DNA from: Aquificaceae bacterium
GTDB lineage: Bacteria > Aquificota > Aquificia > Aquificales > Aquificaceae
Assembly (NCBI GenBank): GCA_037924335.1
Contig: JAXSMZ010000009.1
Coordinates: forward strand, 1-46,247
DNA length: 46,247 nucleotides
Direction of reading: 5' to 3'
Position numbers and translations under genes: made by a program. The notes under the pieces were generated by a model. That model was not told the origin of the DNA. It was given only the letters and a program-made list of their open reading frames with translations, and did not search any database. Position 1 is the first letter of the stretch, and the number at the start of each line of letters is the position of its first letter. Of this stretch, positions 1 through 46,247 are shown piece by piece.

Positions 1-138
1 TTCAAGTGCCTACGGTGTGGGTATGAAGGAGATGCGGACATAGTAGGTGCGAGGAATGTTCTTATGCGGTTCACAAGGGAGCTTATAGTCCCCTTGCCTG
101 CGAAACCTCATCCTGTGGAATATTTTTCTATGGGATGA
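1..138 (+). CDS. tnpB: TnpB (IS200/IS605-family RNA-guided endonuclease), C-terminal fragment, truncated by the window edge
   Basis: Not in the ORF track. Frame +1 from base 1 reads FKCLRCGYEGDADIVGARNVLMRFTRELIVPLPAKPHPVEYFSMG*. This is the second CxxC of the Zn ribbon followed by the RuvC-III D-x-x-x-A-x-N motif typical of TnpB C-termini. Confidence 0.85.
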   Translation, partial: FKCLRCGYEGDADIVGARNVLMRFTRELIVPLPAKPHPVEYFSMG

Positions 139-143
139 GGAAC
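1..143 (+). mobile_element. Right end of an IS200/IS605 (IS1341-like) element
   Basis: tnpB tail plus a subterminal hairpin at 106-140 (CCTCATCCTGTGGAA-TATTT-TTCTATGGGATGAGG) and a second hairpin at 74-96 (CAAGGG...CCCTTG). The element ends at GAAC (140-143), where ZIP-like coding sequence on the minus strand stops. Confidence 0.75.
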
Positions 144-160
144 TATTACAACGCCTATTG
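60..160 (+). ncRNA. Putative TnpB omega/reRNA 3' scaffold plus guide (boundaries approximate)
   Basis: Structured right end overlapping the tnpB 3' coding region. In TnpB systems this region encodes the reRNA and the adjacent flank (from about 144) forms the guide. Confidence 0.5.
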
Positions 161-479
161 TCACAAGCATAAGCTTTTTTAGCTTTTTTGTATGTAAGGC
201 GCCTTCATAGCCCTTTATAGCATGCTCATGAGGGAAAAGGTTTTCCATTAGACCGATGAGAAGAAATCCAGAGATGATTCCCGACGATGTCTGTAGAAAA
301 CCGCCAGTTTCTATACCAGGTACTATCAGACTTGTGAAGCTTGCAACCATCATCACCCCACCAGCGAAGGCAAGGTTCAAGTTCACACCCAAGGGAACCT
401 TCTTTAGCGTCAAGGCAAGAAGGCTACCAGCAGAAGTTCCTAAAAGTAAAAGGAGAGAGTTCAGCAGTATGGAGTTCAT
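144..479 (-). pseudogene. ZIP (GufA/ZupT-like) metal transporter, 5' part, interrupted by IS insertion
   Basis: LAFAGGVMM...SFTSLIVPG and the PHEH loop are ZIP N-terminal motifs. The sequence breaks after VTIGVVI (codon 112), just where the conserved HNxPEG motif should follow. The last 11 aa of the ORF come from the IS end. Confidence 0.8.
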
Positions 480-1021
480 CAGAGAAGCTCCGAAAGTTTA
501 AAGATGGAGTAAAGTTCCAACCCTGCGCTTTTTATGTTTTCCTTTCCCCCTTCTTCTCTGTCCACAACGGCAAAGACACCAAGAACTTCAAATCCCTCAT
601 TCCTGCATGCCTCCACAGCCCTCAAAGATGAGCTGGCTGTTGTTACCACATCATCGAGCACAGCAACCCTGTCGCCAGGCTTCAAAAGCCCCTCCACCCG
701 TCTGCCCGTACCATGCTCTTTCTTTTCTTTCCTAACGATGAAAGGTTTTATTGGCTTCCCATCCATGTAAGATACAAAACAGACAGCGTAAGCTATAGGA
801 TCAGCCCCTAGCGTTAGTCCACCAGCTCCAACAGGCTCAAACTCCTTTATGAGCTCGTACATTACTTTTCCAACCGTGTAGGCCCCTTCTGGGTCAAGTG
901 TTATATTCTTTAAGTCTATGTAATATCTGCTCAGTTTTCCAGAGGATAGTCTAAAGATAGGCTCCTGCGAGACTTTAAGAGACCTCTCTACAACCATAGA
1001 CCTCAGTCTTTCTCTAAGCAT
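479..1021 (-). CDS. pyrE: Orotate phosphoribosyltransferase
   Basis: FRLSSGKLSRYYID, RKEKKEHG and PRPP-binding VLDDVVTTASS motifs. Start moved to ATG 1021, which overlaps the leuD stop. Confidence 0.93.
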   Translation of the reverse strand: MLRERLRSMVVERSLKVSQEPIFRLSSGKLSRYYIDLKNITLDPEGAYTVGKVMYELIKEFEPVGAGGLTLGADPIAYAVCFVSYMDGKPIKPFIVRKEKKEHGTGRRVEGLLKPGDRVAVLDDVVTTASSSLRAVEACRNEGFEVLGVFAVVDREEGGKENIKSAGLELYSIFKLSELL

Positions 1022-1517
1022 TTGGTCTGAGTCTTTTTTTGGCATACTCCATAAGCCCACCAGCTCTGAGTATATCCTGCAGTTCCTGAGGAAATTTTGT
1101 GGCTTGGTACTCTTTACCTTTTGTGATATTCCTTACTATACCCCTTTCTAAGTCTACCTCTATCTCGTCGCCATGATCTGTGCTATCCACAGCTTCTGGA
1201 GCTTCAACTATTGGTAGACCTATGTTTATGGCATTCCTAAAAAATATCCTAGCAAAAGATTTGGCAACAACTACTGGAATCTTAGCGTACTTTATGGCTA
1301 TGGGTGCATGCTCTCTTGAGGAGCCAGAGCCAAAGTTCTTTCCGGCTACTATGATATCCCCTTCCTTATGGTCTTTTGCAAAGTTGGGATGCTCAGAGTC
1401 TTCCATCACATGCTTGGCAAGCTCGTATGGGTCGGATGTGTTTAAATACCTTGCTGGTATTATCTGGTCAGTGTCCACATTGTCTGAGAACTTCCACACT
1501 TTTCCCCTTATAACCAT
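1014..1517 (-). CDS. leuD: 3-isopropylmalate dehydratase small subunit (LeuD type 2/HacB-like)
   Basis: NVDTDQIIPARYL, GKNFGSGSSREHA and SFARIFFRNAINIGL motifs. Confidence 0.92.
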   Translation of the reverse strand: MVIRGKVWKFSDNVDTDQIIPARYLNTSDPYELAKHVMEDSEHPNFAKDHKEGDIIVAGKNFGSGSSREHAPIAIKYAKIPVVVAKSFARIFFRNAINIGLPIVEAPEAVDSTDHGDEIEVDLERGIVRNITKGKEYQATKFPQELQDILRAGGLMEYAKKRLRPNA

Positions 1518-1598
1518 AAGAACATTATACTACTGCTTTGAGAACAAAAAAATTGTGAGTACTTGCTTACTATTCTATCTACCTGTATAATGCTAAAC

Positions 1599-2051
1599 AT
1601 GGGTTTGAGAGAGATAAGCTTGTTTCTTCACGTAGTACTTGCTTCTCTTTGGGTAGGTGGAATGATCTTTTTAGTGTTCGTTGTGAGCCCCTTTGTTAGG
1701 AGACTTCCCATAAAGGACCAGGTCTTTCAAGAGGTTGGAAGAAGGTTCAGCTTTTACGGTACTCTGATCTCCCTATCTGGGCTCTTCATCACTGGACTCT
1801 TTAACATACACTATATACTTGGTTTTTCTAACCTGCTTGACCTTTCTAACCTTTATGCTCTCACTCTCTGGCATAAGATAGTCCTCTTTGTTTTTGTTGT
1901 TTTGGTTTCTTTGGTTCATGACCTTTACTTTGGGAAAAGGGCTTTGTACAGCACCGTACACAGACTGATAGCCAGAATTTTAGGTTTTTTAAACCTTCTT
2001 TTGGGGCTTATTGTTGTCTTCTTTGCTGTTAAACTCAGGTTTGGTGGATGA
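1599..2051 (+). CDS. Four-helix membrane protein, CopD/DUF4149-like
   Basis: FLHVVLASLWVGGMIFL...TGL...K pattern and about 4 hydrophobic segments. ATG 1599 lies 7 nt after a TATAAT. Confidence 0.6.
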   Translation: MGLREISLFLHVVLASLWVGGMIFLVFVVSPFVRRLPIKDQVFQEVGRRFSFYGTLISLSGLFITGLFNIHYILGFSNLLDLSNLYALTLWHKIVLFVFVVLVSLVHDLYFGKRALYSTVHRLIARILGFLNLLLGLIVVFFAVKLRFGG

Positions 2052-3330
2052 GTCTTTTCAGGTCTTTGTAAAAGGATGGATAAGAAACGGAGACACATCT
2101 TGGGTTGTCTATTATGGTCTCCCCTTGTGCTAAAAGCCCAGCTATAGAAAACGCCATAGCTATCCTATGGTCGTTGTAAGTCTTAACAAAGGCTCCCTTC
2201 AGACTATCTGTTCCCTCAATGTCAAACCCATCTTCATACTCTTCCACCTTAACACCCATAGCCCTTAGGTTCTGGGTAATGGCTTTGATCCTATCGCTCT
2301 CTTTCACCCTTAGGTCTCTTGCTCCCCTCACTCTGGATACTCCATCTGCAAGGGACATAACAACGGCCAGAACTGGTATCTCATCTATCAAAGAAGGTAC
2401 TTCATCCTCCTTCACCTCCACAGCCTTTAACTTCCTTCCCCCTCTTATCAGCACATTAGCCACTGGCTCAAAGGATACTTCCCTCACATCCTCAAAACTA
2501 ACATCAGCCCCCATTTGTATAAGCTTTCTGTAAAAGCCATCCCTTGTAGGATTTATAAGAACATCCCTTAGGACAAGCTCTGAGCCTTCCGTCAAAAGGG
2601 CCAAAGCTGCAAAGAAGGCTGCAGAAGATGGGTCTGCTGGGCAGTAAACCTCAGCAGAGTGTAGTTTCTGACCTCCAGTTAGCTTTACAATGTGTCCCCT
2701 CGTCCCTTCCATCTGGAGAAGCTCCGCTCCAAAGAGCCTTAGCATCCTTTCTGTGTGGTCTCTTGAAAGATATGGTTCTATAACCTCTACAATACCCTCT
2801 GCTCTCAGTCCAGCCAAGAGCAGAGAAGATTTAATTTGAGCTGACGCCTTTTTGTTGAAAAAGGATATACCTTTTAAGTTCCCACCCCTCACACAGATGG
2901 GCAGTTTGTCCCCGTAATGCCTTCCGTCTATAAGAGCTCCCATCTGCCTCAAAGGTTCTACAACTCTCAGCATGGGCCTACCTCTCAAGCTTTCATCCCC
3001 AGTTATCACAGAGAAAAACTCCTGAGTTGACAAGACTCCCAGCATAAGCCTTGCTGTTGTACCAGAATTTTTCGCATCAAGGACATTTCCCGGCTCTTCA
3101 AGGAGGAAGTTTTTTCCCTTCACAGTGAGCTCAGACCCCCTTCTTTTTACTTCTACACCGAGGGACATGAGACTTTGAAGCGTTGCCAAAGTATCATCAG
3201 AGATAAGCCAATTTTTTATGATACTTTCCCCATCGGCTAAGGAAGATACTATAACAGCCCTATGAGATATAGACTTGTCCGAAGGAACTCTAATCTCACC
3301 CCTTATGTTTTTGACTGCTTTCACTCTCAT
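2035..3330 (-). CDS. aroA: 3-phosphoshikimate 1-carboxyvinyltransferase (EPSP synthase)
   Basis: PSDKSISHRA, NSGTTARL, SAQIKS, RVKESDRI and DHRIAM motifs. Start moved to ATG 3330. Confidence 0.96.
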   Translation of the reverse strand: MRVKAVKNIRGEIRVPSDKSISHRAVIVSSLADGESIIKNWLISDDTLATLQSLMSLGVEVKRRGSELTVKGKNFLLEEPGNVLDAKNSGTTARLMLGVLSTQEFFSVITGDESLRGRPMLRVVEPLRQMGALIDGRHYGDKLPICVRGGNLKGISFFNKKASAQIKSSLLLAGLRAEGIVEVIEPYLSRDHTERMLRLFGAELLQMEGTRGHIVKLTGGQKLHSAEVYCPADPSSAAFFAALALLTEGSELVLRDVLINPTRDGFYRKLIQMGADVSFEDVREVSFEPVANVLIRGGRKLKAVEVKEDEVPSLIDEIPVLAVVMSLADGVSRVRGARDLRVKESDRIKAITQNLRAMGVKVEEYEDGFDIEGTDSLKGAFVKTYNDHRIAMAFSIAGLLAQGETIIDNPRCVSVSYPSFYKDLKRLIHQT

Positions 3331-3334
3331 GGGC

Positions 3335-3346
3335 TTATTATAATAA
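3335..3346. promoter_or_regulatory. Bidirectional -10 element (palindrome TTATTATAATAA) between the divergent aroA and mtaD
   Basis: The 20-bp intergenic gap has a TATAAT on each strand, 6 nt upstream of each ATG, and no Shine-Dalgarno. Confidence 0.6.
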
Positions 3347-3350
3347 TAGC

Positions 3351-4652
3351 ATGTATGACCTTTTAATAAAAAATGCCCTGCTCCCTCAAAGAAAAGCCCT
3401 CTATGATATAGCAATAAAGGACGGAAAGATAGCCCTGATAACTCCAAACTTTGAAGGAGAGACAAGGGAAGTTATAAAAGCCAATGGGAAGGTTGCCATT
3501 CCTGCCTTTGCCAACATGCATACGCACATATCCATGAGCCTTTTGAGGGGAATAGGCGCAGACCTCTCGCTTATGGATTGGCTAACTAAGGTCATATGGG
3601 TTTTGGAGAAAGAGTTTGTATCTCCAGAGTTTGTCAGGGATGGTGCCCTCTTGGGTATAGCTGAGAGCATAATGTCTGGAACATCCCTTCTTATGGATAT
3701 GTACTTTTTTGAGGAGGAGGTGGCAAGGGTGGCAAAGCAGGCTGGTGTTAGAGTAGGGCTTGGCTTTGGTATACTTGACTTTCCCACAAAGGTAGCATCA
3801 AAACCAGAGGAGTACATAAGAAGAGCAAGGGAGTTTGTAAAAGAATTCAAAGAGGAAGAGCTTGTTTTCCCTGTAGTTTGCCCTCACTCTACTTATACAT
3901 GCTCACCGTCAACGCTTCTAAAAGCAAAAGAGCTTGCAGAAGAGGAAGATGTTTTAATACACATCCATGTGTCCGAAACGGAGGCAGAAGTCAATAGCAT
4001 AAAAGAGAAGTACGGGAACAGGCCTGTTAAACATCTTGAATCCTTAGGTTTTCTTTCAGACAGGGTTTTGATGGCTCATATGGTGTGGTTAGATGATGAA
4101 GAGAAGGAGTTGGTTAAGGTTAGGAAGGCTAAGGTAGTACACTGTCCAGAGAGCAACCTAAAGTTGGCTTCTGGTGTAGCTCCAGTATCGGAGTATGTGA
4201 AAATGGGAATAGATGTATGCTTAGGGACGGATGGGGCAGCTTCCAACGATAACTTGGATATGCTTGAAGAGATGTCAGTTATGGTAAAGCTCCAAAAGGG
4301 TTTATACCTTGATGTCAAAGCCATGGATACAAAGACAGCTATAAAGATAGCTACAAGGAATGGTTTTTCTGCATGTGGCATAAAAGCAGGGGAGATAGAG
4401 GAGGGGTACGAAGCCGATATAGTGCTCATAGATACAGATAAGCCGCATCTTCAACCCCTTTACGACCCATTTGCTCAGATCCTTTACTCTGCAAAATCTT
4501 CTGATGTAGACACGCTCATATGCAAAGGGAAAGTGCTCATGGAAAGGAGAGAACTAAAAACCATAGACTACGATGAGGTAAGACACGTTGCAAAAAAGTG
4601 GAAAGATAAGATAATAAACTTTATTGCCGTAAGAGCTGTGTTATACTTGTAG
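3351..4652 (+). CDS. mtaD: Amidohydrolase, 5-methylthioadenosine/S-adenosylhomocysteine deaminase
   Basis: NMHTH, HIHVSET, HCPESNLKLASG and LGTDGAASN motifs. Confidence 0.8.
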   Translation: MYDLLIKNALLPQRKALYDIAIKDGKIALITPNFEGETREVIKANGKVAIPAFANMHTHISMSLLRGIGADLSLMDWLTKVIWVLEKEFVSPEFVRDGALLGIAESIMSGTSLLMDMYFFEEEVARVAKQAGVRVGLGFGILDFPTKVASKPEEYIRRAREFVKEFKEEELVFPVVCPHSTYTCSPSTLLKAKELAEEEDVLIHIHVSETEAEVNSIKEKYGNRPVKHLESLGFLSDRVLMAHMVWLDDEEKELVKVRKAKVVHCPESNLKLASGVAPVSEYVKMGIDVCLGTDGAASNDNLDMLEEMSVMVKLQKGLYLDVKAMDTKTAIKIATRNGFSACGIKAGEIEEGYEADIVLIDTDKPHLQPLYDPFAQILYSAKSSDVDTLICKGKVLMERRELKTIDYDEVRHVAKKWKDKIINFIAVRAVLYL

Positions 4653-4675
4653 TGAAAACTAAAAAGGAGAGTATC

Positions 4676-4927
4676 ATGGAAGAACAGATGTACGCAGTCC
4701 CTTTTAGCTTGGTAGGTTTTTTCTTCACAAGTAAATCGGCTGAGGAGAGTATAAGGTCAGACCTTACCCCAGAGGAGATGGAAAAGCTCCAAGATTTGCT
4801 AGCCCGCTTCCTCTTCACAGAAGACATCAAAGTAACCTTGTACCCTTCTGTAGTTCCACCAGACCAAGCAGAGGAAGCTTTGGAAGAGCTTGAAGATATG
4901 ATATTCGGAGAAAGTGAGGAGGAATGA
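4676..4927 (+). CDS. Small acidic hypothetical protein
   Basis: ORF with AAGGAG RBS before ATG 4676. Its stop overlaps the dapB start. Confidence 0.7.
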   Translation: MEEQMYAVPFSLVGFFFTSKSAEESIRSDLTPEEMEKLQDLLARFLFTEDIKVTLYPSVVPPDQAEEALEELEDMIFGESEEE

Positions 4928-5727
4928 CGAAAGCAGCTCTTTGCGGTGCCTTGGGTAGAATGGGTAGGACTATACTCAAGCTTTCCCTTGAGTATGCCGA
5001 TTTTGAAGTAGTTGCTGGGGTTGAGCATCCAGACTGCATCAGAGTCGGTGACCTTGGAGAAGCCTGCGGATTGGAAGAGCTCAAGGGGAGACCTCTCACC
5101 TCAAGGCTTGAGGATGTTTTGCCTTACTGCGATGTAGTCATAGAGTTTTCTGGGAATACACCCGCAGCATTGGCGCATGCCAAGTTAGCAACCCTTGATG
5201 GAAAGGGTATTGTCATAGGCACCACTGGTTTTACCCAGGAGGAAGTTGCAGAACTAAAAAGGTGCTCGGAGAACGCTCCCCTTTTGCTTTCTCCCAACAT
5301 GAGCCTTGGAGTGAACATTCTCTTCAAACTGACACAGATAGTTACAAAGGCTCTATCGGATAAGAACTTTGATGTGGAGATATGCGAGATACATCACAGG
5401 TTTAAGAAGGATGCTCCCAGTGGAACTGCCATAAAGCTTGCCCAGATAGTCGCAGAGGTGATGGGTGTGTCTCTGGAAGATAAAGCCATCTTTGGCAGGG
5501 AGGGTATAAAGCTGAGAGAGGAAAAGGATATAGGCGTTCTCTCTATGAGGGGTGGAGATGTGGTCGGAGACCATACAGTTTACTTCTTGGGTTTTGGTGA
5601 AAGAATAGAGCTTACACACAGGGCTACATCCAGAGATACCTTTGCCAAAGGAGCTATAGAGGCTGCCAGATGGATAAAGGACAAGCCTTCTGGTTTTTAC
5701 TCAATGCTTGATATGCTGGGACTATGA
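4924..5727 (+). CDS. dapB: 4-hydroxy-tetrahydrodipicolinate reductase
   Basis: GALGRMG, GTTG, PNMSLGVN and EIHHRFKKDAPSGTA motifs. Confidence 0.96.
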   Translation: MTKAALCGALGRMGRTILKLSLEYADFEVVAGVEHPDCIRVGDLGEACGLEELKGRPLTSRLEDVLPYCDVVIEFSGNTPAALAHAKLATLDGKGIVIGTTGFTQEEVAELKRCSENAPLLLSPNMSLGVNILFKLTQIVTKALSDKNFDVEICEIHHRFKKDAPSGTAIKLAQIVAEVMGVSLEDKAIFGREGIKLREEKDIGVLSMRGGDVVGDHTVYFLGFGERIELTHRATSRDTFAKGAIEAARWIKDKPSGFYSMLDMLGL

Positions 5728-6140
5728 GTTTTTATGAGGTCATAGAGGATATAACCGCTGACGCTGGCATTAGAGTGAAAGCAAAGAGCCTTGAAGAGCT
5801 CATATGTAAGGCTCTTCTAGCTACATTCAACGAAATGACCAACATAGATGAAATAGAAGAAAGGGAAGAGTACCCCCTTGAAGTAAAGTCAGAACTTCCC
5901 TATATGCTTGCGGACATAATAAACCAAGCCTTAGTGCTTCACGAATATAAAGGTTTTGTGGCTTCAGGTTGTCAGGTGCTTGAACTTTCAGACCATCATG
6001 TTAAACTGAAACTCATAGGAAGTAAGTTTGACCCAGATAGGAACGAGTCAAAGCTTGTCATAAAAGCGGCTACTTATCACAGGCTAAAGGTAGAGAAGTC
6101 AAAAGAGCAATGGGTGGCGGAGGTTATATTTGACATTTGA
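5724..6140 (+). CDS. Archease
   Basis: N-terminal YEVIEDITADAGI, IKAATYH and C-terminal VIFDI motifs. Confidence 0.88.
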   Translation: MSFYEVIEDITADAGIRVKAKSLEELICKALLATFNEMTNIDEIEEREEYPLEVKSELPYMLADIINQALVLHEYKGFVASGCQVLELSDHHVKLKLIGSKFDPDRNESKLVIKAATYHRLKVEKSKEQWVAEVIFDI

Positions 6141-6740
6141 CTATGCTCTTCTTTCAATGACCTTGTCCACGATCCCATAATCTCTTGCCTCTACAGCAGA
6201 CATGAAGTAATCCCTCTCTACATCTCTCTCTATCCTCTCTATCGGTTGACCTGTATGCTTGGCAAGTATTTCGTTGAGCATATGTTTTATCCTTTTTATC
6301 TCCTCCGCATGGATAATTATATCCGTTGCTTGCCCAGTTATACCACCGATGGGTTGATGTATCATTATACGCGAGTGGGGAAGAGCGTATCTTTTGTTTG
6401 GTGCACCTGCAGCGAGGAGCAGGGCTCCCATAGATGCAGCCTGTCCAACACATATGGTGATAACGTCTGGTTTTATGTACTGCATAGTGTCGTATATGGC
6501 CATACCAGATGTTACAGAACCACCTGGAGAGTTTATGTACATGTATATGTCCTTCTCTGGGTCTTGGGCTTCTAAGAAAAGGAGCTGGGCAACTATTAGG
6601 TTTGCTATATGATCATCTATAGGAAAGCCAAGAAGGACTATCCTATCCTGAAGAAGTCTTGAATATATATCAAAGGCTCTCTCACCCCTTGGCGTCTGCT
6701 CGATTACTATTGGTACCAACTGATTAAACAGTTCCTTCAT
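6141..6740 (-). CDS. clpP: ATP-dependent Clp protease proteolytic subunit
   Basis: DIYSRLL, YINSPGG, GQAASMG and RIMIHQP motifs. Confidence 0.97.
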
Positions 6741-7995
6741 CTTTCTTCTCCTCCACTTCTTTCACAAAAACTTTTTTAATTATATCATTCAATGCCTTCT
6801 CTCTGAGTATGTCTTGGCGTATTATGCCTTTTATATCCTTTAGCTCTTCTGGACTTTTTCCATACTGCTTTGATATCTCCTCATACTTTTTTTGAATCTC
6901 CTCATCCTTTACCTCTATACCCTTCTCCTTTGCGTACTTCTCTAATACATACCTTATCTTTATGTTGAAAGCAGCCTGCGGTAAAAGCTCCTGTGCCATT
7001 GCTCTATAATCCAGGTACCTTGTATCTATACCGTACTGGGAAAGCTGACTGACCCTTAACTGTACAAGCTGGGATACTTCTCTGCTCAGTAGGGTTTGAG
7101 GAACTCCAATATTATGAAGTTCTACAAGCTTTTTGACTACAGCCTCTTCCAAGGCTGACCTTTTGAGTCTATCTATGCTCTCTTTTACCTCTTCCCTTAT
7201 CTTCTCCTCTAACTCATGCCAGTTTTCTGCCAAACCTGTCTCCTTTGCAAAATCGTCCCCCACTTCGGGTAAAACCTTTTCTTTGACCCCCTTTATAACA
7301 ATGCTTACTTCAGCCTTCCCTACCTGCTCTCCGCTTGTGTCGTAAAGAGGGAGATCCTCAAAGTTCATCTGATCGCCTTCCCTTTTGCCTACGAGAGCCT
7401 TGTCTATCTCTTCCCTAAACATACCTTGTCCTACGATGCCAGAAGTATCACCGCTAACAGTCTCACCGCTTTCCGTATCCTTTATGTGATACTCTATGGA
7501 TACCATGTCTCCATCTTTTATCTCTCTCTCCACTGGCTCCCATATAGCATGCTCTTCTCTCAGCTCTTCTATCCTATCTTTCACCAACTTCTCGCTGAAC
7601 TCTATCTTTGGTACTTCAACCTCAATACCTTCAATTTCCTTGAGTTCAAACTCTGGTGGTACTTCAAAAGAAACCCTGTACCTTAATCTGGGAATATCCT
7701 CTTCTAACTTAATATGCTCCAAATATATGTCCGCCACAGGTTCCAACTTACTCTCTTCTATTGCCAATTTTAGCGTTTTGTCTGCAACCTTTTTACCCAC
7801 CTCTTCCTCAATTCTATCTTTGTACCTTGCCTTTATTATCCAAAGAGGTGCCTGACCCCTTCTAAACCCTTCAACCTGCACGCTTTCCTTTAAATATCTG
7901 TACACATCATCGAGAGTGCTTTTTACCACATCCCCCTCTACTTCCACTTCTAATTCCTTAAAAAAACCTTCTCTATCTTTTACGGAAACTTTCAT
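6724..7995 (-). CDS. tig: Trigger factor
   Basis: Ribosome-binding GFRRGQAP motif, about 423 aa, directly upstream of clpP, AGGAGG RBS. Confidence 0.9.
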
Positions 7996-8053
7996 AAACA
8001 TCCTCCTTTCATGCCTCTGATTAATATTCTATCATAACTTTACAGCAGGCGTT

Positions 8054-8090
8054 TATAAGATAAACTTATAGTAGATTAAATAAAAACTAT
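8054..8090 (+). promoter_or_regulatory. Putative LysR-type operator upstream of tusA (TATAAG-N5-CTTATA plus a second degenerate box)
   Basis: Inverted repeat containing T-N11-A. A similar arrangement lies upstream of shdrC1. TATAAT at 8135-8140. Confidence 0.45.
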
Positions 8091-8162
8091 AGAATGAAAG
8101 ATGCATAGGGTTTATTTTATTAATCTAGCTGTTTTATAATTTCATGTTAGGAGGTGTTTAAT

Positions 8163-8399
8163 ATGGCTACGATCACACCAGACAAAGTGCTTGATGCTTC
8201 TGGACTCAACTGTCCGCTTCCTGTGTTGAAAACCAAAAAGGCTTTAGAAGGTCTTCAATCAGGCCAAATTCTTGAGGTTATAACCACAGACCCCGGTGCA
8301 AAAGCAGATATTCCTGCCTTCTGCAACAGGACTGGGAACGAGCTTCTTGAAACTGTGGAAGAGGGTGGGAAGATCATCTTTTACTTAAAAAAGAAATAA
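8163..8399 (+). CDS. tusA: Sulfur carrier protein TusA
   Basis: LDASGLNCPLP motif and TTDPGA. AGGAGGTG RBS. Confidence 0.92.
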   Translation: MATITPDKVLDASGLNCPLPVLKTKKALEGLQSGQILEVITTDPGAKADIPAFCNRTGNELLETVEEGGKIIFYLKKK

Positions 8400-8412
8400 G
8401 GAGGGAAAAATT

Positions 8413-8946
8413 ATGGCTACAGAAAGGCTTGCCATAATAGCCAGCAAGGGTACATTGGATATGGCTTATCCGCCTCTTATACTAGGCTCTACTGCAGCCT
8501 CTTTGGGAATTGAAACTGCCATATTTTTTACATTCTTTGGGCTTAACATAATACACAAGAAGAAGATGAACGAGCTAAAGCTTGCACCTTTAGGAAATCC
8601 AGCCATGCCCATGTCCTTCCCACCATCCATGCAAAACCCCATAACAAACGCAATATCCTCTATACTTCCAGGACCTCCCCAGATAATGGGTATCATCCCT
8701 GGTATGACGGACCTTATGACCTTCATGATGAAAAAGACTATAAAAGAGCATGGAGTTGCAGACATACCACAGCTTTTAGAGGCATGCAAAGAGGCAGAAG
8801 TAAAGCTCATCCCATGCCAGATGACCATGGAGCTCTTCGTTTACAAGTACGAAGACCTTATGGACGGTCTTGAGCCACCCGCTGGAGCTGCCACCTTTAT
8901 AAACTATGTCTTAGAAGCAGACAAGCCTATGATAATCTTTGTTTAA
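8413..8946 (+). CDS. dsrE2: DsrE2-family sulfurtransferase
   Basis: ASKGTLDMAYPPLIL, FFTFFGL and PCQMTMELF motifs, with tusA-shdr context. Confidence 0.85.
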   Translation: MATERLAIIASKGTLDMAYPPLILGSTAASLGIETAIFFTFFGLNIIHKKKMNELKLAPLGNPAMPMSFPPSMQNPITNAISSILPGPPQIMGIIPGMTDLMTFMMKKTIKEHGVADIPQLLEACKEAEVKLIPCQMTMELFVYKYEDLMDGLEPPAGAATFINYVLEADKPMIIFV

Positions 8947-8957
8947 GGAGGATAAAG

Positions 8958-9383
8958 ATGGCTGCACAAGGATATGAAAAGCTCATATTCTACATCCTCA
9001 CTGTACCTTTCTTTGAAAGGGCTGAGCCAGCAACGGGGGAGCTTATAAATCCTCAAGCTGGAGCTCCTTTCTTTCTTGCAACAGCAGCTACTACGATGGA
9101 CTACGAAGTTGAGATGGTTATAACATCGGAGGCTGGTTTTCTTCTCATGAGGGATAATGCAAAGAAGGTAAAGGTAAGGCCCGGTGTGGAGCAAACTATC
9201 TATGACTTTATCAAGATGGCAAAGGAAGCCGGTGTTAAGATATACCTCTGCGTTCCATCCCTTGACCTTACGGAAATATACAAGAAAGAGGATGTTAACG
9301 AAGAGCTGTGCGACGGTATAATAGGCGGTGCTGCCTTCCTTGATAAGCTTATGAGCGGTGAGTATGCTGTCATTACTCTGTAG
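8958..9383 (+). CDS. DsrE-family (DsrE3-like) sulfurtransferase
   Basis: APFFLATAA...AKEAGVKIYLC...GGAAFL DsrE fold pattern, with cluster context. Confidence 0.8.
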   Translation: MAAQGYEKLIFYILTVPFFERAEPATGELINPQAGAPFFLATAATTMDYEVEMVITSEAGFLLMRDNAKKVKVRPGVEQTIYDFIKMAKEAGVKIYLCVPSLDLTEIYKKEDVNEELCDGIIGGAAFLDKLMSGEYAVITL

Positions 9384-9407
9384 TGTTTTTCATTTTTTTA
9401 GGGGTAC

Positions 9408-9473
9408 TATAAGTATATGCTTATATATTCATAAGCAAAAATTAATTGACTTTGGAAATAGCTCCTTTATTTT
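9408..9473 (+). promoter_or_regulatory. Putative shdr promoter with upstream inverted repeat
   Basis: TATAAG-N6-CTTATA (9408-9425), TTGACT (9446-9451) and TATTTT (9468-9473), followed by an AGGAGG RBS. Confidence 0.45.
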
Positions 9474-9494
9474 TTATCGCTAGGAGGTATAGCT

Positions 9495-10220
9495 ATGGAT
9501 GGACATATTTATGGATACAACCTTCCCATATCTGAGAAGACAAAAGCTGTCCCTTGGGAGGAGAAGGTTAGAGTTATAGAGGAAGTAAAATCAGATTTTA
9601 GGTTTAAGGAATACTTATTCGGCTGTCTCAACTGTGGCGTTTGCACTGCATCCTGTCCCTCTAACAGGTTCTTTGACTACTCCCCAAGGGAGATAGTCCA
9701 AAGGTTTTTGGAAGAAGACATAGAGGTTCTTTACGATATGATGCACGAGTATATATGGGCATGCTCCCAGTGCTTTACATGCTGGATAAGGTGTCCCTTT
9801 GTAAACAATCCAGGTGGACTAGTTGCCATAATGAGGGAGGTTGCGGTAAGAAATGCCTTTGAAGCCACAAAGGACCTTCTCAAACCTTACGGAAGGGTTC
9901 TTCTGAAGGTTATGACCACTGGAAATCAGCTTTCTGCAGACATGCTTCAGCCAGACTTCTTCCCAGACTGGGGACCAAAGATGGCAGATAACATGGAGAA
10001 CCTCAGAGCTAAGAGAATGGCCATACCCTTTGATGTGGGTAAATCTGTAAAGACGGCATGGGAAGTTTCATTAGAGACTGCTATGGAGATGTACACCATA
10101 TGGAGAGAGACTGGTATATTTGAGATGCTTGAAAAGCTTGACCCAAACCTTTACAACGTCATAATGGACATAGTTGAAGAGAATGAAGAAAGGTATGAGG
10201 AGATGTACGAGGAGGAATGA
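9495..10220 (+). CDS. hdrC1: Sulfur-oxidising heterodisulfide reductase-like subunit C1 (2x[4Fe-4S])
   Basis: CLNCGVCTASCP and CSQCFTCWIRCP motifs. First gene of the hdrC1B1A-hyp-C2B2 order. Confidence 0.9.
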   Translation: MDGHIYGYNLPISEKTKAVPWEEKVRVIEEVKSDFRFKEYLFGCLNCGVCTASCPSNRFFDYSPREIVQRFLEEDIEVLYDMMHEYIWACSQCFTCWIRCPFVNNPGGLVAIMREVAVRNAFEATKDLLKPYGRVLLKVMTTGNQLSADMLQPDFFPDWGPKMADNMENLRAKRMAIPFDVGKSVKTAWEVSLETAMEMYTIWRETGIFEMLEKLDPNLYNVIMDIVEENEERYEEMYEEE

Positions 10221-10265
10221 GTTTATGAATGGGTTAATGCCCAAAAAACTTAAGGAGGTTTAACC

Positions 10266-11609
10266 ATGGCACACGGTAAGCATAAAGAAGGAAGCATACT
10301 TATGTATCCAGAGCAACCGCCCTTCCCCCTGAAGGAGTATCATGCACATTACGACCATATCTTTGAGATGATGGAAGAGCTAGAAGCAAAGGGAGAAATA
10401 CTCATACACAGGATCACCGAAGAAAATCAGCCTGTGCATGTATTTACGAGAACTGGAAGGATAAAGGTCATCCCTACAAACAAGCTCTGGCATCATAAAT
10501 CCTGCGGTCAGTGTGGAAACATTCCAGGATACCCAGCATCTGTTTTTTGGTTGATGAACAAGTTTGGACTTGACTATCTTAACGAACCTCATCAGACATC
10601 CTGTACTGCTTGGAACTACCATGGTTCTGGAACATCCAACCCAGTTGCTCTTGCAGCAGTTTGGCTCAGGAATATGCACCAAGCTTGGAAGACAGGATAC
10701 TATCCACTCATCCACTGTGGTACATCCTTTGGCTCTTACAAAGAGACAAGAGAGCAGCTGATCATGAACAAGGAGCTGAGAGATGCTGTAAAGCCCATAC
10801 TCAAAAAGCTTGGAAGGCTTACAGAGGATGGAAGGATAGTCATACCCCAAGAGGTTGTCCACTACTCTGAGTGGACGCATGCTATGAGGTATAGGATAAA
10901 GGAACTCTACGAGAAGGAAGGAAAGGCGAAGGGAATAGATGTGTCCAACGTAAGGGTTGCCATACACAACGCCTGCCACACTTACAAGATGATAGCGGAT
11001 GACTATCCTTACGACCCAGAGGTCTTTGGAGGCCAAAGGCCAGCAGCATCAACGGCTGTTGTAAAAGCTCTCGGTGCACAGGTTGTTGATTACTCTACGT
11101 GGTACGACTGCTGTGGTTTTGGCTTTAGACACATACTGACAGAGAGGGAGTTCACAAGGTCCTTTGCCATAAACAGAAAGTTAAAAGTCATATACGAAGA
11201 CGTGAAAGCAGACTTGATAGTGACGCATGATACGGGATGTACAACAACCTTTGAGAAGAATCAGTGGATTGGAAAGGCTCACGGTATGTACTATCCTGTT
11301 GCTGTCATGTCTGATGTTATGTTCTCAGCCCTTGCATGCGGTGCTCATCCCTTTAAGATTGTACAGCTATACTGGAACTGCTCATCCTATGAACCCCTTC
11401 TTGAAAAGATGGGTATAACCAACTGGAGAGAGCTCAAAAAAGAATGGGAAGACACAGTAAAGCATATTTCTGAACTTGAAAAGGCTGGGAAGTACGATGA
11501 GCTTATGGAGTTCTTCAAAGAGTATGACCTTTATGAGCCATACAGCAGAACATCTACTGGAAAGCCGAAAGCTTCTGCAACTGCAGCTATGCCACTGTTT
11601 AAGTCTTGA
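10266..11609 (+). CDS. hdrB1: sHdr subunit B1 (CCG domain)
   Basis: HHKSCGQCGNIPGY, QTSCTAWNY and DCCGFGF motifs, plus position in the cluster. Confidence 0.9.
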   Translation: MAHGKHKEGSILMYPEQPPFPLKEYHAHYDHIFEMMEELEAKGEILIHRITEENQPVHVFTRTGRIKVIPTNKLWHHKSCGQCGNIPGYPASVFWLMNKFGLDYLNEPHQTSCTAWNYHGSGTSNPVALAAVWLRNMHQAWKTGYYPLIHCGTSFGSYKETREQLIMNKELRDAVKPILKKLGRLTEDGRIVIPQEVVHYSEWTHAMRYRIKELYEKEGKAKGIDVSNVRVAIHNACHTYKMIADDYPYDPEVFGGQRPAASTAVVKALGAQVVDYSTWYDCCGFGFRHILTEREFTRSFAINRKLKVIYEDVKADLIVTHDTGCTTTFEKNQWIGKAHGMYYPVAVMSDVMFSALACGAHPFKIVQLYWNCSSYEPLLEKMGITNWRELKKEWEDTVKHISELEKAGKYDELMEFFKEYDLYEPYSRTSTGKPKASATAAMPLFKS

Positions 11610-11638
11610 ATGAAAAATATGTTTTAGGAGGTTTGCTT

Positions 11639-12697
11639 ATGTCTAAGAGTGTGTTAGTTGTAGGTGGTGGACCAGCAGGTTTAGGAGCGGCAAGGATCCT
11701 TGGTAGGCTTGGCGTTCCTACAATACTTGTGGAAAAGGAGGATAAGTTAGGCGGTAGGCCAGTGCTAGAGGATTATCACACCCTTATACCTAGGAAGTTA
11801 AAGCCAAGCCAGGTTTTGGGTTCCTACATCAAAGAGGTTGAACAAAACTCTAACGTACAGGTAAAGCTCAAAACAGAGCTTGAAGCCTGCGAAGGTGAGG
11901 CTGGAAACTTCAAGGTCAGGCTTTCCAATGGGGAAACTCACCAAGTTTCTGCTGTGGTGGTTGCTACTGGTTTTCAGCACTTTGACGCAAGAAGGAAAGG
12001 AGAGCTTGGTTACGGAATCTATCCAGATGTTATAACCAATCTGGAGCTTGAGCAGATGTTTTCCCGTGAAGGGAAGCTTTACAGACCATCCAACGGACAG
12101 CTTCCCAAAAGGATTGCCTTTGTATTCTGTGTTGGCTCAAGGGATAGACAGTTGGGTGTTACAAACGTACATTGCTGTAGGTATGGATGTGCTCTATCTG
12201 GTCTTCAGGGGTCAGAGATAAGGGAGCACTATCCTGATGTGGAAGTTTTCTGTTATTACATGGACGTGAGGACCTATGGAACATGGGAGTATCCCTTCTA
12301 CTGGGCACCTCAGGAGAAGTACGGTGTAAGATACGTAAGGGGAAGGATAGCAGAGATAACATACAGTCCAGCCGATGGAAGGCTCAGGGTAAAGCATGAG
12401 GATACTATAGTTCAAAGGCCATCTGAGGTACCTATGGACCTTGTCGTTCTTGTCTTAGGAATGGAACCATCAGAAGGAACAAAGAAGGTTGCAAAGGTTT
12501 TGGGCCTTGCTCAGGACCCAGATAGCCAGTTTCTCATACCATCCGAAGAGTCTGGTTCTAACATAATATCCAACAGACAGGGTGTGTTTATAGCCGGTGC
12601 CTGCAAGGGACCTATAGACATAGAATCTTCCCTATCTGAGGGTGAGGCTGCTGCCGTGGAAGCCATAGCCTTTATAGGTACAAAGGTTGCTGTATGA
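11639..12697 (+). CDS. hdrA: sHdr flavoprotein subunit A
   Basis: GGGPAG FAD motif, CVGSRD, CCRYGC and AGACKGP. Start moved to ATG 11639 after AGGAGG. Confidence 0.92.
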   Translation: MSKSVLVVGGGPAGLGAARILGRLGVPTILVEKEDKLGGRPVLEDYHTLIPRKLKPSQVLGSYIKEVEQNSNVQVKLKTELEACEGEAGNFKVRLSNGETHQVSAVVVATGFQHFDARRKGELGYGIYPDVITNLELEQMFSREGKLYRPSNGQLPKRIAFVFCVGSRDRQLGVTNVHCCRYGCALSGLQGSEIREHYPDVEVFCYYMDVRTYGTWEYPFYWAPQEKYGVRYVRGRIAEITYSPADGRLRVKHEDTIVQRPSEVPMDLVVLVLGMEPSEGTKKVAKVLGLAQDPDSQFLIPSEESGSNIISNRQGVFIAGACKGPIDIESSLSEGEAAAVEAIAFIGTKVAV

Positions 12698-13422
12698 TGG
12701 TGAATCTTGACGACTTCTTGGTTAGGGATTATTTGATAAAGCTTTTGGGCGAAGGTGAGGAGTTTATCCAAGATATTTACAAGGACCTCCTCGCCAAGTC
12801 TCTTCTTTTTCAACAGCTTTTTAGCAAAGAAAGACTCCCTTCTTTAAAGGAAGAGGAGCTAAGCCAAGTGCTGGAAAAGGTATTTGACAGTAGAAGGAAG
12901 AGCAGAAGAATAATAGAGGAAACTGGAACTGACAATCTAAAGAGGGCTATCAGCGACCTTCTTTATGGGAAGGCAAGCTCATGGGAAGAAAGGGTAGAGA
13001 AGTTTGCAACCAGGATAAGAGGTATTGACAAGAAGGGAGCAAAAAACGTAGCTTCTGAGATACTGCACTATACTTTTCCCGAAGAGTATATCCTTTGGAC
13101 AAGCTGGATATGGGACCCGGAAAGCGAAAGCGGTGCTGTAGTCTTTTTAAAGGAAGAACCACCAAAGAGGTATATGTACGGTGAGACATACGAAGAGTTT
13201 GAGAGCATATATAAGCAGATTCAAGAGAAGCTCTTAGACTTTGGCATAAAAGCCAGGGGTTATCTTTTTGTGGATATATTCCTTGCCATGGTATACGCCA
13301 CTTATGTGGATTATATGACCCTTTCTACCATGCACAGTGCAAAGGGCTTTTTCCCACCGGCTGGGTCCATAGCAAGGAGGCTCTTGGGAATATTAAGAAA
13401 AGAAGACCTTTTGGAGGTTTAA
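12694..13422 (+). CDS. Conserved sHdr cluster protein (sHdrH/'hyp')
   Basis: Lies between hdrA and hdrC2, as in shdr clusters. LWTSWIWD motif. Confidence 0.75.
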   Translation: MMVNLDDFLVRDYLIKLLGEGEEFIQDIYKDLLAKSLLFQQLFSKERLPSLKEEELSQVLEKVFDSRRKSRRIIEETGTDNLKRAISDLLYGKASSWEERVEKFATRIRGIDKKGAKNVASEILHYTFPEEYILWTSWIWDPESESGAVVFLKEEPPKRYMYGETYEEFESIYKQIQEKLLDFGIKARGYLFVDIFLAMVYATYVDYMTLSTMHSAKGFFPPAGSIARRLLGILRKEDLLEV

Positions 13423-13423
13423 C

Positions 13424-14185
13424 ATGGCCATACATGAAAGAAGTTTGGTAGAACCTGAAAGAATCTTAAGGAAGGAAAGGCTTGTGGTTGAAGGTATAGA
13501 TGTTTCTGGTGATTGGAACCTTATCATACTACCAAGGGTTATAAACGACTATGACCTGGACTTTGCAAAGGAGATAGTGAGCTCTCCAGATGGTAAGACT
13601 ATAAACCAGTGTTATCAATGTTCATACTGTACGGCATCCTGTCCTGTTCACAACTACTGGGATGAGAGGTACAACCCAAGGCACTTTATATACCTTGCAA
13701 GGCTTGGAATGGTGGACGAGCTTCAAAAGCGTGCAGATGTCATGTGGAGATGCGTATCCTGTCATAAATGCACCCACAGATGTCCAAAAGGTGTTTTGGT
13801 TGAGGAAGTTCTAAAAGTTATACTGAGAACTATGGCCAAGAAGGGGATCGTAGAAGAGTACCCCTCTAAGAAGTTTGACAAATTCTTCACGGAACAGGTG
13901 CTCGAGTACGGAAGGATAGAGGATGGAGAGCTTCTCTTTGGATGGATAGAAAAGCAGGGTTACAAAGTTGTCAAAGACCCTATACTCAAAAAGCCTATCC
14001 CCTTTATAGGAGAGACACCAGAATGGCTAAAGCAGTTAACACTAAAGCCGATAAGGTCTATGAATGTAGACTTTTTAATACTCAACGCCAAACACATGCT
14101 CTTCCATCCAAAAACCAAAAACTGGAACAGGTTTAAACAGGTACTCAGAAAGGTCATAGAAGAAGAAGGAGTACTAACACATTAA
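13424..14185 (+). CDS. hdrC2: sHdr subunit C2 (2x[4Fe-4S])
   Basis: CYQCSYCTASCP and CVSCHKCTHRCP motifs. Confidence 0.9.
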   Translation: MAIHERSLVEPERILRKERLVVEGIDVSGDWNLIILPRVINDYDLDFAKEIVSSPDGKTINQCYQCSYCTASCPVHNYWDERYNPRHFIYLARLGMVDELQKRADVMWRCVSCHKCTHRCPKGVLVEEVLKVILRTMAKKGIVEEYPSKKFDKFFTEQVLEYGRIEDGELLFGWIEKQGYKVVKDPILKKPIPFIGETPEWLKQLTLKPIRSMNVDFLILNAKHMLFHPKTKNWNRFKQVLRKVIEEEGVLTH

Positions 14186-14196
14186 GGAGGTTTAAT

Positions 14197-15156
14197 ATGG
14201 GCGTAATAGGTAAAAGGGTTGCTTACTATCCTGGTTGTTCTTTAGAAGGAGCTTCAAGGGCTTACGATGTATCCACAAGGATAGTTGCTAAAGAGTTAGG
14301 TCTTGAGCTTGATTATCTTGAAGATTACAACTGCTGTGGTGCCATGGAATCAAAGAACGTAACCTTTATGGGAACCATGCTCTTTAATGCAAGGAACATG
14401 TCTTTGGCTAGGAAGCAAGGGCACGACGTTATAGTTGCCCCATGTAACGGTTGCTCCTTCTCCCTTCAGAGAGCAGAGTACTTTTTAGAAACAGACAATG
14501 GCGTTTTTGAAAGGGTAAACGCCCTTCTCAAGGAGGGTGGAGTTGACCCCCTTGACCAGATTCCTCATACTTATCATCTCCTCGAGTGGCTATACACAGA
14601 AGCTGGACCGCAGAAAGTAAAGGAGAGAACAAAAAGACCATTAAGGGGTCTGAAGATAGCAAACTACTACGGTTGTCTTTATACAAGACCGCACTTCTAC
14701 TCAAGAACTTATGCCCATGCTGGTGGACAGGAAGAGGATGCAAGACCCAGGAAGAGGGATACATCTGACGACGATGAACGCCCATACTATATGAACGCAC
14801 TCCTTGAAGCTGCTGGAGCAAAGAGTGTTGAGTTTGAGCCTATGCATACTCAATGCTGTGGTGGCCCTCACTCCCTATCGGATGAGATGGTTTCAGAGAA
14901 GTTTGTAATGATGATACTTCAAACGGCCAAGAGAAACGGTGCAGACATAATAGCAACAGAATGCCCCCTATGCCATGCGTCCGTAGAGATGTACAGGTAT
15001 AGGCTTATGATGAAGGGTGTTCCAGACGTAGATGTACCAGCGGCCTATTTTACACAGCTCCTTGGGCTTGCCTTTGGCTACAGCATCAACGACGTAAAAC
15101 TGAAAGACAATCTATCTGACCCTATCCCAGTCCTGAAAAGACTTGGATTAGCTTGA
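14197..15156 (+). CDS. hdrB2: sHdr subunit B2 (two CCG domains)
   Basis: YYPGCSL, NCCGA, PCNGC, QCCGG and ECPLCH motifs. Confidence 0.9.
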   Translation: MGVIGKRVAYYPGCSLEGASRAYDVSTRIVAKELGLELDYLEDYNCCGAMESKNVTFMGTMLFNARNMSLARKQGHDVIVAPCNGCSFSLQRAEYFLETDNGVFERVNALLKEGGVDPLDQIPHTYHLLEWLYTEAGPQKVKERTKRPLRGLKIANYYGCLYTRPHFYSRTYAHAGGQEEDARPRKRDTSDDDERPYYMNALLEAAGAKSVEFEPMHTQCCGGPHSLSDEMVSEKFVMMILQTAKRNGADIIATECPLCHASVEMYRYRLMMKGVPDVDVPAAYFTQLLGLAFGYSINDVKLKDNLSDPIPVLKRLGLA

Positions 15157-15165
15157 GGAAGTTGG

Positions 15166-15648
15166 ATGGCATTAGAGAAACCATCTACTCAAGAAGATAA
15201 AGAGTGGGAGTACAACGGATGCGTTGTGCCCCTTGATTTTTATTATGATATAGAGACTCAGACGTGGTTTAGGATAAACGATGATGGTACTGTCACCATG
15301 GGGCTTAGCGATGTTGGTCAAGTAAGGGCTGGGAGATTACTTCATGCTAGAATAAAGGAACCGGGTAAGTTTGTGAAGAAAGGGAAACCCGTCGCTTCCC
15401 TTGAGAGTGGTAAATGGGCAGGACCCATAAACGCTGTAATAGAAGGAGAGATCGTAGAAAGGAATGAAAAGGTGCTCGAACAACCGGATATAATAAACTA
15501 TGACCCGTACAACGATGGATGGGTAGTTAGATTAAAGCCATCGAACTTGGAGAGAGATTTAAAGGACCTTGTAACTGGCAAAGAGGCTGCAGAGAAGATG
15601 AAAGCCTACATAGATGAATGGGATATAATCTGCATGAGGTGTACATAG
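15166..15648 (+). CDS. lbpA: Lipoate-binding protein LbpA (GcvH-like)
   Basis: GcvH fold, lipoyl-Lys motif LESGKW, DPYNDGW, N-terminal NGC and C-terminal Cys residues. Confidence 0.85.
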   Translation: MALEKPSTQEDKEWEYNGCVVPLDFYYDIETQTWFRINDDGTVTMGLSDVGQVRAGRLLHARIKEPGKFVKKGKPVASLESGKWAGPINAVIEGEIVERNEKVLEQPDIINYDPYNDGWVVRLKPSNLERDLKDLVTGKEAAEKMKAYIDEWDIICMRCT

Positions 15649-15906
15649 ATGGGAGTAGAGAACAAGCATGTTATACTTCTTGTCTCTCAATGGTGTGCTA
15701 CGTGTCCAGATGCTGACGCTTTGTGGAAGAAGCTTCAGGCAGAGTATGGCTTTAGGTACGATGTTCTCGATGTTTCCCAACCGGAGGGTAGGATGTGGGC
15801 AAAGAAGCTTATAGTAAGGAGTGTCCCATCAACCATAATAGATGGGAAGTTGGCCTTTGTTGGTGTGCCAGATGAAGCAGAAGCTAGGAAGGCTATAGTA
15901 TCATGA
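15649..15906 (+). CDS. Small thioredoxin/glutaredoxin-like protein
   Basis: WCATC active site and SVPSTIIDG cis-Pro loop. Confidence 0.82.
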   Translation: MGVENKHVILLVSQWCATCPDADALWKKLQAEYGFRYDVLDVSQPEGRMWAKKLIVRSVPSTIIDGKLAFVGVPDEAEARKAIVS

Positions 15907-16292
15907 AGGTCATTATACTTATGACTAGTGGACCAAAAACACCTTGGAGGTGTGCATCTCCTTTTTACATAGCAGCTCTTATGGCTGCAAACGAGGCAGA
16001 GGTAGATGTTTTTTTTAATATGGATGGAACAAACTTAGTCAGAAAGGGAGTTGCGAGCAGAATAGTGCCAGCGGAGCCTAACTGCTTGAGCCCCAACGGT
16101 AAGAAGTTAAAAACTGTCTATGACTTTATGAGGGATGCAAAGCAGGCCGGTGTTAAGTTTTACTCTTGCAGACAGGCTATAGATTCACTTGGTTTAAAGG
16201 AAGAGGACCTTATAGAGGAGCTGGACGGTATAGTTCCAGCCAGTGAGTTTGCCCTTAGGGCTATGGAGGCTGATAAAGTTATTACCTTTTAA
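15903..16292 (+). CDS. DsrE-family (DsrE3-like) sulfurtransferase
   Basis: TSGPKTPWRCASPF, FFNMDG, AGVKFYSC and ADKVITF motifs. Confidence 0.85.
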   Translation: MKVIILMTSGPKTPWRCASPFYIAALMAANEAEVDVFFNMDGTNLVRKGVASRIVPAEPNCLSPNGKKLKTVYDFMRDAKQAGVKFYSCRQAIDSLGLKEEDLIEELDGIVPASEFALRAMEADKVITF

Positions 16293-16319
16293 AATTCTAA
16301 TAAACTGGAGGTAGGTAAT

Positions 16320-16766
16320 ATGGCAGTAGTAAACGGCTGCAACATACCAGAGGACCTGCTGTACGATGTGGAACCAGAGTCCAATGCCTTTACGTGGGCA
16401 AGGGACAACAAGGATGGTACATTTACTATAGGGCTTACCTCTGTGGCTGCCGCTATGGCTGGCAGGCTTGTTGCTTACACACCAAAGAAGGTGGGTAAAG
16501 CCATAGAAAGGCGCAAAAGCGTAGCAACCATAGAGAGCGGTAAGTGGGTAGGCCCTGTACCATCACCTTTGAGCGGTGAGATAACAGAGGTCAACGAAGC
16601 TCTGAGGGCGAACCCAGCTTTAGCCAACGATGATCCCTACGGTGCTGGATGGATAGCCAAGATAAAGCCGAATAATCCCGATGAAATAAACCAGCTTCTG
16701 AAGGGACAGACGGCTGTCGATGCTTTGTCCAAAGTGATAAACGAAAGGGGAATAAAGTGCGGATAG
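16320..16766 (+). CDS. lbpA: Lipoate-binding protein LbpA, second paralog
   Basis: VNGCNIPEDLLY, IESGKWVGP, DPYGAGW and C-terminal KCG. Confidence 0.88.
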   Translation: MAVVNGCNIPEDLLYDVEPESNAFTWARDNKDGTFTIGLTSVAAAMAGRLVAYTPKKVGKAIERRKSVATIESGKWVGPVPSPLSGEITEVNEALRANPALANDDPYGAGWIAKIKPNNPDEINQLLKGQTAVDALSKVINERGIKCG

Positions 16767-17770
16767 AAAACAGGGCTCTCTCCGTGGGTGTGGAACTCAA
16801 CCACACCCTTCTTGAAAGTTTATACGAAGGATTAGAGATAAAGAGGACCTATTTTGGGAGTGCTGTACACTTTTACAGCCCAAGCTTTAAACATTATGAG
16901 GTGGAGGATTTTAAGGTGAGCTCATCTCCAAAGTTTGTGGATGTGTCCATAACTGGGAGAAGCTGTGAGCTCATGTGTGACCACTGCGCCTCCAAGATAC
17001 TGTGGCATATGATTCCAGCCACAAGTCCAGAAGAGCTTTTAAGAGTAGGAGAAGAGCTGAAAAAAAGGGGCGTAGATGGCCTTCTTATCTCTGGAGGTTC
17101 CAACAAGGATGGTGTCGTTGAACTGTATCCCTTCTTGGACAGCATAAGAAGGCTAAAAGAAGACATGGGTCTTTTGGTCACATGCCATGTTGGGCTTGTG
17201 GATGAAGAATTAGCTTACGGATTAAAAAAGGCTGGCGTAGATGCTGTTCTCATAGACATAATTGGAGACAACAGGACCATAGCTGAAGTTTACAAGATGC
17301 CTCATAAGAGTGTGGAAGATTACAAAAAATCGCTTAGAGTTCTCAAAAAGCACGAACACCATATAGTACCGCACGTTATAATTGGTCTTCACTATGGGAA
17401 GATTTTGGGGGAGAGAGAGGCTATAGACATGATAGCTGAGTTTGACCCAGATGCTCTTGTTCTTGTAGTCATAATGCCCTACTACGGAAGGGCAAAGTTT
17501 CAGCTCCTTCCACCACCAAAACCAGAGGAGAGTGCCCATGTGTTCCTTTATGCAAGGAGAAAGCTTCCCAACAGACCCATAGTATTAGGATGTGCAAGGC
17601 CTGCGGGTGAAGATAGGATAAAGACAGACCTCTATGCTCTCTATGCTGGCATGAACGGCATAACCTTTCCCGCTGAGGGGGTTTTGACTCATGCCAAGGA
17701 GATGGGTTTTGAGCCTATAGTATCTCAAAACTGTTGTTCTACCATATACATGTTCAATGAAGTTAAGTAG
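16757..17770 (+). CDS. lipS1: Radical SAM lipoyl synthase subunit, LipS1-type
   Basis: CELMCDHC radical SAM motif plus GCAR and C-terminal CC motifs, adjacent to lbpA. GTG start uncertain. Confidence 0.75.
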   Translation: MRIENRALSVGVELNHTLLESLYEGLEIKRTYFGSAVHFYSPSFKHYEVEDFKVSSSPKFVDVSITGRSCELMCDHCASKILWHMIPATSPEELLRVGEELKKRGVDGLLISGGSNKDGVVELYPFLDSIRRLKEDMGLLVTCHVGLVDEELAYGLKKAGVDAVLIDIIGDNRTIAEVYKMPHKSVEDYKKSLRVLKKHEHHIVPHVIIGLHYGKILGEREAIDMIAEFDPDALVLVVIMPYYGRAKFQLLPPPKPEESAHVFLYARRKLPNRPIVLGCARPAGEDRIKTDLYALYAGMNGITFPAEGVLTHAKEMGFEPIVSQNCCSTIYMFNEVK

Positions 17771-18371
17771 TCTCATACTGGCAACTAAGAACATGGGAAA
17801 GTTTAAAGAGGCTAAGAGAATGCTCGAACCTTACGGCATAAGAGTAGAGCTTCCAGAGGAAGACATATATGTAGAAGAAACAGGACGCTCCTTCTTAGAG
17901 AATGCCTACCTTAAGGCTAAGGCTTATTACTATGTTTATTCGTCTCCCATCTTGGCAGAGGATGCTGGCCTGGAGGTTGAATGTCTTGATGGATATCCTG
18001 GAATCTACTCAAGCAGGTTTTACTCCATAGATTACGGTGGTAGAGAGGAAGTAAGTGGAAGTGTAGATGAGGCAAACATAAGAAAGGTTTTAAGGTTAAC
18101 GGCCAAAGCAGAGGACAGGAGCGCAAGGTTTATTTCCTTTTTTGTCCTCCATATGGGAGATGGTGGGTACTGGTCAAGAGGAGAGTGCAAAGGTAAGATA
18201 CTAAAAGAGCCTGCAGGGGAAGGCGGTTTTGGCTATGACCCCATCTTTAGCCCAGAAGGCTTTGATGTAAGTTTAGCTCAGCTCAGACCAGAAGATAAGG
18301 ATAGGATATCTCATAGAGGAAAGGCTCTTAGAAATTTGATAAGTATAATAAAAAATGGAGGCTTGCTATGA
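17757..18371 (+). CDS. rdgB: Non-canonical purine NTP pyrophosphatase (Ham1/RdgB)
   Basis: LATKNMGK, EETG.SFLENA, GFGYDPIF and SHRG motifs. Confidence 0.93.
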   Translation: MKLSSLILATKNMGKFKEAKRMLEPYGIRVELPEEDIYVEETGRSFLENAYLKAKAYYYVYSSPILAEDAGLEVECLDGYPGIYSSRFYSIDYGGREEVSGSVDEANIRKVLRLTAKAEDRSARFISFFVLHMGDGGYWSRGECKGKILKEPAGEGGFGYDPIFSPEGFDVSLAQLRPEDKDRISHRGKALRNLISIIKNGGLL

Positions 18372-19483
18372 ACAAACTGACCCTTGAGAAGCTCACAGAG
18401 CAAAAGGAAAGCCCAGAGTACCTTCAGATAAGTATGGCTGCAGCCATGACACTTGGTATAGTACCAGGACAGTTCTATAGAAACACAAAGCTAAGCTGTA
18501 TAAATACGCTTCTAACCTATCCCTCAGGTTGCCATGCATCCTGTGCTTACTGCGGTCTTCAGAAGGCAAGGGATATAGACTATTCTAAGAAGAACTTCAT
18601 AAGAGTTGAGTGGCCGACGGTGAAGCTTGAGGAAATAATGGAGAGAACTAAAAAGGTGGGTCATGTGGAAAGGCTCTGCATAGCCCAGATAACTCATCCA
18701 AGAGCCATAGAGGATACCAAGTATGTCCTCCAAAAGGTCCTTCAAGAGCTTGGGGATAAAATATTTGTCTCACTTTTGATAAACGCCACGGGTACCAAAT
18801 ACGAGGACATACTAGATTACAGAAAACTTGGAGCAGATACTGTCACGGTTGCCATAGATTGTGCAACGCCTGAAGTTTTTGAAAAGCTTCGTGGAAGACC
18901 CATGAACAGCCCACACAGATGGGAAACCTTTTGGAATGTTTTAGAATGGTCAGCGCAGGTTATGGGAGATGGATACGCTGGTTGCCATCTTGTTGTAGGC
19001 CTTGGGGAGACAGAGCAGGAGATGATAGAGGTCATTCAAAAGGTCAGGGACCTTGGAGCCAGAACTCATCTATTCTCCTTTTGGCCGGAGGAGGGTTCTC
19101 TGATGGAAAAGGAAAAGCCATGCCCTGCGCCCCAGTACAGAAGAGTTCAGTTGGCAAGGTATCTGATAGACAACCGTATAGCGAGATACGAGGATATGAA
19201 GTTCAACGAGAAGGGTCAGGTGGTAGACTTTGGCATTTCCGAGGAGACCTTTGAGGAAATCTTCTGGAGCGGAAGGCCCTTCATGACATCTGGATGCAGA
19301 GGGAAGACACAGGAAGTGGCTTGCAATAGACCTTTTGGAGACAGCTCTGTGAGCGACATAAAGAGCTATCCCTTCAAACCAAACAGAGAGGACCTAAGAA
19401 GGCTAAGAAAACAGCTGCTCGATTATGAAATGTCCCTAAACTACCCTGACGTTCTCAACCCAAGCCTTTTTAGGTATCAATGA
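18368..19483 (+). CDS. lipS2: Radical SAM lipoyl synthase subunit, LipS2-type
   Basis: CHASCAYC radical SAM motif and C-terminal TSGC...CNRP motif, with cluster context. Confidence 0.75.
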   Translation: MNKLTLEKLTEQKESPEYLQISMAAAMTLGIVPGQFYRNTKLSCINTLLTYPSGCHASCAYCGLQKARDIDYSKKNFIRVEWPTVKLEEIMERTKKVGHVERLCIAQITHPRAIEDTKYVLQKVLQELGDKIFVSLLINATGTKYEDILDYRKLGADTVTVAIDCATPEVFEKLRGRPMNSPHRWETFWNVLEWSAQVMGDGYAGCHLVVGLGETEQEMIEVIQKVRDLGARTHLFSFWPEEGSLMEKEKPCPAPQYRRVQLARYLIDNRIARYEDMKFNEKGQVVDFGISEETFEEIFWSGRPFMTSGCRGKTQEVACNRPFGDSSVSDIKSYPFKPNREDLRRLRKQLLDYEMSLNYPDVLNPSLFRYQ

Positions 19484-19770
19484 GTGTGGAAGGCTTAGTG
19501 ACTGATTTGGGGTACGGTGGCTTTGCTGGGTTTGTTATAGGCTTTGCGGCAAAAAGAGTTCTTAACGTATTCCTCATGCTTTTGGGTCTTTACATGCTCT
19601 CTCTTCTATGGCTTAGCAGTAAAGGGGTGATAACCATAAACTGGCACGCTTTTGTGCACATTTTTACTGGAATGTTTACGGGATTTGGAGCTTTTGTTGA
19701 AGGTCTTGTAAGGAAGGTTGCCTTTTCAGCAGCCTTTTTGGGCGGTTTCATGCTCGGATTTAAGACATAA
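19480..19770 (+). CDS. FUN14-family small membrane protein
   Basis: LGYGGFAGFVIGFAAKR...L...GVITINW...FLGGFMLGF pattern. Confidence 0.75.
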   Translation: MSVEGLVTDLGYGGFAGFVIGFAAKRVLNVFLMLLGLYMLSLLWLSSKGVITINWHAFVHIFTGMFTGFGAFVEGLVRKVAFSAAFLGGFMLGFKT

Positions 19771-22700
19771 CTATCTCTGCATCGAAACACCTTAGGTCTT
19801 CCATGAGCTTCTTGCTTGGAAGTATCATTATGCTTGGGTCTGCCTGCAACAGGGTTCTGTAGCCGTTCACCTTTATATCTATTAAAACTTCCCTTCCCTT
19901 CACTTTATCTACATGCTCTAAGATAAGCTCCTTGAGTGCTAAAAGCTCTTCATCGGAGAGCTCCCTCTTTAAAAGGACAGTTACGTTCATGCTTTCACCC
20001 ACAATAAATTTGTTTGGTTCGTATACCTCTTTGATTATCAGCTTGGTTTCTTCAGAGTTTTCGTCATAATCCACATCACATTTTACAACGATCAGCATGT
20101 CTTCCTTTATAAGTTCACTGGCTTTTTCGTAAACGTCTGGAAAGGCAACAGCTTCTGCTATACCACTTTTGTCTATTAGGTTAAAGATGGCCATATGCCC
20201 GCCGTTTTTTGTCTTTTTCACCTTGAGGTCTGACACAACGCCAGCGAAATAGTATGTACCTTCTGTGACCTCTTCAACCTCCTCTATGCATCTTATACTG
20301 TTTGAAAGCATGGGCTCTAGGTCATCTATGGGATGCTTGGATATGTAAAAGCCTATGACTTCCTTCTCGTACTTCAAAAGGTCTTCCTCCTCCCTTTTGC
20401 CACTTTGAGTTGAAAAGAGCCCCCTTGAGAGTAAGCCTCCTGTTTTGTTCAGATATTCTAAGTTGGAAAGCATACTGCTTCTACTTTCTCCCGTATAGTC
20501 AAAGGCTCCAGCCTTTATAAGTGCCTCGATTACCTTCTTGTTTACCTTTCTTGAATCCACATCCCTGACGAACTCCTTCAGAGATGCCCAATGCCTCTTC
20601 CTTGCTTCCAGTATGGACCTTGCCGTATCCTCCCCCACACCCTTTATTCTTGCCAGACCAAACCTTATGCTCTTTGCTCCCTCTATTGTAAAGTCCACGT
20701 AGCTTCTGTTTATATCGGGTTGCAAGATATTGATGCCGAAGTTCTTTGCATCCTTGATGAGATTTATAAACTTTTTATCGCTCTTTTCCATGGAGAGCTT
20801 TACAGAGAAGAACTCTTCTGGATAGTGTGCCTTCATGTAAGCAGTCCAGTAAGATATGTAACCGTAAGCTACAGAGTGAGATTTGTTAAAGGAATAGCTT
20901 GCAAACTCTTCTATGTCAGACCAGAGCTTTAGGATCTTCTTTTCTTGGTAACCTCTATCTTTGGCCCCCTTTATAAACTTTTCTCTCATCTCTTGCATGA
21001 CATCTTTTTTCTTCTTCCCTATGGCTTTTCTGAGAGTATCTGCTTCTCCCGGTGTAAATCCGCAGAGAGTTTGAGATATCTTCATAACCTGTTCCTGGTA
21101 AACGATTACTCCGTAAGTTTCCTTTAGCACTGGCTCAAGCTCTGGGAAAAGATAATCTATAGGCTCTTTCCCGCTCTTTCTATCTATGTAGCTGTCCACA
21201 AGCCCGCTCTTCAGTGGACCAGGTCTGTAGAGGGCCAAAGCAGCAACTATGTCATCAAACTTATCTGGCTCAAGTCTTTTTAGAAGGTTCTTCATGCCGG
21301 AGCTTTCAAGCTGGAACACACCAGTAGTGCTACCACCCTTTAGAAGTTCGTAAACCTTTGGGTCATCAAAGGAAAGCTTGAGATAATCTATATCAACCGC
21401 ATGCCTTTCCTTTACAAGCTCCCTCATTCTCTTGAGTTCTGTCAGGGTTTTCAGACCAAGAAAGTCCATTTTTATGAGCCCTACTTTCTCCAGGTTAACC
21501 ATATCAAACTGGGTTGCAAGCCCCTTCTCCTTGTCCCAATAGAGGGGTATGGTTTCATTGAGCGGTTTTGGTGATATGACTACACCCGCAGCATGAAGGG
21601 ATGTGTGCCTTGTGAGACCTTCCAGCTTTAAAGATATATCCACAAGAGTTTTTATCTCTTGGTTTTCCTCGCAGAGCCTTCTAAACTTCCTCACGTTATC
21701 CTCTATATCTGACCTGTGGTGGCCATACTTCTCTAAGAGTTCCTCCATTGGAACAGAATACATCTCCTCGAGAGAGAGCCATGTACCCTGTACATCCCCC
21801 TGTGGTATTAGCTTAGCTATCATATCTGCAGTGCTGTATGGTATCCCAAGTGCCCTTGCTACATCCCTTAGCGTTTGCTTTGCCTTCATTACGCTCAACG
21901 TTATTATCTGAGCTACGTTCTCTTTCCCATACCTATCTTTCACATAATCTATAACCCTGTCCCTTTCCTCCATACAAAAGTCTACATCTATGTCTGGCAT
22001 AGAAACCCTTTCGGGGTTTAAAAACCTCTCGAAGAGGAGGTTATGCCTCACTGGGTCCACATCTGTTATACCTATGGCAAAGGCAAGTAAGGAACCGGCA
22101 GCAGAACCCCTACCTGGTCCTACTGGTATGTTGTTAGATTTGGCCCAGTTTGTAAACTCTTGGACTATCAAAAAGTAACCTTCAAAACCCATCTTGGAAA
22201 CTATGTTAAGCTCGTAATCAAGCCTATCCCAATACTCTTTTGAATCCTTCACAAGCCCTTGCTTTATCCTCTGCTTTAGCCCTTCTATAGCAAGCTCCCT
22301 CAAAATTTGGCTTGTATCCTTTTCTGCGTCATAGACTGGGAAAAGGTAGCCTTTGTTATCCAAAAATTCAAAAGAATCGCATGTGGTTTGGGCTATCTCA
22401 ACAGTGTTCTTTAGGGCTTTTTCCCATCCCTCGAACTTTCCCCTGAACTTCTCCCACATCTCCTGAGGGCTTGCAAAATGTAGACCCTCGTTGTTGCATT
22501 TCATTCCATTTCCTTGCTGAACCTCCATGAGAGTCTTTTTCATCTGTATAGCCATAAGCACTTGGTGAGCTAATCTGTCGCTTGGTTCTAGATAATGAGA
22601 GTCGTTGGTAGCCACGAGTTTTACACCAAGCTTTTTACCAAGCTCTATGAGAGTTCTGTTAGCTCTCTCTTGCTCTGGAAGAGAGTTTGACTGAAGCTCC

Positions 22701-23233
22701 AAATAAAGGTCATCGCCGAATATATCCTTAAACTTTTTTATCCATTCTTCTGCCTTTTTCTCATCGCCTATGCTGGCATAGTAAGTGGGAACACCCTTAA
22801 GACAAGCTGTTATACCAATAAGCCCCTGACAATGTTCACTTAGCATCTCGTAATCTATCCTCGGTTTGTAATAAAAACCTTCTCTGTAGGATATGCTGGA
22901 TAGCTTCATAAGATTTTTAAGCCCCACATCGTCCTTTGCTATGAGGATAAGGTGATGGTTAAGCCTGTCTGTTATGTTGTCCTCGCTTCCGGAACCTTTC
23001 CTGTCATGCCTTGATCCAGTGGTAAAGTAAGCTTCCATCCCCAGCAAAGGCTTTATTCCAACCTCCTTCATAGAATTATAAAAGTCCAGTATGCCAAAGA
23101 GGTTACCGTGGTCCGTTATGGCAACAGCCTTATAACCCAAGTCCTTGGCTCTTTTGGCAAGGTCCTTTACCTTTATGGCACCGTCCAAAAGGGAGTACTG
23201 AGTATGAAGGTGAAGGTGGACAAAATCTCTCAT
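19760..23233 (-). CDS. dnaE: DNA polymerase III alpha subunit
   Basis: PHP domain HLHLHTQYSLLDG, GPGRGSAAGS, PDIDVDF and YSFNKSHS motifs. Confidence 0.98.
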   Translation of the reverse strand: MRDFVHLHLHTQYSLLDGAIKVKDLAKRAKDLGYKAVAITDHGNLFGILDFYNSMKEVGIKPLLGMEAYFTTGSRHDRKGSGSEDNITDRLNHHLILIAKDDVGLKNLMKLSSISYREGFYYKPRIDYEMLSEHCQGLIGITACLKGVPTYYASIGDEKKAEEWIKKFKDIFGDDLYLELQSNSLPEQERANRTLIELGKKLGVKLVATNDSHYLEPSDRLAHQVLMAIQMKKTLMEVQQGNGMKCNNEGLHFASPQEMWEKFRGKFEGWEKALKNTVEIAQTTCDSFEFLDNKGYLFPVYDAEKDTSQILRELAIEGLKQRIKQGLVKDSKEYWDRLDYELNIVSKMGFEGYFLIVQEFTNWAKSNNIPVGPGRGSAAGSLLAFAIGITDVDPVRHNLLFERFLNPERVSMPDIDVDFCMEERDRVIDYVKDRYGKENVAQIITLSVMKAKQTLRDVARALGIPYSTADMIAKLIPQGDVQGTWLSLEEMYSVPMEELLEKYGHHRSDIEDNVRKFRRLCEENQEIKTLVDISLKLEGLTRHTSLHAAGVVISPKPLNETIPLYWDKEKGLATQFDMVNLEKVGLIKMDFLGLKTLTELKRMRELVKERHAVDIDYLKLSFDDPKVYELLKGGSTTGVFQLESSGMKNLLKRLEPDKFDDIVAALALYRPGPLKSGLVDSYIDRKSGKEPIDYLFPELEPVLKETYGVIVYQEQVMKISQTLCGFTPGEADTLRKAIGKKKKDVMQEMREKFIKGAKDRGYQEKKILKLWSDIEEFASYSFNKSHSVAYGYISYWTAYMKAHYPEEFFSVKLSMEKSDKKFINLIKDAKNFGINILQPDINRSYVDFTIEGAKSIRFGLARIKGVGEDTARSILEARKRHWASLKEFVRDVDSRKVNKKVIEALIKAGAFDYTGESRSSMLSNLEYLNKTGGLLSRGLFSTQSGKREEEDLLKYEKEVIGFYISKHPIDDLEPMLSNSIRCIEEVEEVTEGTYYFAGVVSDLKVKKTKNGGHMAIFNLIDKSGIAEAVAFPDVYEKASELIKEDMLIVVKCDVDYDENSEETKLIIKEVYEPNKFIVGESMNVTVLLKRELSDEELLALKELILEHVDKVKGREVLIDIKVNGYRTLLQADPSIMILPSKKLMEDLRCFDAEIVMS

Positions 23234-23349
23234 TCTCTAAGACTAAATCATAGACTTCAAGCAGTCAAACTGTAAAGTCCCTGATTTTCAAAGACATAAC
23301 TCATATGTCCAGAAGTCCAGTGTTTTTTAGAAAATTTTTATTAGATACT

Positions 23350-24804
23350 CTACGGAAGGTTAAGCTTCTTCCAAATACCATCTATCCTCTCCTTTACGTC
23401 TTCAGACATACTTATCACCTCTGGCCACTCTCTTGTGTAGCCTTCCTGTTTCCACTTGGTGGTAGCATCTACTATCATCTTTCCACCAAATCCCATCTCG
23501 TTGGTGCTGTGGTCCAAAACGTCTATGGGTCCTTTTAGGATGATAACATCCCTTGATGGGTCTACGTTGTTGCCCCATGCCCAAAGGACATGCCCAATGT
23601 CATTTACCTTTATCCAATCGTCAAAGACTACCACATGCTTTGTCAGAGACATAAGGCCAAGTCCAAGAAGAGCGCAGCCTACCTTAAAAGCGTGTCCTGG
23701 ATACCTCTTCTTTATGGAAACAAAGCAGAAGTTGTGAAAGCATCCCTCTGCTGGTAGGTGATAGTCCACTACCTCTGGCAGGTTGAACCTTATAAGGGGA
23801 AGGAATATCCTTTCGGTTGCCCAGCCTAAGTACTTGTCCTCCTGAGGTGGAAGTCCCACAACGGTGGCCAAGTATATGGGATCTTTTCTGTGTAAGATTG
23901 CCGTTATGTGCATCTTAGGATACTTGTCCACTGGTGTGTAAAAGCCTGTGTGGTCTCCAAAGGGTCCTTCATCCACCAACGGCTCTTGTGGGTCCACGTA
24001 TCCCTCTATGACTATCTCTGCATTGGCTGGGTATTCGATGTCTATACTTATTCCTTTAACAAGCTCTATACCTTCTTCTCTTATAATGCCTGCAAATAGG
24101 TACTCGTCTACCTCAGGTGGTAGGGGAGCGGATGCTACGTAGGAGAGGACTGGGTCTCCCCCTATGGCTATGGCTACTTCAAGCCTTTTTCCAAGCCTTT
24201 TGGCCTTCCAGTAGTGATGGTTGCCGTCTTTGTGTATCTGCCAGTGGAGTGCAAGCTCTGTAGGAGAGATCACCTGAACTCTGTATAAGCCCACGTTCCT
24301 TATGCCAGACTCTGGATCTTTGGTAATGACCTGTCCAAATGTTATGTATCTTCCCCCATCCTTAGGCCAGCACTGAAGAACTGGGAGGCTAAGAATATCT
24401 ATCCTTTCTCCTTCTATGTTCTCCCTTATGGGTCCATCTTTGACGATCTTGGGCAAGGAATCGTTTAGCTTTTTGAGTTCAGGGAGTCTTTTGAGTTTGT
24501 CCAAAAAGGTGTGGGGAATTTCTGGTCTTAGTAGTTTGTATAGCTTCCACCCTATCTCCTCAGGGTTTTCGTATCCTAAGGCAAGCTTTACCCTCCTTTT
24601 GGAGCCGAGCGTGTTGGTTAGGACTGGAATAGAGTAACCTTCTACCTTTTCAAAGAGTAAAGCCTTTCCCCCCTCTGGCTGCTTGCTCATCCTGTCTGTA
24701 AACTCTGTTATTTCTAAGATGGGGCTTATGGTTTCTTTTACTCTGAGGAGTTCACCGTGTTTTTCAAGTTCTTTTACAAACCACCTTAGGTCTTTTACTG
24801 CCAT
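23350..24804 (-). CDS. ubiD: UbiD-family prFMN-dependent decarboxylase (menaquinone/futalosine pathway type)
   Basis: RNVGLYRVQ, EGPFGDHTGFY, DVLDHS and KMIVDAT motifs. Confidence 0.88.
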   Translation of the reverse strand: MAVKDLRWFVKELEKHGELLRVKETISPILEITEFTDRMSKQPEGGKALLFEKVEGYSIPVLTNTLGSKRRVKLALGYENPEEIGWKLYKLLRPEIPHTFLDKLKRLPELKKLNDSLPKIVKDGPIRENIEGERIDILSLPVLQCWPKDGGRYITFGQVITKDPESGIRNVGLYRVQVISPTELALHWQIHKDGNHHYWKAKRLGKRLEVAIAIGGDPVLSYVASAPLPPEVDEYLFAGIIREEGIELVKGISIDIEYPANAEIVIEGYVDPQEPLVDEGPFGDHTGFYTPVDKYPKMHITAILHRKDPIYLATVVGLPPQEDKYLGWATERIFLPLIRFNLPEVVDYHLPAEGCFHNFCFVSIKKRYPGHAFKVGCALLGLGLMSLTKHVVVFDDWIKVNDIGHVLWAWGNNVDPSRDVIILKGPIDVLDHSTNEMGFGGKMIVDATTKWKQEGYTREWPEVISMSEDVKERIDGIWKKLNLP

Positions 24805-24811
24805 GGGGATA

Positions 24812-25672
24812 TTATAATGCTGGTAATAGCCTGTAAGGCTTTAGCACGTTATCCTTTATGTATCCAACTCCTAGGAACTTTTCTTCTTCGTAAACTCTTA
24901 CATACTCATTGCTGTAAGGAAAGGGTATATTTATCACCATACCATGTCTTATCTTTTTGCCCTCCATCTTGGATAGTCTAACAAGATGCAAAAAGCTAAG
25001 AGCCTCATCAACAGGCATTGCTATATCTTGCAAGCTTTCCAACTTCATAACATCTTCGTACTTTGTAGCCATATCCACGCTGAAGTTCCCTATGCTTATC
25101 CTTCTTAGCTCTTTTAGGTAAGCACCGCAGCCAAGGGAAAGACCAATGTCGTGAACCAGGCTCCTTATGTAAGTTCCAGAGGATACTTTAAAGTAAAGCT
25201 TTATGTATGGCAAAATGCACTCTTTTAGCTCTGCGTCCAACACCTCTACTCTTATGGGTTTTATCTCTACAGTTATGCCCTTCCTTGCAAGCTTATAGGC
25301 TCTTCTACCTTTTACTTTCTTTGCAGAGAAGGGGGGTGGTCTTTGTTCTATCTTTCCTAAAAACTTAGTCAAGGCTTTCTCCACATCTTCACAGCTTACT
25401 TCTACATTGCGAACCTCGACGGTGCTTCCTTCGTCATCATAAGTATCTCTTATCTCCCCAAGCTTGGCAAGAGCAAGGTAAGACTTGGGAAGTCTTAAAA
25501 AGAGGTCAGAATACCTTGTGGCTTCGTTTATGAGAACTATGAGTAATCCTGTGGCCATTGGATCAAGGGTACCAGTATGTCCAGCCTTGATTTTGAACTT
25601 TCTTCTTATACTTTCGACCGCATGGGTTGATGTTATGTCCCTTGGTTTGTCCAAAAGGATGGCAAACATCAA
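24812..25672 (-). CDS. truB: tRNA pseudouridine(55) synthase
   Basis: GHTGTLDPMATG, PPPFSAKK and SSGTYIRSL motifs. Confidence 0.95.
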   Translation of the reverse strand: MMFAILLDKPRDITSTHAVESIRRKFKIKAGHTGTLDPMATGLLIVLINEATRYSDLFLRLPKSYLALAKLGEIRDTYDDEGSTVEVRNVEVSCEDVEKALTKFLGKIEQRPPPFSAKKVKGRRAYKLARKGITVEIKPIRVEVLDAELKECILPYIKLYFKVSSGTYIRSLVHDIGLSLGCGAYLKELRRISIGNFSVDMATKYEDVMKLESLQDIAMPVDEALSFLHLVRLSKMEGKKIRHGMVINIPFPYSNEYVRVYEEEKFLGVGYIKDNVLKPYRLLPAL

Positions 25673-26601
25673 CTGAGGAAGTCTTTAAGATGTTTTTTCA
25701 TAGCCATGTTTCTGAGCTTTCTAAGGGCTCTTGTCTCTAACTGTCTGACCCTTTCCCTTGATATGTTGAGTATATCACCTATCTCCCTGAGGGTTCTTGG
25801 CTCTTCTCCCCGTAGCCCAAACCTTAGTTCTATAACCCTTCTTTCCTTCTCGGGTAGACGGTCGAGCATATCGCTCATCTCCTTTTCGAGGACTTCTGTT
25901 ATTATCCTCTCCTCCACATCAGCGGTTCCGTGCTGGCTTAGGAAATCCACAAAGAAAGTGTCCTCGTTCTCCCCAACTGGTGCATCTAAGGATAGTGGCA
26001 CTCTGCATACTTGCAGGCATCTTTCCACCTCCTGAGGTGTTATCTTGTAGCCTTCCCTCTTTAATCTCTCCTCTATCTCCTCTTTGGTTGGACTTCTTTC
26101 CAACTCCTTTTCCAACTCCTTTGCTAAGACCTCCTTTGTATACTCTTTGGCTATCTCCTCCGGTGTTGGTTCTCTTTCAAGCTCCCTGTAGAGCCTACTG
26201 TATATGCTCCCTATTCTGTTTATCACATGGGCTTGTTTTAAAGGTATTCTGACAGCTCCAGTCTGCTGTGAGAGGGCTTGCATGATAGCCTGCCTTATCC
26301 ACCAAACTGCATAGGAGATAAACTTTACTCCTCTCTCTGGGTCAAACCTCTTAGCAGCTTCGATAAGTCCATGATTGCCGGCGGCGATGAGTTCGGAAAG
26401 TGGTAATCCGTAACCTATGTACTGTTTTGCTACGTTGATAACAAACCTCAGGTTGGATTCTACAAGCTTTCTAAAGGCCATCTGATCCCCTTCCTTTGCT
26501 CGTTTGGCTAGCTCTTTTTCTTCCTCTGGAGTGAGTAATGGGATCTTGGCAACCTTTTTAAGATACTGATTTATAAGCTCTTGCTCCGTATCTGGTATCA
26601 T
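25669..26601 (-). CDS. Sigma70-family factor, group 2 (RpoS/RpoD-like, lacking region 1.1)
   Basis: NLRFVINVAK, FISYAVWWIRQAI and TLREIG...SRERVRQLE motifs. Confidence 0.9.
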   Translation of the reverse strand: MIPDTEQELINQYLKKVAKIPLLTPEEEKELAKRAKEGDQMAFRKLVESNLRFVINVAKQYIGYGLPLSELIAAGNHGLIEAAKRFDPERGVKFISYAVWWIRQAIMQALSQQTGAVRIPLKQAHVINRIGSIYSRLYRELEREPTPEEIAKEYTKEVLAKELEKELERSPTKEEIEERLKREGYKITPQEVERCLQVCRVPLSLDAPVGENEDTFFVDFLSQHGTADVEERIITEVLEKEMSDMLDRLPEKERRVIELRFGLRGEEPRTLREIGDILNISRERVRQLETRALRKLRNMAMKKHLKDFLS

Positions 26602-26605
26602 AACT

Positions 26606-28021
26606 TTACCTCAAACTCAGAACCACATAAAGGTTTGTGTTTCCTCTCCTTATCAGTAAAAGAGCCTTATCCTTCCCAGTCTTCTTTACGCTTTCCAAGG
26701 CTTTGGTTAACTCAGTTTTAGAGCTTACGGGTATATTGTTCACGCTCATTATGACATCCCCAGGCCTTATACCGCTCTGAAAAGCCAAGCTTCCTGGTAC
26801 AACTCCAACAACAAGAACCCCTTTGACTCCTACAGTCCTTTCCTCATCTGGCGTTAGGTCCCTGAGTACAAGGCCCAAGTCTTGTGCCTCAGGCTGTGCT
26901 TGTGGAATCTTGGCCTCTTCTGGCATCTCTTCAACTTTTACCTTTATGTTCTCTTGTTTTCCTTTTCTTAGAACTGTGAGAGTGAGCTCTTCACCTGGTG
27001 GTGTTTTCATGATCCTAATCTGAAGGTCTCTCACACTGCTCACCTTTTCTCCGTTTACTGCCGTTATAACATCCCCCACCTTTATACCTGCTTTGTCAGC
27101 TGGGCTTTGTGGCATCACCTGAGCTATCAGAACCCCTTCTTTGACGCCTATAGTCTCTCCTATCTCTGGTGTCACCTCTTGTATGACTACGCCAAGCCAA
27201 CCCCTGACCACCTTACCCTTAGCTATGAGCTGGTCCGCCACCCACTTGGCCAAATTTATAGGTATGGCAAACCCAATACCTTGACCCTCAGCAACTATGG
27301 CAGTATTTATACCAACTACCTCCCCGTTTATGTTTACCAGAGGACCCCCAGAATTGCCCGGGTTTATAGGAGCATCCGTCTGTATGAAGCTCTCATACTG
27401 TGTTATGCCTATGGACCTTCTGAGAGCCGACACTACACCCATGGTTACCGTTCTCTCAAGGCCGTATGGGTTTCCTATTGCTATAACCAACTGCCCAACC
27501 CTTAGCTTGTCAGAATCTCCAAGCCTTGCCACCCTTGACTGGGGTTTTTCTATACCCTTAGCATCTACCTCGACAACTGCCACATCTGTCTTTGGGTCTG
27601 TTCCTATTATCCTTCCTCTCCTTTCAGTGTGCTCATCCAGTCTGACCTTTATGGATTTAGCATCTCGCACCACATGACTGTTCGTAAGTATGTAGAATCT
27701 ATCGTTCTTGTAGCCTATGATGACACCCGAGCCAAGAGACCTTCTCTCTTGGGGTGGCATTTGGAAGGGGAAGGGGAAGGGGAATGGAAACTCGGGGCTT
27801 TGGACTTCCTGCGTTGCAAATATGGTAACTACAGAGGGTGATACTGCATCAACTATCTTGGTTAGCTCATCCTGAAATTGGGAAAGTATATCGCTTTTTA
27901 CAAGAGGGGCTTTCTCCTGCCTGTCTGTTTCAAGTGCAACCTTCTGAGCCTTACAGCCTGTAAAGAGTAAGAAAGAAGCCATTACTGCAGATACGAAAAA
28001 GAGCATCTTGATCCTCCTCAT
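26606..28021 (-). CDS. htrA: HtrA/DegP serine protease with two PDZ domains, probable lipoprotein
   Basis: TNSHV, DVAV and GNSGG catalytic triad, two PDZ repeats, FTGC lipobox-like signal. Confidence 0.93.
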   Translation of the reverse strand: MRRIKMLFFVSAVMASFLLFTGCKAQKVALETDRQEKAPLVKSDILSQFQDELTKIVDAVSPSVVTIFATQEVQSPEFPFPFPFPFQMPPQERRSLGSGVIIGYKNDRFYILTNSHVVRDAKSIKVRLDEHTERRGRIIGTDPKTDVAVVEVDAKGIEKPQSRVARLGDSDKLRVGQLVIAIGNPYGLERTVTMGVVSALRRSIGITQYESFIQTDAPINPGNSGGPLVNINGEVVGINTAIVAEGQGIGFAIPINLAKWVADQLIAKGKVVRGWLGVVIQEVTPEIGETIGVKEGVLIAQVMPQSPADKAGIKVGDVITAVNGEKVSSVRDLQIRIMKTPPGEELTLTVLRKGKQENIKVKVEEMPEEAKIPQAQPEAQDLGLVLRDLTPDEERTVGVKGVLVVGVVPGSLAFQSGIRPGDVIMSVNNIPVSSKTELTKALESVKKTGKDKALLLIRRGNTNLYVVLSLR

Positions 28022-28677
28022 TTTTTTACCTCACAGGATAAAAATAACACATCAAAAAATGATGTTTCAACCTTAGAGATCATATTTTCAATCGTCCTCC
28101 TTAGTATTATACTGCCTTTATGTGCGGGGTTATAAGAAGAGCCCGTATAGTGGAAGAATTTAACAAGTTCCCAACCTTTGAAAGGAATTTCCAGGCTTTG
28201 GATAAAGCAAGCTTCCAAACTTGCATCTGTCCTTTCCACGAGAGTAATTATATCCTCCCTTTTTGGAAATGGGAAGCCAAAATGTGGAAGGCTTCCTTCC
28301 ACTGGAAGGGCAAGAACAAACTGCCTGCTGCAAACCCTAAGTGCTTCTGGAATGCTTCTTTTCATATCGGTCCAGTGAAGGGAGAAATTACTTACAACAA
28401 GCTCAAAACTTCTGTCTTTAAAAGGTATGTTTTCCGCATCACCAACCACAACTTTCCCAAATCTGTCTTTGTATACCCTTGCCATCTTCTTTGATATATC
28501 AAGCCCAACAGCATGTTCTATCCCTATGCTTGCAAAACCAGTTCCACAACCCACATCAAGGGTTCTCCCACTTACCTTTATAAGGTTTTGTAGCAACTGT
28601 GCGCTTCTTTTCTGTGGAATAGCCCACTCTTCGTAAGTTTTAAAAGCTTTTGAGAACCTTAAGGATAAGATGTTCAT
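28018..28677 (-). CDS. bioC: SAM-dependent methyltransferase, BioC-like
   Basis: FSKA..TYE..A..Q N-terminus, LDVGCGTG and SNFSLHW motifs, adjacent to bioH. Confidence 0.78.
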   Translation of the reverse strand: MNILSLRFSKAFKTYEEWAIPQKRSAQLLQNLIKVSGRTLDVGCGTGFASIGIEHAVGLDISKKMARVYKDRFGKVVVGDAENIPFKDRSFELVVSNFSLHWTDMKRSIPEALRVCSRQFVLALPVEGSLPHFGFPFPKREDIITLVERTDASLEACFIQSLEIPFKGWELVKFFHYTGSSYNPAHKGSIILRRTIENMISKVETSFFDVLFLSCEVKK

Positions 28678-29293
28678 AGCCCTTTGGAAAGTGTCCTCCT
28701 TTGAAGGGAATAAATTTAGACCTTTTTAAGAGATTGTAAAGTCTTATACCAGATAAGATGGGAACTATGGGGTCATGTATACCGTGAAGGAGTACAGCAT
28801 GATGTTTTATAAATGGTATATTTGAGCTCAGGTCAAGGTTTATGTAATCTTCCAGCATCCTTGTAGCCAAGCCTAAGTTCAAAGAATCCTCGAAAGGTTC
28901 GCCATACGCCTTACGTCTGAACTCATTTAAAAAGCTCTCTTTTTCCTTTCTCAACCTCAAAAGAAAGGCTCTTACGTTGCTTTGGGACCAAGAAGCTCCA
29001 AAATTAGGCGTTGCTCCTATTAGCACTAACCTGCTAACCTTTTTTGGAAATTTTAAAGCTATCAAAAGAGCCAAGCTTGCTCCCATAGACCAGCCCACAA
29101 GGTCTGAACCCTTTGGAATTCTGAGAGCTATATCTTCTGCCATCTCTTCAAAGCCCCTGTAAGCTAATACTGAACTGCCGTGAGAGGGAAGGTCTATCTT
29201 GATACCATCGGAGAGCTTGAAAACTTTTGAGGAGAAGCCCCATCCATGTATAAGGACAGTCTTTTCAGAGAAGCTCCCTTTTAAACCTTTCAT
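28640..29293 (-). CDS. bioH: Alpha/beta hydrolase, pimeloyl-ACP methyl ester esterase BioH-like
   Basis: IHGWG, DLPSHG, GWSMG nucleophile elbow, HG..D.IVP and GGHFP motifs. Confidence 0.78.
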   Translation of the reverse strand: MKGLKGSFSEKTVLIHGWGFSSKVFKLSDGIKIDLPSHGSSVLAYRGFEEMAEDIALRIPKGSDLVGWSMGASLALLIALKFPKKVSRLVLIGATPNFGASWSQSNVRAFLLRLRKEKESFLNEFRRKAYGEPFEDSLNLGLATRMLEDYINLDLSSNIPFIKHHAVLLHGIHDPIVPILSGIRLYNLLKRSKFIPFKGGHFPKGYEHLILKVLKSF

Positions 29294-30482
29294 AAACCTT
29301 AAGACCCTCTTCGTACACTACTTTATCAAGCTCTATAAGCTTATCTATCTGTGCTTCTATCTGGGGTGTTAAAGTTTCCTTCTTTACTGGCAACATTCCA
29401 TAGTTTTTTCCTACAATTTCAGAGAGTACGTTTTCTCTCTTTATAGGGGGGCAGGGTTTACCCAGTTTCTTAAAAAGCATCTTTACTGAGTTTTCAAAGT
29501 CTTCTTGTATACCTACAAAGAGAAACTCGTTCAGCCGAGATGCTATGGCAGGGCGAGCTATTTTGTTTATAAATTCCTTCCTTTCTTCCTCAGTGGTTAT
29601 ACTGCTTAGCCTTTCTCTCCACTCTTTCCAAACCCTTGTCCCCATAACCATATAGGTCATGTTCATGTTAAACCGCCACTCTTCAAGAATATAAGGATGC
29701 CTCAGCAGGTCCAAAAGACTTAATTTATGTAAGAGACCATACTCATCATGAAGCCTTAACCAAAGGTATACGCCTGGATTATGAGACCTTACGTAGTAGT
29801 AAAAGGATAGGAATCTATCTTTGGGATTTCTAAGGAAAGTAAAAATACGCATGTTTTTTCTCGGAATTAAAAGCTTTATATGGTCATAGTTAAAATGCCC
29901 TGCAACTAGAGAGTACTTGGTCAGCTCACCAGGGTGCAACATGAAATGCCCACTACCATGGTATACTGACCCTTCTCCGTATGCCTCTCTTAGCATGGCA
30001 ACGAGGGATGTACCGGCACATTTTTGAATGTGCAAAAAGACATCAATGGGTTTCTCATAAAAGAGGGCAGGGTCTTGATACTTTTTTCTCTCCAGAAAAA
30101 TAAGGAAAAACCTATCAGATTCTACTATGTTTTCCAGTACCTTTCTGAAACCCTTATCTAGCAGTATACTTCTATACTCATTTATCTCATGCTCGCTTGG
30201 CTTTTGAAGATAAAGCACTTCAAGCGTATCATCTACAAGCTTTTGCTGATAAATTTCCAAGTATCTTTTTCTGAACTCTTCTGAGTTTATGATCTCCTTC
30301 AATACTTCAGATATATCCTGATGCCTTAGCTTCTTTTTGTATCCCTCTAGGCCATTTGCATCTGGCTCTCTTCCAAGAATTCCTCTATACAGTTCACTGA
30401 CTATATGTTTTGAGAAAAGTCTTAGGAAAAATCTGTATATACGACCTTTCACATAAATAGTATATAACTTTTCGCACGCCAC
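29265..30482 (-). CDS. PAPS-dependent sulfotransferase (family 2-like) with N-terminal DUF4214-like helical repeats
   Basis: 5'-PSB motif FLHIQKCAGTS and 3'-PB motif LRNPKDRFLSFYYY. N-terminal LYRGILGREPD.NGL...SEEF repeat. Confidence 0.75.
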   Translation of the reverse strand: MACEKLYTIYVKGRIYRFFLRLFSKHIVSELYRGILGREPDANGLEGYKKKLRHQDISEVLKEIINSEEFRKRYLEIYQQKLVDDTLEVLYLQKPSEHEINEYRSILLDKGFRKVLENIVESDRFFLIFLERKKYQDPALFYEKPIDVFLHIQKCAGTSLVAMLREAYGEGSVYHGSGHFMLHPGELTKYSLVAGHFNYDHIKLLIPRKNMRIFTFLRNPKDRFLSFYYYVRSHNPGVYLWLRLHDEYGLLHKLSLLDLLRHPYILEEWRFNMNMTYMVMGTRVWKEWRERLSSITTEEERKEFINKIARPAIASRLNEFLFVGIQEDFENSVKMLFKKLGKPCPPIKRENVLSEIVGKNYGMLPVKKETLTPQIEAQIDKLIELDKVVYEEGLKVYERFKRELL

Positions 30483-30512
30483 GACTCAGAAAATTCTTAA
30501 AATAGTACTTAT

Positions 30513-31574
30513 ATGAGGACCTTGATAAAGATAGGCTCAAACCTTATACAGACAGATGATGGGGATATAGACCTTGGCTTTATAGCAAAGTTGGCCAAGG
30601 ATATTAAGGAGTTAAAATCCAAGGGTGATGAGGTTCTGATAGTATCATCGGGTGCGGTTCTTTGCGGAGCTAAAAAGCTTGGTATGAAGGGAAAGCCCAA
30701 GGAACTATCCCTAAAGCAGGCTTTGGCTGGTATAGGTCAAGCGTACCTCATGCACATATACGATGTTGCATTCTCCAACTATGGACTTGTTCCTTCACAG
30801 GTCCTTCTCACATCGGATGTGTTCAAAGAAAAAGTAAAGTTTTACAACAGCAAGAATGCCATAGAGAAGGCACTGGAACTTGGAGTAGTACCCATAATAA
30901 ACGAAAACGATACGGTTGCCATATCGGAGCTTGTTTTTGGAGACAACGACCTTCTTGCTGTCCATACAGCTTTTATGATGGATGTGGAGCTTCTTGTGAT
31001 CCTATCGAGCGCAGGTGGTTTAAGGGATGAAAGTTGGGAAATAATCCCTTACGTGGAAGATGTTGAAAAGGCTTTCCTCTTTGTGAAAGGTACAAGGTCA
31101 GAGTTTGGAAGCGGTGGTATGTACAGCAAGCTTTTTGCCACAAGAATTGCCCTCAGCCTTGGTATTCATGTTGTTATAACTGGGAAGGATGATAGTCTTC
31201 TTGATGTGAGAAACTTCAAGACAAAAGGAACTCTATTCAAGCCATCGGAGAAGCCCTTAAAACCCAAGAAGAAGTTTATAGCCATGATGGAAGAGCCAAG
31301 GGGTATCATATACGTGGACAGTGGTGCTTTCAAGGCTTTGAAGGATGGAAAAAGCCTCCTACCCGCTGGTATTGTAAAAGTGGAAGGGATGTTTGGTAGG
31401 TATGATGTGGTTAGCATATACACGGAGGATGGATTCCTTGTGGGTAAGGGAAAGGTTAACTTCTCCTCCGAGGAGCTATCACGTGTGATAAAAAAGAGGG
31501 GAAAAGAGGTCAAGAGTATACTAAAGACAACAAAAGAAGAGGCGGTCCACAGAGATAACTTGGTTCTCTTTTAG
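30513..31574 (+). CDS. proB: Glutamate 5-kinase
   Basis: IKIGS, VSSGAV, INENDTV, FGDND and GGMYSK motifs, plus a C-terminal PUA domain. Confidence 0.96.
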   Translation: MRTLIKIGSNLIQTDDGDIDLGFIAKLAKDIKELKSKGDEVLIVSSGAVLCGAKKLGMKGKPKELSLKQALAGIGQAYLMHIYDVAFSNYGLVPSQVLLTSDVFKEKVKFYNSKNAIEKALELGVVPIINENDTVAISELVFGDNDLLAVHTAFMMDVELLVILSSAGGLRDESWEIIPYVEDVEKAFLFVKGTRSEFGSGGMYSKLFATRIALSLGIHVVITGKDDSLLDVRNFKTKGTLFKPSEKPLKPKKKFIAMMEEPRGIIYVDSGAFKALKDGKSLLPAGIVKVEGMFGRYDVVSIYTEDGFLVGKGKVNFSSEELSRVIKKRGKEVKSILKTTKEEAVHRDNLVLF

Positions 31575-31990
31575 AGATATCCAGCTTCGACGCCTATGCA
31601 TGCATCCCATACTACCTTTATCTTATCCTTGTACTTTTCTATAACTTCCGTATTTTCGGACCCAGGTTGAAGCCACACACACTTAACTCTCAGTTTAACA
31701 GCCTCCTCAAATATAGGTTCTAAATGAGCTGGATTCCTAAAAACGTTCACTATGTCTATAGATTCTTTTATATCAGAGAGAGAAGGTAAAACTTTTATGC
31801 CCATTATCTCTTGTCCTGCGTACTTAGGGTTCACAAAGTAAACCTTATGAAGATCCCTGCTTATGAGCCTTTCGCTTACATAGTAAGAAGGTCTATTGGG
31901 GTCTGGAGAGATACCAACAACCGCAACAGTCTTTGCTTTTTTTAAAATATCCAAAGCATCATCCCTATGCGTATGTGTCAGTTCTCTCAT
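31571..31990 (-). CDS. CoA-binding protein (YccU-like)
   Basis: VAVVGIS.DPNRPSY, VNP, DIVNVFR, VWLQPG and DACI motifs. Start moved to ATG 31990. Confidence 0.88.
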   Translation of the reverse strand: MRELTHTHRDDALDILKKAKTVAVVGISPDPNRPSYYVSERLISRDLHKVYFVNPKYAGQEIMGIKVLPSLSDIKESIDIVNVFRNPAHLEPIFEEAVKLRVKCVWLQPGSENTEVIEKYKDKIKVVWDACIGVEAGYL

Positions 31991-32012
31991 ACTATCTATT
32001 ATAATGCATTCT

Positions 32013-33455
32013 ATGCTGTGGGAAAAGTCAGCTGTAGAGCTAAGGGACCTTATAAAAAAAAGGGAAGTTAAAGTTTCTGAAGTCATCGAGAGCTTTTCAG
32101 AGAGAGCAAGCCACACAGAACCTCTTGTGAAAGCTTACATAACTGAAATGTACGAAGAAGCTCTCCAAAGGGCAAAGAAGATGGATGAAAGCTTAGAAGA
32201 TAGACCTCTCTTTGGGATACCAGTGGCAGTAAAGGATAACATAAACATAAAGGGTGTGAGAACTACATGCGGTTCAAAGATGCTTGAAAACTTTTTCTCC
32301 CCCTATGACGCCACGGTAATTCAAAGGTTAAAAGAGGCTGGAGCTCTTTTTATAGGAAAAACAAACATGGACGAGTTTGCCATGGGTTCTTCCACAGAGT
32401 ACTCGGCCTTTTTCTCAACTAGAAACCCTTGGGATTTGGAGCGTGTACCCGGTGGTTCCTCTGGTGGTTCTGCAGCTGCTGTATCTGTTGCTTGTGCTCC
32501 TCTGGCATTAGGTTCTGATACTGGTGGTTCCATAAGACAGCCAGCTTCCTTCTGTGGTGTTATAGGCTTAAAGCCAACGTACGGTAGGGTATCGAGGTAC
32601 GGCCTTGTAGCCTTTGCATCGTCCCTTGACCAGATAGGACCCTTTGGAAGAAGGACTGAGGACGTTGCTCTGATTATGGAAGTTATATCTGGAATGGATA
32701 AAAAGGACTCTACATCTTCTCCTATGCCAGTTCCAAAGTTTACCGAGGAGATGAAAAAGGACATAAAAAATCTAAGGGTCGGAGTGCCAAAGGAGTTTTT
32801 TGAGTTTGAAGTACAGAAGGAGCTAAAGGAAATTTTTGATGATTTTCTTAAAAAGCTCCAATCCTACGGATGTTATGTGGAGGAAGTATCTTTACCCCAT
32901 ATTAAGTATGCAATACCCACTTACTACATAATAGCCCCTTCGGAGGCTTCGTCAAACCTTGCAAGGTATGATGGTGTTAGATACGGATACAGGACAAAGC
33001 AACATTTGGACCTATACGAGATGTATGCAAAGACAAGGGATGAGGGTTTTGGACCAGAGGTTAAAAGAAGGATAATGCTCGGTACCTTTGCTCTATCTAC
33101 GGGCTATTACGATGCTTACTATCTCAAGGCTGCGAAGGTAAGGACTCTCATAAAGAGAGATTTTGAGGAAGCCTTTAAGAAGGTTGATGTTTTGGCTTCT
33201 TTAACAGCTCCAACTGTGGCTTTCAGGCTCGGTGAAAAGCTAAAAGACCCCATACAGATGTACCTTTCAGACATATTTACAGTGTCTGTAAACCTTGCAC
33301 ATCTGCCAGCTGTATCCATACCCATTGGCATGGTGGACAACCTTCCTGTAGGTGGGCAGCTCATAGGAAAGCCCTTTGACGAATCACTTCTCTTGAGGAT
33401 CTCCTACTTTTGGGAACATTTATACAGACACTATGAATTTGTCCCGCTTACATAA
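32013..33455 (+). CDS. gatA: Glutamyl-tRNA(Gln) amidotransferase subunit A
   Basis: GKTNMDEFAMGSS, GGSSGGSAA, GSDTGGSIRQP and SNLARYDG motifs. Start moved to ATG 32013. Confidence 0.96.
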   Translation: MLWEKSAVELRDLIKKREVKVSEVIESFSERASHTEPLVKAYITEMYEEALQRAKKMDESLEDRPLFGIPVAVKDNINIKGVRTTCGSKMLENFFSPYDATVIQRLKEAGALFIGKTNMDEFAMGSSTEYSAFFSTRNPWDLERVPGGSSGGSAAAVSVACAPLALGSDTGGSIRQPASFCGVIGLKPTYGRVSRYGLVAFASSLDQIGPFGRRTEDVALIMEVISGMDKKDSTSSPMPVPKFTEEMKKDIKNLRVGVPKEFFEFEVQKELKEIFDDFLKKLQSYGCYVEEVSLPHIKYAIPTYYIIAPSEASSNLARYDGVRYGYRTKQHLDLYEMYAKTRDEGFGPEVKRRIMLGTFALSTGYYDAYYLKAAKVRTLIKRDFEEAFKKVDVLASLTAPTVAFRLGEKLKDPIQMYLSDIFTVSVNLAHLPAVSIPIGMVDNLPVGGQLIGKPFDESLLLRISYFWEHLYRHYEFVPLT

Positions 33456-33469
33456 ATTATAATTATCCT

Positions 33470-35323
33470 ATGCGCGAAATCTTTATAACAGACCTTTCTT
33501 TGAGAGATGGTGTTCAGTGTATTCTTGCCACACGTGTGAGAATGGAAGATATGATACCAATTATAGAGGTCCTTGATAAGTGTGGATTTTGGTCTCTTGA
33601 GGTGTGGGGAGGAGCCACCTTTGATGTATGTTTGAGGTATCTAAAGGAAGACCCATGGGAAAGGTTAGAGAAGTTCAAACAGCATACAAAAAGCACAAAG
33701 CTTGAGATGCTCCTAAGGGGGCAGAACATAGTTGGATATAAGCACTATCCCGATGATGTGGTAGAGGCATTTGTAAAGAAAGCGTACGATTATGGGATAG
33801 AAGTTTTTAGGGTCTTTGATGCCCTTAACGATGTCAGGAACATGAAAAAGTCCATAGAGGTTGCAAAAAAACTTGGTGCAACAGTAAAAGGAGCAATATC
33901 CTACACCATAAGTCCAGTGCATACCGTAGAGTACTATGTAAAAATGGCAAGGGAGCTTGTGGATTTGGGGTCTGACATAATATCCATAAAAGACCAAGCT
34001 GGACTCCTATCGCCAAAGGTAGCTTATGACCTTGTAAAGGCTCTAAAGTCAGAATTCCCAAAGCATCCTGTACATATGCACACACAGACAACGGCAGACC
34101 TTGCACAGATGGCACAGCTCAAAGGAATAGAGGCTGGTGCTGATATGATAGACACTGCCTTTTACAGCTTGTCCTGTCAAACATCCCATCCACCCGGTGA
34201 GAGTATGGTATACGTCCTGAAAGAGTTTGGATACAGTATCAGAGTGAATGAAGAGCTTTACAAGAAGGCTGGAGATATGTTCAGGGAGGTTAGGAAAAAG
34301 TACGAGAAGTATGATGTACTACCGCCGTACCCAGATGTAGATGTTCTCATACATCAAGTTCCCGGTGGCATGATAACTAACTTTATAAGCCAGCTGAAAG
34401 AACAGAACATGGAGGACCGCCTCGAAGAGGTCCTTGAGGAAGTTGCAAGAGTCAGACAGGATCTGGGTTACCCACCCCTTGTAACACCTTCAAGTCAGAT
34501 AGTTGGTTCTCAAGCATTCCTTAACGTGCTTCATGGAGAAAGGTACAAGGTTGTTACTAAGGAGACAAAGGATTATGTTAAAGGGCTCTACGGAAGACCT
34601 CCAGCACCCATAAGTCAAGAGGTCATAGAGAAGGTCCTAGGTGGAGAGGAAACCCTTTACCATATAAGACCTGCCGACCTTTTAAAGCCAGAAATGGAAA
34701 AGGTAAGAGAAGAGGCTATAAAGCATGGTGCAAGGAATGATACCGATATACTATCCTACGCTCTTTTCCCCCTTGTGGCTAAAGAATTCTTTGAGTGGAG
34801 GGATAGCTACAAAGAGGGAAGGGCTCTCCTTCCAGAGTTTGAGGAGAGCATAAAAGAGCAGGAGAAAAAGGAGAAAATTCCCGTTGAGTTCATCATAACC
34901 GTTCATGGTGAGCAGTACCACGTTCAAGTGGCTGGAAGAGGAGAACCAACGCCAGAAGGCAGAACATTTTTTATAAGGTTAGATGGACAGCTTGAAGAGG
35001 TAATCCTAAAGCCAGTGAGAGAGATAGAAAGCGTAGGAGTGTCTTACGGTGAATTACCAGCAGGAGGGGAAGTAAAGCCAAAAAGACCAAAGCCTTTTGG
35101 TGTAGGAGACATAACATCTCCCATCTCTGGGAAGATAGTTAACATAAAAGTGAACATTGGTCAAAGGGTGAAAGAAGGGGATGTGCTTTTCGTTGTTGAG
35201 GCCATGAAGATGGAAAATGAAGTGCACAGCCCTGTTAATGGTACAGTAGAGGATATTCTCGTCTCCTTAGGCGAAGTTATAAACCCTGATGAAGTTGTTA
35301 TGAGAATAAAACCAGAGATATGA
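33470..35323 (+). CDS. pycB: Biotin-dependent carboxyltransferase + biotinyl subunit (pyruvate carboxylase subunit B / OadA / 2-oxoglutarate carboxylase family)
   Basis: LRDGVQ, WGGATFD, HQVPGGM, LGYPPLVTPSSQ and biotinylation motif EAMKM. The exact paralog cannot be resolved by eye. Confidence 0.75.
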   Translation: MREIFITDLSLRDGVQCILATRVRMEDMIPIIEVLDKCGFWSLEVWGGATFDVCLRYLKEDPWERLEKFKQHTKSTKLEMLLRGQNIVGYKHYPDDVVEAFVKKAYDYGIEVFRVFDALNDVRNMKKSIEVAKKLGATVKGAISYTISPVHTVEYYVKMARELVDLGSDIISIKDQAGLLSPKVAYDLVKALKSEFPKHPVHMHTQTTADLAQMAQLKGIEAGADMIDTAFYSLSCQTSHPPGESMVYVLKEFGYSIRVNEELYKKAGDMFREVRKKYEKYDVLPPYPDVDVLIHQVPGGMITNFISQLKEQNMEDRLEEVLEEVARVRQDLGYPPLVTPSSQIVGSQAFLNVLHGERYKVVTKETKDYVKGLYGRPPAPISQEVIEKVLGGEETLYHIRPADLLKPEMEKVREEAIKHGARNDTDILSYALFPLVAKEFFEWRDSYKEGRALLPEFEESIKEQEKKEKIPVEFIITVHGEQYHVQVAGRGEPTPEGRTFFIRLDGQLEEVILKPVREIESVGVSYGELPAGGEVKPKRPKPFGVGDITSPISGKIVNIKVNIGQRVKEGDVLFVVEAMKMENEVHSPVNGTVEDILVSLGEVINPDEVVMRIKPEI

Positions 35324-35994
35324 ATGATGTGAAGATATTTATAGTTGAGGATGATGTAGACCTTGCCCAGGTGCTTGAGTACAACCTAAAGAAGGAAGGT
35401 TATCGGGTGCTGACCTTCCAAGGAGGAAAGTACCTTTTCAAGAAGATGGAAGAAGAGATTCCAGACCTTATAATGCTTGATATAATGCTTCCAGATTACG
35501 ACGGTTTTAGGATAGCAAACATTTTGAAATCAAAGGCTGATGTGAAAGATATTCCCATAATATTCATAACGGCTAAGGATTTAGAAGAGGATAAACTTAA
35601 AGGCTTTTCCCTCGGTGCCGATGATTACATAACAAAACCCTTCTCCATAAAAGAGCTCCTTGCAAGGGTTAAAGCCATTCTTAAAAGGGTCGGTAAGCTG
35701 GAGAAAAGGGGGATCTTCAAGCTTGGTGAACTTGAGATAGATACTCACAAGTATGAGGTAAAGAGAGGTAAAGAGAAGATAGAACTGACACCCACAGAGT
35801 TTAGAATATTCGAAACTCTTTTGGAGAACTACGGAAGACCAGTAAGCAGAGGCTATCTCATAGAGAGGATACTCCAGAAGGATATATACGATAGAACTAT
35901 AGACGTGCATGTAAAAAACATAAGGGAAAAGCTTGGAAAAGAGGGAAACGCTATAAAAACGGTCAGAGGTTTTGGCTACAAAATAGAACTATGA
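35320..35994 (+). CDS. OmpR/PhoB-family response regulator
   Basis: VEDD, LDIMLP, GADDYITKPF and winged-helix RTIDVHV...TVRGFGY. Confidence 0.92.
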   Translation: MNDVKIFIVEDDVDLAQVLEYNLKKEGYRVLTFQGGKYLFKKMEEEIPDLIMLDIMLPDYDGFRIANILKSKADVKDIPIIFITAKDLEEDKLKGFSLGADDYITKPFSIKELLARVKAILKRVGKLEKRGIFKLGELEIDTHKYEVKRGKEKIELTPTEFRIFETLLENYGRPVSRGYLIERILQKDIYDRTIDVHVKNIREKLGKEGNAIKTVRGFGYKIEL

Positions 35995-37148
35995 AATGGT
36001 TTGTGCTCATATTCTTTTTCCTATACCTCTTCATACATTCTTACACCTTTTTTAGACTGATAAGGACAAACTTCTCTTCAAGAGTGAGCTCTATACTCAT
36101 ATTCCTTTTCATCTTTATGTTACTGTCCCCTCTCTCGTGGCGGTTTTTGGATGAGAGAGCTCCTCAATCTATAACCTATTTGGTGGTACTGACGAGCCTT
36201 CTTTGGATGGGCTTTATCTTTTATACGGCTTTTTTCACGCTCAGCCTTGATGTCTACAGGAATATTGTAACAGTAAGCAAAAAGCTCTTTGGTGTTAATC
36301 CTCTTCCCATCCCTTCTCCAAGGCTTTCCTTTTACACTATCCTCTTGGCAAGCTTTTTCCTCTCAGTATACAGCTACTGGGAAACTCTCGGACTCCGTGT
36401 GATAAGGATAACGATAAAGACGGACAAGCTCCCCCCACATGTGAGAAATATTAAGATACTTCACATATCTGATGTTCACTTGGGACCCGTGATGGGTACG
36501 GATAAGGTACTACTGATAAAAAAAGTGTGGGAGAAAGAGAGGCCAGATATCATAGTCTCAACGGGTGACCTGATCGATGGCAACATGAGGAGAAAGGACG
36601 GGCTTGCAAGCATGCTAAAAAATATGCATGCACCCCTTGGTAAGTTTGCTGTTTTGGGAAATCATGAGTACTACAGAGGTGTAGAACAGGCTATAGACTT
36701 TACAAACAGAGCTGGGTTTTATCTTTTAAAGGGTGAACGGGTGGACTTAGGACCTTTAGTTATTGTCGGTGTTGATGATGATGATTGCAGATTCTTTAAT
36801 GCATGCAAAGGTACAGTTGATGAGTACCAGATTTTAAAAGACACGCCAAAGGATAAGTTTGTACTTCTCTTAAAGCACAAGCCAAGGTTAAACCCTTCCT
36901 CTGCTGGACTGTTTGACCTTATGCTGTCCGGACACACGCATGGGGGAATATACAAACCAGTTGGAGAGTTCATCATTAAAAGGATGTTTATCACAGATAG
37001 GGGCCTTGTAAGGGTCAAAGATTCTTATGTATTCGTAAGCAAAGGTGTGGGAACTGGCGGACCGCCTATGAGGCTCTTTTCTCCACCAGATGTAGCTATA
37101 GTAGAAATTTTAAATTCTGCTCAAAAATCTATCAAGCTTGTTCAATAA
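35991..37148 (+). CDS. Membrane-anchored metallophosphoesterase (YkuE/YaeI-like)
   Basis: N-terminal TM helices plus SDVH, GDLID, GNHE and SGHTHGG motifs. Confidence 0.9.
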   Translation: MKWFVLIFFFLYLFIHSYTFFRLIRTNFSSRVSSILIFLFIFMLLSPLSWRFLDERAPQSITYLVVLTSLLWMGFIFYTAFFTLSLDVYRNIVTVSKKLFGVNPLPIPSPRLSFYTILLASFFLSVYSYWETLGLRVIRITIKTDKLPPHVRNIKILHISDVHLGPVMGTDKVLLIKKVWEKERPDIIVSTGDLIDGNMRRKDGLASMLKNMHAPLGKFAVLGNHEYYRGVEQAIDFTNRAGFYLLKGERVDLGPLVIVGVDDDDCRFFNACKGTVDEYQILKDTPKDKFVLLLKHKPRLNPSSAGLFDLMLSGHTHGGIYKPVGEFIIKRMFITDRGLVRVKDSYVFVSKGVGTGGPPMRLFSPPDVAIVEILNSAQKSIKLVQ

Positions 37149-37156
37149 ATGAACAA
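37138..37156. promoter_or_regulatory. Perfect inverted repeat TTGTTCA-N5-TGAACAA, candidate upstream activator site for a sigma54 activator
   Basis: Centred about 72 bp upstream of the -12 element. TGT-N11-ACA core. Confidence 0.45.
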
Positions 37157-37205
37157 TTATACCACCTACATCTTACTTAAAAGCCTTGGCATTCTCCAAT
37201 TTTTT

Positions 37206-37221
37206 TGGCATCTTTTTTGCA
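37206..37221 (+). promoter_or_regulatory. Sigma54 (-24/-12) promoter
   Basis: TGGCATCTTTTTTGCA has GG-N10-GC with exact spacing and fits TGGCA-N6-TTGCA. It lies about 40 bp before the Rieske gene. Confidence 0.75.
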
Positions 37222-37258
37222 TATAAAAGGATGAGACTAATATAAGGAGGTGCGCGTC

Positions 37259-37729
37259 ATGGAACTGAACAGAAGAGGCTTTATTTATTTAGGTGCCTTA
37301 GGGGTTACTTCTACGGTTGCAAAGAATGCCTTTGCAATCCAGGGAAAGGAGATTAAGGTGGTAGACCTTGCCAGCATATCTCCTCTAAAGCCCATCAGCT
37401 TTAACTACCCCGATGAAAACTCTCCTACAATTCTCCTGGATATGGGTAAGCCCGTTTATATGGGCGTCGGTCCCAAAAATTCTATAGTTGCCTATTCAGC
37501 CCTATGCCAACATATGGGCTGTCCTGTCAATTTTGATAGCAAAAGTAAGCTTTTGGTATGCCCGTGCCATATAAGTATTTATGACCCTGCTCGTGGAGGT
37601 ATGTGTGTGGAGGGTCCTGCCACAAGTAGGCTTCCAAGAATACTCCTTAAGGTCAAAAGGGATGGCCTTTATGCTGTGGGTGTATCCCAGGGCATCATAT
37701 ACGGAAGAGCCAACAACATAGGGAGGTAA
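37259..37729 (+). CDS. Tat-exported Rieske [2Fe-2S] small subunit, AioB-like
   Basis: NRRGFI twin-arginine motif, AFA cleavage site, FNYPD, GVGPKNSIVAYSALCQHMGC and CPCH.S.YDP. AAGGAGGTG RBS before ATG 37259. Confidence 0.88.
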   Translation: MELNRRGFIYLGALGVTSTVAKNAFAIQGKEIKVVDLASISPLKPISFNYPDENSPTILLDMGKPVYMGVGPKNSIVAYSALCQHMGCPVNFDSKSKLLVCPCHISIYDPARGGMCVEGPATSRLPRILLKVKRDGLYAVGVSQGIIYGRANNIGR

Positions 37730-37734
37730 TAACC

Positions 37735-40014
37735 ATGGACAGAAGAGACTTTTTAAAATCATCCTTGGTAGGTGCTGGTATTTTGCCCCTTCTCACATGG
37801 GAGGAGGCAAAGGCTTTTAGCTTAGATGCAGAACTTATGCCAGAGGATATAGAATTACCACCGGAAGATGCTCAAGTCTTTAACCTTACCTGCCAGTACT
37901 GTATGGTGCAGTGCGGATACAAGGCTTATGTGTGGGAGCCAGGCAGGGGTAGAAGAATAAAAGGATCCTACACTACAGCCTTATCTGGAGAATGGATACA
38001 CCCTCACTTTATAAACAGAGTTATAAAGGATGGAAAAGAGGTTTTTGTGGCCATAGTGCCAGATAAAAATTGTGTTATAAACCAAGGAGACCATTCTGTA
38101 AGAGGTGGTGGGAACGCTACAACCCTTTACAACCCTAGGTCTCAGAAGGTGGCAGCCAAACGCCTAGCCTACCCCATGGTGCGTCTAAAAGGCAAAGATT
38201 ACCCCCTTACAAGGGTTAGCTGGGATGATGCAGCGGAGTTTATCGCAGAAAAGTTTACAAGAATAAAGCAAGAACATGGTCCAGATGCCTTGGGCATGGT
38301 CTTTGGAGACTGGCTTTGGACATTACCCACTTATGCCATTCTAAAATTCTGGTTTAAAGGCTTAGGCTCTTCCTCTTACGCGGGTAATGGTTGGTTCTTT
38401 GATGAGGAAAGCGCAGGCATTTCCTCTGCATTTGGAAGCGGTACTCGGAGCTTTACTGTTGAAGACTTTGAAATAACCAAGCTCTTGGTTACGGCTGGCA
38501 CCAATTTGCAGGCAAACGGAAGCATCTGGTGGCATAGATTTTATCTCAAAAACCTCTCCGCAGGAAAAGCAAAGCACATAGACATAGACCCACGCCGTAC
38601 TCTTCAGGCCCAGATGGCAGAGAAGCATGGTGGTCTGCACCTTCAAATAAAGCCTGGAACAGACCCAATCTTGGCTGGCGCCTTGATAAGGTTGGTTTTA
38701 GAGAAGGATGCCTACGATAAAGACTTCGTCCGTAAGTATGTGGTGGGCTTTGAAAAGGTAGTAGAAACCGTTAAAGATCCCAGGTTTTCCCTGGACAATG
38801 CGTCAAAAGCTACAGGTATACCAAAGAGGAAGATACTTAAGGCTGTGGAGCTTATGATAGATAACAAAGGTCAATCTATGTTCCTACATGAGAAGGGCTT
38901 AATACATCAGATGGCTGCCTTTGAGGCACAGCATGCCTACGCTGTGCTCGGAATAATACTGGGTAATGTGGGTAAGCCAGGCGCCTGTGTTTCCAGGTCT
39001 GGTGGGCATCCTAAGGGTACCTTTGCCTGGCCAGAGGAGCCACCTTCAAGGAAACAAAACCTTAACATCTATGAGGGACTAGAGAAGGGTAAAGTCAAAG
39101 CCCTTTGGGCTTATGGCTGCAGTATTTTCAAGCAACTTCCATCTTTAACAAAGTATAGACCCTTAATGGAAAAAACCTTCCTTGTTGTTTCCGACAGGAT
39201 TCATACAGAAATGGATTCCGCAGCGGACGTTCTTTTACCAGCAGCCACATGGGGTGAAACGGACTTAATATTGGCAAGTGAGGATCGCCGGGTTCGGATT
39301 CTCCAAAAGTTCATGGACCCTCCTGGCGAAGCACTACCCGACTGGAAACATGTGGTCTTGGTTGCAAAGAAGATGGGCATTGAAGGCTTTGATTGGGAAA
39401 GCCCAAGGGATGTTTGGGATGAGATACGCACGCAAAACGACTGGGTAAAAGAGATGGATTGGGATAGCCTTCTCAAGGCTGGCACAAACGGACTGAGATA
39501 CCCTATGGTAAATGGTAAATCACCCGATAGGCTTTATTCTGATGAGATGGAAAGGCTAATGGGTAAAAGGTTCTTCACAAAGGATAACAAGATACACGTG
39601 GAAAAGATAACGGTACTTAAGGATTTTGACCTTAAAAAGTACGAATGGGGTGAAGTAAACTCCCGCTATCCCCTTATGGCAATAGATTTTAGACTAAACG
39701 AACTTTGGAATACAGGATACACTTATTGGGACACACCCGGCGTATACGAAAGAACTCCTGACGCCTATTTACTGATAAATCCTGTGGATGCCAAAGCTCG
39801 TGGCATAAGTACAGGTCAATGGGTTGTATTGGAATCACCCTACGGTAAGTGCAAGGCTGTGGCAAGGGTAAGCGATGAGGTACCACCTGGTGTGGTTGGC
39901 ATGCCCGCCCTTTTCCCAAAACCGGAACAAGAGTTTAACTATGCCACAAGGCCTACCCCAACCACTGATGGTAGCGTTGATACTATGGTTGCCTGTGAAG
40001 TTTATCCTGTTTGA
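37735..40014 (+). CDS. Molybdopterin (DMSO reductase family) oxidoreductase large subunit, divergent AioA-like, substrate unknown
   Basis: LPP.DA...TCQYCMVQCGY ([3Fe-4S]-type CX2CX3C-X60-S-VRGG), RLAYPMVR, IDPRRT, ADVLLPAATWGE, SEDRRVR and C-terminal INPVDA domain. Carries its own Tat signal MDRRDFLK. Confidence 0.88.
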   Translation: MDRRDFLKSSLVGAGILPLLTWEEAKAFSLDAELMPEDIELPPEDAQVFNLTCQYCMVQCGYKAYVWEPGRGRRIKGSYTTALSGEWIHPHFINRVIKDGKEVFVAIVPDKNCVINQGDHSVRGGGNATTLYNPRSQKVAAKRLAYPMVRLKGKDYPLTRVSWDDAAEFIAEKFTRIKQEHGPDALGMVFGDWLWTLPTYAILKFWFKGLGSSSYAGNGWFFDEESAGISSAFGSGTRSFTVEDFEITKLLVTAGTNLQANGSIWWHRFYLKNLSAGKAKHIDIDPRRTLQAQMAEKHGGLHLQIKPGTDPILAGALIRLVLEKDAYDKDFVRKYVVGFEKVVETVKDPRFSLDNASKATGIPKRKILKAVELMIDNKGQSMFLHEKGLIHQMAAFEAQHAYAVLGIILGNVGKPGACVSRSGGHPKGTFAWPEEPPSRKQNLNIYEGLEKGKVKALWAYGCSIFKQLPSLTKYRPLMEKTFLVVSDRIHTEMDSAADVLLPAATWGETDLILASEDRRVRILQKFMDPPGEALPDWKHVVLVAKKMGIEGFDWESPRDVWDEIRTQNDWVKEMDWDSLLKAGTNGLRYPMVNGKSPDRLYSDEMERLMGKRFFTKDNKIHVEKITVLKDFDLKKYEWGEVNSRYPLMAIDFRLNELWNTGYTYWDTPGVYERTPDAYLLINPVDAKARGISTGQWVVLESPYGKCKAVARVSDEVPPGVVGMPALFPKPEQEFNYATRPTPTTDGSVDTMVACEVYPV

Positions 40015-41605
40015 TTACCGGGCTTTGCCCGGTTTTTTGCAAACAGGCGTATACAAAAGACACAAAGAGTGGATGTGGTCTGTGTGGTTTGCTTTTAAAC
40101 TCTGGATGGAACTGACAGCCTATGTACCAAGGGTGGTCTTTTAATTCTATGACCTCCACAAGCCTACCGTCTGGTGAAAGCCCAGAAAAGACTATACCAT
40201 GCCTTTCAAAAGCTTCTCTGTATTGGTTGTTAAACTCATACCTATGTCTATGCCTTTCGTATATTAGATCTTTTCCGTATATTTCCCTTGCCTTTGAACC
40301 CTCCATCAGTTTACAAGGATAAGAACCAAGCCTCATGGTACCGCCCAGCTCTTTTATGTTTTTCTGCTCTTCCATTATGTCTATAATAGGGTGGGGTGTT
40401 AAGGGGTTAAACTCTGTAGAGTTGGCGTCTTTTAGATCAAGCACATTCCTTGCAAACTCCACACACATAAGTTGCATACCAAGGCATATACCAAAGGTTG
40501 GTTTTTTCTTCTCCCTTCCGTACTTTAAAGCCATTATCTTTCCCTGCGTTCCCCTCTCCCCAAAACCACCAGGAACCAGTATTCCGTCAAGCTTATCCAA
40601 CGTATCCTCATCAACCTCTTCAGAGTTTATCCAGTGAATGTTAAGCTCTACACCGTTGGCAATACCGCCATGAATAAGGGCTTCCTGCACGCTTTTATAA
40701 GAGTCTTTCAATGACATGTACTTTCCCACAACTCCTATATTTACCTTTTCTTTTGAACTCTTGATTATGTTTATAATGTTCTCCCACTTTGTGGGAACAT
40801 CCCTATACTCGAGCTTCAGTTTCTGTGCTATAAGCTTATCAACACCCTGTTTTTTTAAGATTATGGGTACTTCGTACACATAATCCACATCCTGTGCAGA
40901 TATGACAGCTTCTTTGTTCACGTTTGTAAAGAGGGCTATTTTTTCTTTTATACTTGGTGGCAGCTCAAACTCGGACCTGCAGACTATTATGTCTGGCTGT
41001 ATTCCTATGGCTCTTAGCTCCTTCACAGAATGTTGGGTTGGTTTTGTCTTTAGTTCACCCGCGCTTTTTATGTAAGGTACATATGTGACATGTATGAAGA
41101 GCATATCCTCTCCGTTTGATTGAGTGTACATCTGCCTTATAGCTTCCAAAAAGGGTAAGCTTTCCATGTCCCCAACGGTACCACCTACCTCAACAAAAGC
41201 TATACAGTTATCCTTCTGAACCGCCCTTATGAGCCTTTTTATCTCATCGGTTATGTGAGGTATAACCTGTACAGTTGCACCAAGATAACCACCCTTCCTC
41301 TCCCTCTCTATCACATTAAAGTAGACTTTACCAGCCGTTACGTTGTTTATTTTCCCCATGCTGGCATTTGTGAATCTTTCATAATGTCCAAGGTCCAAGT
41401 CAGTTTCAGCTCCATCCTCTGTAACATAGACTTCCCCATGTTGGTATGGGCTCATGGTACCCGGGTCCACGTTCAGGTAAGGGTCCAGCTTTTGAAAAGT
41501 TACTTCGTATCCCATCTCCTCCATAAGGGAAGCTATGGATGCTGCAGTTATACCCTTTCCAAGGGCTGAAAGAACACCCCCAGTTATAAAAATAAACTTC
41601 GCCAT
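39983..41605 (-). CDS. pyrG: CTP synthase
   Basis: KFIFITGGVLSALGKG, DPGTMSP, GICLGMQ, ERHRHRYE and QFHPEF motifs. Confidence 0.97.
   Translation of the reverse strand: MAKFIFITGGVLSALGKGITAASIASLMEEMGYEVTFQKLDPYLNVDPGTMSPYQHGEVYVTEDGAETDLDLGHYERFTNASMGKINNVTAGKVYFNVIERERKGGYLGATVQVIPHITDEIKRLIRAVQKDNCIAFVEVGGTVGDMESLPFLEAIRQMYTQSNGEDMLFIHVTYVPYIKSAGELKTKPTQHSVKELRAIGIQPDIIVCRSEFELPPSIKEKIALFTNVNKEAVISAQDVDYVYEVPIILKKQGVDKLIAQKLKLEYRDVPTKWENIINIIKSSKEKVNIGVVGKYMSLKDSYKSVQEALIHGGIANGVELNIHWINSEEVDEDTLDKLDGILVPGGFGERGTQGKIMALKYGREKKKPTFGICLGMQLMCVEFARNVLDLKDANSTEFNPLTPHPIIDIMEEQKNIKELGGTMRLGSYPCKLMEGSKAREIYGKDLIYERHRHRYEFNNQYREAFERHGIVFSGLSPDGRLVEVIELKDHPWYIGCQFHPEFKSKPHRPHPLFVSFVYACLQKTGQSPVIKQDKLHRQP
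40018..40038 (+). terminator. Rho-independent terminator of the aioBA-like operon
   Basis: CCGGGC-TTT-GCCCGG followed by TTTTTT, starting 3 nt after the stop codon. Confidence 0.75.
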
Positions 41606-41632
41606 TTAAAAAAAATTTTAAAATATTTTCGT

Positions 41633-42613
41633 ATGGAGTTTTCTATCCTTGGTGGTGGAAGGTGGGGAGTTGCTCTCTCTACCTACCTTGGTAGACTTGG
41701 TCACAAACTGCTCATTTACGATAGGAACAGAGATGTTCTTGAGAAGTTAAACATGGGCTTACATCCATACATGGAAAGCTTAAGCCTCCTGAACGTAAAA
41801 GGTACAGACTCTCTCAGAGATTTAGAAAAACATTCTGAGTACATTCTGATAGCCTTACCAGTTCAGGTAATAAGAGATGTAGTTTCACTCGTTGACCTTT
41901 CCAAGAGTAAGGTTATATCAGCATCAAAGGGGTTAGAAGTCAAAACTTACAAGAGGGTTTCGCAGGTGGTAAAGGATATCCATCCAACTGCCAAGGTATT
42001 TTCTATGTCTGGGCCTTCTTTTGCATCTGAGGTTTCAAGAGGGCTTCCAACGGCTCTTGTCCTTGCTGGAGATGATTTGGATGAGATGAGGAAAATAAAA
42101 AGTTGGTTCATGTCAGAAAGGTTCAGGGTTTACCTTTCCAATGACCTTGTAGGTGTAGAGCTTGGTGGTGCCCTGAAGAATGTCATAGCCATAGCATGCG
42201 GTATATCGGATGGGCTTGGCTTTGGCGAAAATGCGAGAGCATCTCTGATGACAAGAGGGCTTACAGAGATGGTAAGAATAGGTATAAAGATGGGGGCAAA
42301 GAGGGAGACCTTCTATGGACTTTCCGGGATGGGGGACCTTTTCCTAACTGCAAGCTCTCCTCAATCAAGAAACAGAAGCTTTGGTTATCTGCTCGGGCAG
42401 GGTGAAAGTGTTGAGGATGCTCTCAAAAAGGTAGGACAGGTAGTTGAAGGCTTTGAAACAACTAAAGCTGTGAAAAAGCTCTCGGATGAGCTTGGAGTTT
42501 ACACACCTATATGCGATGCAGTCCACAGGGTTGTGGTGGAAGGGGAGAGCCTCTTTGATACTGTTAACTCTTTGCTCCTGAGACCACCCCAAATGGAGTT
42601 TGAAAGTTTATGA
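41633..42613 (+). CDS. gpsA: NAD(P)H-dependent glycerol-3-phosphate dehydrogenase
   Basis: GGGRWG, SKGLE, SGPSFA, GGALKNVIAIACG, GMGDL and SRN motifs. Confidence 0.95.
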   Translation: MEFSILGGGRWGVALSTYLGRLGHKLLIYDRNRDVLEKLNMGLHPYMESLSLLNVKGTDSLRDLEKHSEYILIALPVQVIRDVVSLVDLSKSKVISASKGLEVKTYKRVSQVVKDIHPTAKVFSMSGPSFASEVSRGLPTALVLAGDDLDEMRKIKSWFMSERFRVYLSNDLVGVELGGALKNVIAIACGISDGLGFGENARASLMTRGLTEMVRIGIKMGAKRETFYGLSGMGDLFLTASSPQSRNRSFGYLLGQGESVEDALKKVGQVVEGFETTKAVKKLSDELGVYTPICDAVHRVVVEGESLFDTVNSLLLRPPQMEFESL

Positions 42614-43794
42614 ACATAAGACTTTTACTTAAGCTCTCCTTTAGGTACATAGTCGCCAGCAGGGGTTCAACGTTGCTCGTGTCTTTTATAGCTTTCCTTG
42701 GTGTCCTTCTCAGCGTTATGGCTGTTCTTCTTACAATGGGTGTTTTTGCAGGTTTTCAACATGCTCTAAAAGAAAAGATACTTTCAACATCACCCCACAT
42801 AATTGTTAGCCTCCCTATAGCGGATGGCTTTGAAGATTACGAAAAAAGGATAGGGAGCTTAAAGGATGTGCAAAGGGAGTACCCAGTTGTTATCTACCAA
42901 GCTATACTCTCCAAATCTTCCTCTGTACAGAGCGTGAGCGTAAAAGGTATAAGGCATAAAGACATGGTTTACAAGAAAGCTTTCTTAGTTGAAGGCTCTC
43001 TTGGGAATGGATTGCTCGTTGGCAAGGGTCTTGCAGACATCATGAACATAAAGCCAGGTGATGCTGTTCTTTTGATATCTCCCATGGGAAGGAGGACACC
43101 CTTTGGCTTTCTGCCAAAGGTAAAGGAGTTTACTGTAAGCGGTATATTTCAGACGGGAACCTTTGACCAGGACTATCTTACAGTTTTAATGTCCATGTCT
43201 GAAGCTTTGGATTTTTTCGGTGGTCAGTGGCAGCTCTACGGGTTTGAGGTCTTTTTAAAAGACCCTTACAGAGCTCAGGATGTTAAGAGAGAGTTGGAAG
43301 AAAAGCTTGGGGATTACGCAATAGTTCGCTCATGGATAGACCTCAACAAACCTCTTTTTAATGCACTCCAGCTTGAAAAGGTTGGTATCTTCTTTGTCCT
43401 TCTTCTCATGGTCATAGTTTCATCCTTTAACATAACGAGCATGCTCTTTATGAAGGTTAGGGAGAAGATGAAGGATATAGCTGTGCTTCGTACCTTTGGG
43501 CTGAAAAGAAGGGAAGTCTTTTTCCTGTTTGTCCTTCAGGGAATTATCCTCGGGGGTGTTGGAATGCTGAGCGGATTCTTGCTTTCTATGTTGGGAGGGT
43601 ATATGATAAACGAGTACAGGCTTGTAAGGGTTCCGGCGGACGTTTACCTTATGGACCACATTCCAGTTTTCTTTGAGGTTTCAGACCTTGTTATAACTCT
43701 GGCTGGAGCTCTTTTTCTTTCCATGCTTTCAAGCCTTTTACCAGCCCATAGAGCAAGTAAAACAAGCGTTGTGGAGATACTAAGGAATGAGTGA
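42610..43794 (+). CDS. lolE: Lipoprotein-releasing ABC transporter permease, LolC/E family
   Basis: MacB/FtsX architecture with GF...LK.KIL, W...N..LF.A...EK, DIAVLRTFG and LPA.RA...EILR motifs. Confidence 0.85.
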   Translation: MNIRLLLKLSFRYIVASRGSTLLVSFIAFLGVLLSVMAVLLTMGVFAGFQHALKEKILSTSPHIIVSLPIADGFEDYEKRIGSLKDVQREYPVVIYQAILSKSSSVQSVSVKGIRHKDMVYKKAFLVEGSLGNGLLVGKGLADIMNIKPGDAVLLISPMGRRTPFGFLPKVKEFTVSGIFQTGTFDQDYLTVLMSMSEALDFFGGQWQLYGFEVFLKDPYRAQDVKRELEEKLGDYAIVRSWIDLNKPLFNALQLEKVGIFFVLLLMVIVSSFNITSMLFMKVREKMKDIAVLRTFGLKRREVFFLFVLQGIILGGVGMLSGFLLSMLGGYMINEYRLVRVPADVYLMDHIPVFFEVSDLVITLAGALFLSMLSSLLPAHRASKTSVVEILRNE

Positions 43795-44446
43795 AGCCAT
43801 AAAAACTCAAGACCTCTGGAAGGTTTATCCCAATGGAACAAAGGCGCTCAGAGGTGTTAACATAAGCGTTAAAGAGGGAGAGTTCTGCGGGCTTATGGGT
43901 CCATCCGGATCTGGTAAAAGCACACTTCTGCACATAATGGCTGGCTTGGACCATCCTACGGATGGTAAGGTTTGGGTTCTTGGGGAGGAAATTGATAAAA
44001 TGAGCGAGGACCAACTTGCAGAATTCAGAATGAGGAACATAGCTTTTGTTTTTCAGTTCTATTACCTTCTTGAGGATTTCAACGTCTTAGAAAACCTTTT
44101 GATAGTTGGACAGATGGCCAACGTAAAAGATTCACAGAAGAAGGCGATGGAGCTTTTGGAATTTTTGAGGTTATCTGACAGGGTAAAACACAAGCCCAGT
44201 CAGCTCTCCGGTGGAGAACAGCAAAGGGTTGCTTTGGGTAGGGCTCTAATGTTGGAGCCTAAGGTAATACTTGCAGATGAGCCTACTGGAAACTTAGACC
44301 TTGAGGAGGCAATAAAGATCTTTGAGCTCTTCAGGACATTAAACAGAGACAAGAAGATAACTCTTCTTGTGGCAACCCATAACGTAGAGCTCAGTAAGTT
44401 TTTTGGCAGAGTATTAAAGCTTCGTGATGGATTGATAGAATCTTAG
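43787..44446 (+). CDS. lolD: ABC transporter ATPase, LolD-like
   Basis: GPSGSGKS, LSGGEQQRV and ILADEPTGNLD motifs, coupled to lolE. Confidence 0.87.
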   Translation: MSEAIKTQDLWKVYPNGTKALRGVNISVKEGEFCGLMGPSGSGKSTLLHIMAGLDHPTDGKVWVLGEEIDKMSEDQLAEFRMRNIAFVFQFYYLLEDFNVLENLLIVGQMANVKDSQKKAMELLEFLRLSDRVKHKPSQLSGGEQQRVALGRALMLEPKVILADEPTGNLDLEEAIKIFELFRTLNRDKKITLLVATHNVELSKFFGRVLKLRDGLIES

Positions 44447-44874
44447 AAACTCCTGGGTAATCCTGCATAAGAAGCCAAAAGCTTACCATCTTTATCGAAG
44501 ACGTAAGTGGATGGCAGGAAGGTTATTGGAAAGTAGTTGTTAAACTCTACAGAAGTATCCACGAGCGTTTCAAACCTTGGTTTTATAGAAAGGTCTCTGT
44601 AGCTTACTATCACATCCTTTACATCCATGGCTACGGCGTAAGATATTATGCTGTAGCTTGGATGCTCTTCAACCAATCTGTTTAAACTTTTTAGGTCTTT
44701 GGTATGCCCTGCACAAGTTCTGCTCCATACGTAGATGATGGTCTTTTTACCCTTGTACTGGATGAGCTTTACCTTCTCCCCCTTTATATCCCTAACTGTT
44801 ATGTCTGGAAGAGTAGGGATGTTTTGACAGGAGAATGTTAAAAAAAGAAGGGCAATGAGTATGGCTCTTTTCAT
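44443..44874 (-). CDS. TlpA/redoxin-like thioredoxin-fold lipoprotein with SxxC site
   Basis: LTFSC lipobox, YVWSRTC and LPSTYVFDKDG. Confidence 0.7.
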   Translation of the reverse strand: MKRAILIALLFLTFSCQNIPTLPDITVRDIKGEKVKLIQYKGKKTIIYVWSRTCAGHTKDLKSLNRLVEEHPSYSIISYAVAMDVKDVIVSYRDLSIKPRFETLVDTSVEFNNYFPITFLPSTYVFDKDGKLLASYAGLPRSF

Positions 44875-46100
44875 GTTCTCACGAGTATTTTTTCCTTGAA
44901 GTCCGCAATGGTTGGTTTTATCTTTATTGTTTCATGTAGGTGTCCTTCAAGAACTTCCATGGTCTTATAGCCGTTTCCCGTTATGTAAGCAACTACGACC
45001 TCATCTTTTCTTAGTAAACCCTTTTCGCATAGCTTTTTTAGAACCGCTACGGTTGTTCCACCAGCAGTTTCTGTAAATATCCCCTCTGTTTCTGCAAGCA
45101 GCTTTATACCCTCTATTATCTCCTCATCCTTTGCCACTTCCCATCCACCACCGCTCTCTTTTGTAACCTGAAGGGCGTATATGCCGTCTGCGGGATTACC
45201 TATTGCTATAGATTTGGCTATAGTGTTTGGCTTCACTGGTTTCACAAAATCCCTCCCTTCCATCCATGCCTGAGCTATAGGGGAGCATCCTTCCGCCTGA
45301 GCACCGTAAACCCTAGTCTTCACATCATCCAAGAGCCCAACAGCAACTAGCTCCTTAAACCCCTTCCATATCTTTGTTACCAAAGACCCAGATGCTGCTG
45401 GAACAACAACCACATTGGGAGACCTCCATCCTAACTGCTCTGCAACCTCAAAGGCAAGAGTTTTAGAACCTTCTGCATAGAATGGTCTTATGTTTATGTT
45501 CACAAAAGCCCAAGGGAGCTCGTTGGATATTTCAGAGCAAAGTCTGTTCACATCATCGTAAGTCCCTTCTACTGCAACAACCGTCGGTTTAAAAACCAAA
45601 CTACCAAAGATCTTTTGAGATTCTAAGTTTGCTGGTATAAAGACAAAGCAGTTCAAGCCAGACTGAGCTGCATGGGCTGCAACAGAGTTTGCCAAGTTTC
45701 CTGTAGATGCACAGGCAACTGTATCGAAGCCAAACTCCTTTGCCTTTGACAGAGCGACTGAGACAACTCTATCCTTGAAGGAGAGGGTAGGATGATTGAC
45801 TGAATCATCCTTTATGTAAAGGTTCTCAAGACCCAAAAGTTTTCCAAGGTTTTCTGCCCTTTTGAGTGGTGTAAGGCCAGCACTCAGCCCAACAGTTGCC
45901 CCTTCTACTGGGAGCAAGTCTATATAACGCCAAAGGCTTTTTGGCCCATCTTCCACCTTCTTTCTGCTTATCCCCTTCCTTATATCCTCATAGTCGTAGA
46001 TAACCTCAAGAGGGCCAAAGCAAAACTCGCACACATGCACAGGCTCTATAGGATATTCCTTTCCGCACTCTCTACATTTGAGACCCTTTACCTTTGCCAT
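44871..46100 (-). CDS. thrC: Threonine synthase (PLP, fold type II, N-terminal Zn ribbon)
   Basis: CRECG/CEFCFG, PTLSFKDR, CASTGN, EGSKT and ITGNGYK motifs. Confidence 0.85.
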   Translation of the reverse strand: MAKVKGLKCRECGKEYPIEPVHVCEFCFGPLEVIYDYEDIRKGISRKKVEDGPKSLWRYIDLLPVEGATVGLSAGLTPLKRAENLGKLLGLENLYIKDDSVNHPTLSFKDRVVSVALSKAKEFGFDTVACASTGNLANSVAAHAAQSGLNCFVFIPANLESQKIFGSLVFKPTVVAVEGTYDDVNRLCSEISNELPWAFVNINIRPFYAEGSKTLAFEVAEQLGWRSPNVVVVPAASGSLVTKIWKGFKELVAVGLLDDVKTRVYGAQAEGCSPIAQAWMEGRDFVKPVKPNTIAKSIAIGNPADGIYALQVTKESGGGWEVAKDEEIIEGIKLLAETEGIFTETAGGTTVAVLKKLCEKGLLRKDEVVVAYITGNGYKTMEVLEGHLHETIKIKPTIADFKEKILVRT

Positions 46101-46157
46101 CTTTCACCTCCAAGGTAAAATAATATAAAATAATTCCTTTACAATTAAAATATCCAC

Positions 46158-46247
46158 ATGTATGTCCATATGCTTCCTTCAGAAGTAATAGAGAAAATAT
46201 CGGCGGGGGAGGTCATAGAAAGTCCTGCAGACTGCGTAAAGGAGCTC
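46158..46247 (+). CDS. mutL: DNA mismatch repair protein MutL, N-terminus (runs off the window)
   Basis: Not in the ORF track. ATG 46158 reads MYVHMLPSEVIEKISAGEVIESPADCVKEL, matching the MutL I-x-AGEVIE-x-P...VKEL motif. Confidence 0.88.
   Translation, partial: MYVHMLPSEVIEKISAGEVIESPADCVKEL

Follow-up and report, generated by a model that had tools for sequence, protein, structure and literature searches.

A deep-branching relative of arsenite oxidase with a partly rewritten pocket and apparent arsenic-type control in an Aquificaceae genome

Aio and Arx are the two enzymes to which arsenite oxidation is ascribed, and surveys rely on aioA and arxA to score it. In AioBA of Pseudorhizobium banfieldiae NT-26 and Alcaligenes faecalis (PDB 4AAY and 1G8K), the small-subunit gene precedes the large one, a Rieske protein partners a large subunit whose [3Fe-4S] motif is completed by a Ser, and the AioA pocket consists of Asp169, His199, Arg201, Glu207, Lys413, Arg447, His451, and Glu453 (PMC10448176). 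The iodate reductase system IdrABP1P2 (Pseudomonas sp. SCT and Denitromonas sp. IR-12), compared here via peroxidase-flanked loci that stand in for characterized IdrA and are termed Idr-type, shares the cofactor set and the small-then-large order, and its cluster includes two cytochrome c peroxidase genes. Further Aio-like pairs lie outside the canonical clade: the Bacillus-type basal AioA homologs (Cytobacillus firmus plasmid, L145), among which excerpts of PMC7331816 name B. oryziterrae as the most basal AioA, and an "unknown clade" (Halorubrum, Dehalococcoidia) in excerpts of PMC8692401. Here, we followed up a gene pair in a 46,247-nucleotide stretch of an Aquificaceae genome (contig JAXSMZ010000009.1; "the window"), which the original prediction had assigned to an uncharacterized Aio-like clade acting on an oxyanion other than arsenite.

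The predicted small-then-large order was borne out, with products of 156 and 759 residues (Table 1), and a Rieske gene adjoins the large-subunit gene in clade loci with enough room. The small subunit scores 136.9 bits against TIGR02694 (cut-off 95.65) and carries a twin-arginine-like leader. The large subunit exceeds the cut-offs of PF00384 (122.3 bits), PF01568 (68.4 bits), and PF18465, and these domains, along with a four-domain fold, place it in the DMSO reductase (Mo/W-bisPGD) superfamily. It stays far under the family cut-offs of the formate dehydrogenase and the periplasmic and assimilatory nitrate reductase profiles; those enzymes have a four-Cys [4Fe-4S] motif and a Cys or Sec Mo ligand, whereas the window protein has Ser and Phe there. 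The structural comparison that had been proposed recovered the Aio fold: the best matches of the large-subunit model (pLDDT 89.2) are Aio structures, with a Z score of 41.5, an rmsd of 2.4 Å over 703 residues, TM scores of 0.80 to 0.83, and about 24 to 28% identity by structure alignment.

Table 1. Positions of the gene pair, its signals, and its flanks within the window
Feature	Position	Strand	Remarks
Left flank, metallophosphoesterase	35991..37148	+	Outside the system; PF00149
Inserted cassette, ~2.9 kb	37094..40036, ends approximate	+	Sits between the metallophosphoesterase gene and pyrG
Upstream activator-type site 1	37118..37134	+	Imperfect TGNTCA-N5-TGANCA palindrome; 13.8 bits; -24 box 88 nt downstream; putative function
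Upstream activator-type site 2	37139..37155	+	Palindrome; 12.5 bits; -24 box 67 nt downstream
Sigma-54 (-24/-12) promoter match	37206..37221	+	The window's single exact match; start codon 53 nt downstream
Shine-Dalgarno-like site of small subunit	37244-37250	+	
Small subunit	37259..37729	+	AioB-like Rieske [2Fe-2S], 156 aa; TIGR02694, PF00355
Large subunit	37735..40014	+	759 aa; [3Fe-4S] and Mo-bisPGD; PF18465, PF00384, PF01568; twin-arginine-like leader of its own
[3Fe-4S] motif, C53, C56, C60, and S121	37891..38097	+	All four invariant, 74/74
Rewritten funnel segments, D192-W193 and A216-E225	38308..38409	+	Correspond to AioA Asp169-His170 (Gly-rich loop shortened) and His199 to Glu207
E386-K387 to H391-Q392, and R421-x-GG-H425-P426-K427	38890..39015	+	From the alignment of 74
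Terminator-like hairpin and T run	40017..40033	+	Directly 3' of the large subunit
Right flank, pyrG (CTP synthase, named by inspection)	39983..41605	-	Tail overlaps the cassette end

In the phylogeny that the original prediction had called for, the large subunit did not nest within AioA. It belongs to a monophyletic clade (support, 100/100) that branches outside AioA, the Idr-type stand-ins for IdrA, and the Bacillus-type sequences together (100/99); a grouping of the clade with AioA is rejected (AU test, p=4.5e-5), and the protein scores 291.7 bits against TIGR02693, under the cut-off of 359.05. Among the matches listed, the clade comprises at least about 80 proteins and has records in Aquificota, Pseudomonadota, Acidobacteriota, and Nitrospirota, and a 401-genome sample from the class of genome G181 yielded, by E-value, no further clade-like low-scoring match. 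We found no description of the clade in the papers searched. It is apparently an undescribed family related to arsenite oxidase; in the sampling used here, which knowingly included no Halorubrum sequence, no Rieske-partnered branch of the Aio/Idr lineage lies deeper. L145, located in an arsenic/phosphate island, resembles the window clade in its spacing (X61) but keeps the HNRP motif and GGHQE, and the clade branches outside it. One might still regard the protein as an ordinary, merely divergent AioA, as Aio is its top match by sequence and fold and homologs are labeled "arsenite oxidase large subunit" in some sources. The tree, the profile score, and the loss of three pocket residues in all 74 aligned homologs leave this with hardly any probability: as a statement on descent it is refuted by these sequences, and it survives only in the form "works like Aio," which is our best explanation.

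Residues were counted over 74 aligned homologs (43 to 94% identity), with 11 AioA, 8 Idr-type, and 8 formate dehydrogenase/nitrate reductase (Fdh/Nas) outgroup sequences for comparison, and on these alignments the AioA pocket is partly rewritten, with five of eight residues kept. Lys413, Arg447, and His451 correspond to K387, R421, and H425 (74/74), Asp169 corresponds to D192, which is conserved throughout, as is W193 (74/74 each), and Glu207 aligns with E225 (Glu in 71, Gln in 3). The columns of His199, Arg201, and Glu453 contain no His, no Arg, and no Glu, respectively, in any of the 74, whereas all AioA (11/11) and Idr-type (8/8) sequences have His199. The original prediction that the His and Glu handling the substrate are lost therefore holds for His199, and also for Arg201, but not for the Glu, which is retained as Glu207; the replacement of HNRPAYNSE by YAGNGWFFDEESAG and the SRSGGHPKG segment were both found as described. 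As the changed residues are common to homologs this diverse, they do not reflect chance or sequence error, and H391, Q392, and P426 are in addition invariant and clade specific. The N-terminal motif, CX2CX3C-X60-S-VRGG, likewise stands, with a spacing of X55-63 across the clade versus X70-71 in 11/11 AioA and 8/8 Idr-type sequences; the Fdh/Nas outgroup has Cys in place of S121 (8/8). By alignment, F221 occupies the Mo-ligand column, in a register that shifts by one between aligners. This column holds Phe in 52/74 and Cys in 4/74 clade members, Cys in 8/8 outgroup, and Ala in 11/11 AioA sequences; the window protein has no Cys, Ser, or Asp there and may lack a protein ligand. Unlike AioA, the large subunit is 60 to 85 aa shorter and has a second, twin-arginine-like leader, a motif matched by regular expression in 71/74 clade members, 0/11 AioA, and 0/8 Idr-type sequences. 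The Rieske Ser/Tyr pair, considered as a sign of high potential, was dropped: it varies within the clade, and F128Y had no effect in NT-26 in excerpts of PMC3758308.

That the pair is not an iodate reductase had been argued from gene order and from the absence of adjacent peroxidase genes. The conclusion is supported by the tree, the motifs, and the absence of peroxidase genes beside the window pair, but the argument from order fails, since the Rieske gene stands before the large-subunit gene, after peroxidase-like genes, in 10/10 Idr-type loci inspected. Idr-type proteins share Lys413, Arg447, and His451 with the clade; they differ in keeping His199, having GGHQRG, losing Asp169 and Glu207, and lying on a different branch, and IdrA is described without a signal peptide in excerpts of PMC8692401.

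What is new here is the predicted regulation of the pair. The cassette brings its own sigma-54 promoter match together with the tandem upstream motif that precedes canonical aioBA in Aquificaceae. A matrix built from the regions upstream of 15 canonical aioB genes in Aquificaceae gives the site pair a score of 26.3 (random mean, -2.7; sd, 5.3). The sigma-54 motif also precedes 15/17 canonical Aquificaceae aioB genes and NT-26 aioB, against a genome background of 0.0035 per 380 bp; in strict form it occurs in just 4/40 clade upstream regions. No sigma-70 promoter was found on the coding strand. A GTTC-N7-GAAC look-alike of the NT-26-type activator site is present in the window, but it occurs in 0/15 canonical Aquificaceae regions and was dropped for the motif learned from those. 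These control signals suggest that the gene pair is switched on by arsenic.

The genome encodes an AioX-type sensor trio, placed on another contig, unlike described AioXSR and ArxXSR systems, from which the upstream motif also departs in differing from that of NT-26. The X protein (contig C8, 3569-4405) keeps all seven AioX pocket residues, Y88, C106, Y131, S161, S163, H192, and D210, as do 26/26 X-protein rows (25 distinct); X proteins encoded beside or in trans to a pair retain them too. It also retains the longer hydrophobic loop (V56 and F57 read as I/V) that is described for AioX and ArxX and is absent from ArrX. Excerpts of PMC5908839, the source of the pocket residues and the loop, give the range of aioXSR as Alpha- and Betaproteobacteria and report binding of arsenite by AioX and ArxX but of none of nine further ions, antimonite, tetrathionate, and thiosulfate included. 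The X protein is present in 22/90 genomes of the family; an Aio-type gene is present in 19 genomes, 17 of which have the X protein, and in 8 the X protein is encoded no more than 5 kb from canonical aioA. ArrX reads arsenate with the same seven residues. In the distant members L115 and L142, the trio lies directly upstream, with a sigma-54 motif, and three separate lineages have the pair under this X-S-R/sigma-54 architecture. A Mo enzyme near L142, considered as Arx, had no PDB match at 1e-10 and was left unnamed. We propose that the periplasmic sensor, its kinase, and the sigma-54 activator act on the cassette's tandem sites and -24/-12 promoter, so that the pair takes the place of aioBA. 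Since the motif also precedes a Ttr-like operon in this genome, the regulon would extend beyond As(III) oxidation, and arsenate or a thio species might be what the sensor reads.

A check for a separate canonical aioBA, also suggested beforehand, found no canonical aioA in this 99.9% complete genome, nor in 10/12 other carrier genomes. Two Aquificaceae genomes, G065 and G069, have both the clade pair (frameshifted in G065) and canonical aioBA, which suggests a separate job. Arsenic genes lie near 12/25 clade loci with flanks of at least 5 kb, compared with 0/13 Idr-type, 0/9 other Aio-like, and 3/27 Fdh/Nas loci, in a test whose seeds were drawn from clade loci and which included near-duplicate loci and no canonical aio loci. 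Other members adjoin aioXSR-like genes, ars genes, or a PAS-LuxR regulator.

Considering these data, we lean toward a periplasmic heterodimer of a deep Aio-related family that oxidizes trivalent arsenic, i.e., an arsenic-induced oxidase of As(III) species. Following Tat export of the heterodimer, the substrate would, by analogy with Aio chemistry, attack the Mo(VI) oxo group and receive its oxygen, and two electrons would pass from Mo through the [3Fe-4S] cluster and the Rieske center to a c-type cytochrome and the respiratory chain. With His199, Arg201, and Glu453 lost and Trp/Phe gained, the funnel becomes less polar, which may alter substrate preference or turnover rate. Given that E453A lowered NT-26 activity by 65% (PMC10448176) and that His199 is lost as well, plain arsenite turnover may be poor. 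As regulation and neighborhood point to arsenic, we tentatively rank arsenite first among the candidate substrates; a methylated or thiolated As(III) species is the less likely form of this reading. Of the compounds guessed at originally, antimonite and thiolated arsenic are possible, as is methylated arsenic, and a sulfur oxyanion has little support. A further family below the AioA cut-off would be missed or mislabeled in surveys, and its position outside AioA and IdrA bears on the ancestral activity of the lineage.

Many clade members have, unlike AioBA systems, a dedicated PAS-LuxR regulator with three invariant Cys (13/13 aligned), found at 16 loci, all of this clade. It was not found in this genome, and 178 genomes of the phylum gave only one HTH-only match; atlas and fold searches returned generic PAS/LuxR matches alone, making it a candidate metalloid sensor of a type without a match found here. 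Its Cys residues could bind metal or sense redox, and in those lineages it probably senses a trivalent metalloid in place of the trio. Both regulator types found with the clade look like trivalent-metalloid sensors, and three-Cys sites such as those of ArsR and ArsD can bind either As(III) or Sb(III). In another hypothesis, the pair is a dedicated antimonite oxidase, with a wider and more aromatic pocket that would accommodate Sb(OH)3, the larger molecule, and with a three-Cys regulator that senses Sb(III). Aio oxidizes Sb(III) about 6,500 times more slowly than As(III) (PMC10448176), and the only member found in a cultured strain (59% identity) lies on a conjugative plasmid of Bosea sp. AS-1, an As/Sb oxidizer isolated from an Sb mine that, in excerpts of a review, oxidizes Sb(III) and has no anoA. 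AS-1 is nevertheless one strain, an anecdote, and AioX-family sensors did not bind antimonite although three lineages show the X-S-R/sigma-54 architecture; we consider this hypothesis unlikely. The AS-1 plasmid copy is arranged like NT-26 aio (small subunit, large subunit, cytochrome c, moeA), and ArsK-like MFS, arsC, and acr3 genes come next. A review table lists AS-1 with aioXSR-aioAB, which we did not see beside the plasmid pair. More broadly, but still short of probable, the clade may be a dedicated respiratory oxidase of a trivalent metalloid poorly handled by canonical Aio (antimonite, methylarsenite, or thioarsenite), with its own three-Cys PAS-LuxR sensor and the deepest Rieske-partnered Aio/Idr branch in our sampling. 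If true, it would be a candidate for the enzymatic Sb(III) oxidation left unexplained by AioA or AnoA, and a preference for Sb(III) or for organic or thiolated As(III) would answer the open question of which enzymes carry out those oxidations. The cultured AS-1 makes this testable, and Aio has already been expressed in E. coli.

In a Nitrospirota-rich subclade (43 to 46% identity), a cytochrome c gene precedes the pair in 12 loci; downstream come genes for a Rieske protein, cytochrome b, and a multiheme cytochrome c (9 to 14 loci per gene), the flagged multiheme genes belonging to a cytochrome b/c complex. The pair might then be a reductase, receiving electrons from quinol through the Rieske/cytochrome b complex and cytochrome c and reducing As(V) species or another high-potential oxyanion, much as IdrAB runs the same cofactor set; the co-regulated operon here is Ttr-like, and excerpts of PMC7331816 place arsenate and selenate reductases in that lineage. 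The same wiring can, however, drain electrons from an oxidase, the window's subclade is without the cytochrome b/c complex, and the Bosea copy has the aio-type tail. The peroxidases of idr and the Idr-type motifs are also absent, and the X protein has the AioX/ArxX-type loop missing in ArrX, making a reductase quite improbable. Even less probable is a non-metalloid substrate (a sulfur oxyanion, phosphite, or a neutral organic S/P compound) with an incidental arsenic context. Such a substrate would suit the much less polar funnel, 13/25 well-flanked loci have no arsenic marker, and the regulator motif also stands before a Ttr-like operon in this genome, while in L112 such an operon is the pair's neighbor. 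Yet Cys106-type sensors bound no tetrathionate, thiosulfate, sulfate, or phosphonate in the same excerpts of PMC5908839, both regulator types resemble trivalent-metalloid sensors, and no sulfur or phosphite genes recur among clade neighbors.

The pair lies in an inserted cassette. In 5/5 same-genus genomes having the phosphoesterase (5/6 overall), this gene adjoins pyrG with no insert, and contigs from related organisms jump from 37090/37093 to 40037, i.e., without the cassette. Terminator-like sites number 4 in the region versus 4.1 expected by chance, so that the one at the cassette end is supported by its position only. Four read sets compared with the locus gave matches in 1 and 2 raw reads plus some short fragments of contigs, uninformative on expression. 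The pyrG product is 540 aa here, and the alignment of most relatives stops near residue 524. Cotransfer of pyrG was rejected: it is 74 to 75% identical to the L007 and L008 copies and 75 to 79% to same-genus copies, compared with 92% for the large subunit. By this sequence comparison, the clade moves horizontally, its large subunit being 92% identical between Aquificaceae genera whose pyrG genes are at 74 to 75%.

Our data place the window's gene pair, which proved to be, as originally predicted, a Rieske small subunit followed by a large subunit, in a new family inside a known superfamily, with a substrate that is predicted only. The Rieske protein scored 136.9 bits with the AioB model, clearing its cut-off of 95.65, while the best-matching model for the large subunit was AioA, but below threshold (291.7; cut-off, 359.05). 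The large subunit has 3Fe-4S, molybdopterin, and dinucleotide domains (Pfam), and its AlphaFold model (pLDDT, 89.2) adopts the Aio fold, with Aio structures filling the top 11 Foldseek rows and a Z score of 41.5 (rmsd, 2.4 Å over 703 residues) versus 38.1 for the next family. Unlike AioA and IdrA, the clade has twin-arginine-like leaders on both subunits (large, 71/74; small, 36/40), and the pair would be exported by Tat. The closest named relatives suggest that the host belongs to the Aquificaceae.

Features of the window and of other contigs of its genome (G000)
Feature	Position	Strand	Locus
Sigma-54 -24/-12 match	37206-37221		
Rieske protein, 156 aa	37259-37729	+	
Large subunit, 759 aa	37735-40014	+	
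AioX-type sensor, kinase, and sigma-54 activator trio (X-S-R), with C-terminal part of porin-like gene at contig start	C8:12-4405		L187
Ttr-like three-gene operon, 1149-aa large subunit	C26:16164-21578	-	L005, L212
Divergent porin-like gene	C26:21875 onward	+	L005, L212

Among the best 120 homologs listed, 82 lie at 43 to 94% identity and the remaining ones at or below 32%; in a profile search of 1.84 billion representatives, the two top-scoring proteins reached 1290 and 1180 bits, and the next one 506. The clade alignment comprised the query and 73 of the 82 homologs, with eight partial or truncated proteins excluded along with P0025, which has a deletion spanning the YAGNGW segment. Named carriers among the matches listed include Aquificaceae, Pseudomonadota, Acidobacteriota, and Nitrospirota records as well as Bosea sp. 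AS-1. A phylogeny of 38 rows, drawn from the 78 rows of a larger tree and rooted on Fdh/Nas, with peroxidase-flanked loci in place of characterized Idr sequences, recovered a monophyletic clade (100/100) outside AioA, Idr-type, and Bacillus-type proteins (100/99). That the pair is an ordinary AioA is very improbable, as grouping the clade with AioA was rejected (AU test, P = 4.5e-5; LG+G4). The argument from gene order against an iodate reductase fails, since the order was peroxidases, Rieske, and large subunit in all 10 Idr-type loci inspected. One unplaced protein, P0156, branches deeper than the clade.

Full-text literature, in a corpus covering a minority of subscription journals, yielded no account of the clade, of its regulator, or of the Bosea locus tags; supplementary trees could include unnamed members. 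The available portions of PMC8692401, PMC10100899, PMC7331816, PMC11696919, PMC11804256, and PMC3758308 name no groups beyond AioA, IdrA, an "unknown clade" with Halorubrum and Dehalococcoidia, and a basal Bacillus branch. Within a pst/ars island of a Cytobacillus firmus plasmid (L145:11377-14409) sits another basal Aio-like pair (809 aa), which retains the HNRP motif and falls in the same clade as P0085 and P0152 to P0154.

Mapping against NT-26 AioA the eight pocket residues given in PMC10448176 defined the residue changes. Asp169, Lys413, Arg447, and His451 are each retained in 74/74 clade proteins, whereas His199, Arg201, and Glu453 are missing from all 74. The claim that the substrate His and Glu had been replaced therefore holds for His199 only, Glu207 being retained in 71/74. 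The register is uncertain by one residue, the His199 position being Gly with phmmer or Asn with MAFFT, and both registers lose His and Arg. W193, H391, Q392, and P426 (numbered as in the 759-aa large subunit) are newly invariant. Idr-type proteins, by comparison, keep four of the eight AioA residues. Of the 74 proteins, 52 have Phe in the Mo-ligand column and 4 have Cys there. P0047, P0051, and P0053 carry Cys in the Nap/Fdh Mo-ligand column, which could restore a protein ligand to Mo.

The window has no exact sigma-54 match other than the one upstream of the pair. Allowing one mismatch raises the count to six, barely over the 3.1 expected by chance, so that the weight rests on the position and conservation of this match. 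The same motif (background, 0.0035 per 380 bp) lies upstream of 15/17 canonical Aquificaceae aioB genes and of NT-26 aioB. A matrix trained only on the 15 canonical upstream regions, its seed pattern picked after the window sequence had been seen, finds two sites 88 and 67 nt upstream of the promoter; several canonical regions share this layout (90 and 69 nt). The site pair scores 26.3, equaled by 1 of 1500 random windows, which, given the identical score, was probably the site itself. Among the genome's 28 sigma-54-like sites, scores above 12 occur only here and at the divergent pair on C26; upstream sites in the Aquificaceae loci L007 and L008 score lower (18.6). In L115 and L142, X-S-R genes lie directly upstream with the same promoter motif. 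Judged from these motif matches, the pair would be induced by arsenic.

A candidate sensor is encoded on C8, where the X protein retains all seven AioX pocket residues. X genes occur in 22/90 family genomes, 17 of which have an Aio-type gene, a co-occurrence for which we give no P value because related genomes are not independent; four of the other five carry a Ttr-like enzyme. For AioX and ArxX the ligand is arsenite, with no binding of antimonite, and for ArrX it is arsenate (PMC5908839). The portions of the literature available contained no mention of Aquificaceae AioX-type sensors. Since C26 ends with the N-terminal part of a porin-like gene and C8 starts with the C-terminal part of one, the two contigs may adjoin; no end overlap was found between them. 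The tandem motif found upstream of the pair recurs at the sigma-54 sites of the Ttr-like operon and divergent porin-like gene on C26. Ttr-like genes occur in 12/90 family genomes, nine with an AioX-type sensor, often less than 10 kb away, and this operon may encode a reductase of arsenate or thioarsenate that is induced by arsenic.

A second mode of regulation probably exists in the clade. A PAS-LuxR gene adjoins the pair in 16 clade loci, with the strict sigma-54 motif in none of them; it was absent from the non-clade loci examined and from the window's genome. Its C50, C66, and C67 are invariant in 13 aligned proteins (model pLDDT, 85.4). Three cysteines mark As(III)/Sb(III) binding in ArsR and ArsD and may do so in this regulator.

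Among 72,556 plasmids, only that of Bosea sp. AS-1 carries this regulator (L143:29768-30715). Bosea AS-1 oxidizes both As(III) and Sb(III), according to a review (PMC8453088), and another lists aioXSR-aioAB for it (PMC12263811); its plasmid pair would be a second enzyme beside the listed aioAB. An Sb(III) oxidase is rather unlikely for the clade, and we lean slightly toward oxidation of an As(III) species, a predicted substrate that is directly testable.

Arsenic markers occur in 12/25 clade loci whose flanks extend 5 kb or more and in 0/13, 0/9, and 3/27 controls, a contrast overstated because most of the seeds derived from the clade's own loci and several loci nearly duplicate others. Genes scoring above cut-off include Acr3 (L011 and L123), ArsM (L011), ArsS (L014), and an arsenosugar glycosyltransferase (L016); ArsK scored below, as did the Acr3-like genes in L010 and L115. 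A nonmetalloid substrate is quite improbable. In a Nitrospirota-rich subclade (L012 to L018 and related metagenome loci), genes for cytochrome c and for a Rieske/cytochrome b/multiheme complex flank the pair, and six loci have ArsS radical SAM genes farther upstream or directly upstream. As(III) oxidation would proceed by oxygen-atom transfer at Mo, with electrons passing to cytochrome c; a reductase is distinctly unlikely. L017 has the pair in two tandem copies, and two genomes have extra copies.

The window's copy is an insertion: pyrG directly follows the upstream phosphoesterase gene in all five same-genus genomes having that gene, and none of six same-genus genomes has an Aio-type gene. 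The copies in L007 and L008 likewise lie at the pyrG 3' end. Identity to these loci is 92% for the large subunit versus 74 to 75% for pyrG, which points to a mobile, recently transferred cassette. Aio-type genes occur in 19/90 family genomes, 18 with the canonical type, and G065 and G069 have both types. The search for a separate canonical aioBA in the window's genome found none, leaving the clade member as its sole Aio-type gene. In L107/L108 and L008, the large subunit is frameshifted near residue 66-98, by either decay or assembly error, and the genome also carries canonical aioBA. Elsewhere in the window's genome, at C2:109988-111601 and C4:36040-37631, lie arsC, an ArsE-like gene, an ArsP-like gene in two reading frames, and, apart from these, arsR-arsB.
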